Shown one piece after another: positions 1 through 64,000 of a DNA stretch of 64,000 nt; position 1 is the stretch's first letter, and each line of letters starts with the position of its first letter. The stretch is from Candidatus Poribacteria bacterium (GTDB lineage Bacteria; Poribacteria; WGA-4E; PCPOR2b). Under the pieces are notes generated by a model. It ran no database searches and was not told the origin of the DNA. It saw only the letters and a list, made by a program, of their open reading frames with translations. The translations under genes and the position numbers were made by a program. The DNA lies in assembly GCA_965208325.1 (NCBI GenBank), contig OZ242326.1, positions 2,944,001-3,008,000 on the forward strand, written 5' to 3'.

Positions 1-1134
1 GTGAAATACGGAGAATGCGTAATCTTCTATCGAATCAATGCACAGTCCCGCACATTTGAGGATGTTCTCAGAAAAGCCAATATCCCGTATCAGATTGTGG
101 GCAGCGTCCGATTCTATGAGCGGATGGAAATTAAAGACATAATGGCGTACCTGCGAGTCATTGTCAACCCGGCAGACGCAATTAGTCTCAGGCGTATCAT
201 CAATGTCCCGCGTCGAGGAATTGGCGACACGACGCTGCAGCGACTAGAGATTTTCGCTAGCGAGGCAAACATCTCCCTGTTCGAGGCTATCAAACGAGTC
301 GGAGAGGTTGACAGGCTTCGTCATGCGGAACGGGACAGAGTCCGAAAATTCGCTAAACTCATCGACTCCTTTGATGCAGACGATGCACCGGCAAACACAA
401 TAGAGCAACTACTCGAACGCTCCGGTTACCTTAAATCTCTGACGCAAGAAGGCACTATTGAAGCGCAAGGCCGCGTCGAGAATGTCCATGAGTTTATCAC
501 TGCCGCCATTGAATATGAGACGCGTGACGCCGAACCGTCGTTAGCCGGATTTTTGGAGATGATTACGCTAGTCGCTGACATCGACACGATGGATGACAAA
601 AGTGACGTGGTCACGCTCATGACGCTGCATAGCGCAAAAGGGTTGGAATTTCCGATTGTGTTCATGGCTGGGATGGAAGAAGGATTATTGCCGCATCAGC
701 GTTCATTCTCCAGCGAAGCCGAACTTGAGGAGGAACGGCGGCTCTGTTACGTCGGCATCACACGCGCAAAAGAGCAGGTCTACATGATCCATGCCCGCGA
801 GCGGCGGCAATACGGCTACACCGACTATCGGATGCCTTCGCGTTTCATTGAAGAAATTCCCCATGAATTGCTGGATCGCGAAGATGTCTTTCAACCGCCG
901 CACCGTCCGGTCGTTTCATCCTACGACCCCGATACGCCCGACGCTGATGATGGCTTCTCATTCGATTACGACGTTGGTGAGGTTGTCTACCACACAAAAT
1001 TCGGAAAAGGCAAAATCACCGCCATGAGCGGATATGGACCTGATATGCGCCTTACTATACGGTTCACACGCGGAATCGAAAAAACACTAATGGCAGGCTA
1101 CGCAAAGCTGCAAAGGGCAGGAAGTGATTATTGA
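1..1134 (+). CDS. pcrA: UvrD/PcrA SF1 DNA helicase, C-terminal part (5' truncated by window edge)
   Basis: Motifs YRINAQSR, INVPRRGIG, TLHSAKGLEFP, EERRLCYVGITRA; C-terminal Tudor-like tail (VYHTKFGKG). Confidence 0.9.
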   Translation: MKYGECVIFYRINAQSRTFEDVLRKANIPYQIVGSVRFYERMEIKDIMAYLRVIVNPADAISLRRIINVPRRGIGDTTLQRLEIFASEANISLFEAIKRVGEVDRLRHAERDRVRKFAKLIDSFDADDAPANTIEQLLERSGYLKSLTQEGTIEAQGRVENVHEFITAAIEYETRDAEPSLAGFLEMITLVADIDTMDDKSDVVTLMTLHSAKGLEFPIVFMAGMEEGLLPHQRSFSSEAELEEERRLCYVGITRAKEQVYMIHARERRQYGYTDYRMPSRFIEEIPHELLDREDVFQPPHRPVVSSYDPDTPDADDGFSFDYDVGEVVYHTKFGKGKITAMSGYGPDMRLTIRFTRGIEKTLMAGYAKLQRAGSDY

Positions 1135-1150
1135 AACCGACTTTCTTCCT

Positions 1151-1182
1151 GAACCCGAGTTTTTTATTCAAAACTCGGGTTC
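1151..1182. repeat. Palindromic repeat/hairpin GAACCCGAGTTTT-N6-AAAACTCGGGTTC (family also at 49127 and 49284)
   Basis: 13-bp perfect inverted repeat downstream of pcrA; near-identical copies near 49.1-49.3 kb. Confidence 0.8.
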
Positions 1183-1248
1183 TTCAACCATTTACAACAG
1201 TTGAAATTTTATCGTAACGTAGAAACGCGAAAGGTTAGGAATACCCAG

Positions 1249-1539
1249 ATGGCAACCATCACAACAGAAGAAGTGAAACACGTTGCGGCCCTTGCACGGC
1301 TTGAATTCAACGAAGAAGATATTCAGCAGTTCGCCCATCAACTCGCCCGCATTATAGACTATATCGGAAAATTGAATGAATTGGATACGGCCGACGTACC
1401 GCCGACTTCGCATGTCCTTCCTATCCGCAATATCGTCAAAGCGGATGCCGCTAAGCCATCCAATCCCCGAGAAGATTTTTTGGAAGGCGCCCCGAGCGCC
1501 CAGGAAGGATATTTTGAGGTGCCGAAAGTCATTGAGTAA
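1249..1539 (+). CDS. gatC: Asp/Glu-tRNA amidotransferase subunit C
   Basis: ITTEEVKHVAALARLEF...ELDTADVPPTSH...GYFEVPKVIE; ATG 1249 preceded by AGGA. Confidence 0.95.
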   Translation: MATITTEEVKHVAALARLEFNEEDIQQFAHQLARIIDYIGKLNELDTADVPPTSHVLPIRNIVKADAAKPSNPREDFLEGAPSAQEGYFEVPKVIE

Positions 1540-1595
1540 ACAGTGAGGGATTTGCGATTTTACGTAAACGAAGAAAACGCAAAGGAATTGAATCT

Positions 1596-1751
1596 TTGAA
1601 AATGCGGGTGCTCGAACATCAAAAGAAAATCGCCGATGAAAAAGAGAAACCGATTCCTAACAATAACCGAATCAAACATTGGGAAATAGAATTGCGTGCA
1701 TTTGAGAATGGTATACTCAAACGAGAACAACAACTGAAGCGCAGGAGGTGA
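1596..1751 (+). CDS. Small basic hypothetical protein (not in ORF track; start uncertain)
   Basis: Open frame ...KGIESLKMRVLEHQKKIADEKEKPIPNNNRIKHWEIELRAFENGILKREQQLKRRR*; its 3' end carries the AGGAGG RBS of the next gene. Confidence 0.55.
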   Translation: MKMRVLEHQKKIADEKEKPIPNNNRIKHWEIELRAFENGILKREQQLKRRR

Positions 1752-1758
1752 CTATACT

Positions 1759-2067
1759 ATGGCTTCAATAAAATCAACTGCTGACATTCCTTTAGACGAG
1801 ATTGACCGCTTGGACATTCTTCTAAAAAAATACATTCCGACGCTTAAAGCGAAGAAACGCGCGATGATTGCCCTTCACTTGAGCGACATTGCCGGAGAAA
1901 TACCACAGTTTGAAAAGTGTTATACAGCGCTTGTGCAAAGTGAAGAAATCTCTGAGGATAATCTGGTTGACTGTATTGAGGAGCTGGAAATTTCCGTCAT
2001 CCACATGCTTAATCACATGAAAGGCCTGAAGCCGCTGCTCAAGCAAGCCGTCAATGTGCTGCCATGA
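1759..2067 (+). CDS. Small helical hypothetical protein
   Basis: 102-aa ORF with AGGAGG RBS, between gatC and gatA. Confidence 0.7.
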
Positions 2068-2092
2068 TTTTCCACAAAGGAGTACACGTTTC

Positions 2093-3553
2093 ATGCCGTT
2101 ACACGAACTGACAGCCCACGAACTTCACCAAAAATTAAAAGCGCGCGAAATCACTTCGGTTGAACTTACGCAATCCGTTTACGACCGGATCGGCGCCGTC
2201 GAACAACGGGTACAAGGGTACATCACATTAACGAAGGACATCGCTTTCGAGCAAGCCGAAGCTGCGGACGCGGGCTTCCAGCGCGGGGATGAAATGCAGC
2301 CCCTCGCAGGAATTCCAATCGCTGTCAAGGACGTAATCTGTACCAAAGACGTGTTGACAACCTGCGGCTCCAAGATTCTGCACAACTTCATTTCGCCCTA
2401 CGACGCCACCGTTATGACTAAAATTCGTCATCAAGGGTTTGTGATGATCGGCAAGACGAACATGGACGAATTTGCGATGGGGTCATCAACAGAGAATTCA
2501 GCGTTTAAGATTACTCGCAATCCCTGGAATCTGGATACCATTCCCGGCGGTTCAAGCGGCGGTTCAGCAGCCGTGGTCGCCGCAGACGCGGCAATCTGCG
2601 CCCTCGGATCGGACACTGGCGGATCAATTCGACAACCCGCCGCGCTGTGCGGTGTCGTTGGAATGAAGCCCACTTACGGGCGTGTGTCACGGTATGGGCT
2701 TGTGGCGTTTGCGTCGTCTTTAGATCAGATTGGCCCCTTCTCCAAAGATGTGACCGATTGCGCTTTGATGCTTAACGCCATCTGTGGGCACGACCCCATG
2801 GATTCTACCTCCGTGAATCGTCCCGACACAGACTTCACCCAGAGCCTAGTCAACGGCATCAGTGGAATCAAAATCGGCATCCCAAAGGAATATTTCATTG
2901 AAGGGTTAGATGCAGATGTGGAAGCGAGTGTTCGGGACGCAATTGAAGTGCTTCGCGGGTGCGGTGCAATCATCGAAGAGATTTCCTTACCCCACACCGA
3001 ATATGCCATCGCAACATATTACATCATCGCTCCTGCTGAAGCCAGTGCCAATCTAGCGCGGTACGACGGCGTTCGGTTCGGCTTCCGTGCCAGTAACGCC
3101 GAAAACCTCATTGACATGTACAGAAAGACGCGGAGCCAAGGCTTCGGAGAAGAAGTTAAACGCCGAATCATGCTCGGCACTTACGCGCTCAGTTCGGGAT
3201 ACTACGATGCTTACTACCTAAAAGCACAAAAAGTACGGACACTGATTAAGTCCGATTTTGATAGCGCATTTGAAAAAGTTGATGTCATCGTGGCGCCGAC
3301 TTCACCAACACCGGCATTTAAGGTTGGTGAGCGGACAGACGATCCGTTACAGATGTACCTTTCGGACATTTTGACTACGCCGGCAAGTCTCGCGGGTATA
3401 CCCGCAATCTCCATGCCGTGCGGTTTGACGCATAGCGGGTTGCCTGTTGGGTTGCAAATTATCGCCCCGGCGTTTGGGGAGAATAAAATTCTGCGAGTGG
3501 CGTACACTTATGAACAACACACCGGACGCCATCAAAAAAAGCCGAACTTGTGA
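2093..3553 (+). CDS. gatA: Asp/Glu-tRNA amidotransferase subunit A
   Basis: Amidase signature [55 protein letters not shown] 2093 with AAGGAG RBS. Confidence 0.97.
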
Positions 3554-3619
3554 GTCGCAGCGGATACTAAACTGTAGGTGCAATCTCCAAATCGCGAAAT
3601 CTTTAATGATAGGAGCAAT

Positions 3620-4129
3620 ATGAGCAATTCAAAACCGGCTAACCTTGTCTTTGTCCCGACAGGCGGACTAATCGGCGCCGTTGCCGGGGGAATGCTTTGG
3701 GCAAAGTATGTCCAATGGACAGGCTACACAGCAGGCTGGGTCGCATTCGCCATCGGCGTCTTCACTGGACTCGGCGTACTGTTGACAGGCAGATCTCGGG
3801 CGGTAAGTGTCTGCACAATCGCCTCGCTGTTTGCCGTCCTTGGCATCATTTTCGGTAAATACCTTGATGTCCGTTGGAACGCTCTCGAACGGATTAAAAC
3901 TCAACTCATGGACACGCAGGGAATCTCCGCTAATCAAGCTGAACCCATAGCGCAGACCATTTTCGCGGGGCATTCTACGTGGGAACTCATGCGGGACCAG
4001 ATGCAGTGGATAGATTTAATCTTTTACGCCATTGCTGCCTTCATCGCGATTTATGTCGTTCGCAGCCGAGTCCTCCACCGAATTGTCTTCAAATCTAAAC
4101 AATCAAACATAATAAATCAAGACTCATAA
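3620..4129 (+). CDS. Hypothetical membrane protein (about 4 TM)
   Basis: Hydrophobic segments; AGGAG RBS before ATG 3620. Confidence 0.7.
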   Translation: MSNSKPANLVFVPTGGLIGAVAGGMLWAKYVQWTGYTAGWVAFAIGVFTGLGVLLTGRSRAVSVCTIASLFAVLGIIFGKYLDVRWNALERIKTQLMDTQGISANQAEPIAQTIFAGHSTWELMRDQMQWIDLIFYAIAAFIAIYVVRSRVLHRIVFKSKQSNIINQDS

Positions 4130-4169
4130 CTTGAAACAAACTAACTGAATTCAATCAAAACCGCAATAG

Positions 4170-5627
4170 GTGAATATTATGAAAGCAAATCGACCCGTTA
4201 TAACAAGTTGGTTCGGTGGTGTTATGATTTTGGGGTGCATGTTATCCTTTATCCCCATAATGGTTATCGCTCAGGATGAAGAGCCGGCTTCCAGCAATCC
4301 GCTCGACGATGAACTTATGGAACAAATTCATCTTTTTTCTGAAATACTCGCCCGCACACAACAAGATCACCGAGACAATCCTGAAGCCAAGCAACTCATT
4401 TACGGTGCGATTCGTGGAATGCTGCGAACGTTAGACCCCTACAGCCAGTTCTTCGAACCAGAAAATTTCGCTGAATTGCGCGAGGAAAACCGCGGAACTT
4501 ATGGCGGCCTCGGCATGGCAATCGGCATTCGAGACAATCGGTTGACGGTCATCACCCCCTTCAAAAACACGCCTGCCGGTCAGGCAGGCATTCAAAGCGG
4601 CGACGTCATTGATGAAATCGAGGAAAAAGAGACAGCGAATATGACGCTCGAAGAGGCTGTTAAACTCCTTCGGGGCGAGCCGGGGACGCAAGTAAAGGTC
4701 ACAATTATCCGCGAGGGAGAACTTGAAAAGCTGGAAGTAACCATGACGCGGGATGTCATTCGTTTTCCCAACGTCGAATCCAAAACGCTCAAGGGGAATA
4801 TCGGATACATCCGAATTAACCAATTTCGCCAAACAACAGCCGCAGATGTCGATGATGTCTTTAAAACCTTCAACCAGCAAGATATTCGTGGAATTATTTT
4901 GGATTTAAGATCGAATCCCGGTGGAATCCTTCAGTCTGCCGTTGAAATTGCGAGTTACTTTTTGGAGCCGGAACAGTTGATTGTCTATACGCAAGGGAAA
5001 CAGCCGAGGCAAAACTTCGTCGCCATCGAAGCCAAGCTGCAAAAACACTATCCGCTAGTGGTGCTTGTGAACTATGGAAGTGCAAGCGGATCAGAGATTG
5101 TGGCGGCAGCCATCAAAGATCACGGCCGCGGCTTAGTCATGGGCCAAAAAACCTACGGAAAAGCTTCGGTGCAGCAAATCTTTCCGCTCAGCGGCGGCGC
5201 CGCAGTCAAGCTAACAACAGCCCACTACTACAGCCCTAGTGGTGTTGACATCCATGATGAAGGTATCTCTCCGAACATTGAGCTGCCGTGGTTCAATAGG
5301 TCAGAAGCCAGGATGTTAGAAAAACTCCGCACTAACGAGAAAATCAAGGCATTCATTGAGGAAAATGGCGATGACATCCTAAATCAGTTAGAAAAAGCGC
5401 GTGCGGCGCCCAGAAACGATGCTGAAGCAAAAGCGCTTCTTAAAAAATTCCGGCAGCTTGTAGATTCCCTCGCAAATGATCAAATTATCTTGAGCGATGC
5501 AGGCATAGAGCTGGCAATTGCGCGTCAGACCGAGAATGATCTCGATCAGTACGAATTCGATCCCCAGATTTCTTTAGCTATCCAGCAGTTACAAGCCGGT
5601 GCACTTCTCCAAACAATGTACGAGTAA
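4170..5627 (+). CDS. S41 family C-terminal processing peptidase (PDZ + protease)
   Basis: LDPYS, GGLG, DLRSNPGG, SASGSEIVA, TYGKASVQ motifs; N-terminal signal. Confidence 0.93.
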   Translation: MNIMKANRPVITSWFGGVMILGCMLSFIPIMVIAQDEEPASSNPLDDELMEQIHLFSEILARTQQDHRDNPEAKQLIYGAIRGMLRTLDPYSQFFEPENFAELREENRGTYGGLGMAIGIRDNRLTVITPFKNTPAGQAGIQSGDVIDEIEEKETANMTLEEAVKLLRGEPGTQVKVTIIREGELEKLEVTMTRDVIRFPNVESKTLKGNIGYIRINQFRQTTAADVDDVFKTFNQQDIRGIILDLRSNPGGILQSAVEIASYFLEPEQLIVYTQGKQPRQNFVAIEAKLQKHYPLVVLVNYGSASGSEIVAAAIKDHGRGLVMGQKTYGKASVQQIFPLSGGAAVKLTTAHYYSPSGVDIHDEGISPNIELPWFNRSEARMLEKLRTNEKIKAFIEENGDDILNQLEKARAAPRNDAEAKALLKKFRQLVDSLANDQIILSDAGIELAIARQTENDLDQYEFDPQISLAIQQLQAGALLQTMYE

Positions 5628-5687
5628 AATCAACTGGCCCCATAATGCGTACGATTAGCCGCTAAATCACAGTTCAGACAACAGATT

Positions 5688-6467
5688 ATGATTACCAAAC
5701 GCATTATCCCCTGCCTTGATGTCCGTGCTGGAAAAGTGACAAAAGGAATCGCCTTTCGTGGAAACGTTGACATCGGCGATCCCGTCGAAATGGCGCGTTT
5801 CTATTATGAGTGCGGTGCGGACGAGCTTGTCTTCTACGACATTACCGCTAGCAACGAAAGACGTGATATCATGATCGATGTTGTATCGGCGGTAGCGCTG
5901 GAAATCTTCATCCCATTCTCCGTCGGCGGCGGGCTTCGTACTTTGGAGGATATGCGCCGTGTACTGCTCGCAGGCGCTGAAAAAGTCAGTATAGACTCTG
6001 GCGCCGTCAGAAACCCGGGTCTAATCGCAGAGGGCGCGAAGGCGTTTGGTAGCCAGTGTGTCGTCCTAAGTATGCAGGTGAAGAACGTGCCAAAAAGCCA
6101 TTCTATCCCGAGCGGTTACGAGGTCTATATTGATGGAGGGCGCCGTGCTACTGGTTTGGATGCACGGCAGTGGACGCAGCGCGGCGTCGAATTGGGAGCA
6201 GGCGAGGTTGTGGTTAACAGTATAGATCAAGACGGAACTAAAGCCGGATACGAACTCAAGCTAACACAGCTAATCGCGGATGCGGTGCCTGTGCCCGTGG
6301 TTGCATCGGGCGGCGCCGGAAACCCGGGTCATCTTCGCGACGTGTTCGTCGAAAGCCGTGCCGACGCCGCCATTGTTGCCTCCATCACCCACTATGGCGA
6401 ATTTTCGATTGAAAACATCAAACGGCACCTCAAAGCGCAACACGTGCCGGTTCGGAATACATGGTAG
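5688..6467 (+). CDS. hisF: Imidazole glycerol phosphate synthase cyclase subunit
   Basis: [46 protein letters not shown]. Confidence 0.96.
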
Positions 6468-6630
6468 CCGGTCAACGCTAGTTTGGATAGATTGACAACG
6501 GTTATTTCCCCTGTTAAAATCGGCATAGGAAGCATGCGGTTGCCTCAACCTTTACACATACGAACTTACAAGATGACCGATATGCACTTAGAGTCTAGCA
6601 TTGATGAACTTTACCAGGAGGTTACGAGTC

Positions 6631-7641
6631 ATGGAAATCCGGAAATCGTTCGCATGTGCAGTATGCGTCAGTCTTATTCTCTTGGCGGCTATCGCGGTGC
6701 CGAGAAATGCCGCGGCGCAGGCACCCGATAATCCAACCATTGCGTTTACTGCCAACGCCGAAGGCGGCAATATCTGGCTGATGGATCCCGATGGGAAGAA
6801 TCAGCGCCCAATTCTCGCGATCAAGGGAAACCCCGTACCCTTGGGTTTAGTGTGGTCACCGGACGGCAACAAGCTCGCCTTCCATACCGAAATCAGGAAG
6901 AACATTGATGTTTATCTCGTTGATGCTAACGGCGAGAATCTCCGCCAACTCACGAACCATGAGGCAGAAGATAGTTGGCCAAACTGGCACCCCGGCGGTC
7001 AAAAGATAGCGTTTGCCACCAATCGAGACGGAAACTTTGAAATCTACGAGATGACTTCAAGAGGAGAAGTTCTGCAAAACATCACAAACGACGCTGTCTA
7101 CGACAGTTATCCCGCATGGTCGCGCGACGGGCGGAAGATTGCCTTCTCCTCCATCCGAGGGAAAACGCTCGGAGACATCTGGGTGATGGATGCAAGCGGC
7201 GAAAATCCCAAAAATCTCACCAATCATCGTGCAGAGGATTTCCGACCCAGATGGTCGCCGGATAGTCAGAAGATAGCATGGCTTTCCCGCCGCACCGGTA
7301 GAGGCCATGTTTATGTGATGGACGCCGATGGCGAGAATTTTCTACAAATCGTAAAACCGCCTAGCTCAGAAAAGCGCGATCCCGAATGGTCTCCGGATGG
7401 TAAAAAAATTGCCTGCGTTCACTTCGCAGGAAATATTGCAAGTATCCGAATTTTTGAGTCGGATGTGAAGGAACAAGACGCAGAGTTCGTCGAAATTCTT
7501 CCGGCTATAGGCTTCCCGAACCGGGCGCCGGCGTGGTTCGATCCCGACTTTGTCAAGCCTTTCTCCGTTTCCCCCGTTGAGAAACGAATTCTGGCTTGGG
7601 GCTGGCTCAAGCAGGCGGGAGACATGTTTTCCGGTAGATAG
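6631..7641 (+). CDS. Secreted TolB-like/PD40 beta-propeller protein with C-terminal VSP..K....WG.LK motif
   Basis: Repeated WSPDG..IAF units; signal peptide; AGGAGG RBS before ATG 6631. Confidence 0.85.
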   Translation: MEIRKSFACAVCVSLILLAAIAVPRNAAAQAPDNPTIAFTANAEGGNIWLMDPDGKNQRPILAIKGNPVPLGLVWSPDGNKLAFHTEIRKNIDVYLVDANGENLRQLTNHEAEDSWPNWHPGGQKIAFATNRDGNFEIYEMTSRGEVLQNITNDAVYDSYPAWSRDGRKIAFSSIRGKTLGDIWVMDASGENPKNLTNHRAEDFRPRWSPDSQKIAWLSRRTGRGHVYVMDADGENFLQIVKPPSSEKRDPEWSPDGKKIACVHFAGNIASIRIFESDVKEQDAEFVEILPAIGFPNRAPAWFDPDFVKPFSVSPVEKRILAWGWLKQAGDMFSGR

Positions 7642-7905
7642 CGTCGGAAAATCAGAAGCTACGGGATTGACATACGCTGCACCTCGTTGAATTGAGATAT
7701 CCCAATCCTTGGATTGTTTTTTTTCGGTCAACAGACTAAGACTTCAAGCCTTTTCTTCGCCGCGGATGTAATTATTGAAGTGCTTGTACCAACTGCCTCT
7801 ATCCCACCAAGCCGCGAAGTTGACGATTGCCGATTGGTCTAAAAACGTCAATCCAAAATCCAAAACTGAGCAGTGCGCATGCCCCAATCCCGTGCCGGGT
7901 GATTT

Positions 7906-9828
7906 GTGAATCAAGCCTCCACCATCAAAAACAGCGTGGCAAGCGGTGTTTCCCTCAAAGCGGTGTCGATTGGCCTTTTGGTGATGGCAATCAACGCCTA
8001 TTGGATTTCGGTCAACGACCTCGTCATAGGGCCGGCGCACAACTATATGTCGCTGTTCAGTAACGCCGTTTTTAGCCTCTTTGTGCTGATTCTCGCCAAT
8101 CTCCTCCTGAAAAAACTCTCGCCGAGATTCGCTTTCACTGCCTCCGACCTATTGGTCATCTATATCATGGTTGTCATGGTAACCACCGTGTCCGGACACC
8201 GAATGACCCGGCTGCTAGGAATTCTCGTCCACCCCTTCTGGTTCGCCACACCCGAGAATGATTGGCGGAATCTTTTCTGGAGTCATATTCCCGAATGGTT
8301 CACGGTCGGTGACAAAACCGCCCTGTCCGGCTTTTTTCTCGGCGAGTCCTCATTCTTCACACGGCAGCACATCGCCGCTTGGCTTGGGCCAATGTTTTAT
8401 TGGTCGGCTTTCATTTTTGTCGTCTACTTCGTTCTCATCTGCGTAAATACCATAGTCCAAAAACAGTTTACGGAGCATGAAAGACTCACCTATCCGATTA
8501 CTTGGCTGCCGCTGGAGATGGGGCGAGATACGTCCACTTTCCTAAAGAATAAATTAATGTGGATGGGCTTTGGCATTGCAGCCGGTATTAGTCTTCTTAA
8601 TGGTCTGCACACCTTTTACCCGTTCGTTCCGCCTATCCCCGTAGGGTGGCAGCCGCTAGCCTTCGAGGATAAACCTTGGATTTACATGGGCAGAACACTG
8701 GTATCCTTCCAACCGTTCGTCATCGGACTCGCCTTTTTCATGCCGCTAGACCTCGCCTTTTCCGCATGGTTCTTCTACATCCTAAAAAAAATGACCCAAA
8801 TCTTGATGGGGATTTCAGGATGGCACACGCTTTACTTCGACGAACAAGCACAAGGGGCGTGGGTCGGATTGGGCATCTTGGCGCTCTGGATCGGCCGCAG
8901 ACACCTCAAGTGGGTGTTTACGCAAGCCGTCACGGGCAAGCCGGCGACTGACGGCCCGAGTTCACCGATGCCGTATCGAACCGCTTGTTGGGGCATCATA
9001 GCAGGATTACTCGTTCTAATCTGGTTTGCGTATAAAGCCGGCCTTTCACTTTGGGTGCTTCTGCTTTTTTGGGGAATTTATGGTTGCGGCGCCATTGGCG
9101 TTACGAAAATCAGGAGCGGATTGGGCTTACCCGTTCATGAAATGCTCTGGATTGATCCCGCCCGGACGATGGTGACAGCAATGGGAACTCGCGTATTCGC
9201 CCCGCGAAATTTGACAGTTCTCTCCTTCTTCTATTGGTTGAATCGTGAACAGGTTGCCCATCCAATGCCCAATCAACTTGAAGCGTTTCGAATCGGCGAA
9301 CAGTCCAATATTGATAATCGTAAGTTGTTGCGGGTTATAATTCTAACCCTTGCTGTTGGGATACCGGTGACCTTTGTGATATACCTCAGCTATCTGTATA
9401 AACTCGGCGCAGTCAGCTCAGGGTCGTACATCGTGGGGATAGGGAGGGAAAGCTTTACTTGGCGGCTTCAACCGTGGTTAAGTCTTCCAACGACACATGA
9501 CTATTTTACGATGAGCGCCATGGGGCTCGGTTTTGGTATCACCGGTTTTCTGTTAGCTATGAAGATGCGGTTTCTCTGGTGGCCTTTTCATCCGGTCGGC
9601 TACGTATTGGGGGTAAGTCCGGGCGAGATGGTCTACGTTTGGGTGCCTGTTCTTGTCAGTTGGGCGCTCAAGTTCACCATCCTCCGCTACGGCGGGTTGA
9701 AAGCCTATCGCAGCGCCATCCCGTTTTTTGCCGGCTTGATACTGGGAGACTACTCCATGGGCTGCATTTGGAGCATTATCAGCGCGGTATTCAAAATAAA
9801 CACGTACAACATGGCATGGCACGGCTAA
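7906..9828 (+). CDS. Polytopic membrane protein, DUF6785/DUF6784-like (putative transporter)
   Basis: Many TM helices; FWFATPENDW, ERLTYP, HPMPNQLE, WPFHPVGY; paralog at 35649. Confidence 0.75.
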   Translation: MNQASTIKNSVASGVSLKAVSIGLLVMAINAYWISVNDLVIGPAHNYMSLFSNAVFSLFVLILANLLLKKLSPRFAFTASDLLVIYIMVVMVTTVSGHRMTRLLGILVHPFWFATPENDWRNLFWSHIPEWFTVGDKTALSGFFLGESSFFTRQHIAAWLGPMFYWSAFIFVVYFVLICVNTIVQKQFTEHERLTYPITWLPLEMGRDTSTFLKNKLMWMGFGIAAGISLLNGLHTFYPFVPPIPVGWQPLAFEDKPWIYMGRTLVSFQPFVIGLAFFMPLDLAFSAWFFYILKKMTQILMGISGWHTLYFDEQAQGAWVGLGILALWIGRRHLKWVFTQAVTGKPATDGPSSPMPYRTACWGIIAGLLVLIWFAYKAGLSLWVLLLFWGIYGCGAIGVTKIRSGLGLPVHEMLWIDPARTMVTAMGTRVFAPRNLTVLSFFYWLNREQVAHPMPNQLEAFRIGEQSNIDNRKLLRVIILTLAVGIPVTFVIYLSYLYKLGAVSSGSYIVGIGRESFTWRLQPWLSLPTTHDYFTMSAMGLGFGITGFLLAMKMRFLWWPFHPVGYVLGVSPGEMVYVWVPVLVSWALKFTILRYGGLKAYRSAIPFFAGLILGDYSMGCIWSIISAVFKINTYNMAWHG

Positions 9829-9980
9829 TAAGCCAGGCATGCACCGGCGTGCGGTGGGCAGCTAGATTACGCAGCAATAGCGGTAAAACGGTGCGTCATT
9901 AAGAAGAGTTTCGGGACGGGAAACACGACTCACCGGCTCAAGAACTAAGCTAGCCGGATTAAACCTTTACTTGCCCGTGC

Positions 9981-11060
9981 TTAGACCGATGGCAGTGCAG
10001 GTACAACATGCTTCGCCAGCAATTCCATCGAGCGCATCCACTTCGCTTTGTCATCCCAGTCATGCGCCATCATCAGGAGTGTGCCAAATCCACCGGTAAC
10101 GTCCCACAAGTCATGCAGTTGCCGAATGCACTCGTCCACATCTCCGATGATGCAAAGGTGTTTTAGGACGTATTCCGGTGTCACCTCGTCATCGGGTATG
10201 TCCAAATCGTGCTTCATCAAGTTCAACACATTTCTCGCCCTTATGACTGAGATGAGGTAGTCGAACGACCGGGCGAACGCGCCATTCAGCACCTGGTTCC
10301 AAGCATCTTCGTTTGATTCGCCAACAAAGATGCTGCGCGCTACGCGCCAGATGGATCGGTCAGGGGGCGGCCGGTCCGCCTCTTCAGCACCGGCGCAGTA
10401 CGTCCGCCAGTGCTCAGCGACAGTTGTCGCGGCAGGCACGATATTCGTGCTCAGGGGCATATAGCCGCGTTGGCCAGCCATACGGCACGCCAGCGACTCG
10501 CCTTGGGTTGCGCTCATCGCGAGCGGTGGATGCGGTTTCTGGTACGGTCTGAGCAATTCGCCTATCCCGCGCTCGGGAACAGGGTTTTCGACTTTAATGT
10601 GCCAAAATTGGCCCTTGAAGTCGAAGGGTGCTTCAGCTTGCCACAACTTGAGAATCATGTCAATGCCTTCGACAGTCATCAGCCCTTGCGTCTTTCGGTC
10701 CGGCAGGTTGAACAATTCCGAATCGGTCGCTATCCCGGATTGGCCAAAACCGCAATTTATACGTCCGCGAGACAGATGGTCAAGGAACGCGAGGCGGGCG
10801 GCGACGTTCGCCGGATGGTGGTGGGGAATTATTGATACGCCGGGGCCGAGGCGGATGTTCTTCGTGTGCGGCAGCACGTTGGCGATAAAAACATCGTTAG
10901 ACGGGATGGGTTCCCAGGCAATCGTGTGATGTTGGCCGACCCAAGCCTCCGTAAATCCAAGCTTGTCGGCATGAACAACCAACTCAATGTCTTCTTCGAA
11001 ACACTGTGTACGGTCCTTCTCCGGCGGGTGTAATGGCATCATGAACAGCCCCAATTTCAT
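9981..11060 (-). CDS. LLM-class (luciferase-like) flavin-dependent monooxygenase
   Basis: MKLGLFMMPLHPP, GFTEAWVGQHH, LDHLSRGR, PYQKPHPP, GGFGTLL. Confidence 0.9.
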   Translation of the reverse strand: MKLGLFMMPLHPPEKDRTQCFEEDIELVVHADKLGFTEAWVGQHHTIAWEPIPSNDVFIANVLPHTKNIRLGPGVSIIPHHHPANVAARLAFLDHLSRGRINCGFGQSGIATDSELFNLPDRKTQGLMTVEGIDMILKLWQAEAPFDFKGQFWHIKVENPVPERGIGELLRPYQKPHPPLAMSATQGESLACRMAGQRGYMPLSTNIVPAATTVAEHWRTYCAGAEEADRPPPDRSIWRVARSIFVGESNEDAWNQVLNGAFARSFDYLISVIRARNVLNLMKHDLDIPDDEVTPEYVLKHLCIIGDVDECIRQLHDLWDVTGGFGTLLMMAHDWDDKAKWMRSMELLAKHVVPALPSV

Positions 11061-11232
11061 TGTATAGCCTCCCCTTCAAAACACGCTATTTCTCGCCGTT
11101 CCATAGCAATCCGTGGACAATCGTATAATCAACCTTCAAATAGTATCATAACCCAACATTAAGTATCAATCACAATAATTGAGAGCATTGCCTGACGGAC
11201 AGATTTATGACCTAATTCTGCTAACCGTTATT

Positions 11233-11334
11233 GTAGGTTGGGTTAAGCGGATTATTCCAATTACATTCTATGTTAAATTAACGCCGCGAATTTAAAACCG
11301 CGTGCTTGCCAAAATACATGCAGCGTAACCCAAC
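11233..11334 (+). repeat. GTAG-type REP-like element with long spacer (GTAGGTTGGGTTAAGCG...GCGTAACCCAAC)
   Basis: GTAG foot followed by inverted repeat GTTGGGTTA/TAACCCAAC. Confidence 0.55.
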
Positions 11335-11543
11335 GATCCACCGAACGAATAGTGAGGGCGATAGTTTTGTTTTCGTAGCTCCAGGATTGCGCGATAAACA
11401 CACCCCAATAATAAAAAAATATCGGGTTACCTGCCATTGCCCACCATCCCTCTGCCCTTCCATCCTTCCAGGCATCTATATTACCAGCTTTTAAGATAGA
11501 AATCTTGATCGCTATTCTCTTCCTTGATCTCGATGGAACGAAG

Positions 11544-11572
11544 TTGACACCGCCACCTCCTTCTGCTAGTAT
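11544..11572 (+). promoter_or_regulatory. Sigma70-type promoter for the helicase fusion
   Basis: TTGACA-N17-TAGTAT with TG extension. Confidence 0.55.
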
Positions 11573-11648
11573 TTGACGTACTTAACGCATTAAAATCACC
11601 GTGCGCCGAAAAAAACTTTGTGCCGTGCCGCTAACGACTGACAACCCC

Positions 11649-14600
11649 ATGGGTGCAGAGCTAGAAACGACCACCGAACTCTCCGAGAATTTCCTCTCAC
11701 TGGACCTTGAAGTCGGTGTCAAAGACCGCCGAATCCACGCCTTCGCAGCAATACGCTCAAATACGGAGCAACCGCTGACGCGCCGTCCGTCGAGCGGCGG
11801 ATTGGACGCCGCATTGGCGGAATTGGACAACTTTGCCGACGGCGTAGACTTTGTACTCGGTCACAATCTTATCCATTTCGATTTGCCCCACCTGCGAGCC
11901 GCAAACCCCAACTTGCGGTTACTGCGCCTGCCCGCTGTAGATACCCTCAGACTCAATCCCCTAGCCTTCCCCCGCAACCCCTATCATCACTTGGTTAAGC
12001 ATTACCAAGATGGACAACTCGTACGCGGACGCATCAACAACCCGGAACTAGACGCCAGACTTGCTATTGGGGTCTTCAGCGACCAGCAGATTGCGTTAAG
12101 TAATACATCGTCCGACCTGTTGACCGCTTGGCACGGGCTGACGACCGCCGTAGGTGGCGAGGGATTCGATCGGTTTTTCGCAACACTGCGGCACTCGCCA
12201 AGACCGACCGCCGCGAAAACCTCTAACGCCATCTACACACTTCTGAATAGCAAAGCGTGCCAAACGCATACCAGCGAGGCGATAGCAAATGCAGATAACC
12301 ACCCCTGGGAGTTGGCTTATGCCTTGGCGTGGATCTCGGTGTGCGGTGGCAATTCGGTCATGCCCCCTTGGGTGCGGCATCAATTTCCCGGGGCCGGACG
12401 TTTGGTGCACCAACTGCGAGACACCCCTTGCGCCGACATCAACTGCAACTGGTGCCGAGAGCGGCACAACGCCCGAAATGAGCTTAACCGATGGTTTCGC
12501 TTTGCCGATTTCCGGGAAAAGCCAGTCGATCATGACGGCAATTCCATTCAGCAGCCCATCGTTGAAGCCGCCATGGCGCACAAACATGTGCTGGGAATCT
12601 TACCGACCGGCTCCGGCAAATCGCTCTGCTACCAACTGCCCGCAATCTCGCGCTACGACAAGACGGGCGCCTTGACGGTGGTAATCTCTCCGCTGGTCGC
12701 ACTTATGGCCGATCAAGTAGCGAGCCTCGAACGTAAAGGAATCGGTTGCTGCCTCACTATCAACGGGCTGTTGTCGATGCCCGAAAGGGCGGATGCCCTG
12801 GATCGGGTGCGCTTGGGAGATGCAGGCATCGTCCTGGTTGCGCCGGAGCAACTTCGCAGCATCCCCTTCCGCCGAGCGTTAAAACAGCGCGAAATTGGCG
12901 CCTGGGTGCTTGACGAAGCCCACTGCCTCTCGAAGTGGGGCCACGACTTTCGGCCCGATTACCGGTACGTGGGTCGGTTCATCCGGGAAACCGCGGGGGA
13001 GCAGCCCGTTCCGCCTGTGTTGTGCCTGACTGCCACCGCCAAGCCCGATGTGAAGGCGGACATCATTGAATATTTTCTTGACAGACTCGACATCGAGCTG
13101 AATGTCTTTGATGGCGGCGCCCAAAGAGACAATCTGGAGTTCTTAGTCGTACGCACGAGCGGCGGTGAGAAGTTCGATCATGTCCATCAGATAATTGCAG
13201 AATATCTGCCGGCGCATGTACCGGGCGGCGCCATCGTGTATTGCGCCACGCGGCGACAGACTGAAGAGATTGCACAATTCCTGCAGGCGAATGAGACGGC
13301 AGCCGAATACTTCCATGCGGGCCTGCCGCCAGAGACCAAGAAAGACGTCCAACAGAATTTCATCAGCGGCGAGTTACGTGTCATCGCAGCTACCAACGCC
13401 TTCGGCATGGGCATTGACAAACCGGACGTGCGGCTGGTAATCCATGCCGACATTCCCGGTTCCCTAGAAAATTTTCTGCAGGAGGCGGGTCGCGCCGGGC
13501 GCGATCAGCAGACTGCACACTGCGTACTGTTATACACGCCGGAAGATGTGGAGCGCCAGTTTGGCATGTCGGCTTACTCTCGGCTCACACGGCGGGAAAT
13601 CCACGGCGTCCTAAGGGCGCTGCGTAATCTCGACCGGAGGAATCGGTTGAACGGCGAGGTGGTAGCCACCGCCGGTGAAATCCTCCTTGAGGACGAAGAC
13701 AAAGTCTTCCAACGGGATTCGGCGACCGACGACACCCGGGTACGCACCGCGGTGGCATGGCTGGAAGAAGCTGACCTGCTGCAGCGGGATGCAAATTACG
13801 TAAGGGTGTTTCCGTCGTCGCTGCGCGTGAATTCAACGAAAGATGCTCGTAACAAGCTGGAAACCGCTCGAATCAGAGATGACTATCGTCGCCAACTGTT
13901 AATCATTGTCGATAGGCTGATTGACGCGGGCCGGGACCAAGGTATCTCCACGGACGAACTGATGGCGGCTTCCGGTCTGACGCCGGAGGGCGTACGAGCC
14001 GCGCTCTACGACTTAGAGCAGTTGGGCATCGCAAACAACGACACGGTTTTGACGGCTTTCGTTCACGCAGGAGTCGAACATTCATCACAAAATCGCTACG
14101 ACAAGGCAGCGGCGCTTGAGTGTGCCCTAATCGATTTTTTGCGTGAGGACGCCCCCGATATGGATAAAGGAGAGAGCGCCATGCTGCATCTACGCGTCGC
14201 CGCCCAACGGCTAAAAGATGCCGGACATACCTATGCCCTGCCGGAACGCCTGTGGCGAAACCTCCGAAGCATCGCCGCTGACGGTCGCGGTGAAGGAAGC
14301 GGCGGCGGAAGTCTCGCCGTTCGAAAGCTTAATCCAGAGATTGTGCGAGTGACCATGCTGCGTGGGTGGAAAGCGTTGACTGAGACCGCTCGGTTGCGCC
14401 GCCAAGCCGCGGTGCGCCTGCTCGAACATCTTCTTTCCAGCCTGCCGTCCGGCAGCCGAGGCACAGACCTGCTCGCCGAGACGACCTTGGGGCAACTGCT
14501 GGGGGCGATTAAGTCAGACCTTATTCTGGCGAACCGCGTGAAGCACCACGGAAAACTCATGGACCGCGCCCTGCTGTGGCTTCACGAGCAGGAGGTAATC

Positions 14601-16763
14601 CAACTAAATAAAGGGCTAGCGGTGCTACGACCGGCGATGACCATCCGCCTTCAGCCGGAACGCCGCGGTTTTGCTCGATCGGATTTTCAACCCCTCAACC
14701 TTCACTACCTTGAAAAAACGCTGCAAATCCACGTAATAGCGGAATTTGCAGAGCGAGGACTTGAGGCAATTGTTGATAGTCTGCGTATGGCGATGGACTA
14801 TTTTGTGCTTACACGAAATGACTTTCTGCGCCGCTGGCTGCCGGACCGAGATATTTCGCGCCAGACTACACCGGAATCTTGGCGAACCATCGTCGAAAGC
14901 CTGAGAAATCCCATTCAACGCCGCATCGTGGCGGACGACCGGGAGCAGACGAACGTCCTGGTGCTCGCCGGTCCCGGCTCCGGCAAGACGCGGGTGCTCG
15001 TGCATCGTATCGCCTATCTGATACGCGTGAGACGCGAGAACCCCCGCGGCATCTTGGCGCTCGCTTACAACCGGCACGCCGCCGTCGAAATCCGTCGGCG
15101 CTTAGCAGAACTCATCGGTGTCGACGCCCGCGGGGTGTTGGTGTTCACCTGCCATGCACTCGCTATGCGGCTGGTCGGCGCCAGTTTCGAGGGACGCGCA
15201 AATCGCATGGATGACGAGGAATTCCGAGAAATACTCCGCGGTGCCGCGGCACTGCTGCACGGCGAAGGGCTGCCGCCGGACGAAGCCGACGAATACCGCG
15301 CGCGCCTGCTGGCAGGGTTCCGCTGGATTTTGGTAGATGAGTACCAGGACATCGGCGAAGATCAGTACGAACTAATTTCCGCACTGGCGGGCAGAACCCT
15401 TTCCGACGAAGATGACAAATTAAGCCTTTTCGCAGTGGGCGATGACGATCAGAACATCTACGCCTTCAACGGCTCCTCAGTCGAGTTTATTCGCCGCTTT
15501 GAGGAGGACTACCGCGCCCAACCCACCTTCCTGACCGGCAACTACCGTTCCACAGCCCGCATTATCGCAGCTTCCAATGCGTTAATCGAGCCGGCGCAGC
15601 AACGCATGAAGACCGAGCACCCAATCAAGGTCAACAGAGCGAGGAGGGATGAACCGCACGGCGGCGCATGGTCTACGCTTGACTCGGTCGCCGGCGGGAA
15701 AGTGCAGATATTGCTTGTGGGCGATAATCCTATCACCCAAGCGCAGGCCGTTGTCGTCGAACTGAAGCGATTGTCCGATTTAGATCCTGACTGGGATTGG
15801 TCGAAATGCGCCGTCATCGCGCGCAAATGGCGTTACCTAGACCCGGTGCGCAGCCTCTGCGAACTCGAGAAGATTCCGGTTCAGATGGCGAACGAAGACA
15901 ACTTGAAAGTTTGGCATCTACGGGAGACCCGCAGGCTAGTGGACTGGCTGCGCTCGCGGAAGTTTCGCTCGGTATCAGGGGAAGACCTGAACAACTGGAT
16001 GGACAACCAGCCCGCAAATCCTTGGTCCGAGCTGCTCCGCGACGGCATAACAGAGTACACGCTGGAAACCAGCGGAGCGGAAACACCGGCAAATCACTTC
16101 GTCGAGTGGCTGGCTGAATGGGCTCGCGAGGTACGCCGCCGCCAGCGGGGGCTGCTGCTGTTGACCGCCCACCGCGCCAAAGGCTTGGAATTCGACCATG
16201 TGGTCGTATTAGACGGAGGCTGGGATCGCGTTGATAGCAGCGAGGATGTGGATGCCCCGCGGCGGCTGTATTACGTCGCAATGACCCGCGCACGCCACAC
16301 CCTTGCGCTGGCGCGCTTTCCGGGTGAACACCGGCTGCAAGACGCCTTGCGGGGTAATCCTTCGGTGCTGCGCCGACGCGGAGACGGCAATCTCCCGCCC
16401 CCGCCGCCGGAACTTGAACGCCGCTACAGCCGGCTCAGCTTGAGCGACATCTTTCTGAGTTTCGCGGGGTATAAGCGCCCCGATGATCCCGTGTATCGGA
16501 ATATCGCCTCGCTCTCTCCCGGCGATCCGTTGCATGTGCGCGTCGGGTCGAAGCGATGGGAACTTCTCGATCGCAACGGGAATGTCGTCGGGCAGCTTGC
16601 CTCCGGATTCAACGGGTCTGGCAACGTGCGCTGCACACGCGCCAAAGTCTGGGCAATCGTCGCCTGGAACCGCGAGTATTCGGAACCCCAGTACCAACGC
16701 GGCATTCAACGCGATAGCTGGGAGGTCGTGGTGCCGGAGTTGATTTTCGAGCCGGATTCATAA
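11649..16763 (+). CDS. Fusion: N-terminal DEDD/DnaQ-like exonuclease fold + RecQ-family SF2 helicase + UvrD-family SF1 helicase
   Basis: SLDLEV/GHNLIHFD/VDTL; PTGSGKSLCYQLP, DEAHCLSKWGHDFRPDY, QEAGRAGRD; AGPGSGKT, LVDEYQD, GDDDQNIY, NYRS, TAHRAKGLEFD, YVAMTRAR. Confidence 0.9.
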   Translation: MGAELETTTELSENFLSLDLEVGVKDRRIHAFAAIRSNTEQPLTRRPSSGGLDAALAELDNFADGVDFVLGHNLIHFDLPHLRAANPNLRLLRLPAVDTLRLNPLAFPRNPYHHLVKHYQDGQLVRGRINNPELDARLAIGVFSDQQIALSNTSSDLLTAWHGLTTAVGGEGFDRFFATLRHSPRPTAAKTSNAIYTLLNSKACQTHTSEAIANADNHPWELAYALAWISVCGGNSVMPPWVRHQFPGAGRLVHQLRDTPCADINCNWCRERHNARNELNRWFRFADFREKPVDHDGNSIQQPIVEAAMAHKHVLGILPTGSGKSLCYQLPAISRYDKTGALTVVISPLVALMADQVASLERKGIGCCLTINGLLSMPERADALDRVRLGDAGIVLVAPEQLRSIPFRRALKQREIGAWVLDEAHCLSKWGHDFRPDYRYVGRFIRETAGEQPVPPVLCLTATAKPDVKADIIEYFLDRLDIELNVFDGGAQRDNLEFLVVRTSGGEKFDHVHQIIAEYLPAHVPGGAIVYCATRRQTEEIAQFLQANETAAEYFHAGLPPETKKDVQQNFISGELRVIAATNAFGMGIDKPDVRLVIHADIPGSLENFLQEAGRAGRDQQTAHCVLLYTPEDVERQFGMSAYSRLTRREIHGVLRALRNLDRRNRLNGEVVATAGEILLEDEDKVFQRDSATDDTRVRTAVAWLEEADLLQRDANYVRVFPSSLRVNSTKDARNKLETARIRDDYRRQLLIIVDRLIDAGRDQGISTDELMAASGLTPEGVRAALYDLEQLGIANNDTVLTAFVHAGVEHSSQNRYDKAAALECALIDFLREDAPDMDKGESAMLHLRVAAQRLKDAGHTYALPERLWRNLRSIAADGRGEGSGGGSLAVRKLNPEIVRVTMLRGWKALTETARLRRQAAVRLLEHLLSSLPSGSRGTDLLAETTLGQLLGAIKSDLILANRVKHHGKLMDRALLWLHEQEVIQLNKGLAVLRPAMTIRLQPERRGFARSDFQPLNLHYLEKTLQIHVIAEFAERGLEAIVDSLRMAMDYFVLTRNDFLRRWLPDRDISRQTTPESWRTIVESLRNPIQRRIVADDREQTNVLVLAGPGSGKTRVLVHRIAYLIRVRRENPRGILALAYNRHAAVEIRRRLAELIGVDARGVLVFTCHALAMRLVGASFEGRANRMDDEEFREILRGAAALLHGEGLPPDEADEYRARLLAGFRWILVDEYQDIGEDQYELISALAGRTLSDEDDKLSLFAVGDDDQNIYAFNGSSVEFIRRFEEDYRAQPTFLTGNYRSTARIIAASNALIEPAQQRMKTEHPIKVNRARRDEPHGGAWSTLDSVAGGKVQILLVGDNPITQAQAVVVELKRLSDLDPDWDWSKCAVIARKWRYLDPVRSLCELEKIPVQMANEDNLKVWHLRETRRLVDWLRSRKFRSVSGEDLNNWMDNQPANPWSELLRDGITEYTLETSGAETPANHFVEWLAEWAREVRRRQRGLLLLTAHRAKGLEFDHVVVLDGGWDRVDSSEDVDAPRRLYYVAMTRARHTLALARFPGEHRLQDALRGNPSVLRRRGDGNLPPPPPELERRYSRLSLSDIFLSFAGYKRPDDPVYRNIASLSPGDPLHVRVGSKRWELLDRNGNVVGQLASGFNGSGNVRCTRAKVWAIVAWNREYSEPQYQRGIQRDSWEVVVPELIFEPDS

Positions 16764-16849
16764 ACTTACCAATTCCCCCGCATACCGGTATACTTTCCAT
16801 TTCACGATACGAATCAAGGCCCGGGGGAAATGATTAATATTTACGCAAA

Positions 16850-17590
16850 ATGAATTCTTACAAATTCACAGATTATACATACTTGGAAATTAAGGGCTTC
16901 ATTGAGGAAGGGTACTTGGCAATCTTACCGACAGGATGCACAGAACAGCAGGGCCCGCACCTGCCGGTGGGTTTCGACACATGGTTCGCTGAGACCGTTG
17001 CTTTAGCGGCTGTGCAGCACAATCGCGGCCGTGCCCTAGTGTTGCCGGCAATGCCATTTGGCCCAACGCCGGAACATCAGGGCTTCGGTTCAGGCTATGT
17101 CAACATCCCGCACCCGGTCCACGAAGAGTTCATCTATTTCGTCCTTGAATCGCTCGCACAACAAGGCTTCAGTACCATCGTTGTCTGGCGAGGCTGCGGA
17201 GAGCATCGGTTACAGAGAACAGTAAACAACTTCAACGCGAAATTTCAGGATCGATGCACCGCATGTGTTCCAGCCCTTCCGTACCGTGACATTTGGCTGC
17301 GTGTAGCTGATCCAACTGTTCCGTGCGGTCACGCCGACAGCTTTGCGACTTCGATCGCTCTATACAAATGCCCGGAGATTGTTCGCGTCGACAAAATCCC
17401 TCCACCCAACGCCGGTCAAGTGGACTGGAACGATCCGCATCTCGATTTTTCGAAATACTCAGAAACCGGTGTCATCGGCGACGCTACCAAAGCGAGCGCC
17501 GAATTAGGCAGTAGGCTTTGGAACGAGGTCGTAACGACATCAGCAACAATAATCAGAAATGCTGCCGTAAATTGTGCACCGAATGGATAA
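16850..17590 (+). CDS. Creatininase/creatinine amidohydrolase family protein
   Basis: LPTGCTEQQGPHLPVGFDT, GHAD, GVIGDATKASAELG. Confidence 0.85.
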   Translation: MNSYKFTDYTYLEIKGFIEEGYLAILPTGCTEQQGPHLPVGFDTWFAETVALAAVQHNRGRALVLPAMPFGPTPEHQGFGSGYVNIPHPVHEEFIYFVLESLAQQGFSTIVVWRGCGEHRLQRTVNNFNAKFQDRCTACVPALPYRDIWLRVADPTVPCGHADSFATSIALYKCPEIVRVDKIPPPNAGQVDWNDPHLDFSKYSETGVIGDATKASAELGSRLWNEVVTTSATIIRNAAVNCAPNG

Positions 17591-17716
17591 CGAGAGGGAT
17601 TGAACCGGCCAATCCAAAATCTTTAATCATCTGGACACTCCACTCACACTTCGGAGCATAACAGGATTGTTGCCGCGGTCGAGGCGGTAGAACCGCAAGG
17701 GGCGTGTAATGAAGTA

Positions 17717-17745
17717 TTGAAAGAAATCGAGAGGATGTATAAGAT
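17717..17745 (+). promoter_or_regulatory. Putative sigma70 promoter
   Basis: TTGAAA-N17-TAAGAT. Confidence 0.4.
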
Positions 17746-17816
17746 GTTTGTGCGTCGGGGAATCCGAACTTTCACTCGAATCCCCCTGAAGCCACCCGAG
17801 ATCGACCCTCGGATTC

Positions 17817-17855
17817 AAAAAGGGGACTGTGTGCTTCACTTGCACAGTCCCTTTT
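17817..17855. terminator. Intrinsic (bidirectional-type) terminator
   Basis: AAAAAGGGGACTGTG-loop-CACAGTCCCTTTT. Confidence 0.75.
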
Positions 17856-17881
17856 CCATTCTAACGACATCGCTCGTTTTT

Positions 17882-17910
17882 TTGCGGCGGCTTGATTCTT
17901 GTGCTATAGT
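17882..17910 (+). promoter_or_regulatory. Putative promoter of toxin-like operon
   Basis: TTGCGG-N17-TATAGT with TG extension, 33 nt before ATG 17944. Confidence 0.45.
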
Positions 17911-17943
17911 TAAACGCCAGTAAGAATATCATCGCCCATTCCC

Positions 17944-18816
17944 ATGCCAAAAATCCCGGTTCTGATTCTCTTTTTGATTTCCGTGTCGTTATGCTCAGCG
18001 GAATTAAGCGAGCCGCTATCGGTTGAAAGGTTGCTTGCCATAACCGAAAAAGAACTGGAAACGGAACTGCCAAAGTTTGATATTGCCTACATCAACATGG
18101 TCTGTGCACAGGGGTTGCCCGGTGCGGAAGCATTTGATGTTCCAAAGGCTTTAGCAAAACTCGATGAATGGGCGAAACATATTCAACATGAAACCCAACG
18201 CCACGAATATCTGTTTCATCGAGATAAGGACTATTACAACGGCTCACTTGCATACTACCAGATTGAGATGATGGTGTCGGTCTTATCACAGGATATGGGG
18301 GTCAGGTATAATCCCGAACTGATTGAGTCCGGCGCATTGTACGACCTTGAATCAACACGGTTCTATGCCGATTCAAGAGATGTGTTCCTTCATGGGTTGC
18401 TATCCCCGCGTCCGTGGGGAACTTGCGCCTCAATGCCTGTCTTGGTCGTTGCTATCGGTAGACGCTTGGGCTATCCGTTAAAACTAGTGCGCGCCAAAGC
18501 CCATCTTTTTGTGCGGTGGGAGTCGGAAACAGAGCGTTTCAACATTGAGGCGACAGGGCGAGGATGGAATCCTTATCCGGATTCGCATTATCGCCGGTGG
18601 CCGCATCCATTCACCAAAGCGGAAGAATACGCCAACCGCTTTTTGAAATCGCTATCGCCGGCAGAAGCACTGGCGGATTTTCTGGGTCAACGCGCCTACT
18701 GTCTCAAGGAACATAAAAGAGATGCCGAAGCCAAAAAAGCGCATGTCAAAACTATCTGGATCTATCAATTGTTCAACGAACGGAGCGGGCGAATAAAACG
18801 CCCGAACATGCTATGA
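17944..18816 (+). CDS. Secreted SirB1/transglutaminase-like protein (Cys-His-acid triad)
   Basis: Signal peptide; GTCASMPVL..AIGRRLGYPL, AHLFVRW, FNIE. Confidence 0.75.
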   Translation: MPKIPVLILFLISVSLCSAELSEPLSVERLLAITEKELETELPKFDIAYINMVCAQGLPGAEAFDVPKALAKLDEWAKHIQHETQRHEYLFHRDKDYYNGSLAYYQIEMMVSVLSQDMGVRYNPELIESGALYDLESTRFYADSRDVFLHGLLSPRPWGTCASMPVLVVAIGRRLGYPLKLVRAKAHLFVRWESETERFNIEATGRGWNPYPDSHYRRWPHPFTKAEEYANRFLKSLSPAEALADFLGQRAYCLKEHKRDAEAKKAHVKTIWIYQLFNERSGRIKRPNML

Positions 18817-19643
18817 CTATGAACACAGTTAAACGATTTACCCTACTGATACTACCGCTGACCTTTATCGCTTCACCCGTTTTAGAAGCCTATTATGACC
18901 CGCACATCGGACGCTTTACACAGCGAGACCCCGCGGGAGAAGGGGTCAACTGGTATGCCTATGGCGCGAACAATCCGATGAAGTTTGTTGACCCAACGGG
19001 GATGTATATCGTCCTGCCGGGCGGCACCGAAATAAGAAGCGTCCCTGACATAGTTGGTGGTAACTATGTAAGGCCGGAGGGTCTGTCAGACGAAGCCAGT
19101 ATACTTTGGGATTCAATATTCACAGGCGGAAACAACGGAACCGGAATCGCTGGAAGTAACAGCGCGGGCGGTATTGTGACCGATATTATCGAAAGCCCCA
19201 CGCCAGTGACAATAAATTTTTCAGAAAAAGTACAAGGAAATGCGGAAGCCGTTGCCATATTGAATCCTAATAACGGTTCTATTACAGTAAACATCAATAA
19301 GGAAAGGGTCAAACCGCCGAACCCAGAAATTTTGGGACAGATGGCTAGGCTGACAATGGCTCTGGTTCATGAATTTTCTCATGTCCATGACTATATGAAC
19401 ATACCACTAGACTTCATATATGGCCAGCCATACCATTTTAGTTATGTTACGGAAATGAAGGCTTTTGGTCTTGAAGCCCGGTACGCAATAGAAACGGATA
19501 GAAAAGACGGAAATTATAAGTTCGGCTGGCATAGCATGTATTCTGGCTTTAGTGCACATGAACTCACGCACTATGGTTCCACGGACTATTACGGGAAACT
19601 TAATAGACTGGCACTTAAGGCAATGGGGTTGAATTATCGATAA
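18813..19643 (+). CDS. Mini-RHS protein: signal peptide + RHS-associated core + HExxH (zincin-like) putative toxin domain
   Basis: VLEA|YYDPHIGRFTQRDP...NWYAYGANNPMKFVDPTG; LVHEFSHVHD and downstream E; ATGA overlap with upstream gene. Confidence 0.8.
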   Translation: MTMNTVKRFTLLILPLTFIASPVLEAYYDPHIGRFTQRDPAGEGVNWYAYGANNPMKFVDPTGMYIVLPGGTEIRSVPDIVGGNYVRPEGLSDEASILWDSIFTGGNNGTGIAGSNSAGGIVTDIIESPTPVTINFSEKVQGNAEAVAILNPNNGSITVNINKERVKPPNPEILGQMARLTMALVHEFSHVHDYMNIPLDFIYGQPYHFSYVTEMKAFGLEARYAIETDRKDGNYKFGWHSMYSGFSAHELTHYGSTDYYGKLNRLALKAMGLNYR

Positions 19644-19660
19644 TCGGCAGGAGAAAAACA

Positions 19661-20782
19661 ATGCGGCTTGTCCTTATCTGTCTATATTTGGTTAGCATGG
19701 CAAATATTGTATCTTACGCTCATGATCAGAACATCGCGTCGTTAATTCAGCAACTTGAACATACAGATGCGGATGTCCGAGACAGCGCGGGTAAATCCCT
19801 CATCGAAATTGGCGAAACAGCAGTGCCGGCATTGATTGTGGGATTAAACCACGAAAAAGTCATTGTGCGCCGGGCGGTTGTGGATATACTGTACAATATT
19901 AGAGCGAGTGTCCCTCACAATAAAGACATAGACCGTGCTTTGGCTAAAGCCCTACAAGATATAGAGGTGCGTTATCAAATAATACAATGCTTCACTCCGA
20001 CCGATTCGGAATTACCGCCGGAGTTTATTTCAGGCTTAGTGCAGTTACTCTATTATGGATCGCCCTACTTTGGACACGCCGATCCCTGCATGGTTTTGCT
20101 CAAGTGGACGGGCAATCAAGGACGAGTTGCTTTAATCGAGGCGTTGCACAGTAGCGAATGGCCGCTTCGTTTTGGTGCTGCCATCACCTATGGGCATCTG
20201 TTTGGCTTCTTCACTGGCTTTAATAACCCTGATGCTGCGCCTCTTCCTAATGAAGCAATCTCTCCTAAAGAGGTAATCTCTATAATAGCTGGAGGATTAA
20301 CCCATCCGGATTGGAAGACACGAGATGAAGCGATGAGGGTCTTGAGTATCATTAGCAAGTCCGACCCTGCTCGCTTTGGCGAAACGGCAAAAGCGTTTGA
20401 TGAAGCCAGACAGGCACTTAAAGCATTGCCGGCCTTCGCTATCATATCCCAAACTATCACAGATGGGTGTTACCTTGATGACACAAATTTCGATGCTTTC
20501 GATTCATTGAATACCGAGGGCATTACGTTCAAATTCAACCGCTCAATTCACGGGAGCGGGACGCTTACAATCAAAACCGTTGATGGTGAACCGCTAGGTT
20601 GGAACGTCGAAAAGGGCAGCCATTCAGTGACCATAACCCCGCCAGAAGGGAAAGAACTGGTAAAAGGTCAACGCTATACGATTCAACTCAGGGATGTTAA
20701 GGACATTCTGGGTAATCAAGTCGATGCCGAAATCGAGTTCTCAACTGAAGTGCTGATTCGTAGTTCCAGGCACGCCCATTAA
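19661..20782 (+). CDS. Secreted HEAT-repeat + Ig-like (Big_5-like) protein, putative immunity, copy 1
   Basis: Signal peptide; DVRDSAGKSLIEIGETAVPALI; C-terminal ITFKFNRSI..VTITPP..RYTIQL..KDILGN. Confidence 0.75.
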   Translation: MRLVLICLYLVSMANIVSYAHDQNIASLIQQLEHTDADVRDSAGKSLIEIGETAVPALIVGLNHEKVIVRRAVVDILYNIRASVPHNKDIDRALAKALQDIEVRYQIIQCFTPTDSELPPEFISGLVQLLYYGSPYFGHADPCMVLLKWTGNQGRVALIEALHSSEWPLRFGAAITYGHLFGFFTGFNNPDAAPLPNEAISPKEVISIIAGGLTHPDWKTRDEAMRVLSIISKSDPARFGETAKAFDEARQALKALPAFAIISQTITDGCYLDDTNFDAFDSLNTEGITFKFNRSIHGSGTLTIKTVDGEPLGWNVEKGSHSVTITPPEGKELVKGQRYTIQLRDVKDILGNQVDAEIEFSTEVLIRSSRHAH

Positions 20783-20806
20783 AGCCCCTAACTCGAAGGA
20801 AAAGCA

Positions 20807-29616: not shown

Positions 29617-32076
29617 ATGCAACGATTTCCCCGGATTTTTGTCCTATATTTTGCTCTATACTCCTCAATTTTCAATGTAATTGCTCAGAGCGGTTCCTAT
29701 GAATCAACAAACTCCCGGAAGGACGAAAACATCCACCCGCTCGCTCAAGACGTTCAAATCATCCCGGCGCCTATCACAGAATCAACTAACTCACAAGTAC
29801 GTTCAACAGTGCCCCGCCAATCAAAAGATTGGAACGCGATTATCAGGTCAGTCGGCATCCGACCCGATGCTGAGAAGTGTCTGGATTGTCACTTCAAAGG
29901 GCAGTCTTCGACGACGCGGCACCCCGGAAATCACCTGAATCTCCACCGCGTGGAGATATTCGGCTGTACGCTCTGCCATGGCGGAGATGCAGGGGCGTCC
30001 GAGATGAGCCAAGCGCACTCATCTACAGCCGAATTACCGTTTTTTAGTGGACGTCGCGTGGAGGCGGCTTGCGGAAAATGCCACACCGCACCAGCGGTGC
30101 CGGGCGCGCTCTCGCTCTCCGGCGGTAGGTTTGTGTTAAATAAATACGGATGTGTGACATGCCACGACCTCCCCATAGAAATTCCCGCAGTGCGGTATGC
30201 GCCTAGTCTTGATACCATTGGCAATAAAGTCACAAGATCATGGCTGAGGCAGTGGCTTGAAGATCCAACAACCTATCTTAAAGAATCAAAGATGCCAAAA
30301 ATCGAGATGTCTCAGCATGAACGCGAAGCCATCGTCGAATTTCTACTGACCCTACGGAATGACGGACTTTTCCAAGTGATTGATGGAACAGGTGACGCCG
30401 AAAATGGCAGGAAAATCTTCGCGGCGAACGAATGCCAAGCGTGTCATGAATCGAATGGAGTAAACGACAACCCAGGTCCCAATCTTGAACGGGTCGGGAC
30501 GAAAATAAACCGCTTGTGGCTCATAACCTATCTCCGAAACCCCGCGGCACTCCATCCACGTACAAAAATGCCGGACTACGAGTTTTCAGATCAGGAAATT
30601 CTAGATGTGAGCGAATATCTGTTGACCCGATTTTCTGATGGCAAAACCCCAATGGAAACATTCCCTGATTATGTTTCCAATCCCTCCAAAGCGAGCGAAG
30701 GTTTTAAACACTACATCAGCAACGGATGCGCTCAGTGCCACGGCATTACAAAATATATGGGGGTGAACATCACTGAAAAACTGAAGGCGCGGGATATTGA
30801 GGAAGCCATAGCGCGAATTCGTGCGCATCGCGGAGTACACATGCAAACCCCGCAAATTGACATTCCCGAGTCGTACCTGGAATTGATGAAGAACCCCCTT
30901 TTGGCAATGCAACAAAACGACAAATATCAATTGCTCAGATTCAATATAGAAGGGCAATCCCAAGAAGATGTAAGCGAATTCTTGTCGAAATTCTGGCAAT
31001 TCCCAATCCCGCTTCAGGGCGAACCGCCCGAATATTACAACAATACGGTGACACCGCTCGCCTCTGAATCCTGCGGAAATTGCCATGCAAAACAGTGGGA
31101 AGATTGGAAATCCACCCGTCATGCGATAGCGATGGGACCTGGGATTTGGGGACAGTTAGTCGGCCAGACTCCCCGTTATATTGACAGTTGCTCTCCATGC
31201 CATGCGCCATTATCCGAACAACATCAGCATTTACCAACGCCGAAAGGCGGACACGCCGTGAATCAACTGTATGATGCAAAACTACAATCTCAAGGGCTTG
31301 CTTGTGCCGCGTGTCACGTCCGATCACACCAGCGGTTTGGTCCCCCTTTCTCAGAAACTGCAGCCGCAGCAAGCGTTTTTGGCGAAGGACACCACGGCGG
31401 TGCCGTAGCCAACCGCGCATACGAAGACTCCGCCTTCTGCAAACCGTGCCATCAGTTTGAACCGAACGGGTTCAGTCTGAATGGCAAACTTCTAGAAAAT
31501 ACGTACAATGAGTGGCTTGAAAGCCCTCACGCCCAACAGGGAGAAACCTGCCAATCGTGCCACATGCCGAACCGCCGTCATCAATGGCGCGGCATACACG
31601 ATTCCGAAACTGTACGAAACGCCCTCAAATTAGATGTCGAGGTAATGAATCAACACAAAACCATAGAAGCCGACATTCGGTTGACAAATGCTGGAGCAGG
31701 CCACTACTTGCCAACCTACATCACGCCCGCGATATTTGTCAAGGTGCGGCAACTGGATTCAGCCGGAAATCCTGTTCCCGGCACCGACCAGATGCGCGCC
31801 ATTCAACGGCGGGCGCCAGTGTCGTTAAACCGGGAAATCTTTGACACACGCATCCCGCCGGGCGGGACATGGGTGTATACCTACAACATTTCAAAATCCG
31901 AAGGGGCGAAATCCCTCGAAATCCGCATTGATGTCCATCCCGACCACTTCTATAACGGTTTTTTTAAGATATTCCGCGCAAAATCCCCGGAGGCGCAAAA
32001 ACACATTGTCAGGGCGCTTGAAACCACTGAAAACAGCCCATACCGTTTGCTGACCGAGCACATTCCATTGGAGTAA
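29617..32076 (+). CDS. Multiheme c-type cytochrome (11 CxxCH)
   Basis: CLDCH, CTLCH, CGKCH, CVTCH, CQACH, CAQCH, CGNCH, CSPCH, CAACH, CKPCH, CQSCH; signal peptide. Confidence 0.9.
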   Translation: MQRFPRIFVLYFALYSSIFNVIAQSGSYESTNSRKDENIHPLAQDVQIIPAPITESTNSQVRSTVPRQSKDWNAIIRSVGIRPDAEKCLDCHFKGQSSTTRHPGNHLNLHRVEIFGCTLCHGGDAGASEMSQAHSSTAELPFFSGRRVEAACGKCHTAPAVPGALSLSGGRFVLNKYGCVTCHDLPIEIPAVRYAPSLDTIGNKVTRSWLRQWLEDPTTYLKESKMPKIEMSQHEREAIVEFLLTLRNDGLFQVIDGTGDAENGRKIFAANECQACHESNGVNDNPGPNLERVGTKINRLWLITYLRNPAALHPRTKMPDYEFSDQEILDVSEYLLTRFSDGKTPMETFPDYVSNPSKASEGFKHYISNGCAQCHGITKYMGVNITEKLKARDIEEAIARIRAHRGVHMQTPQIDIPESYLELMKNPLLAMQQNDKYQLLRFNIEGQSQEDVSEFLSKFWQFPIPLQGEPPEYYNNTVTPLASESCGNCHAKQWEDWKSTRHAIAMGPGIWGQLVGQTPRYIDSCSPCHAPLSEQHQHLPTPKGGHAVNQLYDAKLQSQGLACAACHVRSHQRFGPPFSETAAAASVFGEGHHGGAVANRAYEDSAFCKPCHQFEPNGFSLNGKLLENTYNEWLESPHAQQGETCQSCHMPNRRHQWRGIHDSETVRNALKLDVEVMNQHKTIEADIRLTNAGAGHYLPTYITPAIFVKVRQLDSAGNPVPGTDQMRAIQRRAPVSLNREIFDTRIPPGGTWVYTYNISKSEGAKSLEIRIDVHPDHFYNGFFKIFRAKSPEAQKHIVRALETTENSPYRLLTEHIPLE

Positions 32077-32232
32077 TGCAAACGCGTACGGCGGAGATTA
32101 AGTAGACATAAGCAGTTGATGAGAAAGTAGACACACGGTTTTACCATATTTCTTAGCCCGTGTCGCCCCACCCATTTATTGAGTCATCAAAGGAGTACAG
32201 TTTTTTAAACGGCAGAAAGGAGGAGGACTTCA

Positions 32233-34446
32233 ATGAATACCCAATTATTGATAAAATGGATGTCTACGCTTATTCTGCCAATAGTCATCATCTATTGCCG
32301 CTATCCCGTGGCGTACGCACTAGATTCCCCCGAATTTGAACAAGCAGTTGAACGCTACCGAAATCGGGTTCGCAAGGATCCGAAAAATCTGGCGTTGCAC
32401 CGCGAACTGATCGCACATGCGCAGCAAACCGGCCGATTAGACATTCCACTGCAAATTTACAAAAACGCATACCTAAAGCAACCGGCAAATTCAATCGTCC
32501 TCTACGTCTTAGGCTACACCTATATCAGGGAGGGATCCGAAACGTCGCTCATGGAAGCAGTAAAGTTGCTAGAAATGGCAATAGAAAAGCGGCCTCAGTT
32601 TGCAGACGCTTATGCCGCATTGGGTGAGTGTTATGCGGCGCAGGGGAAAACCAAAGCGGCAATCGAAGCCTACAAAAGGAGTGTCCAGCTTAATCCCAAC
32701 CTCTGGGAGGCTCACCTTGAATTGGGCAATTACCATCGGGATGCAAAAAACTATCAAAGTGCAATCGAACACTACACAAAATCTCTCGGCGCACATTCCA
32801 AGCATGCCGGAACTCATTTTGAACTCGGCGCGCTGTACCGAAAAACTGGAGACCTTGAATCTGCTCGCCAAGCCTTTTCACTAGCAATAAAACATGACAA
32901 AGGTTGTGCTGATGCCTACTATCAGTTGGGACAAATTTACGCTTTGCAGCAAAAGCCGAAGGACGCGCTGAAGCAATATCGCAAAGGGCGCGAGCTCGAC
33001 CCAAAAAACGCCAAAGTCCGCTATCAACTCGCACTCATCTTTCTGGACGGTGACGACGGGCGTAACGCAATCTTAGCGCTGCGGAGTGCATTAGCCGTGG
33101 ATCCCAAATACGCGGATTATGTGAATCTGCTGAACAATGTTAGCACGTTGGATGCAGTGGAAATCGCCGCGCAGATTCTTCAAAAACATCCTGACAATGC
33201 GGAACTTCAGCACTTTGTAGGTATGCTCTATCTAAAAATCGACCAACGGGAGATAGCCCAAGCCTATCTCGAACGTGCAAAAGCGCTCGATCCAAACAAT
33301 GCTGACGTGCGGTTCACCCTCGCTGAAAGTTATGAGCAGAAAGCGCCGGACGCAGCAATCGAAGAGTATAAGCAGGCGGCAGAACTCGGAAAAACCAGAC
33401 TCGATCTCCTGTTAAAACTGGCTGAAAGCTACCGGCTGGAAAAAAACTTTGAAAAGTTTCACGGGATTGCCCAGCAGATTTTGGCGATGGATGCAAAGCA
33501 GCCGGAAATCCATTATCAACTGTCAAATTTTTATGATGAAAAATCCAATCGGAAAAAGCAAGCTGGTGAAGTAGAAGAAGCAGAAACGCTGTTTAAGTTG
33601 GCAATCGAACACGCGAATAAAGCGTCCGAACAAGCTCCTAATGTTGCAGCCTACCACCTCAAACTCGCGGGTTTTTATGATCGGCAGAAGCAACTCAAGG
33701 CAATTCGTCTCTATGACAAAGTAATTGAACTAGACCCATTTAACGCGGAAGCGTATTACCGACGTGGGCTGTTCATGTCCAATTTCACATTTGGTGAGTC
33801 GAGGTTATTGCTCTATGATCCCGAAGATGTCATGGACGACCTGCAAAAAGCCGTAAAACTCAACCCGAATTTAGCCGGCGCACACTACGCCCTTGGGGTC
33901 GCTTACGACCGGATGGGCGATGTTCAAAAAGCCATGGTTGAATTCCAGAAAGCAGGAAATCTTGATCACAGCGACCCAAGGCCTCATCTTTATCTCGGCG
34001 AAAAATATGCCAATTCCGGACAGTTCCACCTGGCGATAGCCGCTTTCGCGAAAGCCGTCAAAGCCGATCCGGAAAATGTTGAAGCCCTGAAAGACTACGC
34101 CTTCTTGTGCCTAGCACACGATGAGGCACGCGGGTGGCGGCAGGCAAAACGCGCCCTTGAAAAAGCCATTCAAATTCGACCTAACGACGCAGAAATCCTG
34201 ATGAATTACGGATACACGCACTACCTCAGCAAAAACAGTAACGAAGCGATTGCCCACTATCTTCGCTCAATTGAACTCAAACCCGATTGGCCGCTAAGCC
34301 GCTACAATCTTGCAATCGCTTATGAGCAAATTGGCAAAAAAGAACTCGCCTTGGCGGAATATCAGAAAGTAGTCAAACTCGATCCGGAAGGGCTTCAAAC
34401 CGAAAAAGCGTTGAAACGTATCCAAATTTTGACGGGAGAGCAATAA
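32233..34446 (+). CDS. Secreted TPR-repeat protein
   Basis: Numerous A.Y.LG..Y...G....A...Y..A..L.P repeats; AGGAGG RBS. Confidence 0.9.
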   Translation: MNTQLLIKWMSTLILPIVIIYCRYPVAYALDSPEFEQAVERYRNRVRKDPKNLALHRELIAHAQQTGRLDIPLQIYKNAYLKQPANSIVLYVLGYTYIREGSETSLMEAVKLLEMAIEKRPQFADAYAALGECYAAQGKTKAAIEAYKRSVQLNPNLWEAHLELGNYHRDAKNYQSAIEHYTKSLGAHSKHAGTHFELGALYRKTGDLESARQAFSLAIKHDKGCADAYYQLGQIYALQQKPKDALKQYRKGRELDPKNAKVRYQLALIFLDGDDGRNAILALRSALAVDPKYADYVNLLNNVSTLDAVEIAAQILQKHPDNAELQHFVGMLYLKIDQREIAQAYLERAKALDPNNADVRFTLAESYEQKAPDAAIEEYKQAAELGKTRLDLLLKLAESYRLEKNFEKFHGIAQQILAMDAKQPEIHYQLSNFYDEKSNRKKQAGEVEEAETLFKLAIEHANKASEQAPNVAAYHLKLAGFYDRQKQLKAIRLYDKVIELDPFNAEAYYRRGLFMSNFTFGESRLLLYDPEDVMDDLQKAVKLNPNLAGAHYALGVAYDRMGDVQKAMVEFQKAGNLDHSDPRPHLYLGEKYANSGQFHLAIAAFAKAVKADPENVEALKDYAFLCLAHDEARGWRQAKRALEKAIQIRPNDAEILMNYGYTHYLSKNSNEAIAHYLRSIELKPDWPLSRYNLAIAYEQIGKKELALAEYQKVVKLDPEGLQTEKALKRIQILTGEQ

Positions 34447-34489
34447 TGCAAAAGGAGAATCAACTTAGAACATGCACAGCCATATCACC

Positions 34490-34514
34490 GTAGGAGCGAT
34501 CGCCGAATCGCGAT
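34490..34514 (+). repeat. GTAG-type REP-like hairpin
   Basis: GTAGGAGCGATCGCCGAATCGCGAT. Confidence 0.45.
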
Positions 34515-34640
34515 GCCGTCGCTCACACACAGACCAAAAACCAATGGCGCTACAACGTATCGTGTTTATGCCTTTTGCACAATTCTTGGTCAAAACCCTG
34601 AAGACCCAATTTATACACATTAAAACGGAGGTTTATCATC

Positions 34641-35063
34641 ATGCCACAACCCTTACCGTTACAGTCAATCAATCACGTGTCCTTCGATGTCGCTGACCTG
34701 GAAGCAAGTATGGCGTTCTATCGCGATGTACTTGGGTTCCAGCGAATTCGCCGTCCGCACTTCCCGTTAGCACCGGGCATTTGGCTGTACAACTATGGAC
34801 TTCAACTCCACCTAAAGCAACCGAGGCACGCAAAGTTTAAAGAAGTATCTCAAGAGCGCAATCTCTCAGTCACCGCCGATCATATCGCTTTTTATGTTCA
34901 AGACACCGATGAAGTCGAACGCTTGCTAAAGGAACATAACATCCCATACAGAGCTTTGTTCGTAGAGGAGGCGGGCATCACAATGGTGTTTTTTCAGGAC
35001 CCCGACGGAAACCATCTTGAGGTCGGCGCTTACCCGCCGCCTGTCGAGTTTATGGAAGGCTGA
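34641..35063 (+). CDS. VOC/glyoxalase family protein
   Basis: INHVSFDVADLEASMAFYRDVLG, DHIAF, FFQDPDGNHLEV. Confidence 0.9.
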   Translation: MPQPLPLQSINHVSFDVADLEASMAFYRDVLGFQRIRRPHFPLAPGIWLYNYGLQLHLKQPRHAKFKEVSQERNLSVTADHIAFYVQDTDEVERLLKEHNIPYRALFVEEAGITMVFFQDPDGNHLEVGAYPPPVEFMEG

Positions 35064-35065
35064 GT

Positions 35066-35548
35066 ATGGCACTTCGACGCAGGCGCAAAACCGAATCTCA
35101 GCCCGAAAATATTGCTTCGCATACGGAAGATTATCCAAACGCGCTCCGCGCAAACAAATACAGTATACGCTTTGATATCCTTCCAGAGATTTCCTACCTA
35201 GACATTCAACAGTGTAGGCTAATTGCTGACATTTTACCCCTATGCAAAGGCTTTCCCGACGCGGTGTGGCTCTCGCAGCAGAGAGTTGAAGAGGGGCTTG
35301 ATTCCTGTAGTGTCAACTTTTGGGCTTTTTCGAAAGAATCCGAAGCGATAAAGGAATTTGCAATCTGGTTTGAGAGTTTTTTCAGAGATGCATCTGTTTC
35401 TCAATTCTTGGAGCGCTTCGTTGAGCATGCCCTTGAAAAAGCCGGGGACGAAGAAGTCATACTTGCAAATTGGTCTCGGATCCATGCGGCCGAAGATGAA
35501 GTCAATACCATCGTCAAACGCGAAATCGAGATGTCAAGTGAGGATTAA
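35066..35548 (+). CDS. Hypothetical protein
   Basis: 160-aa ORF directly following the VOC gene. Confidence 0.6.
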   Translation: MALRRRRKTESQPENIASHTEDYPNALRANKYSIRFDILPEISYLDIQQCRLIADILPLCKGFPDAVWLSQQRVEEGLDSCSVNFWAFSKESEAIKEFAIWFESFFRDASVSQFLERFVEHALEKAGDEEVILANWSRIHAAEDEVNTIVKREIEMSSED

Positions 35549-35648
35549 TCGACACTTGACTGTTCGCGCATAGAGCCATAAAGGCCGCATGCGAAATTAA
35601 CAGCCTGCCGGCCAATACCTTGTTGGCCATTTCCATTTCAAAGGGAAA

Positions 35649-37523
35649 ATGTCGTTTGTCCGCGCAATAATTCTGGGTATCGTTCTGATACCAATCAATC
35701 TGCACTGGCTCATGCATGCTGAGTCGCTCCATCCGCCCGTCTACTCAACCCTCTTTACCCTCTTTTACAATGTGACATTCACCCTCTTTGTCCTTGTGGT
35801 GTTGAATGCGCTGCTTAAGAAATATTCACCAAAGCTCGCATTTCAACCCGGCGAACTTCTAATCGTCTACGTCATGTTGTCGATCGGAACGGGCATCTTT
35901 GGACATGACCTAATGATTGTCTTTGCGCCAACATTGACCGCCTTCTGGTTCGCAACGCCGGAAAATGAATGGTCGGTCCTATTCCGGCGGCATCTGCCTG
36001 AATGGCTCTTCGTCTCTGACGAGAAGGCGCTGCTGGCGTTCCACGAAGGGGAATCATCGCTCTATATCGCTAAACATATCAACGCATGGCTGGCACCTGT
36101 CGCAATCTGGGGTAGCTTTTTAATCGTGCTGCTATTCGTTTTGGTGTGCATGAACGCACTCATCCGTAAACAGTGGGCGGAAAATGAAAGGTTATCTTAC
36201 CCTGTAATCCAACTGCCGCTGGAGTTAGCAAGCGGCGGTACGGGGCTGCTTACTAATCCCCGTTTGTGGATTGGGTTCGCAGTCACCGGCAGTGTGGATT
36301 TAATCAACGGTCTTCATGGGCTTTTTCCGTCATTCCCCAATTTCAAACTGGTTCAAGACCTCCGCCCGCTTTTCACAACCCAGCCTTGGAACGCCATCGG
36401 TTGGACGCCCATAGCCGTCTACCCCTTTGTGGTGGGATTGGGGTATTTTCTGCCGGTCAATCTTGCGTTTTCCGCATGGTTCTTTCACGTATTCTGGAAG
36501 GCGGAACTCATTTGCCGGAATGCAATTGGATTGTGGAGCACACCCGGCCCGTATCGAAGCTTTACGACATCGGGCGCATGGATGATTCTCACACTGTTCG
36601 TATTATGGAACAGTCGAAAATACCTCATTCAGGTGGTCCGGTGGTCGATCCGCGGAACCCCATCGTCAGTGGCTGCCAATGAACCGATGACGTATCGAGC
36701 TGCAAGCCTTGGTATGATTTCGGGCACAATTATATTGGTGTTATTCCTCGCCTTCGCGGGGATGTCCGTCTGGGTCGCAACCCTTTTTCTTCTTATTTAC
36801 TTCCTTTATATGATAGCCATCGCTCGCATCCGCGCCGAAATCGGTCCCCCTGCCCACGACGCTGAATGGATGGGGCCAGAACAACTCCTCCTGAACAGTT
36901 TTGGTGCGAGTCGCATAGGCCCTCGTAATATTGCCATGTTTACTCGACTCTATTGGATGAGTCGAGCGTATCGCTCACATCCGGTCGGGCACCAGTTGGA
37001 AGGGTTTAGAATTGCACAGGTAATCAGGGCGCCAAGCCGCGTATACCTAGCGGCGATGATAATTGCATCAGTGGTTGGAACTTTTGCCGGCTTTTGGGCA
37101 TATACGCACAATCTGTATGAACATGGAGCAGGATCTGGCGGGAGCTTGGGGGCAGAAGCGTTTCGACGGTTGCAGGTCTGGCTGCAAAACCCGGGAGCGC
37201 GCAACGATATGATGCTCAAGGAGGTGGGATTGGGAGCTGCCGTGACCTTCCTCCTGATGGTATTACATCAGCGATTCGTAGGATTTCCTTTTCACCCGGT
37301 CGGTTATGCCGTCGCTTGCGGTTGGGTAATGAGTGCCGCCTGGTTTTCGGTGTTTCTGGCGTGGTTGGTTAAATGGACAATACTGAAGTTTGGCGGTATT
37401 CGGCTCTACCGCCAGATGGTGCCGTTCTTTTTAGGCGTGATTCTAGGCCAACACGTCGTCGGAGGGTCATGGACAATCATCCGCGAAATTGTGGGTGGAT
37501 ACGGGTATCGGTTCTTTCCTTAG
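35649..37523 (+). CDS. Polytopic membrane protein, DUF6785/DUF6784-like; paralog of 7906-9828
   Basis: FWFATPENEW, ERLSYP, HPVGHQLEGF, FPFHPVGY. Confidence 0.75.
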   Translation: MSFVRAIILGIVLIPINLHWLMHAESLHPPVYSTLFTLFYNVTFTLFVLVVLNALLKKYSPKLAFQPGELLIVYVMLSIGTGIFGHDLMIVFAPTLTAFWFATPENEWSVLFRRHLPEWLFVSDEKALLAFHEGESSLYIAKHINAWLAPVAIWGSFLIVLLFVLVCMNALIRKQWAENERLSYPVIQLPLELASGGTGLLTNPRLWIGFAVTGSVDLINGLHGLFPSFPNFKLVQDLRPLFTTQPWNAIGWTPIAVYPFVVGLGYFLPVNLAFSAWFFHVFWKAELICRNAIGLWSTPGPYRSFTTSGAWMILTLFVLWNSRKYLIQVVRWSIRGTPSSVAANEPMTYRAASLGMISGTIILVLFLAFAGMSVWVATLFLLIYFLYMIAIARIRAEIGPPAHDAEWMGPEQLLLNSFGASRIGPRNIAMFTRLYWMSRAYRSHPVGHQLEGFRIAQVIRAPSRVYLAAMIIASVVGTFAGFWAYTHNLYEHGAGSGGSLGAEAFRRLQVWLQNPGARNDMMLKEVGLGAAVTFLLMVLHQRFVGFPFHPVGYAVACGWVMSAAWFSVFLAWLVKWTILKFGGIRLYRQMVPFFLGVILGQHVVGGSWTIIREIVGGYGYRFFP

Positions 37524-37943
37524 GTTTCTCGACATCTAAGTCAGGTTTGTGCTAGATTTGCTGACGTTCTGGACAATCTACGCGTCTTCACCAAAAGGAT
37601 AACGAAGTATTCCCGCATATCCTCTCGCTCTTCGCAGTTAGCGATCCGTTATTTTGGATTTCTTAACTTGTAACCATCCTTGTCCAGTTACGTTAAAATA
37701 TTTACAGCACCCAAATACAATTTAAACTATTTTGCGGATTGCGTTACCTTAAACAGCACGTTATGAGTTTCAGCATAAGTCATGCTTGGCGTTCGAGGAA
37801 AAAAATGACTCAAAATCTTGAAGGAGGCAAATCGGTGGAGGTAGGAGCAAGACCTTTAATTCACGGAGGCTAATCAGATAATTCCATAGACCGTTTCACT
37901 TTGCCGCCAGTCTGGTCTTGCCGCCAGTTCTACTAGAGTAGGT

Positions 37944-40163
37944 ATGATTAACAAACCGTCAGTTGTTCTATTTCTTGCCCTGTGTATTTTGGCGTATAGT
38001 TGTATAGCTTCAAATCTACATGTGGACACTGTTTTGGAAGGCGCACTCGCGTTGATAGATCAAGAAAACTACGCTGAGGCCGCGCTACAATTAGAACCGC
38101 TGCTACAAACATCAATTCAGGAATTGAATGTGAATTCGGAGGAAATTCATCACGTCCTCGCACACTGCTACGAAAAACAGGAAAAATGGAACGAAGCCGT
38201 CCAACATTACCAAAAAGCAGTTGCGCCCGCCAATGAGTTGGCTGATTACGCACACTTTCGCCTCGCCAAATCATATCAGCAGATGGGCGATTATCCAAAC
38301 GCGCTAATCTGGTATCAACGTTTAATTGATGAATATCCAAAGAGTTTTCATTTCGGCGAAGCGAATTTTGAGATTGCAAAGGTGTACCAACAGCAGAACG
38401 AATATGAAAAAGCGCTCGGCTCTTTGTCTTACTTGATTGACAACAAAAGGAGCGGCTATGTTAGGCAATCGCTTTATGAACGAGGCTTGGTTTACGAAGC
38501 ATTGGGTAAACGGAAGCAAGCCTTGCTCACTTATCAACAACTTACCAATGCAGACCCAACCGACGAGGTCGCCAAGAACGCGCTGGATCGAATTAAGAAA
38601 CTGGTGAAAGCATATCCTAATTTCGAAATAAGTCGTACCCAACGCATGAACCAGGGGTTAGTGCTTTACCATCATAGCAACTGGGCACGGGCTCGCGCCG
38701 AATTCGAAAGAGTTGCAGCCGGTTACAAGGATTCACTCGCAGGTCGAGCCACCTACTATATCGGTCGGAGTTACTACCGGCAGCGGCGGTACGACTCCGC
38801 AATCAAGGCATTCAACAAGGTGGTTTCGCTATATCCGGGGTCCGGTTATTTGACGCGGGCGCTATATCAAACAACACTTTGCTATCGCCGCTCGGAACAG
38901 CCCGATATGGCGCAACAGCGGTTAAAGGCTTTCCTCGAAAAATACGCGTGGAGTGCGTTAGCGGATGATGCGCATTACGATCTCGGTTGGGTGCAACAGA
39001 ATCAAGAGCAGTATGAGGAAGCAATCGAAACCTATCGCAGCATGGCACAGAAATATCGCAGCAGTGATTTGGTATCCCAAGCATATTGGCGTATTGGATG
39101 GATTCAATTCAAGAAGAAACGATATGCAGAGTGTATCGAAACCTTCGCCGCCTTGTTAGAACAATATCCGGACAGTGCGTTTAGCACAGCCGCGCACTTT
39201 TGGATAGCCAAGAGTCACGAGCGTCAGAATCAGTGGGAAGAAGCAGAAAAGGTGTACCGCGAAATCGTTGAAGCCAACCACTGGTATTATGCGGACCGAG
39301 CACGCGCTATCCTTAAGAATGGGCCTCAGGGAAGTGTAGTCTCTCTGAACACCACTGAATCACGTGCAAATGTCGCGCCCAACAATTCGGTCTGGAAAGA
39401 TATCGGATCAAAGAAAACGCCGCGCGTTGCAAAATTGATGCAACTCAGGCTCTTCGATGATGCGCTCACCGAACTCAAGGGAACCATTCGGATTGATAGG
39501 TCCAACCTTCAAGATAGTTACTATAACCTGATTGTCTGCTATCAGAAACTTAAAGAATTTCAGAAAGCAATCATATACGCGGAAAAGCTCGCAAGTTTTG
39601 AAGTGCTGCAGGACGAAAACGAAGCTATTCCAATCGAACTGTACCAGCTGCGTTATCCGCTCTATTACGGAGAAATCATCCAGAGGCATTCGCAAGAATA
39701 CGAGATCGACCCGCTGTTCGTCGCTTCCATGATTCGTGAAGAGAGCCGTTATAATGCAGATATCGCTTCTTGGGCGGGAGCGCTGGGATTAATGCAAATC
39801 ATGCCTGCAACCGGTCAGGATCTCGCCCGCCGCCTCAGAATTCGCCGCTTCCGCACTGCCATGCTTCTGAATCCGGAGATAAACATTCAGATGGGCACAT
39901 GGTACATGAAACACCTGATGGATAAATTTGAAAACAACCATGCGCTCGTTGCCGGAGCATACAACGGCGGTCCCGGCCGCATTCAACGATGGTTAAATGA
40001 AATGGACGTTTCCGATTTCGACGAATTCATTGAGGATATTTCGATTACTGAAACCCGCCGCCATATCAAGAAAGTCATCGATAGCTACCGCATCTATAAG
40101 GAACTCTACTCAGAACACAATCTTCCCGCGGCGCCCCCAAAAATTATAGGTGACAAGGGGTAA
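37944..40163 (+). CDS. TPR-containing soluble lytic transglycosylase (Slt-like)
   Basis: IREESRY, GALGLMQIMPAT, AYNGGPG, ETRRHIKKV; N-terminal TPRs. Confidence 0.9.
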   Translation: MINKPSVVLFLALCILAYSCIASNLHVDTVLEGALALIDQENYAEAALQLEPLLQTSIQELNVNSEEIHHVLAHCYEKQEKWNEAVQHYQKAVAPANELADYAHFRLAKSYQQMGDYPNALIWYQRLIDEYPKSFHFGEANFEIAKVYQQQNEYEKALGSLSYLIDNKRSGYVRQSLYERGLVYEALGKRKQALLTYQQLTNADPTDEVAKNALDRIKKLVKAYPNFEISRTQRMNQGLVLYHHSNWARARAEFERVAAGYKDSLAGRATYYIGRSYYRQRRYDSAIKAFNKVVSLYPGSGYLTRALYQTTLCYRRSEQPDMAQQRLKAFLEKYAWSALADDAHYDLGWVQQNQEQYEEAIETYRSMAQKYRSSDLVSQAYWRIGWIQFKKKRYAECIETFAALLEQYPDSAFSTAAHFWIAKSHERQNQWEEAEKVYREIVEANHWYYADRARAILKNGPQGSVVSLNTTESRANVAPNNSVWKDIGSKKTPRVAKLMQLRLFDDALTELKGTIRIDRSNLQDSYYNLIVCYQKLKEFQKAIIYAEKLASFEVLQDENEAIPIELYQLRYPLYYGEIIQRHSQEYEIDPLFVASMIREESRYNADIASWAGALGLMQIMPATGQDLARRLRIRRFRTAMLLNPEINIQMGTWYMKHLMDKFENNHALVAGAYNGGPGRIQRWLNEMDVSDFDEFIEDISITETRRHIKKVIDSYRIYKELYSEHNLPAAPPKIIGDKG

Positions 40164-41346
40164 AAACCTTCAACCCATTTCGGCGATGCCAACAATCATG
40201 ATCGTTGCCGGAGAGCCCTCCGGCGATCTCCATGCCTCTCGCGTTGCGTCCAAACTCAAAGACCTTGCGCCCGGTATCCATCTCGTCGGTATGGGGGGAG
40301 ATTTGATGGAGCAGTCCGGCGTCAGCTTAATCTTTCACATTCGCGACTCCGCCGTAATGGGGATTGGCGAAGTTGTCGCTTCCATACCCGAACTTCTGAA
40401 GAAACGCAGGCATTTAAAGCGATACATCCGTGAAACAAAACCTGACGCCCTGCTGTTGGTAGATTTCGCCGAATTTAACGTGGGGTTAGCGCGTTTCGCC
40501 AATCGACTGAGTATTCCCGTAATCTACTACATCCCTCCCAAAGCCTGGGCGTGGCGCCCGCAGCGCGCCAAAAAGATAGCCAAATACGCTTCTATCGTGG
40601 CATCAATCTTTCCATTTGAGGCAACGTTCTACCGTCGTGCGGGCGCAAACGCGAAGTTTGTAGGGCATCCACTCGTGGACTTCGCCCAATCAAACCAGAG
40701 TCGCGAGGAAGCCCGCCGCGCGCTGAACTTACGCGAAAATTCACCAGTCTTAGGGCTAATGCCGGGCAGCCGCCGCCGGGAGGTTGACCGGTTACTCCCC
40801 GTCATGCTAGAGGCCGCCCATCACATCCGCCAATCCTTGCCGGATTGTCAGTTTATCCTTCCGCTCGCACCTAGCATCCATCCGGAGTCCCTGCCGAATA
40901 TGCCGTTCGTACACCTTGTAAAAGGGAACACCTATGATTCAATGAGAGCTTCAGACTTGATGTTGATTGCATCGGGGACAGCAACCCTCGAAGCAGCCTG
41001 TTTAGGAACACCGATGATTGTACTCTATAAAATGTCGCGGTCAAGCTGGTGGGTTATAAAATCGCTCGCTGCCATAGACTGGAGCGCTTTGCCGAACATC
41101 ATCGCAGGGCGGGAAATCGTTCCGGAACTCCTCCAGAACGATGCACAGTCGTCCCAAATTACCCCCATCGCGCTTAAGTTGCTCCAATCTTTAGAAGCGC
41201 GGCAATCTCAACAGGAGGAACTCGAAAAGGTCTATACACAGCTCGGCAATCCCGGCACGGCTGAGCGTACAGCCCAGATAGTCCTAGATTGCCTGCATGG
41301 AAGGGATGGTGATGAAGAAAATCGGAATTGCAAGCATTTCTCCTGA
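40150..41346 (+). CDS. lpxB: Lipid-A-disaccharide synthase
   Basis: AGEPSGDLHA, YYIPPKAWAWR, FPFE, FVGHPL, PGSRRRE, SGTATLE, LPNII. Confidence 0.95.
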   Translation: MTRGKNLQPISAMPTIMIVAGEPSGDLHASRVASKLKDLAPGIHLVGMGGDLMEQSGVSLIFHIRDSAVMGIGEVVASIPELLKKRRHLKRYIRETKPDALLLVDFAEFNVGLARFANRLSIPVIYYIPPKAWAWRPQRAKKIAKYASIVASIFPFEATFYRRAGANAKFVGHPLVDFAQSNQSREEARRALNLRENSPVLGLMPGSRRREVDRLLPVMLEAAHHIRQSLPDCQFILPLAPSIHPESLPNMPFVHLVKGNTYDSMRASDLMLIASGTATLEAACLGTPMIVLYKMSRSSWWVIKSLAAIDWSALPNIIAGREIVPELLQNDAQSSQITPIALKLLQSLEARQSQQEELEKVYTQLGNPGTAERTAQIVLDCLHGRDGDEENRNCKHFS

Positions 41347-41535
41347 AAAAAATCCGCATTTGCACATTACGGACGGGCATACCACAAACAATACTGGGTA
41401 ATGAATAATGCTGGATACCGGGAATTTGTTCCGATTTCTACGTTGGGCAGTAAGCTAACTTATGATTGTCTATCGACACCAGTCTTTTATGGGTTAAATC
41501 GAAAGCACACGGTGCCGCAGTCCACTCACTCTACT

Positions 41536-41943
41536 TCACTCAATGAGATGCCCCATAAAAATGTACGTGTCCAGACTATACGGGTGATAGAAAATCCACG
41601 CTCTCCGATCATACTGGTCGATAAAATCAAGGAATATTTGTTTATCGCCTGGCGGAAAGTACCTGGCTGTAAGTTGTTCATCAACGCTTCTGCTCCGGTC
41701 ATATTTTACATACTCTTCGAAACCTTCGGGCGCATGGTCGTATAGATTATAGGTACGTGTTACTTCCTCCAACTCCAAGGCAGGCAAGTCCAACTGATCG
41801 TGTTCTTCCCCCAGACCTTCTCGATCTGCTTTCCACGCGCAATTTGAAAGACTGAGCGAGAACAGCAATAATCCAACCCCGGCAGCAATCATCGAAGTTG
41901 TCAAAAACTTGCGCCCGCTAAACTGATTTTGTTCTTTCATCAT
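41536..41943 (-). CDS. Hypothetical exported protein
   Basis: GGAGG RBS; hydrophobic N-terminus with Cys. Confidence 0.5.
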   Translation of the reverse strand: MMKEQNQFSGRKFLTTSMIAAGVGLLLFSLSLSNCAWKADREGLGEEHDQLDLPALELEEVTRTYNLYDHAPEGFEEYVKYDRSRSVDEQLTARYFPPGDKQIFLDFIDQYDRRAWIFYHPYSLDTYIFMGHLIE

Positions 41944-42134
41944 TGCCTCCTAATTCTCAATAAACTACGATAAATCAGTGCTACACGCCATCACAACACT
42001 CCTCCGGATGACAAGCTTTTTGAGAATTGGACGAAGGACATGGAATCCGCTGCCATTCTCCCGGCTGCGAATCGCTTATCGAAGATTTTAAGGAATTAAC
42101 AGAATCGCTGTCTAGACAATATCGGCAACAACAA

Positions 42135-42431
42135 TCAACTATACCCGGGACAGGTGCAAGGAACAAATTCGCACTTAGGACATCCATCAGCATAAATCCG
42201 CGCGGCGTCTCCGAGATCGACATTCAGCAGACTCGCCAGTGTTGACAACCAGGCGAACACATCGGCAAACTCTTCCCGCAGCCGATCGGTGTTTTGAGGT
42301 TCACGGCGTATCTCCTTCGCAAGTTCGCCCACCTCTTCAGCGAACCAAACAAACGTGCGGTCCACGCCGCGTCCGGCATCCCGTTCAAAATAGATGCGCT
42401 CAATCAAACTCTGAAATTCTTGAATCGTCAT
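42135..42431 (-). CDS. MazG-like nucleotide pyrophosphohydrolase
   Basis: EEVGELA..EEFADV; C-terminal CPKC..PCTC. Confidence 0.85.
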   Translation of the reverse strand: MTIQEFQSLIERIYFERDAGRGVDRTFVWFAEEVGELAKEIRREPQNTDRLREEFADVFAWLSTLASLLNVDLGDAARIYADGCPKCEFVPCTCPGYS

Positions 42432-43546
42432 CGGTCAGCCATAGGCGGATAGAGTCTCGAATCGGGTCCGATGTAGTCGGCGCGTGGACGGATAAGCCTG
42501 TTATTGGTTCGCTGCTCTATGGCGTGGGCAGCCCAACCGGTAACCCGTGACATCACAAAGATCGGCGTAAACATCGGCGTTGGGATACCGCACAGATGAT
42601 AGGCTGAAGCGCTGTAGAAATCGAGGTTCGGGAACAGCTTCTTTTCTCGCCACATTACCTGTTCGATACGCTCGGAGATGTCATACAGTTTGGTGTCGCC
42701 GCTTCTCTCTGAGAGTTTCTGCGACCACTCTTTAATGATATCCGAACGCGGATCTGAGGTCGTGTAGACACGGTGGCCGAAGCCCATAATCAAGGTCTTC
42801 TTCACTAACATGTCCAGAATAGCGGATTCCGCTTCGTCCGGCGTCTCAAATCGCTCAATCAACTCCATCGCGGCTTCGTTAGCGCCCCCATGTAAGGGAC
42901 CGCGCAGCGTACCGATGGCGGCGGTAATCGCGGAATAAATGTCCGATAGCGTTGAAGTAGCGACGCGGGTGGCAAAGGTTGAAGCATTAAATTCGTGCTC
43001 TGCGTAAAGAATCAACGACACATCGACAGCCTTGCGGCTGACTTCATCCGGCGGCTCGCCGTGCAACAGATGGAGAAAGTGTCCGGCGATTGTGTCATCA
43101 TCTGTTTCGGTATTGATGCGCTCACCGTTCTTCTGGAAATGATACCAATAGAGCAGCATCGAACCGAAGCTGGCAGTAAGCCGATCCACAATATTCAACT
43201 GATTGTTTGTCTCGTTTTCCGGCTCGATTGTGCCCAGCGCTGAACAACCGGTACGCATGACATCCATCGGATGCGCATCCTCCGGCAACTGTTCAAGGAC
43301 GGTTTTAATCCCGGCAGGCAGGCTGCGCATACCTGCTAGCCGCGCTTTGTAGTCATCGAATTCAGCCTGCGTAGGCAACGCGCCGTGAATTAACAGATAA
43401 GCAACCTCTTCAAAGGTCGCGTGCTCCGCTAAATCGTGAATGGAATACCCCCGGTAGTTGAGTCCTATTCCTTCTAGTCCTACCGTGCAAATTGAAGTTT
43501 CGCCGGCAGTAACGCCGGCTAACCCCCCCGGTTTTTTAGCTTTCAT
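42428..43546 (-). CDS. prpC: 2-methylcitrate synthase
   Basis: [39 protein letters not shown]; adjacent to prpB. Confidence 0.92.
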
Positions 43547-44459
43547 TGGGTTCTCCCTCGTTAAGAATGCTAGCAGTTGGCGCTGCGGTTAATAATCGAT
43601 CGAGTTTCTGTTCGTATTCGTGGTAGTTTAGGAAATCATACAACTCTGCTCTCGTTTGCATGTTGTGCACAATATCTCTCTGTGTCCCCTGTCGGCGTAT
43701 AGTTTGATACACATTGAGCGCAGCCGCGCTCATTGCGCGAAACGCGGATAGCGGATAAAGCACTAAGCCTACCCCGGACGCCCTGAGTTCTTCCGTCGTG
43801 AACAGCGGTGTCTTGCCGAACTCCGTCATGTTCGCCAAGATAGGAATGTCAACCGCATCGGCAAACTGTCGATACTGGCTGAGTTCCGACATGGCTTCGG
43901 CGAAAATCATGTCTGCACCTGCCTCCTTATAACAACACGCGCGTTCAATCGTCTGTTCCAACCCTTCGACGGCAAGCGCATCAGTTCTCGCCATCAGGAC
44001 AAAGTCCGAATCTGTCTTCGCATCAACCGCGGCTTTAATCCGATCCATCATTTCTGCGGTACTTACAAGCTCCTTGTTGGGGCGGTGGCCGCAGCGTTTT
44101 GCTTGCACCTGGTCCTCAATGTGTATCCCTGCGGCGCCAGCCTTAATCATCTGCTGCACGGTTCGAGCTATCATGAACGCGTTGCCCCAGCCGGTATCCG
44201 CATCAACCAGTAGCGGGAGTCCTGTCGCGCTGGTAATGCGGCGCACATCCTCCAGCACATCGTTCAAAGTAGTCATGCCTAAATCGGGCAGCCCGTAAGA
44301 GGCGTTGGCAACACCGCCGCCGGAAAGATAGATCGCCCGAAAACCCACGCGCTCCGCCATCAAAGCGGCGTACGCGTTGATGGCGCCGACGACTGCCAAA
44401 GGGGTTTCCATAGTCAACGCCTCGCGAAAACGCCCTCCCGCCGAAGATGTCTGGATCAT
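43536..44459 (-). CDS. prpB: 2-methylisocitrate lyase
   Basis: [39 protein letters not shown]. Confidence 0.95.
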
Positions 44460-44677
44460 CTTTCATCTCCCTGAAACCATCAAGCGAACGAATAGTGGGT
44501 GATTAACCGAACAGATAGTGAGACCGAAAGTCTTCAAAACTGTAAATACTATCGCCCTCGTTAATCACTCGGTTGATCGGTATTATAATTTAAAATGCCG
44601 TGCCTGTCAATTGATGTAAAGACATCTCCTTGAGATGTTGGCCTATAACACGGCACCGCATTGAAGCTGAATCTTTA

Positions 44678-46831
44678 TTATCCGACCTTACTAATCTTCC
44701 CAATATTCTGAATCGACTCGCCTGCCTCCGTGGCAGCTAAAACGTAAATATAAACCCCTGCGGCAATTGCGTTGCCGCGACTGTTTTTTCCATCCCAGCG
44801 GAACTGTTTCGATCCGATTACATGCTGATGCGAGTCTTTGTAAACCAAATTGCCGGCAATTGTATAAATCGTGAGCTCGACTTCATCGGCAAGTTGGAAA
44901 CCGGGGATCGTATAAGAAAATATTACTTCCGTGCCCCCGACAGGAATAGGATTTGGAGAAACGCGAATGCTGTCATCGAATTGCTTTCGCATCAAGGTCA
45001 ACGTCCCGGATTCTATCCGAACCGCATCGGCGGTTAGGCGATAGGAATCCGTACTGCTGTAGCCGGAGCGGGACGCCACAGAAATGTAAAGCGTGGAAAA
45101 CTGATCCGGCAGATAGACAATCTGTTGCCCATCGCCTTCCACCGATTCCCCCTTTGCAAGCGTGGCGCCCTTCGCGTCAAGCAGGGATAATCGGTAATCA
45201 ACATCTTCAGGAACATTTGTCAGAGTGATAACTACCGCTTGTCTCTCTGCTGCATCGAACCGGTACAGATCGCGCGGGTCATCTTCATCGAATAGGAAAG
45301 ATTCATAGGTTTGGCGAAACTCGATTGGGAACGCATCGGCGAGCGTATCGTTGGGTTCATAGGTATCGCCAAACGAGACCGAAATCGACATCGTCTGCCC
45401 CTCAAAGCCGATGTTCGTGATGGAAATCCCTGAAAAGGCGCCGTCATTTGAATTGCTGTTTGGCTGCGTCGTCGGCGTAAACGTAGTTTGGTTGTCGTTA
45501 GCCGAATACGCCGCGCCGTCAGTAATAAACCTGATATCCGGACGCGCCTCCGGATTAATCGGATTGATGCCGATGTGTTCCGGGTCGTTTGGATCTTCCA
45601 GCCAAACCTGCCTCGCTGCATTAACAGCCCCGCGAGGCCGCGTCTGCGTTTCATCAATGTGCCAGATGAGAATTCCCGACTCGGGCAAATGCGTATCAAA
45701 CCTCGCCCCGGATTCGCGGTATCGGTTTTCAATGAGAAAGAATTCTGCACCACTGCCGGCGGTCTCCGCACCGCTGGAAAAATCTATCCTGAAGAGCTTG
45801 TCATGGTGCGACGGCAACTCAAAACTCGGTATCTGCAAGTCGTTCACATTCTCGTTAATCACAATCGGTTCAATCCAACCCGTTCTCCCATTCTCGGGAC
45901 GCGCGTCGAAGTCCCATTTCAGGTAACCCATGATATGGCTCGGCCGCAAACCGTCGCCAACGTCGCCAATCATGTCGCCTTGGTAGGGGCCGTAGAGGCC
46001 CATCAAACCCCATTTGTGATCGTAAGCGCCTGTTGCCCCCGGGTTGTATACATCGGGAGCACCGAAATCGTGGAAGAATTCATGAAAGTAAATGCCGAGG
46101 TGGGGTTTATCGAAACTCGGCTCTTCGGCAACAATGACAGCGGTGTCTACAAGCACCCCGTCAAATCGCCGATTTACGCCGCTCGCCAAAATTGACCAGA
46201 TGTTTGGTCCTACAGTTCCCCTGAATGTTGAAGCCTCGTCGTCGCCGGCGTGAATGACAAAAACGTGATCCACAACCCCGTCATTGTCGCGGTCATACTG
46301 CGTATAGTCAACGATTTCATCGACGCCCGCACACGCCTCTCGAACAAGTTCCTGCAACCGGCTGTGATTAATCCGGCCTTGTCCATAAAATCCCATCGGC
46401 CGCGCGGCACGAACCCATTGATTGCCGCTGGGAACAACGCCGCCCATCGGTCCGGACTCGATATTCATCTGCCCGTAAGAAACCTCACGGTAGTAAGTTT
46501 TTAACGAAACGCCTTCGTCCGCAAATAGAAACTGGTCGAATTCTCTTCCCGGCCGCCTCCCGCGCTGATCGTCAAAGTCAATCTTGATAGCAAGGACATA
46601 CTCAATCCCGTCCGTCTGTAAGATGCTCGTTGCCCGTGCTTGGCAACAATCCTGTAAGCTGCCTACAAATGCGGAAACCTCCATCCCCGGCTTTACCGTC
46701 CACTCGCTAGTCGTAGGCTGGTAATCGAAAAATAGATTTGGATTCGGCGGAGCTGCAACACCACGAAGGCACCATGAGAATAATATTACAAATCCTATAC
46801 CGTGAAACGCGGCGCGACTAAGCGAAAGCAT
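44678..46831 (-). CDS. Secreted M6 (immune inhibitor A-like) metalloprotease with PPC-like and FlgD-Ig C-terminal domains (start uncertain)
   Basis: HAG, FHEFFHDFGAPD, EFFLIENR, GILIWHIDE; DTYEPND; WDGKNSRGNAIAAGVY. Confidence 0.85.
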   Translation of the reverse strand: MLSLSRAAFHGIGFVILFSWCLRGVAAPPNPNLFFDYQPTTSEWTVKPGMEVSAFVGSLQDCCQARATSILQTDGIEYVLAIKIDFDDQRGRRPGREFDQFLFADEGVSLKTYYREVSYGQMNIESGPMGGVVPSGNQWVRAARPMGFYGQGRINHSRLQELVREACAGVDEIVDYTQYDRDNDGVVDHVFVIHAGDDEASTFRGTVGPNIWSILASGVNRRFDGVLVDTAVIVAEEPSFDKPHLGIYFHEFFHDFGAPDVYNPGATGAYDHKWGLMGLYGPYQGDMIGDVGDGLRPSHIMGYLKWDFDARPENGRTGWIEPIVINENVNDLQIPSFELPSHHDKLFRIDFSSGAETAGSGAEFFLIENRYRESGARFDTHLPESGILIWHIDETQTRPRGAVNAARQVWLEDPNDPEHIGINPINPEARPDIRFITDGAAYSANDNQTTFTPTTQPNSNSNDGAFSGISITNIGFEGQTMSISVSFGDTYEPNDTLADAFPIEFRQTYESFLFDEDDPRDLYRFDAAERQAVVITLTNVPEDVDYRLSLLDAKGATLAKGESVEGDGQQIVYLPDQFSTLYISVASRSGYSSTDSYRLTADAVRIESGTLTLMRKQFDDSIRVSPNPIPVGGTEVIFSYTIPGFQLADEVELTIYTIAGNLVYKDSHQHVIGSKQFRWDGKNSRGNAIAAGVYIYVLAATEAGESIQNIGKISKVG

Positions 46832-47160
46832 AGCGACCGCGATAGTATTCACAGCGTCGAACGCCTTCGTCTGCGCTGTTGGTTCCGTTGATTGATCCCT
46901 ACAGTCGGTCAGAACTATCCCCCTCCCTATTGGGTCGGTTGCACATTTTATACTGAACCTTCGGCGTTCTAAAAATTGATGCAAAATTTTTTTTGCTTGC
47001 ATTCGCATAGTGAATCTGTCATAATACATCGCAAGAAAAAAGAGAATTACACGATATTTCCCCGCTCGTTTCCGGGTTCGCATTTTCTGGAAATTCAAAC
47101 GAATCCATCGCACTCATCTATTACTCGTTGAAACCGTTTTCTTCTCTGAAGGAGATTAAC

Positions 47161-47931
47161 ATGTTGACCCGCGATTATCACATTCATACAAATCTCTCTC
47201 CCTGCGCAGATAGAAATTTTGATTTGGAGAAAATCGTTCAAATTCAGCAGAAGCACGGTATAAAAGCCATTGGTATCACAGATCACGACTACAGTTACAA
47301 CCATAAAGTCAAAAGCATCGAAGCGGCGAGAAAAGCCATCAAACCGCATGAATCATCAATTACCGTCCATTTGGGTGTTGAATCGCACATGCTGGAATAC
47401 CGCGTCGCCTCAATTGATATTCAACTCGCCGCCCACTTCGACTATGTTTTGATGGCGCCAAACCACTATCACTTGCGCGGTGTTGCAGCCCCTGACGATT
47501 TAAAGCACCCGAGAAAAGTCGCAATCCATGAGATTTACATGTTTGAAGCGGCAATCGCATGCCCGTTAACGGATGCAATCGCCCACCCGTTTGTGCTTAA
47601 TCCGAACGTCTTTCGCTTTTCCTCGGATAATCTGGGATTGTTTAGTGAAGAGGTCATGCGGAATGTCGATAAAAAGCGGTTAATTTATCAGTTGGACCTC
47701 GCATCTCAACGAGGTACCGGCATTGAGATAAGTCCGAAATTCATCCGCTACAATCAAAGGCACCTGCTAGAGTTCTATCAGTTGTGCCTTGAGCGGGAAG
47801 TAAAACTCTTCATTGGCAGCGACGCACACAACGACGAAGAATTGGGGCAATTATCGCTGCTCGAACCTGTCTTGAAAGAGCTCGGCGTCCGTGAAGAACA
47901 CCTATGGCGTCCTAAGGAATGGCGATGGTAA
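47161..47931 (+). CDS. PHP-domain phosphoesterase
   Basis: DYHIHT, ITDHD, GVE, IAHP, GSDAH; AAGGAG RBS. Confidence 0.88.
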   Translation: MLTRDYHIHTNLSPCADRNFDLEKIVQIQQKHGIKAIGITDHDYSYNHKVKSIEAARKAIKPHESSITVHLGVESHMLEYRVASIDIQLAAHFDYVLMAPNHYHLRGVAAPDDLKHPRKVAIHEIYMFEAAIACPLTDAIAHPFVLNPNVFRFSSDNLGLFSEEVMRNVDKKRLIYQLDLASQRGTGIEISPKFIRYNQRHLLEFYQLCLEREVKLFIGSDAHNDEELGQLSLLEPVLKELGVREEHLWRPKEWRW

Positions 47932-47986
47932 TTCTGAGAGGATGCCGTCTACTTCCTAAACGCTATAGCCATTGCGACTAAAAATG

Positions 47987-48066
47987 ACACATTTACTCAT
48001 TGGTTAGTGGGAGAGGCTTCCTAGCCTCGATTATCAGTCAGCCGATTCTTCCTTGTGTAAATGTGA
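47987..48066. repeat. REP-like hairpin (GTGGGAGAGGCTTCCTAGCCTC) nested in inverted repeat CACATTTAC/GTAAATGTG
   Basis: Seen between convergent PHP and rbsK genes. Confidence 0.4.
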
Positions 48067-48086
48067 GCCTAAATGACCATAACGAA

Positions 48087-49013
48087 TCAAGACGCCAAGA
48101 ATTCGCTAATCTGAGTAGCCGTCGGCATTGACGGCGCCGCCCCAAGCGCGGTTACGGCGAGCGCCCCAGCCGCATTCGCAAAGCCAACCGCATCTTCAAG
48201 CGCCTCGCCCCGCGCCAGGCCAATCGCCAAGGCGCCGCAAAAAGCGTCGCCCGCCGCCGTTGTATCCACGACATCCACCTTGTAAGCCGGTATGCGCGTC
48301 GACATGCCGCGCTTGAACAACAACGCCCCGCTATCGCCAAGCGTCAATATCACGGCAGATACGCCCCTGTCAAGCAAAGCCCTAGCTGCACGCTCAGCGC
48401 TCTCCGAATCTGATACTTTTATCCCGGAAAGATACTCCGTTTCAACTTGGTTAGGTGTGAGTATATCAACCTGAGACAGAAAACTGTCGGATAAGTCCCG
48501 CGCCGGCGCTGGGTTCAGGATGACCTTTGTGCCGCTCGACTTGGCGATTTCCGCCGCCCGTTGCGATGCCGAAATCGGCACCTCCAACTGTAGGAGCAGA
48601 ACATCGGAATCAGATATCGCCGATGCGGCTCGTTCCACATCCGCAGCGCTTAATCGCATATTGGCGCGCGGCACGATGATAATGCTGTTATCCCCGTCTG
48701 CATCAATAACCGGAGACGCAACCCCGGTACCCGCTTCGGCATCTCTAACGATAAAGCCAACCTCCACCCCTTCCTCAACGAGCGCATCCATCAACGTATC
48801 TCCAAATGAATCTCTTCCCATCCGGCCAACCATCGTCACATCCCCGCCTAACCGCGCCGCCGCAATCGCTTGGTTGTTCCCCTTGCCCCCGCCAAACATG
48901 CCGAACTGCTGCCCAATAAGCGTCTCCCCCTTCTGCGGCCGCCGCTCGGCCTTTATCACCAGATCCATCATAAAACTTCCCACCACAACAACCTTGGGCT
49001 TACGCTCGCTCAT
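48087..49013 (-). CDS. rbsK: Ribokinase
   Basis: GGKGNNQAIAAARLG, LQLEVP, LNPAPA, VDTTAAGDAFCG. Confidence 0.93.
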   Translation of the reverse strand: MSERKPKVVVVGSFMMDLVIKAERRPQKGETLIGQQFGMFGGGKGNNQAIAAARLGGDVTMVGRMGRDSFGDTLMDALVEEGVEVGFIVRDAEAGTGVASPVIDADGDNSIIIVPRANMRLSAADVERAASAISDSDVLLLQLEVPISASQRAAEIAKSSGTKVILNPAPARDLSDSFLSQVDILTPNQVETEYLSGIKVSDSESAERAARALLDRGVSAVILTLGDSGALLFKRGMSTRIPAYKVDVVDTTAAGDAFCGALAIGLARGEALEDAVGFANAAGALAVTALGAAPSMPTATQISEFLAS

Positions 49014-49126
49014 AAGAATCTTCCTATGCCGGTTTTTCTAATCCTTCGGACACGCCATAAAGCAAAATTATAGTCAAATCGCCTGCCTTTGTCAACGGCG
49101 TTACTATGATGTAGAATCCGATCCTT

Positions 49127-49315
49127 GAAACCGAGTTTTTTTCTTCAAAACTTGGTTTCTTTATCGACATCTTCAGGTAGGTGCGGTTTCCAACCGCACA
49201 CACCCCGCCGGACAAATACTGATTCGGTTGAGAATCCAAACCTAACATCGCGTTTCGATCCAGTGGAACAGAATATAATCCTCGAAACCGAGTTTTTCCG
49301 TCAAAACTCGGTTTC
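49127..49315. repeat. Repeat cluster: two GAAACCGAGTTTT..AAAACT(C/T)GGTTTC palindromes (49127-49159, 49284-49315) flanking a GTAG REP (49177-49199)
   Basis: Direct comparison with each other and with 1151-1182. Confidence 0.75.
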
Positions 49316-49451
49316 TCTATCCAGTTTGTCGACAGAAATCGCCGCTCCATACCCCTCGGCTTGGATTCCCAAACCCTAGTTGACACCAGCACAATATGTA
49401 AACCATCTCCGTCACTAACACACAATCCCCAAAAAAAGTTGAAAAAAAAAC

Positions 49452-49528
49452 TTGACACAATAATATATATCAGTGTTAGAATATGCCTATCTTGTATTAA
49501 AAATATTTTTAGTCGCAATATATCGGGT
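49452..49528 (+). promoter_or_regulatory. nrdR-nrdJ promoter with tandem NrdR-box-like sites (49482-49497, 49513-49528)
   Basis: TTGACA..TGTTAGAAT; TCGCAATATATCGGGT resembles NrdR box, weaker site 31 bp upstream. Confidence 0.55.
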
Positions 49529-49533
49529 ATCTT

Positions 49534-50010
49534 ATGAAATGTCCATATTGTGAGAGTCCGGAAACGAAAGTCCTTGATAAGCGGGAAACCGACGCGGGTC
49601 ATATAACCCGCAGGCGGCGCGAGTGCCTGAGTTGCGCCAAGCGGTTTACAACTTATGAGCGCGCTGAGGTCTTGAATCTATTCATCATCAAGAAGGACAA
49701 GCGCCGAGAAGCCTTTAATCGGGAAAAACTGAAGCGGAATCTGATGAAGGCGTGCGAAAAACGCCCTATCAGCCATGAAACCATCAATCACCTAATCGCA
49801 AATATCGAACAGGAACTCATCAATATGCGCAAGTCGGAGATTGAAAGCCGTGCGCTCGGTGAATTAGTCATGGGTGAGCTTAAAGAATTAGATAAAGTGG
49901 CGTACATCCGATTCGCCTCAGTCTATCGAGATTTCACAGACGTAGAAGATTTTGAGAAAGAGCTCCAGGAACTGATTCAGAACGAGGAAACCAAGGAAAT
50001 TGAGGTTTAA
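49534..50010 (+). CDS. nrdR: Transcriptional repressor NrdR
   Basis: MKCPYC..RRRRECLSCAKRFTTYE; ATP cone; VAYIRFASVY. Confidence 0.97.
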   Translation: MKCPYCESPETKVLDKRETDAGHITRRRRECLSCAKRFTTYERAEVLNLFIIKKDKRREAFNREKLKRNLMKACEKRPISHETINHLIANIEQELINMRKSEIESRALGELVMGELKELDKVAYIRFASVYRDFTDVEDFEKELQELIQNEETKEIEV

Positions 50011-50158
50011 GTCGAAGCGGCAGATTGCTCTAATCATCAGCGAACACCACGCCTTCATTACAATCTTGTAATATTTCTATAAAGTCAGAGACATTTTTAT
50101 ACCTTATGAATTCAAACATTCGAAACTAGTATCATTCCCTATCAAGGAGATTACATGC

Positions 50159-53100
50159 ATGGCTAAAGCTAAAAAATCTAAATCTCGTGACGATCAAATT
50201 GTCGGCGCGCCGACAGCCGAAAATAAACGGCATCAGAAGGCGGGCTTGAAGATCGAAAGATTTTTCACGACGCCCGGTGTCCATCCGTACGAGGAAATTG
50301 AATGGGAACATCGGGATTCCGCGATTTACGATGAGAAGGGCGAGGTTATCTTCCAGCAAACGGAGGTAGAAGTCCCCACAAGTTGGTCCCAACTAGCCAC
50401 TGACATCGCTGCGTCGAAATACTTTCGTAAAGCCGGCGTCCCCGGAACCGAGCAAGAATCAAGCGCCCGCCAGCTCATCCAGCGGGTCGCGCACACCATC
50501 CGCCAATCTGGCGCACAGATGGGCGGATATTTCGCCTCCCCCGAAGATGCCGAGACCTTTGAAGCGGAACTCACCTATCTGCTCATTACCCAACGCGGCG
50601 CCTTCAACTCGCCGGTGTGGTTCAACTGCGGGCTATGGCACGAATACGGCATCAAAGGCAGCGGCGGCAACTACTGCTGGGATTTTGAAACCGAACGCGT
50701 CGAGAAAACAAAAAACGCCTATGAACGACCGCAGAACTCAGCCTGTTTCATCCAGAGTGTGGACGACTCCCTAGATTCGATGCTCGCGCTCCAAAAATCC
50801 GAAGTCCGCCTATTCAAATACGGTTCGGGCACCGGCTCCAACTTTAGCCAGATCCGCGCTAAAGGCGAACATCTCTCAGGCGGCGGCGCAAGTTCAGGCG
50901 TACTCTCCTTCCTCGAAGGCTTCGACCGTTGGGCGGGCAGCATTAAAAGCGGCGGCACCACGCGCAGAGCTGCGAAAATGGTTATCCTTGACATGGATCA
51001 CCCCGAAATCGTGGACTACATCGATTGGAAGTTGCGCGAGGAAAAGAAAGTCCAAGCCTTAATCGCCGGCGGCTATCCCGCAGACTTCAACGGCGAGGCA
51101 TACCGCACCATCAGCGGACAAAACAGCAACAACTCCGTGCGAATCCCCGACGCCTTCATGGAATCATACCTCAAAGACGGAGACTGGAAGACAACCTACC
51201 GCGTGAGCCGTGAGGTCGCATCCGAGTATAAGGCAACGTGGTTGATGGACAAAATCGCCCATGCAGCCTGGGCGTGCGCCGACCCCGGCGTCCAATTCGA
51301 CGACACTATCCAACGTTGGAATACCTGCAAGAGCAGCGACCGAATTAACGCAACCAACCCGTGCTCTGAATTCGTGTTCTTGGACGATACCGCCTGCAAC
51401 CTCGCGAGCATCAACCTCGCAAAGTTCTTGCAGGATGACGGCAGCTTCGACGTTGATGCTTTTCGCCAAGCTGTTCGTGTCTTTATCACCGCGATGGAAA
51501 TAATTGTCGACCTATCCGCCTACCCCATGGAAAAAATTGCGCGGCGGTCGCACGAATTTCGCCCGCTCGGTCTGGGCTACGCAAATCTGGGAACACTCTT
51601 GATGTTGAACGGCATTCCTTACGACAGCGATGAAGCCCGCGCTTGGGCGGCGTCAATCTCGGCAATTCTGTCAGGACACGGCTACCGAACCAGCGCCGAA
51701 ATTGCCGGCAGTGTCGGTCCGTTCCCCCAGTTTGAAGTGAACAGCCAGTCAATGCTGGAAGTCATGCAGATGCACCGCGAGGCAGCCTACGAAATTTCCG
51801 AAGCGGACTGCCCAGATAACCTGCTCGAAGCCGCGCGGGAAGATTGGGACATATGCCTGCAACTGGGCGAACGATACGGCTACCGTAACTCTCAAATATC
51901 GGTCATCGCACCCACCGGCACTATCGCTTTCCTGATGGACTGCGACACCACCGGAATCGAACCCGACTTTGCGCTCGTTAAATTCAAAAAGCTCGCCGGC
52001 GGCGGTTACTTCAAAATTGTCAACCAGAGCGTGCCAAAAGCCATGGAGCAGCTCGGTTATACCCCCGACCAAATCGATGAAATCGTCGCTTACATTGTCG
52101 GCACCGCGTCGCTCAACGGAACGCCCATCAACCCGGAAATGCTCAAGGAAAAAGGCTTCACAGACGAAGATTTGGCGAAAATTGAATCGGTGTTGCCCAC
52201 CGCGTTTGACCTGAACATCGCTTTCGCCCCCCTTACGCTCGGCGAGGCAACGCTGCAGAGGCTGGGAATTAGTGCTGAAAGCGCGCAGGCGCCGGGCTTC
52301 AGTATTCTGCGCACTTTAGGTTTCAACCGTGAGGACATTGATGCCGCCGAAGAAATCATCTGCGGACGTGGCACTGTCGAGGGCGCGCCGCACCTCAAGC
52401 CGGAACACTACCCCATCTTCGACTGCGCCAACAAATGCGGCAGAACAGGTACGCGCTACATCACCCCCATGGGCCCCGTTAAGATGATGGCGGCTGTCCA
52501 GCCCTTCATTAGCGGCGCTATCTCAAAAACCGTCAATCTTCCCAACGAGGTCTCGGAGGACGAAATTAAGCAGGTGTACGTCGAGGCGTGGAAGTTGGGC
52601 GTGAAGTGCATGGCTGTCTATCGAGACGGCAGCAAGAGCAGCCAACCGCTCTCCACAACCAGTCAACAAGAGGCGGAGGAGATAGAATCGGAAATACAGG
52701 TTGAGTACCGTCCCGTCCGGAAACATCTGCCAGACGAACGCAGATCCCTTACCCACAAGTTCAGCGTCGGTGGGCACGAAGGCTACCTCACTGTCGGCTT
52801 TTATGAGGACGGGCGGCCCGGCGAAGTCTTCCTCAGAATGTCCAAGGAGGGGTCGGTCATCTCCGGATTGATGGATACTATCGCAACCATGACTTCGGTC
52901 GCGCTTCAATACGGCGTACCGCTGGAATCGCTTGTCGAAAAATTCAGCCACAAACGCTTTGAGCCGTCCGGCTACACCAACAATAAGGACATCCCGATTG
53001 CGAAGTCGATTATCGACTACGTCTTCCGCTGGCTCGGATTAAAGTTCCTTGCCCAGAGCCAATCCGAGGAAGATGAAAGCCTCGAAGATCAACTCGTGGA

Positions 53101-53326
53101 TCCCCGCCAACTCCACTCCTTTGCCGGAAACGGCGGCAACCAAGAGTTAAATGCACCTTCCGCCATGCTGCCTAGCGGTCAGCGCGCGCAGTTGGAAGCC
53201 CAAGAAAAACGCGTGGCGTCCATGCAGTCCGACGCACCGCCTTGCCACGCCTGCGGTTCAATCATGGTACGCAACGGAACCTGCTACCGCTGCCTCAACT
53301 GCGGCGAAACCAGCGGCTGCTCGTAA
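50159..53326 (+). CDS. nrdJ: Class II (B12-dependent) ribonucleotide reductase with TSCPD/Zn-ribbon C-terminus
   Basis: FNSPVWFN, SACFI, TNPCSE, ACNLAS, IAPTGT, GAISKTVN; C-terminal CHACG..CLNCGETSGCS. Confidence 0.96.
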   Translation: MAKAKKSKSRDDQIVGAPTAENKRHQKAGLKIERFFTTPGVHPYEEIEWEHRDSAIYDEKGEVIFQQTEVEVPTSWSQLATDIAASKYFRKAGVPGTEQESSARQLIQRVAHTIRQSGAQMGGYFASPEDAETFEAELTYLLITQRGAFNSPVWFNCGLWHEYGIKGSGGNYCWDFETERVEKTKNAYERPQNSACFIQSVDDSLDSMLALQKSEVRLFKYGSGTGSNFSQIRAKGEHLSGGGASSGVLSFLEGFDRWAGSIKSGGTTRRAAKMVILDMDHPEIVDYIDWKLREEKKVQALIAGGYPADFNGEAYRTISGQNSNNSVRIPDAFMESYLKDGDWKTTYRVSREVASEYKATWLMDKIAHAAWACADPGVQFDDTIQRWNTCKSSDRINATNPCSEFVFLDDTACNLASINLAKFLQDDGSFDVDAFRQAVRVFITAMEIIVDLSAYPMEKIARRSHEFRPLGLGYANLGTLLMLNGIPYDSDEARAWAASISAILSGHGYRTSAEIAGSVGPFPQFEVNSQSMLEVMQMHREAAYEISEADCPDNLLEAAREDWDICLQLGERYGYRNSQISVIAPTGTIAFLMDCDTTGIEPDFALVKFKKLAGGGYFKIVNQSVPKAMEQLGYTPDQIDEIVAYIVGTASLNGTPINPEMLKEKGFTDEDLAKIESVLPTAFDLNIAFAPLTLGEATLQRLGISAESAQAPGFSILRTLGFNREDIDAAEEIICGRGTVEGAPHLKPEHYPIFDCANKCGRTGTRYITPMGPVKMMAAVQPFISGAISKTVNLPNEVSEDEIKQVYVEAWKLGVKCMAVYRDGSKSSQPLSTTSQQEAEEIESEIQVEYRPVRKHLPDERRSLTHKFSVGGHEGYLTVGFYEDGRPGEVFLRMSKEGSVISGLMDTIATMTSVALQYGVPLESLVEKFSHKRFEPSGYTNNKDIPIAKSIIDYVFRWLGLKFLAQSQSEEDESLEDQLVDPRQLHSFAGNGGNQELNAPSAMLPSGQRAQLEAQEKRVASMQSDAPPCHACGSIMVRNGTCYRCLNCGETSGCS

Positions 53327-53354
53327 AGCACGAGCATTCTAATATTTAGGTATC

Positions 53355-53410
53355 AAAAAGGGCGTCACGTCGGATTTTCATATGGGTCCAACGTGATGCC
53401 CGTATTATTT
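53355..53410 (+). terminator. Hairpin/terminator after nrdJ
   Basis: GGGCGTCACGT..ACGTGATGCCC followed by T-rich tail, preceded by A run. Confidence 0.55.
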
Positions 53411-53428
53411 CAGGAGAGACAAAATTGG

Positions 53429-55411
53429 ATGGCTAGCCAAAATACCAAACCCTGGCTTGAGGACGTAGAAGGAAATCAGGTACTTGATATTATCAATCTT
53501 GACGCAGATCTTATTTTGGTTGAGGCGGGACCTGGTACTGGAAAAACTTTCGGTTTAGTTCGTCGCGTACAGAGAATTCTCCATCCACAGGGGCTTAATG
53601 TACCGGGCGAGGACGTCTTGGTAGTCGCGTTTAATCGTGCAATTGCAAAGCAACTGAGGAACGATATATACGAACGCCTAAATAACTCGCTACACGACGG
53701 TAAGCCAGTTATCTGTACAGTACATGCACTTTGTTTAGACGTTCTACGTAGTAGTCTAAGAATTCTTCTTCCGCATGAAGTGGAAGCGATGATTTATGAC
53801 GTTCTATGCGATATGCCACAGTTTCGTGAGAAGTTTGAAGATCAACCTCATGCTCAACAAGCATTCGAAAACCATGCAGCGAATCTTGAAGATCACATAG
53901 AATTGTGGCAATCCGTGGATTCATGGCTTCGCCGACACGATGCAATACATATTACTGAATTGCCAAGTCTTTTGACCGATAGACTTAAATGGGGCGATTT
54001 TTCGGACAAGAATTTTACACATATAATTGTGGACGAATTCCAAGATCTAACGCCCATTGAGCAAGAATTATTCCTTAAGCTTAGGGGTGAGCGCGGCAAA
54101 CTTGTGGCATTAGGCGATCCGCGCCAATCCATTTATACTTTTAGAGGGAATGATCCTGAGGGACTGGACAAAATTAATAAACTCCCGGCTTCATCCGTGA
54201 AAATTTCAATGACAGAATGCCGTCGTTGCCCTGCAGAAATTGTGGAGGCTGCAAATCGGTTAATGATACGATATAAAACAGAACCGATGGTTGCAACAAG
54301 TAATTTGACGCCTAATGTTCATGTTGTCGTCTGGAAATCATCAAGAGAGGAAGTCAAAGGGATGGCGCGCGCGATTGTCGAAAACATCGCCGCACATCCC
54401 GAAGAGCAGCATCTTGCTATGGTTACACGCCGTGAGTTCGGTTACTGGATTCGGGAAGAAATCTCCAAACAAAATATCAACCTGAAAATAGATCTCAGTT
54501 TTTCGGAAAGCATGTTAGAGACTTGGTCGGTACGTGAAGCGTTCCTCTATTTTTGTCTTCGAGCCGATCCCGATGCCCCGACTTGGAGAGCATGGCTGGG
54601 GTACCAAAATTCGTATGATGGTAGAAATTTCAAAGCGGACAATCGCAATGCCGACGCATATCTAAAGTTCTTAAGCGAATGTAACGATAGAATTACAGAT
54701 TTAGACGTTCAAAATCTCGCCAGCCGCTCCAAACAACCGCCCGGCTCGGGAGGTAAAAACCTTTGGCACCGTGCAAAGCGTCTAATTGAACTCAAAGAAC
54801 AAATACCATGGGACGGTGAAGACGCTGTAGCATTCCTAAAAGACGTCTTTGATTCGAGCAAATGGAACGCGGACCAATCGCCTAACCCTGACACTGCGAC
54901 ACTTGATATGAAGTTGATTCTGTCGAAGGCTTGCGATTTATACCATGAGTTAGAAAATCCGACATTTTCAGAACAACAGAAGCTAATGGAAGTTGCAGTA
55001 AAGCTCAGGTATGGCATTGCAACGCGAGAGCAATTTGCGCCCGATGAGCAATCTGATTTGCAGGTCGCTACACTGTGGGGGGCTAAAGGCGTTACGACCG
55101 ATCACGTGTATCTAATTGGTCTCTGTAACGAAGCCATTCCCGGCCCTCGCCGCGATAACTACCCCGGAACAAACGACGATCACTTTGAAGAGCAGCGAAG
55201 ACTTTTCTACGTCTCCATCACGAGATCAAAGAAAACACTAGTGCTATCTCGGGCCGAAAAAATACTCCTTGAGGACGCGCGTAGACTTGGTCTCGCGACA
55301 GATGGGGGAAAGGCCTTTTACCAGCAATTACAGAGGACGGATTTTTTGCGCCAAATCAAGGAATTCCTACCACCGTTTCAGTATGGCAATCGATGGAAGG
55401 GTTGCGTGTAA
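53429..55411 (+). CDS. UvrD-like SF1 helicase (stand-alone, defence-island associated)
   Basis: AGPGTGKT, IVDEFQD, GDPRQSIYTFRG, EQRRLFYVSITRSK. Confidence 0.88.
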   Translation: MASQNTKPWLEDVEGNQVLDIINLDADLILVEAGPGTGKTFGLVRRVQRILHPQGLNVPGEDVLVVAFNRAIAKQLRNDIYERLNNSLHDGKPVICTVHALCLDVLRSSLRILLPHEVEAMIYDVLCDMPQFREKFEDQPHAQQAFENHAANLEDHIELWQSVDSWLRRHDAIHITELPSLLTDRLKWGDFSDKNFTHIIVDEFQDLTPIEQELFLKLRGERGKLVALGDPRQSIYTFRGNDPEGLDKINKLPASSVKISMTECRRCPAEIVEAANRLMIRYKTEPMVATSNLTPNVHVVVWKSSREEVKGMARAIVENIAAHPEEQHLAMVTRREFGYWIREEISKQNINLKIDLSFSESMLETWSVREAFLYFCLRADPDAPTWRAWLGYQNSYDGRNFKADNRNADAYLKFLSECNDRITDLDVQNLASRSKQPPGSGGKNLWHRAKRLIELKEQIPWDGEDAVAFLKDVFDSSKWNADQSPNPDTATLDMKLILSKACDLYHELENPTFSEQQKLMEVAVKLRYGIATREQFAPDEQSDLQVATLWGAKGVTTDHVYLIGLCNEAIPGPRRDNYPGTNDDHFEEQRRLFYVSITRSKKTLVLSRAEKILLEDARRLGLATDGGKAFYQQLQRTDFLRQIKEFLPPFQYGNRWKGCV

Positions 55412-55527
55412 GGATTCGGTCACTTATTTAGGCGACTAAAACCGGGTTTGTACAATATTGACGCATAAACTTTAAATTAGTCTGTAAAAATTCGCTTCGA
55501 TTGCACTATGTTAACAGATTCTGAGGT

Positions 55528-58500
55528 GTGAATATGAGCTTTCAGAACGTACTAGACAAATACAGAAAAATCGCTTTCTCCAAGCGCGACATAGGCGATC
55601 GTTTTGAGCGGTTGATGCAGGCGTACCTCAAAACAGACCCTAAATACGCCGCCAAATTCAAAACGGTTTGGCTATGGAATGAGTTCCCCTGGAAATTCGA
55701 CTTAGGTGGTGTTGACTCGGGAATTGATATCGTCGCGGTGACCCACGAAGGCGACTATTGGGCAGTTCAGTGCAAATGCTATCTAGAAGACGCACGTATT
55801 GATAAACCCGCCGTTAACAGTTTCCTCGCCACATCAAGCCGCGAGTTCAAAAACGAAAGCCTTCAAACCACTCGTTTTGCACACCGCCTGTGGATCTCTA
55901 CGACCAACCACTGGGGAAGTAACGCCACTGAGGCAATAACGAATCAAAACCCTCCCGTAACGCGAATCAACCTTTCCGATTTAATTGACGCCCCAGTTGA
56001 TTGGGAAAAATTGGATGCCGGCGTCCATGGTGAAGCCGCACGTGCACTCCGCAAATCGCTTCTCCCCCACCAAGTAGAAGCTTTGCAAAAAGCGCACGTC
56101 CACTTCCAAACCTCAGACCGTGGAAAGCTTATCATGGCTTGTGGGACCGGAAAAACTTTCAACGCTCTGCGCATTGCCGAAAGCGAAACCGATGGTAAGG
56201 GTTTGATACTCTTCCTCGTTCCGAGCATCGCTCTATTGGCTCAAGCGCTGCGCGAATGGAGCGCGGATGCTAACGAACCCATCAATGCTATCTGCATCTG
56301 CTCCGACCCGAAAGTTTCTGTAAAGAGGACCAGAAACCTAGATAGAGTCACCGTCAGTGTCGTCGATTTGGCGTTTCCTGCGTCAACCAATAGCAGGGAC
56401 ATTTTGCGCCAATTTCGATACATACAAATGAAAGATTCGCCGGGAATGACGGTTGTATTTTCCACCTATCAATCTATAGATGTGATATCCGAAGCCCAGA
56501 CTGTTTTGCTGGAAAACGGCTTCAAAGAATTTGACCTGATAATCTGTGACGAAGCCCATCGCACCACAGGCGTGACGTTGGCGAATGAGGATGAATCCGC
56601 CTTTACCAAAGTGCACGATAACCAATTCATCAAAGCAAAAAAACGACTGTACATGACGGCAACACCGCGCCTTTACAGCGATGACGCCAAGAGCAAAGCA
56701 GCAGAGGCCGACGCGATTCTTTGTTCTATGGACGACCCGAAATTGTACGGAGAGGAGATTTATCGCATCGGATTTGGTGAAGCTGTAGAACGAGACCTTC
56801 TCACCGATTACAAAGTGCTGATTCTAACACTCAGCGACGCAGATGTACCTCCTGCGGTACAAGACGCAATAGCCAACAATGAGACAGAAATCAGAACGGA
56901 TGATGTGTCAAAGCTAATCGGCTGCATCAATGCTTTGTCCAAACAGTTTTTGGGCGACGACGGTGAAACAAAAAAATCGGATCCCGAACCCATGCAGCGC
57001 GCCGTTGCGTTCTGCCAAAGTATCGCTGTATCCAAAACGATAACGGCCGCCTACAATCAGCTAACCGATACTTATCTTGACGCTTTGCCCGCTGAACAAA
57101 AAGAGAAAATGGTGTCAGTAAATGCCAAGCATATTGATGGTACCATGACGGCTCCAGACAGAGATGAGATGCTCGGATGGTTAAAAGCCTCCACCGAAAA
57201 CAACGAGTGTCGTGTCCTAACAAACGTCCGTGTGCTTAGTGAAGGCGTAGATGTTCCATCCTTAGATGCCGTCTTGTTTATATCCGCGAAGAACTCCCAG
57301 GTGGACGTGGTCCAATCGGTGGGACGGGTTATGCGCCGATCGCCAGGCAAGAAATACGGTTACATTATTATTCCGGTTGTCGTGCCGCCGGATGTCCCCC
57401 CTGAAAAAGCGCTCGACGACAACGAACGGTACAAAGTCGTCTGGACAGTGCTTTATGCCCTTCGAGCACATGACGACCGCTTCAATGCAACGGTAAACAA
57501 AATAGACCTCAACAAAAAACGCCCACCCCAAATCATAGTAGGTGGTCCTGAAATCACTTTCGATGAGAATGGTAATCCGATATTCATCAAAGAGGATTCC
57601 GCCAGCTACGAGGACAATGACGCGATTGCACACCAACTGATGTTGCGGTTTGAAGAACTGCAAACTGTTATATTCGCACGCATGGTGCAAAAGGTTGGCG
57701 ACCGCCTGTATTGGGAGCAGTGGGCGAAAGATGTTGCAGCTATTGTAGAGCGTCAAATTGAACGAATCAATTACCTTGTCTCGTCCAAACAGGACCAAAA
57801 AGTCGTATTCCAAACCTTCGTTGCTGGCCTGCAAAAGAACATCAATCCAAGCATCACCGAAGATCAAGCCGTAGAGATGCTCGGTCAGCACATAATCACA
57901 CAACCCATTTTTGAAGTCCTATTTGAAGATTACTCCTTCGCAAAAAGCAACCCTGTTTCCACGGCGATGCAGCGAATGTTGGATGAATTAGAAGGCGAAT
58001 CCGTGGCTGAAGACTCGGCAAAGTTGGCGCGGTTCTATGAATCCGTAAAGAAACGGGCGGCGGATATCGACAATGCGGAAGGTAAGCAGCGCATCATCAT
58101 TGAACTGTACGACAAATTCTTCAAAACCGCATTCCCAAAGATGGTAGAGCAGCTAGGCATTGTTTACACCCCAGTCGAGATTGTGGATTTCATTATTAAA
58201 TCTGTCAACAAAGTCCTGAAGTGTGAGTTTGGCCGTCAACTTTCAGATGAAAACGTCCATATCCTAGATCCCTTTACCGGCACGGGAACCTTTATTACTA
58301 GATTACTGCAAAGCGATTTGATCCCCGCCGAAGATCTTACTCGCAAATACCGGGAGGAATTGCACGCTAATGAGATTGTCTTGTTGGCTTATTATATTGC
58401 TGCGGTAAATATCGAAAATGCTTATCACGATCGGTTGGGCGACGAAAGCGGATACGAACGGTTTGAAGGCATTGTGCTCGCTGACAGCTTTCAACTAGGC

Positions 58501-60399
58501 GAAACGGACGAAATCCAAGCGTGTATTACAGAAATGTTCCCCCAAAATTCCGAACGGACCGTTCGGCAAAAGAAAATCCCGTTGCAGGTGATTATAGGCA
58601 ATCCACCGTATTCTGAGGGACAGAAATCAGCCAATGACAATGCCCCGAACCAAAAACATGACAATTTGGATGTTCGGATTGCTGAAACGTATGCAGAGGC
58701 AACTAGAGCGGCCAACAAGAAACCGCTTTACAATTCATACTTCAAAGCCTTCCGTTGGAGCACTGATCGTTTAGACCCAATTCATGGTGGAGTGGTTGCC
58801 TTTGTCACGAATGCGCAATGGATAGATGGCAACAGTTTGGATGGCTTCCGCAAGATAATAGAAAAGGAGTTCTCTAGTATTTGGGTGTTCAACCTGCGAG
58901 GAAATGCCCGTACTTCAGGTGAATTGAGACGAAAAGAGCGTGGCAACGTCTTTGCTGGCGGTTCGCAAAACCCAATTGCCATTACACTCTTGGTGAAGAA
59001 CCCTCGATCCAAATCAGAGAAAGCTGTTATTCGATACTCCGAAGTTGAGGACTACATGACTCGCGAACAAAAGTTGGCTCTCGTAAGCAAATTCGCAATC
59101 CTCGACCACCCTGAGATGCGGTGGGAAACCTTGCAACCCAACCAACACGGTGAGTGGCTAAATCAGCGAAATGACCTATTTGACGACCTTATTCCCTTGG
59201 GGGATAAGGAGCATAACGCCGATGAGGCCGCCTTTTTTGTACCCTATTACAGCCTTGGGCTTGCATCAGGCCGAGACGCCTGGTGTTACAATTCCAACAA
59301 AATGACTCTATCGACCAATATTAAGCAATTGATTGATTTCTACAACAACCAGAGAGAGGCTTTCCACAAAAAAAGACCGTCTGAACCCAAGCTAAGCGTT
59401 GAGGACGCGATTGAATACGACTCGACAAAGATTGCCTGGAACAGGACCCTGCAGCGGGATTTAGAGCGAAATAAGGAAGTCGTTTATACGTCTAACAGCG
59501 TGAATATAGCTATGCATCGCCCGTTCTGCAAACGATATGTTTATTTCGCATCAGAACTTAACGGCATGGTCTATCAACTTCCTAAACTCTTTCCTAAACC
59601 ATCCATACGCAACCAGGTGATTTGTGTTTCAGGGAAAGGGGGCACCAAGGGTTTTTCGGTCCTCATTTCTACCTGTATTCCTGATCTAAATAGCATCGGA
59701 ACTACCCAATGCTTTCCTCTATATTACTTTGCATCGCGAACCAAGCAAAATCCGACCCTGTTTGAGTCCGTCGAAGATAACGAAAAAATTCGTAGAGATG
59801 GAATTACAGATGTCATCCTCGAAAGAGCCAGAACTCAATATGGAAAAAACGTGGACAAGGAGGATATTTTCTACTACGTTTACGGAGTGCTCCACAGCCA
59901 CGATTACCGCACCATCTTTGCCAACAATTTAAAGAGAACCTTGCCCCGCATCCCTTTGACAGACGATGTTCGGGATTTTTGGACGTTCAGCAAAGCGGGA
60001 CGCCGCTTGGCGGATTTGCACATCAATTACGAAACTGTTCCCCCATACACAGGCGTAGGTGTCTGGGGTGCGGAACATGAATTCTACCGTGTAGAAAAAA
60101 TGCGCTTTCCAAAAAACGGACAAGGCGACACCATTATTTTCAACAGTAGAATTACGGTTACACATATTCCGCCAAAGGCATACGAATATGTCGTCAATGG
60201 AAAATCCGCAATAGCTTGGATTATGGATCGCTACCGAGTAACTGTCCACAAAGCCAGCGGTATCAAGAACGATCCCAACGATTGGGCGGAGGAAGTTGGC
60301 AACCCAAGATACATTCTTGACCTGCTATTGAGCATCATCAATGTCAGCGTCCAAACCGTGGACATCGTAAATGCGTTACCTAAATTCAAATTTGAGTGA
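55528..60399 (+). CDS. Type ISP restriction-modification enzyme (LlaGI/LlaBIII-like: Mrr nuclease + SF2 ATPase + N6-MTase + TRD)
   Basis: GID..AVQCKCY; MACGTGKT, DEAHRTTG, QSVGRVMR; VYTPVEIV, LDPFTGTG, GNPPYS; FNLRGN. Confidence 0.92.
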   Translation: MNMSFQNVLDKYRKIAFSKRDIGDRFERLMQAYLKTDPKYAAKFKTVWLWNEFPWKFDLGGVDSGIDIVAVTHEGDYWAVQCKCYLEDARIDKPAVNSFLATSSREFKNESLQTTRFAHRLWISTTNHWGSNATEAITNQNPPVTRINLSDLIDAPVDWEKLDAGVHGEAARALRKSLLPHQVEALQKAHVHFQTSDRGKLIMACGTGKTFNALRIAESETDGKGLILFLVPSIALLAQALREWSADANEPINAICICSDPKVSVKRTRNLDRVTVSVVDLAFPASTNSRDILRQFRYIQMKDSPGMTVVFSTYQSIDVISEAQTVLLENGFKEFDLIICDEAHRTTGVTLANEDESAFTKVHDNQFIKAKKRLYMTATPRLYSDDAKSKAAEADAILCSMDDPKLYGEEIYRIGFGEAVERDLLTDYKVLILTLSDADVPPAVQDAIANNETEIRTDDVSKLIGCINALSKQFLGDDGETKKSDPEPMQRAVAFCQSIAVSKTITAAYNQLTDTYLDALPAEQKEKMVSVNAKHIDGTMTAPDRDEMLGWLKASTENNECRVLTNVRVLSEGVDVPSLDAVLFISAKNSQVDVVQSVGRVMRRSPGKKYGYIIIPVVVPPDVPPEKALDDNERYKVVWTVLYALRAHDDRFNATVNKIDLNKKRPPQIIVGGPEITFDENGNPIFIKEDSASYEDNDAIAHQLMLRFEELQTVIFARMVQKVGDRLYWEQWAKDVAAIVERQIERINYLVSSKQDQKVVFQTFVAGLQKNINPSITEDQAVEMLGQHIITQPIFEVLFEDYSFAKSNPVSTAMQRMLDELEGESVAEDSAKLARFYESVKKRAADIDNAEGKQRIIIELYDKFFKTAFPKMVEQLGIVYTPVEIVDFIIKSVNKVLKCEFGRQLSDENVHILDPFTGTGTFITRLLQSDLIPAEDLTRKYREELHANEIVLLAYYIAAVNIENAYHDRLGDESGYERFEGIVLADSFQLGETDEIQACITEMFPQNSERTVRQKKIPLQVIIGNPPYSEGQKSANDNAPNQKHDNLDVRIAETYAEATRAANKKPLYNSYFKAFRWSTDRLDPIHGGVVAFVTNAQWIDGNSLDGFRKIIEKEFSSIWVFNLRGNARTSGELRRKERGNVFAGGSQNPIAITLLVKNPRSKSEKAVIRYSEVEDYMTREQKLALVSKFAILDHPEMRWETLQPNQHGEWLNQRNDLFDDLIPLGDKEHNADEAAFFVPYYSLGLASGRDAWCYNSNKMTLSTNIKQLIDFYNNQREAFHKKRPSEPKLSVEDAIEYDSTKIAWNRTLQRDLERNKEVVYTSNSVNIAMHRPFCKRYVYFASELNGMVYQLPKLFPKPSIRNQVICVSGKGGTKGFSVLISTCIPDLNSIGTTQCFPLYYFASRTKQNPTLFESVEDNEKIRRDGITDVILERARTQYGKNVDKEDIFYYVYGVLHSHDYRTIFANNLKRTLPRIPLTDDVRDFWTFSKAGRRLADLHINYETVPPYTGVGVWGAEHEFYRVEKMRFPKNGQGDTIIFNSRITVTHIPPKAYEYVVNGKSAIAWIMDRYRVTVHKASGIKNDPNDWAEEVGNPRYILDLLLSIINVSVQTVDIVNALPKFKFE

Positions 60400-60499
60400 A
60401 AATCATCACAGGCCCTTTTCTTTGTTTAGGCATGAGTTGAAACGTGAAAAATCTGAATAACAGTCTCTAAATACAGATGGAATGAGGACGCAATTCTTT

Positions 60500-60934
60500 A
60501 TGAGTACACACCAAATTCACATATTCATTAGCCACTCATGGCACTACTCAAACCATTATGACACCCTAGCAGATTGGATCTTTGGAGGGAATTGGTCGGT
60601 CGGTCAAGCTTCTTTGGATTTTTTCGATTTCTCCGTTCCTAGAGATGACCCAATCCACAACGCTCCCACTGATAAAGCTCTCCAGCAAGCTATCTATAAT
60701 AAGATTGCCCGTAGTCATGTGATTGTCATTCCGACCGGAATGTATTCTCAATATAGCAAATGGATTAAAAAGGAGATAAACGGCGCAAATTACTACAACA
60801 AACCAATCCTCGCTGTCAATCCGTGGGGACAGGAAAGGACGTCTTCCGTCGTTGTCGACAACGCTACCAGTCGTGTGGGTTGGAACAAAAAATCTGTAAT
60901 TGATGAAATATGGAGGTTGTATAAACTAGAATGA
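60500..60934 (+). CDS. TIR-domain protein (ThsB/MTH538-DUF1863-like)
   Basis: IFISHSW; SKWIKKEI (catalytic-position Glu); KPILAV. Confidence 0.85.
   Translation: MSTHQIHIFISHSWHYSNHYDTLADWIFGGNWSVGQASLDFFDFSVPRDDPIHNAPTDKALQQAIYNKIARSHVIVIPTGMYSQYSKWIKKEINGANYYNKPILAVNPWGQERTSSVVVDNATSRVGWNKKSVIDEIWRLYKLE

Positions 60935-64000: not shown

Follow-up and report, generated by a model that had tools for sequence, protein, structure and literature searches.

Gene content of the locus

We analyzed a window of 64,000 nucleotides from a Candidatus Poribacteria sponge symbiont (contig OZ242326.1, positions 2,944,001 to 3,008,000), in which all features described here lie on the forward strand and are numbered from the first letter of the window. 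The open reading frame (ORF) at 18813..19643 starts with ATG and encodes 276 amino acids in three parts: a 26-residue leader (18813..18890), the tip of an RHS-associated core at residues 27 to 64 (YYDP...DPTGM; 18891..19004), and a putative zincin-like C-terminal toxin domain at residues 65 to 276 (19005..19643, including the stop codon). An identical 276-aa protein is on record for a 4,707,648-base contig. The YD-repeat beta-cocoon of about 1,000 or more residues is absent, as the ORF begins 26 residues before the tip and the frame upstream comprises 58 codons. Pfam returned no family for the 276-aa ORF at E ≤ 0.01. Inspection by eye found no Shine-Dalgarno sequence near the ATG, a promoter and terminator scan from 17500 to 27000 gave 17 and 10 sites where 14.8 and 9.4 were expected, which is chance level, and no RNA runs were listed for the locus.

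The toxin ORF is preceded by a gene for a secreted transglutaminase-like protein of 290 aa (17944..18816; Pfam Transglut_core2, 29.1 bits against a cut-off of 23.5), whose stop codon overlaps the toxin ATG (ATGA) and which we regard as a candidate accessory gene; its AlphaFold2 model (mean pLDDT 56.9) was too poor for a fold search. Downstream lies a gene for a secreted HEAT-repeat protein of 373 aa (19661..20782; Pfam HEAT_2, 48.3 bits), in which both the repeats and the position directly after the toxin expected of an Imm-HEAT protein were observed, and from its sequence and context we consider this HEAT/Big_5-like protein the likely immunity candidate, its role being putative. Members of the same family also adjoin the 3' ends of copy 2, of a leader-tip gene in the sister species G035, and of a full-length RHS gene with this toxin domain, and they occur on the same contigs as the relatives P0002, P0003, and P0004.

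A second HEAT/Big_5-like paralogue (20807..21916) is split by an in-frame TAG at 21032-21034; its two ORFs (20807-21034 and 21038-21916) share one frame, runs X5 and X7 read G at 21033, and the 21038-21916 part has a weak, sub-threshold Big_5 match. It is followed by a SUKH-1 (SMI1/KNR4) protein (21837..22745; Pfam SMI1_KNR4, 41.9 bits) of a known polymorphic-toxin immunity family and by a HEAT-repeat protein with a leader (22768..24219, 483 aa; Pfam HEAT_2, 198 bits). The latter is probably an immunity gene without its toxin; its G035 homologue (75.8% DNA identity) stands directly after a leader-tip toxin whose C-terminal domain is a different one. The second leader-tip toxin gene, copy 2 (24363..25219), carries a one-base frameshift soon after its HExxH motif, with the rest in the frame of ORF 24971-25219; X5, a contig from an independent study, covers the frameshift site and has no indel there, and P0005 ends at the same place. 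A third HEAT/Big_5-like paralogue (25221..26402) is C-terminally truncated, and its N-terminus resembles the protein following the full-length RHS gene with this toxin domain.

A predicted signal peptide abuts the core tip

A sequence-only reading of this DNA had claimed that the leader ends in VLEA immediately before the core, and this is what we found: residues 1 to 26 are MTMNTVKRFTLLILPLTFIASPVLEA, with YYDP directly next, and the leader of copy 2 (ATG at 24363) likewise ends in AIEA before YYDP, as claimed. The leader has Sec-type signal-peptide features with predicted cleavage after Ala26, comprising a basic n-region (K7, R8), an uncharged hydrophobic run of 15 to 17 residues, and Ala at -1; this copy has the less usual Leu at -3 and Tyr at +1, and AlphaFold2 modelled the leader as a helix. 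Counted over 30 distinct Poribacteria leaders of 21 to 26 aa, the Sec/SPase I features (basic n-region, h-region, small residues at both -3 and -1, a residue other than Pro at +1) are present, with a net n-region charge of +2 in 27, uncharged runs of 15 to 17 residues, Ala at -1 in all 30, and A, V, or S at -3 in 22. By these features, the leader is predicted to be a Sec/SPase I signal peptide. A lipobox Cys is absent, and a Tat signal was ruled out by eye, the leaders having no twin arginine and being short and strongly hydrophobic.

The earlier reading would have been refuted by a leader not conserved in homologues; 26 of 33 near-length homologues begin with it, and leader plus tip were matched from residue 1 to 3 in 14 of the best 150 cluster representatives. 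The 176 genomes compared from the phylum gave 51 core matches, of which 7 carry the leader: three in the genome analyzed here (G000), three in G035, and one in the genome G044, and the three occurrences of the element in G000 each sit on a tip. Two leader subtypes differ greatly in sequence, and both start with ATG and retain a basic n-region, a hydrophobic run, and Ala at -1. Most pairs gave a leader pN/pS of 0.36 to 0.81, and two pairs gave 1.58. Synonymous divergence is lower in the leader than in the tip (0 to 0.25 versus 0.18 to 0.58), so gene conversion could account for part of the conservation of the leader. The three leader-tip copies also share a 5' flank (18768..18812), formed by the 3' end of the transglutaminase-like gene; in the DNA alignment, sharing begins at about 18776 in copy 2 and about 18790 in copy 3. 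With flank plus leader as query, blastn found 89.6% identity to copy 2, 85.1% to copy 3, and no further match in the genome. The rest of the genome yielded no gene that could have donated the leader, and derivation from the signal peptides of full-length RHS genes was ruled out for want of any resemblance. A small hairpin (GGGCG...CGCCC) 5' of the ATG was dropped from consideration, as it is not retained in copy 3.

The tip is the last 38 residues of the RHS-associated core

Residues 27 to 64 match positions 37 to 76 of the 76 positions of TIGR03696 (Rhs_assc_core, NCBIfam) with a score of 47.2 bits, above the curated cut-off of 32.5 (E 2.4e-12), and copy 2 scores 47.7 bits. This match is well beyond chance and bears out the earlier assignment of the segment to an RHS core with two DP motifs; what is present is the last 38 residues, not a complete core. 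A PDB profile search with the ORF matched the tip and not the toxin domain. The two DPxG motifs (D39-P-A-G and D60-P-T-G-M) align to solved Rhs/TcC chains, including RhsA 7q97_A, and by this alignment and the residue numbering given in PMC8765631, RhsA D1324 and D1346 are the counterparts of D39 and D60, and M64 falls on W1350, the residue at the cleavage site. M64, hydrophobic and placed after the second DPxG, is the putative P1 residue.

The C-terminal domain resembles zincin peptidases

The HExxH motif of the C-terminal domain is HEFSH (residues 186-190; 19368-19382), in which H186, E187, and H190 are invariant among 15 sequences, with E214 at least 90% conserved. AlphaFold2 modelled residues 90 to 272 with a pLDDT of 80 to 95. 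A structure search of this domain, as the sequence-only reading had proposed, was productive with one of two tools: VIA-align returned zincin peptidases only (M27, M1, SPRTN, Wss1, M34, and NleC-type chains; Z up to 7.6), whereas Foldseek against the PDB returned nothing at E ≤ 0.001. None of the Pfam toxin-peptidase families reaches its cut-off; copy 2 and P0004 have sub-threshold SprT-like and Peptidase_M91 matches only, the latter family scoring 16.8 to 19 bits against a cut-off of 25, on relatives only. The protein atlas placed the ORF in unnamed clusters, one of which (M91 in 34% of members) scored 0.88, to be read as a lead only. Motif and model together suggest that residues 65 to 276 form a putative zincin-like toxin domain. 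The same domain ends a full-length, Sec-type RHS gene (G000:C1:3675878-3680908), where it is again followed by the HEAT/Big_5-like family.

A constant leader-tip module before different toxin domains

The earlier claim that copies 1 and 2 diverge past the core stood in part: leader and tip are kept in both, but their C-terminal domains are homologous, with 61% identity over 214 aligned positions. Clearly different C-terminal domains after the leader-tip occur only in the third copy of this genome and in other genomes, and the leader-type proteins as a whole (n=34) fall into five unrelated C-terminal groups by BLASTP single linkage. The DNA of G000 and its sister species G035 is 92.7% identical between 16800 and about 19000, where the tip ends, and identity is lost thereafter; the toxin plus immunity pair of G000 matches a different G035 cassette at 79%. 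Copy 3 and the G035 gene G035c have identical leader DNA, with a tip pS of 0.25.

The locus combines a constant N-terminus, a variable C-terminal toxin, adjacent candidate immunity genes (HEAT and SUKH), and spare cassettes, the attributes described for polymorphic toxin systems in PMC3482391. As in orphan cassettes, a core fragment homologous to resident rhs genes is followed by a toxin domain and, here, a HEAT/Big_5-like gene, but the ORF has its own ATG and a conserved signal-peptide-like leader, whereas classical orphans are taken to have no start codon or trafficking module of their own. Given the recurrence of the leader-tip before unrelated toxins and the break in homology at the end of the tip, we favor the interpretation that ORF 18813-19643 is a short, cage-less member of the RHS polymorphic toxins in which the leader-tip serves as constant module and joint, and we hold this to be probable, with appreciable room for doubt.

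Under this interpretation, the protein would be exported by Sec and trimmed after Ala26, so that the mature protein would start at YYDP; the tip would be mainly a conserved joint where toxin/immunity cassettes from the RHS pool recombine in; the toxin would act in the cell envelope; and the neighboring secreted HEAT/Big_5-like protein would neutralize it. Counting against this explanation, the tip DNA is 68 to 84% identical to the four full-length cores of the genome with exact runs of just 11 to 38 nt, which is short for homologous recombination. Delivery by a type VI secretion system (T6SS) was ruled out, as the single-contig genome, 95.6% complete by markers, has no TssC or PAAR; Omp85 is present.

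The junction recurs in a second lineage

A search with the query P0143 returned 281 matches and revealed a second family. Among the 120 matches listed, 74 begin with Met and a hydrophobic leader whose last residue, next to [FY]YDP, is small, and ten more have the same junction with shorter called starts. Two of the second-family proteins are named Verrucomicrobiota by NCBI, and the C-termini of 45 second-family sequences share nothing. Similar short proteins are common in at least two bacterial lineages, of which the second is larger and partly Verrucomicrobiota, and in the sequences compared leader and tip meet at precisely the same residue in both of these phylum-level lineages. Gly at +5 is found in 98 of 103 second-family tips versus 8 of 50 RHS-body cores, a contrast indicating that the second-family tips evolve as their own lineage.

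Alternative roles for the leader and tip

The sequence-only reading had suggested that the tip acts as a self-cleaving or secretion tag. In its self-cleaving form, the exported 38-residue tip would be a minimal aspartyl autoprotease that releases the toxin at DPTGM|Y outside a cage. The tip retains equivalents of both catalytic aspartates and a hydrophobic P1 (compare PMC8765631), and D39, D60, and G63 do not vary among 16 Poribacteria leader-tip sequences, nor do D40, D63, and G66 among the 45 second-family sequences. Since second-family tips form their own lineage, the conservation in that family is not simply re-imported from full-length genes. Moreover, tip pN/pS is 0.11 to 0.56 (with pS up to 0.58). 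Against self-cleavage, the plug/protease domain of solved Rhs structures has about 95 residues (PMC8636562), of which 38 are present here, and is embedded in the cage in those structures (PMC8636562, PMC8765631), and the AlphaFold2 pLDDT of 35 to 55 across the tip predicts disorder. In the second family, by approximate, regex-based counts, P1 (the position following DxxG) is L, F, or W in 72 of 95 leader-type proteins and non-canonical in the other 23, compared with 45 and 1 of 46 RHS-body cores, and the Pro of the second DP is retained in 39 of the 95. We consider self-cleavage unlikely as the main role of the tip. It is compatible with a constant recombination joint, and both could hold; the joint fits the evidence better, with self-cleavage as a possible addition.

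Alternatively, a periplasmic partner (the transglutaminase-like protein, the secretin system adjoining the RHS cluster, or an RHS cage) might read the tip as a docking or sorting tag and process, anchor, or export the toxin. The transglutaminase-like gene accompanies both leader-tip families, with homologues of 38 to 56% identity within leader-tip toxin arrays at 5 of 76 second-family metagenome loci, including each of the 3 loci above 5 kb in length with leader-type arrays, and its C161, H187, and E202 are invariant in 5 sequences. G035 has a second copy 18 nt upstream of a full-length RHS gene; genes for a secretin and for PilN-like and T2SS-C-like proteins immediately precede a full-length RHS gene; and in the second family FYDPGLQRWINRDP is strongly conserved beside the predicted signal-peptidase site. 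However, most leader-tip genes have no transglutaminase-like neighbor within the sequence available, the gene was found within the phylum in G000 and G035 only (2 of 176 genomes), and G044 has none detectable with this query. Furthermore, the four full-length RHS genes of G000 (1644 to 1717 aa, each with its own signal peptide) match TIGR03696 over positions 1-76 or 1-75 and thus have complete cores, leaving no cage that awaits a tip. We regard a docking tag as improbable.

It is similarly improbable that the ORF is a silent, unexpressed rhs-CT orphan kept for recombination into full-length rhs genes, with the leader a fortuitous extension of the frame: copy 3 and the G044 copy do belong to orphan arrays that follow full-length RHS genes, two of the three leader-tip genes in the genome are broken, the 5' part of ORF 18813-19643 with leader and tip is replaced or deleted in another strain (P0001; X5), and the phylum has many classical orphans with no leader, but the leader features persist in all 30 leaders despite the divergent subtypes, the junction is residue-exact in both lineages, copies 1 and 2 are about 0.6 to 0.7 Mb from any full-length RHS gene, and in G000 and G035 the leader-tip gene follows the transglutaminase-like gene in the slot that a full-length RHS gene takes elsewhere in G035.

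Relation to known systems

The preferred reading, a short cage-less toxin with a constant leader-tip, has parallels in several described systems. Orphan rhs-CT/rhsI cassettes of Enterobacteria (PMC4436062, citing Koskiniemi et al. 2014) likewise consist of a core fragment, a variable toxin, and an immunity gene, are for some copies arrayed downstream of full-length rhs genes, have toxin domains in common with full-length genes, and likely exchange by core recombination. In the account available from PMC4436062 they are described as without N-terminal trafficking modules, in agreement with the earlier reading, whereas the genes described here have their own ATG and a signal-peptide-like leader joined exactly at YYDP, an arrangement kept across genera and in a second lineage, and two copies are far from any rhs gene. 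MafB of Neisseria and further Sec-dependent toxins whose N-terminal domains are specific to a lineage (Zhang et al. 2012, PMC3482391; PMC4436062) resemble the Poribacteria proteins in having a signal peptide (predicted here), a short conserved lineage-specific N-terminal module, a polymorphic C-terminal toxin, an immunity gene downstream, an accessory gene upstream (mafA there, transglutaminase-like here), and orphan cassettes. In contrast to MafB, the constant module here is a 38-residue RHS-core remnant, not a globular domain of its own, which gives the family access to the RHS toxin pool.

Sec-dependent full-length RHS proteins, some of which carry an inactive transglutaminase domain at the N-terminus (PMC3482391), share the signal peptide, two-DPxG core tip, variable toxin domain, HEAT-type immunity, and transglutaminase-fold association, but the proteins described here have no YD-repeat cage, and the transglutaminase-like protein is separate and secreted, with Cys, His, and Glu. 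Small C-terminal HExxH zincin-like toxins are also known from Rhs proteins, as Tox-MPTase1-5 (PMC3482391) and the M91-domain Rhs of Salmonella Dublin (PMC13556075); the domain described here differs in falling below the threshold of every Pfam toxin-peptidase family. The SitA lipoprotein toxins of myxobacteria (PMC5562445) are likewise small polymorphic toxins that depend on Sec and have no large delivery scaffold, but they are delivered by outer-membrane exchange, whereas the leader here has no lipobox Cys. In the available portions of the literature, including PMC3482391, PMC4436062, PMC8765631, and PMC8636562, a signal peptide fused to an RHS core tip is undescribed; the supplements of PMC3482391 may list such proteins.

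Implications

RHS toxins are understood as toxin-enclosing cages with release by the aspartyl protease of the plug; here only the protease tip is present, and a predicted export signal takes the place of the cage. If functional, such proteins would make the RHS toxin pool usable without a cage and without a T6SS, would provide a natural minimal construct for asking if the two-aspartate tip cuts alone, and would suggest that Sec-type RHS systems have a recurring partner of the transglutaminase fold. In a bolder form, which we offer as a long shot, the last 38 residues of the RHS core would be a portable cage-free module, positioned directly after a signal peptide as either a minimal two-aspartate self-cleaving pro-piece or a tag read by a dedicated, secreted transglutaminase-fold enzyme, that defines a widespread, undescribed class of small Sec-dependent polymorphic toxins in Poribacteria, Verrucomicrobiota-like bacteria, and probably others. 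For annotation, hundreds of short proteins now named "hypothetical" or "RHS repeat-associated core domain-containing" may be secreted toxins in their own right and not gene fragments.

Architecture of the leader-tip gene and its toxin domain

The ORF at 18813-19643 (+ strand; copy 1) starts with ATG and encodes a 276-aa protein, also on record for its 4.7-Mb contig, that is built of three parts: a leader (residues 1-26, MTMNTVKRFTLLILPLTFIASPVLEA), basic and then hydrophobic; the tip of an RHS-associated core (residues 27-64, YYDPHIGRFTQRDPAGEGVNWYAYGANNPMKFVDPTGM), which matches positions 37-76 of the 76 in NCBIfam model TIGR03696 at 47.2 bits (cut-off 32.5); and a C-terminal toxin domain (residues 65-276) with HEFSH at residues 186-190. 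Copy 2, starting at 24363, is 88% identical to copy 1 across leader and tip and 61% overall. Aligned with solved Rhs and TcC cages, the tip falls at their C-terminal ends, with D39 and D60 on the catalytic D1324 and D1346 of the RhsA cage and M64 on W1350, after which RhsA is cleaved (residue numbers and cleavage site from the text of PMC8765631). Because the tip matches TIGR03696 and these three residues align with RhsA sites, the sequence-only reading, which had placed a leader directly before an RHS terminal core with its two protease aspartates, was correct.

Residues 65-276 matched no Pfam family at E <= 0.01, and across 15 sequences H186, E187 and H190 never vary, while conservation of E214 is 90% or more. 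An AlphaFold2 model of copy 1 (mean pLDDT 75.6, residues 90-272 confident) gave no Foldseek match at E <= 0.001; with VIA-align it matched solely zincin peptidases (Z up to 7.6), namely M27 light chains, M1 catalytic domains, SPRTN/Wss1, lethal factor and NleC/GtgA-type effectors; for the modeled domain this shows the fold in general terms without singling out a family. Comparable domains on RHS proteins, small zincin toxins of a Wss1-like type, are described in PMC3482391. Next to copy 1, the HEAT/Big_5-like neighbor has its own leader; such a gene follows this toxin type at four places in two genomes, and such a protein lies on the same contigs as the proteins P0002, P0003 and P0004. With Imm-HEAT and SUKH being known immunity families (PMC3482391), this neighbor is a candidate immunity protein of the zincin-like toxin. 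The second HEAT/Big_5-like gene of the window (20807-21916) is split by an in-frame TAG at 21032-21034, where contigs X5 and X7, from other sequencing runs, have G at 21033, which would read as Trp, so the gene is intact in other strains.

Conservation of the leader

The leader proved to be conserved beyond the two window copies, as the sequence-only reading had required: 26 of 33 near-length homologues have a leader at their start, fused to the tip at an identical position, and Ala stands at -1 in all 30 distinct leaders. These leaders are 21-26 residues long, with a net n-region charge of +2 in 27/30, an uncharged run of 15-17 residues, and A/V/S (22/30) or L/I (8/30) at -3; the subtypes MTMNTVKRF... 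and MPMLKRLSI... are very unlike in sequence, and both keep these signal-peptide properties. From such features we infer that the copy 1 protein is exported. A leader + tip profile searched against 1.84 billion representatives matched 14 clusters from residue 1-3 among the best 150. High scores of P0034 (3,837 aa), P0049 (3,740 aa) and P0103 (584 aa) arise from Ig-like repeats such as ...ATYDPITGTLTPTDPL... and were treated as spurious rather than as RHS cores; P0103, the one inspected, has many such repeats.

Of the 51 core matches in 176 species genomes of the phylum Poribacteria, seven have the leader (three in the genome studied, G000, three in the sister species G035 and one in G044), and the remaining short frames are classical orphans that start within the core (...NALGSNIV...) or at another junction. 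One such junction lacks a signal peptide and reads ...TNDFHVLRYQQLQAS[AT]IGYYYAIR directly before YYDP, three times in G044 and once in G054 (loci L041, at G044:C1:4863800-4874200, L045 and L033); together with the others it gives the phylum's orphan cassettes at least three distinct 5' boundary types. A search of the whole of G000 found no further occurrence of the leader element beyond the leader-tip genes, and the leader bears no resemblance to the signal peptides of the full-length RHS genes there. By Nei-Gojobori estimates, leader pN/pS lies at 0.36-0.81 for most pairs, two reaching 1.58, with low synonymous divergence (0-0.25), and tip pN/pS is 0.11-0.56 with pS of 0.18-0.58; the leader DNA therefore appears partly homogenized, and the tip appears constrained at the protein level.

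Full-length RHS genes and genomic context

The DNA runs containing the locus are sponge metagenomes. In G000, a single contig with 95.6% completeness by markers, Omp85 proteins are present and no TssC or PAAR was found. The genome holds four full-length RHS genes (1644-1717 aa), each with its own, different signal peptide, and three leader-tip genes, two in the window and the third (copy 3) outside it at G000:C1:2353607-2353984 (- strand), ~8 kb downstream of a full-length RHS gene. One full-length gene (3675878-3680908) shares its terminal toxin domain with the window copies and, like both of these, is followed by a secreted HEAT-repeat/Big_5-like protein; copy 3 has the toxin type of another full-length gene along with that gene's HEAT lipoprotein neighbor. 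From these shared domains and neighbors it follows that the short genes and the cages draw on one toxin/immunity pool.

An 815-aa secretin with STN, Secretin_N and Secretin domains (G000:C1:3654686-3660605; L121:10686-13133, also in L119) is encoded immediately upstream of a full-length Sec-type RHS gene, outside the window. Next come a PilN-like protein, a protein weakly resembling T2SS-C and a 400-aa protein without family, a homologue of which also precedes the RHS gene at 2.36 Mb. As the genome lacks T6SS markers, this arrangement suggests that its RHS toxins may be exported through a secretin. Also outside the window, a 166-aa ORF (G000:C1:3683849-3684349) repeats the signal peptide and first residues of a full-length RHS; it is located downstream of the 3.68-Mb RHS and its immunity genes and looks like a 5' RHS fragment remaining after rearrangement.

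Probable recombination at the core and broken copies

Leader and tip stay constant while the C-termini change: the 34 leader-type proteins fall into five C-terminal groups, mutually unrelated by BLASTP. Upstream of copy 1, at 17944-18816, lies a gene for a secreted Transglut_core2 protein (Pfam) whose stop codon overlaps the ATG of copy 1. The G035 locus runs creatininase, transglutaminase-like, leader-tip toxin, 483-aa HEAT, HEAT/Big_5, second leader-tip toxin, second HEAT/Big_5. Window positions 16800 to about 19000 are 92.7% identical to it, and beyond them the identity is lost, the tip ending at 19004; the window toxin domain and immunity gene match the second G035 cassette at 79%, and the 483-aa HEAT gene is retained in the window (22768-24219) without its toxin. 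Such a break is the pattern expected if a cassette displaced its predecessor by recombination at the core, the acceptor being a short leader-tip gene, not a full-length rhs. Mosaicism also shows in copy 3, whose leader DNA is identical to that of its G035 counterpart although the tips have diverged. Before their ATG, copy 2 (37 nt by genome search, about 75 nt by DNA alignment) and copy 3 (23 nt) retain the end of the transglutaminase-like gene, on its 3' side, so both were copied from a locus like that of copy 1.

Several observations weaken the case for function. A one-base frameshift interrupts copy 2 a little past HExxH, shared with an independent study's contig and P0005; in copy 3 the second aspartate is replaced by Asn and the frame stops prematurely just behind the tip. 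The contig of run X5, from an independent study, that covers 19064-20743 runs upstream into sequence resembling the window at ~17.7 kb (affecting about 17750-19064), and in that strain the transglutaminase-like gene, the leader, the tip and the initial part of the toxin seem to be absent; P0001 (195 aa) agrees with this arrangement, and such 5' loss or replacement likewise counts against function. No RNA run was found to contain the locus. The tip, 68-84% identical in DNA to full-length cores with exact runs of 11-38 nt, is also short for homologous recombination. Just past the truncated last HEAT/Big_5-like gene, a 172-aa ORF (27167-27685, - strand) resembles by eye the C-terminal part of a tyrosine recombinase/integrase. 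A 1720-aa helicase-like ORF (11601-16763, + strand) lies in a stretch of 57-59% G+C, the toxin locus having 44-51%, and may belong to a separate island.

Probable role of copy 1 and alternatives

We think it probable that copy 1 encodes a Sec-exported, cage-less polymorphic toxin in which signal peptide and RHS tip form a constant module and recombination joint, the toxin being zincin-like and the immunity protein probably the secreted HEAT/Big_5-like neighbor. A toxin/immunity cassette would have recombined into a short gene at the tip, Sec would export the product, predicted at roughly 24 kDa in the periplasm, and the secretin, PilN-like and T2SS-C-like genes beside one full-length RHS hint at a route out of the cell.

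A second, larger family was found with P0143, a low-ranking match with another leader and a divergent tip; this metagenome protein (227 aa; locus L125) has a signal peptide, two tandem divergent tips (FYDPGLQRWINRDP...GL) and a C-terminal part. As a query it matched 281 short proteins, and among the 120 listed, 74 have Met, a hydrophobic leader and a small residue at its end directly before [FY]YDPGLQRWINRDP, 10 this junction behind a shorter called N-terminus, 27 longer N-termini and 9 no junction motif; at least two are Verrucomicrobiota by NCBI name. The junction is common to several leader types that look unrelated. Among 45 aligned members, neither the two aspartates nor the Gly of DxxG ever vary, the A-x-A preceding the junction is at least 90% conserved, and the C-termini have nothing in common. 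Across 76 metagenome loci this tip type both ends long RHS bodies (30 motifs, each preceded by 150 codons or more) and stands behind leaders (32-33 motifs). Gly at +5 occurs in 98/103 leader-type tips versus 8/50 RHS-body tips, which points to leader-type tips as their own evolving lineage. By approximate, regex-based counts, the second aspartate is kept to a similar extent in leader-type (89/95) and RHS-body tips (44/46), but the residue after DxxG is L/F/W in just 72/95 versus 45/46, which speaks against universal self-cleavage. The AlphaFold2 model also has low confidence in the tip of copy 1 (pLDDT 35-55), and that the tip cleaves itself we consider unlikely.

Recognition of the tip by a partner, which strikes us as improbable, draws on the recurrence of the transglutaminase-like gene: homologues with 38-56% identity lie at 5/76 metagenome loci, on the same strand within leader-tip toxin arrays, including all three loci >5 kb with such arrays, and at L193, L195 and L155 the distance from the end of the gene to the [FYH]YDP junction of the toxin that follows is 277-347 nt. 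With this query the protein was found in 2/176 phylum genomes, G000 and G035. Cys161, His187 and Glu202 are invariant in five sequences; the AF2 model of the protein was too poor for use. The fold is here a separate protein that may be active, whereas PMC3482391 describes inactive transglutaminase domains in the same chain, between signal peptide and RHS repeats. A second G035 copy (L201, G035:C1:2463391-2467251; 281 aa, 77% identity) ends 18 nt before a full-length RHS, in the same frame and with one stop codon between. That copy 1 is a silent orphan cassette is likewise improbable, because the leader is conserved.

For the exported, cage-less toxin that we favor, the literature searched, including main-text passages of PMC3482391, gave no description of a signal peptide fused to an RHS core tip. 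RHS polymorphic toxins themselves are known; the cage-less leader-tip architecture appears to be an undescribed form of them.
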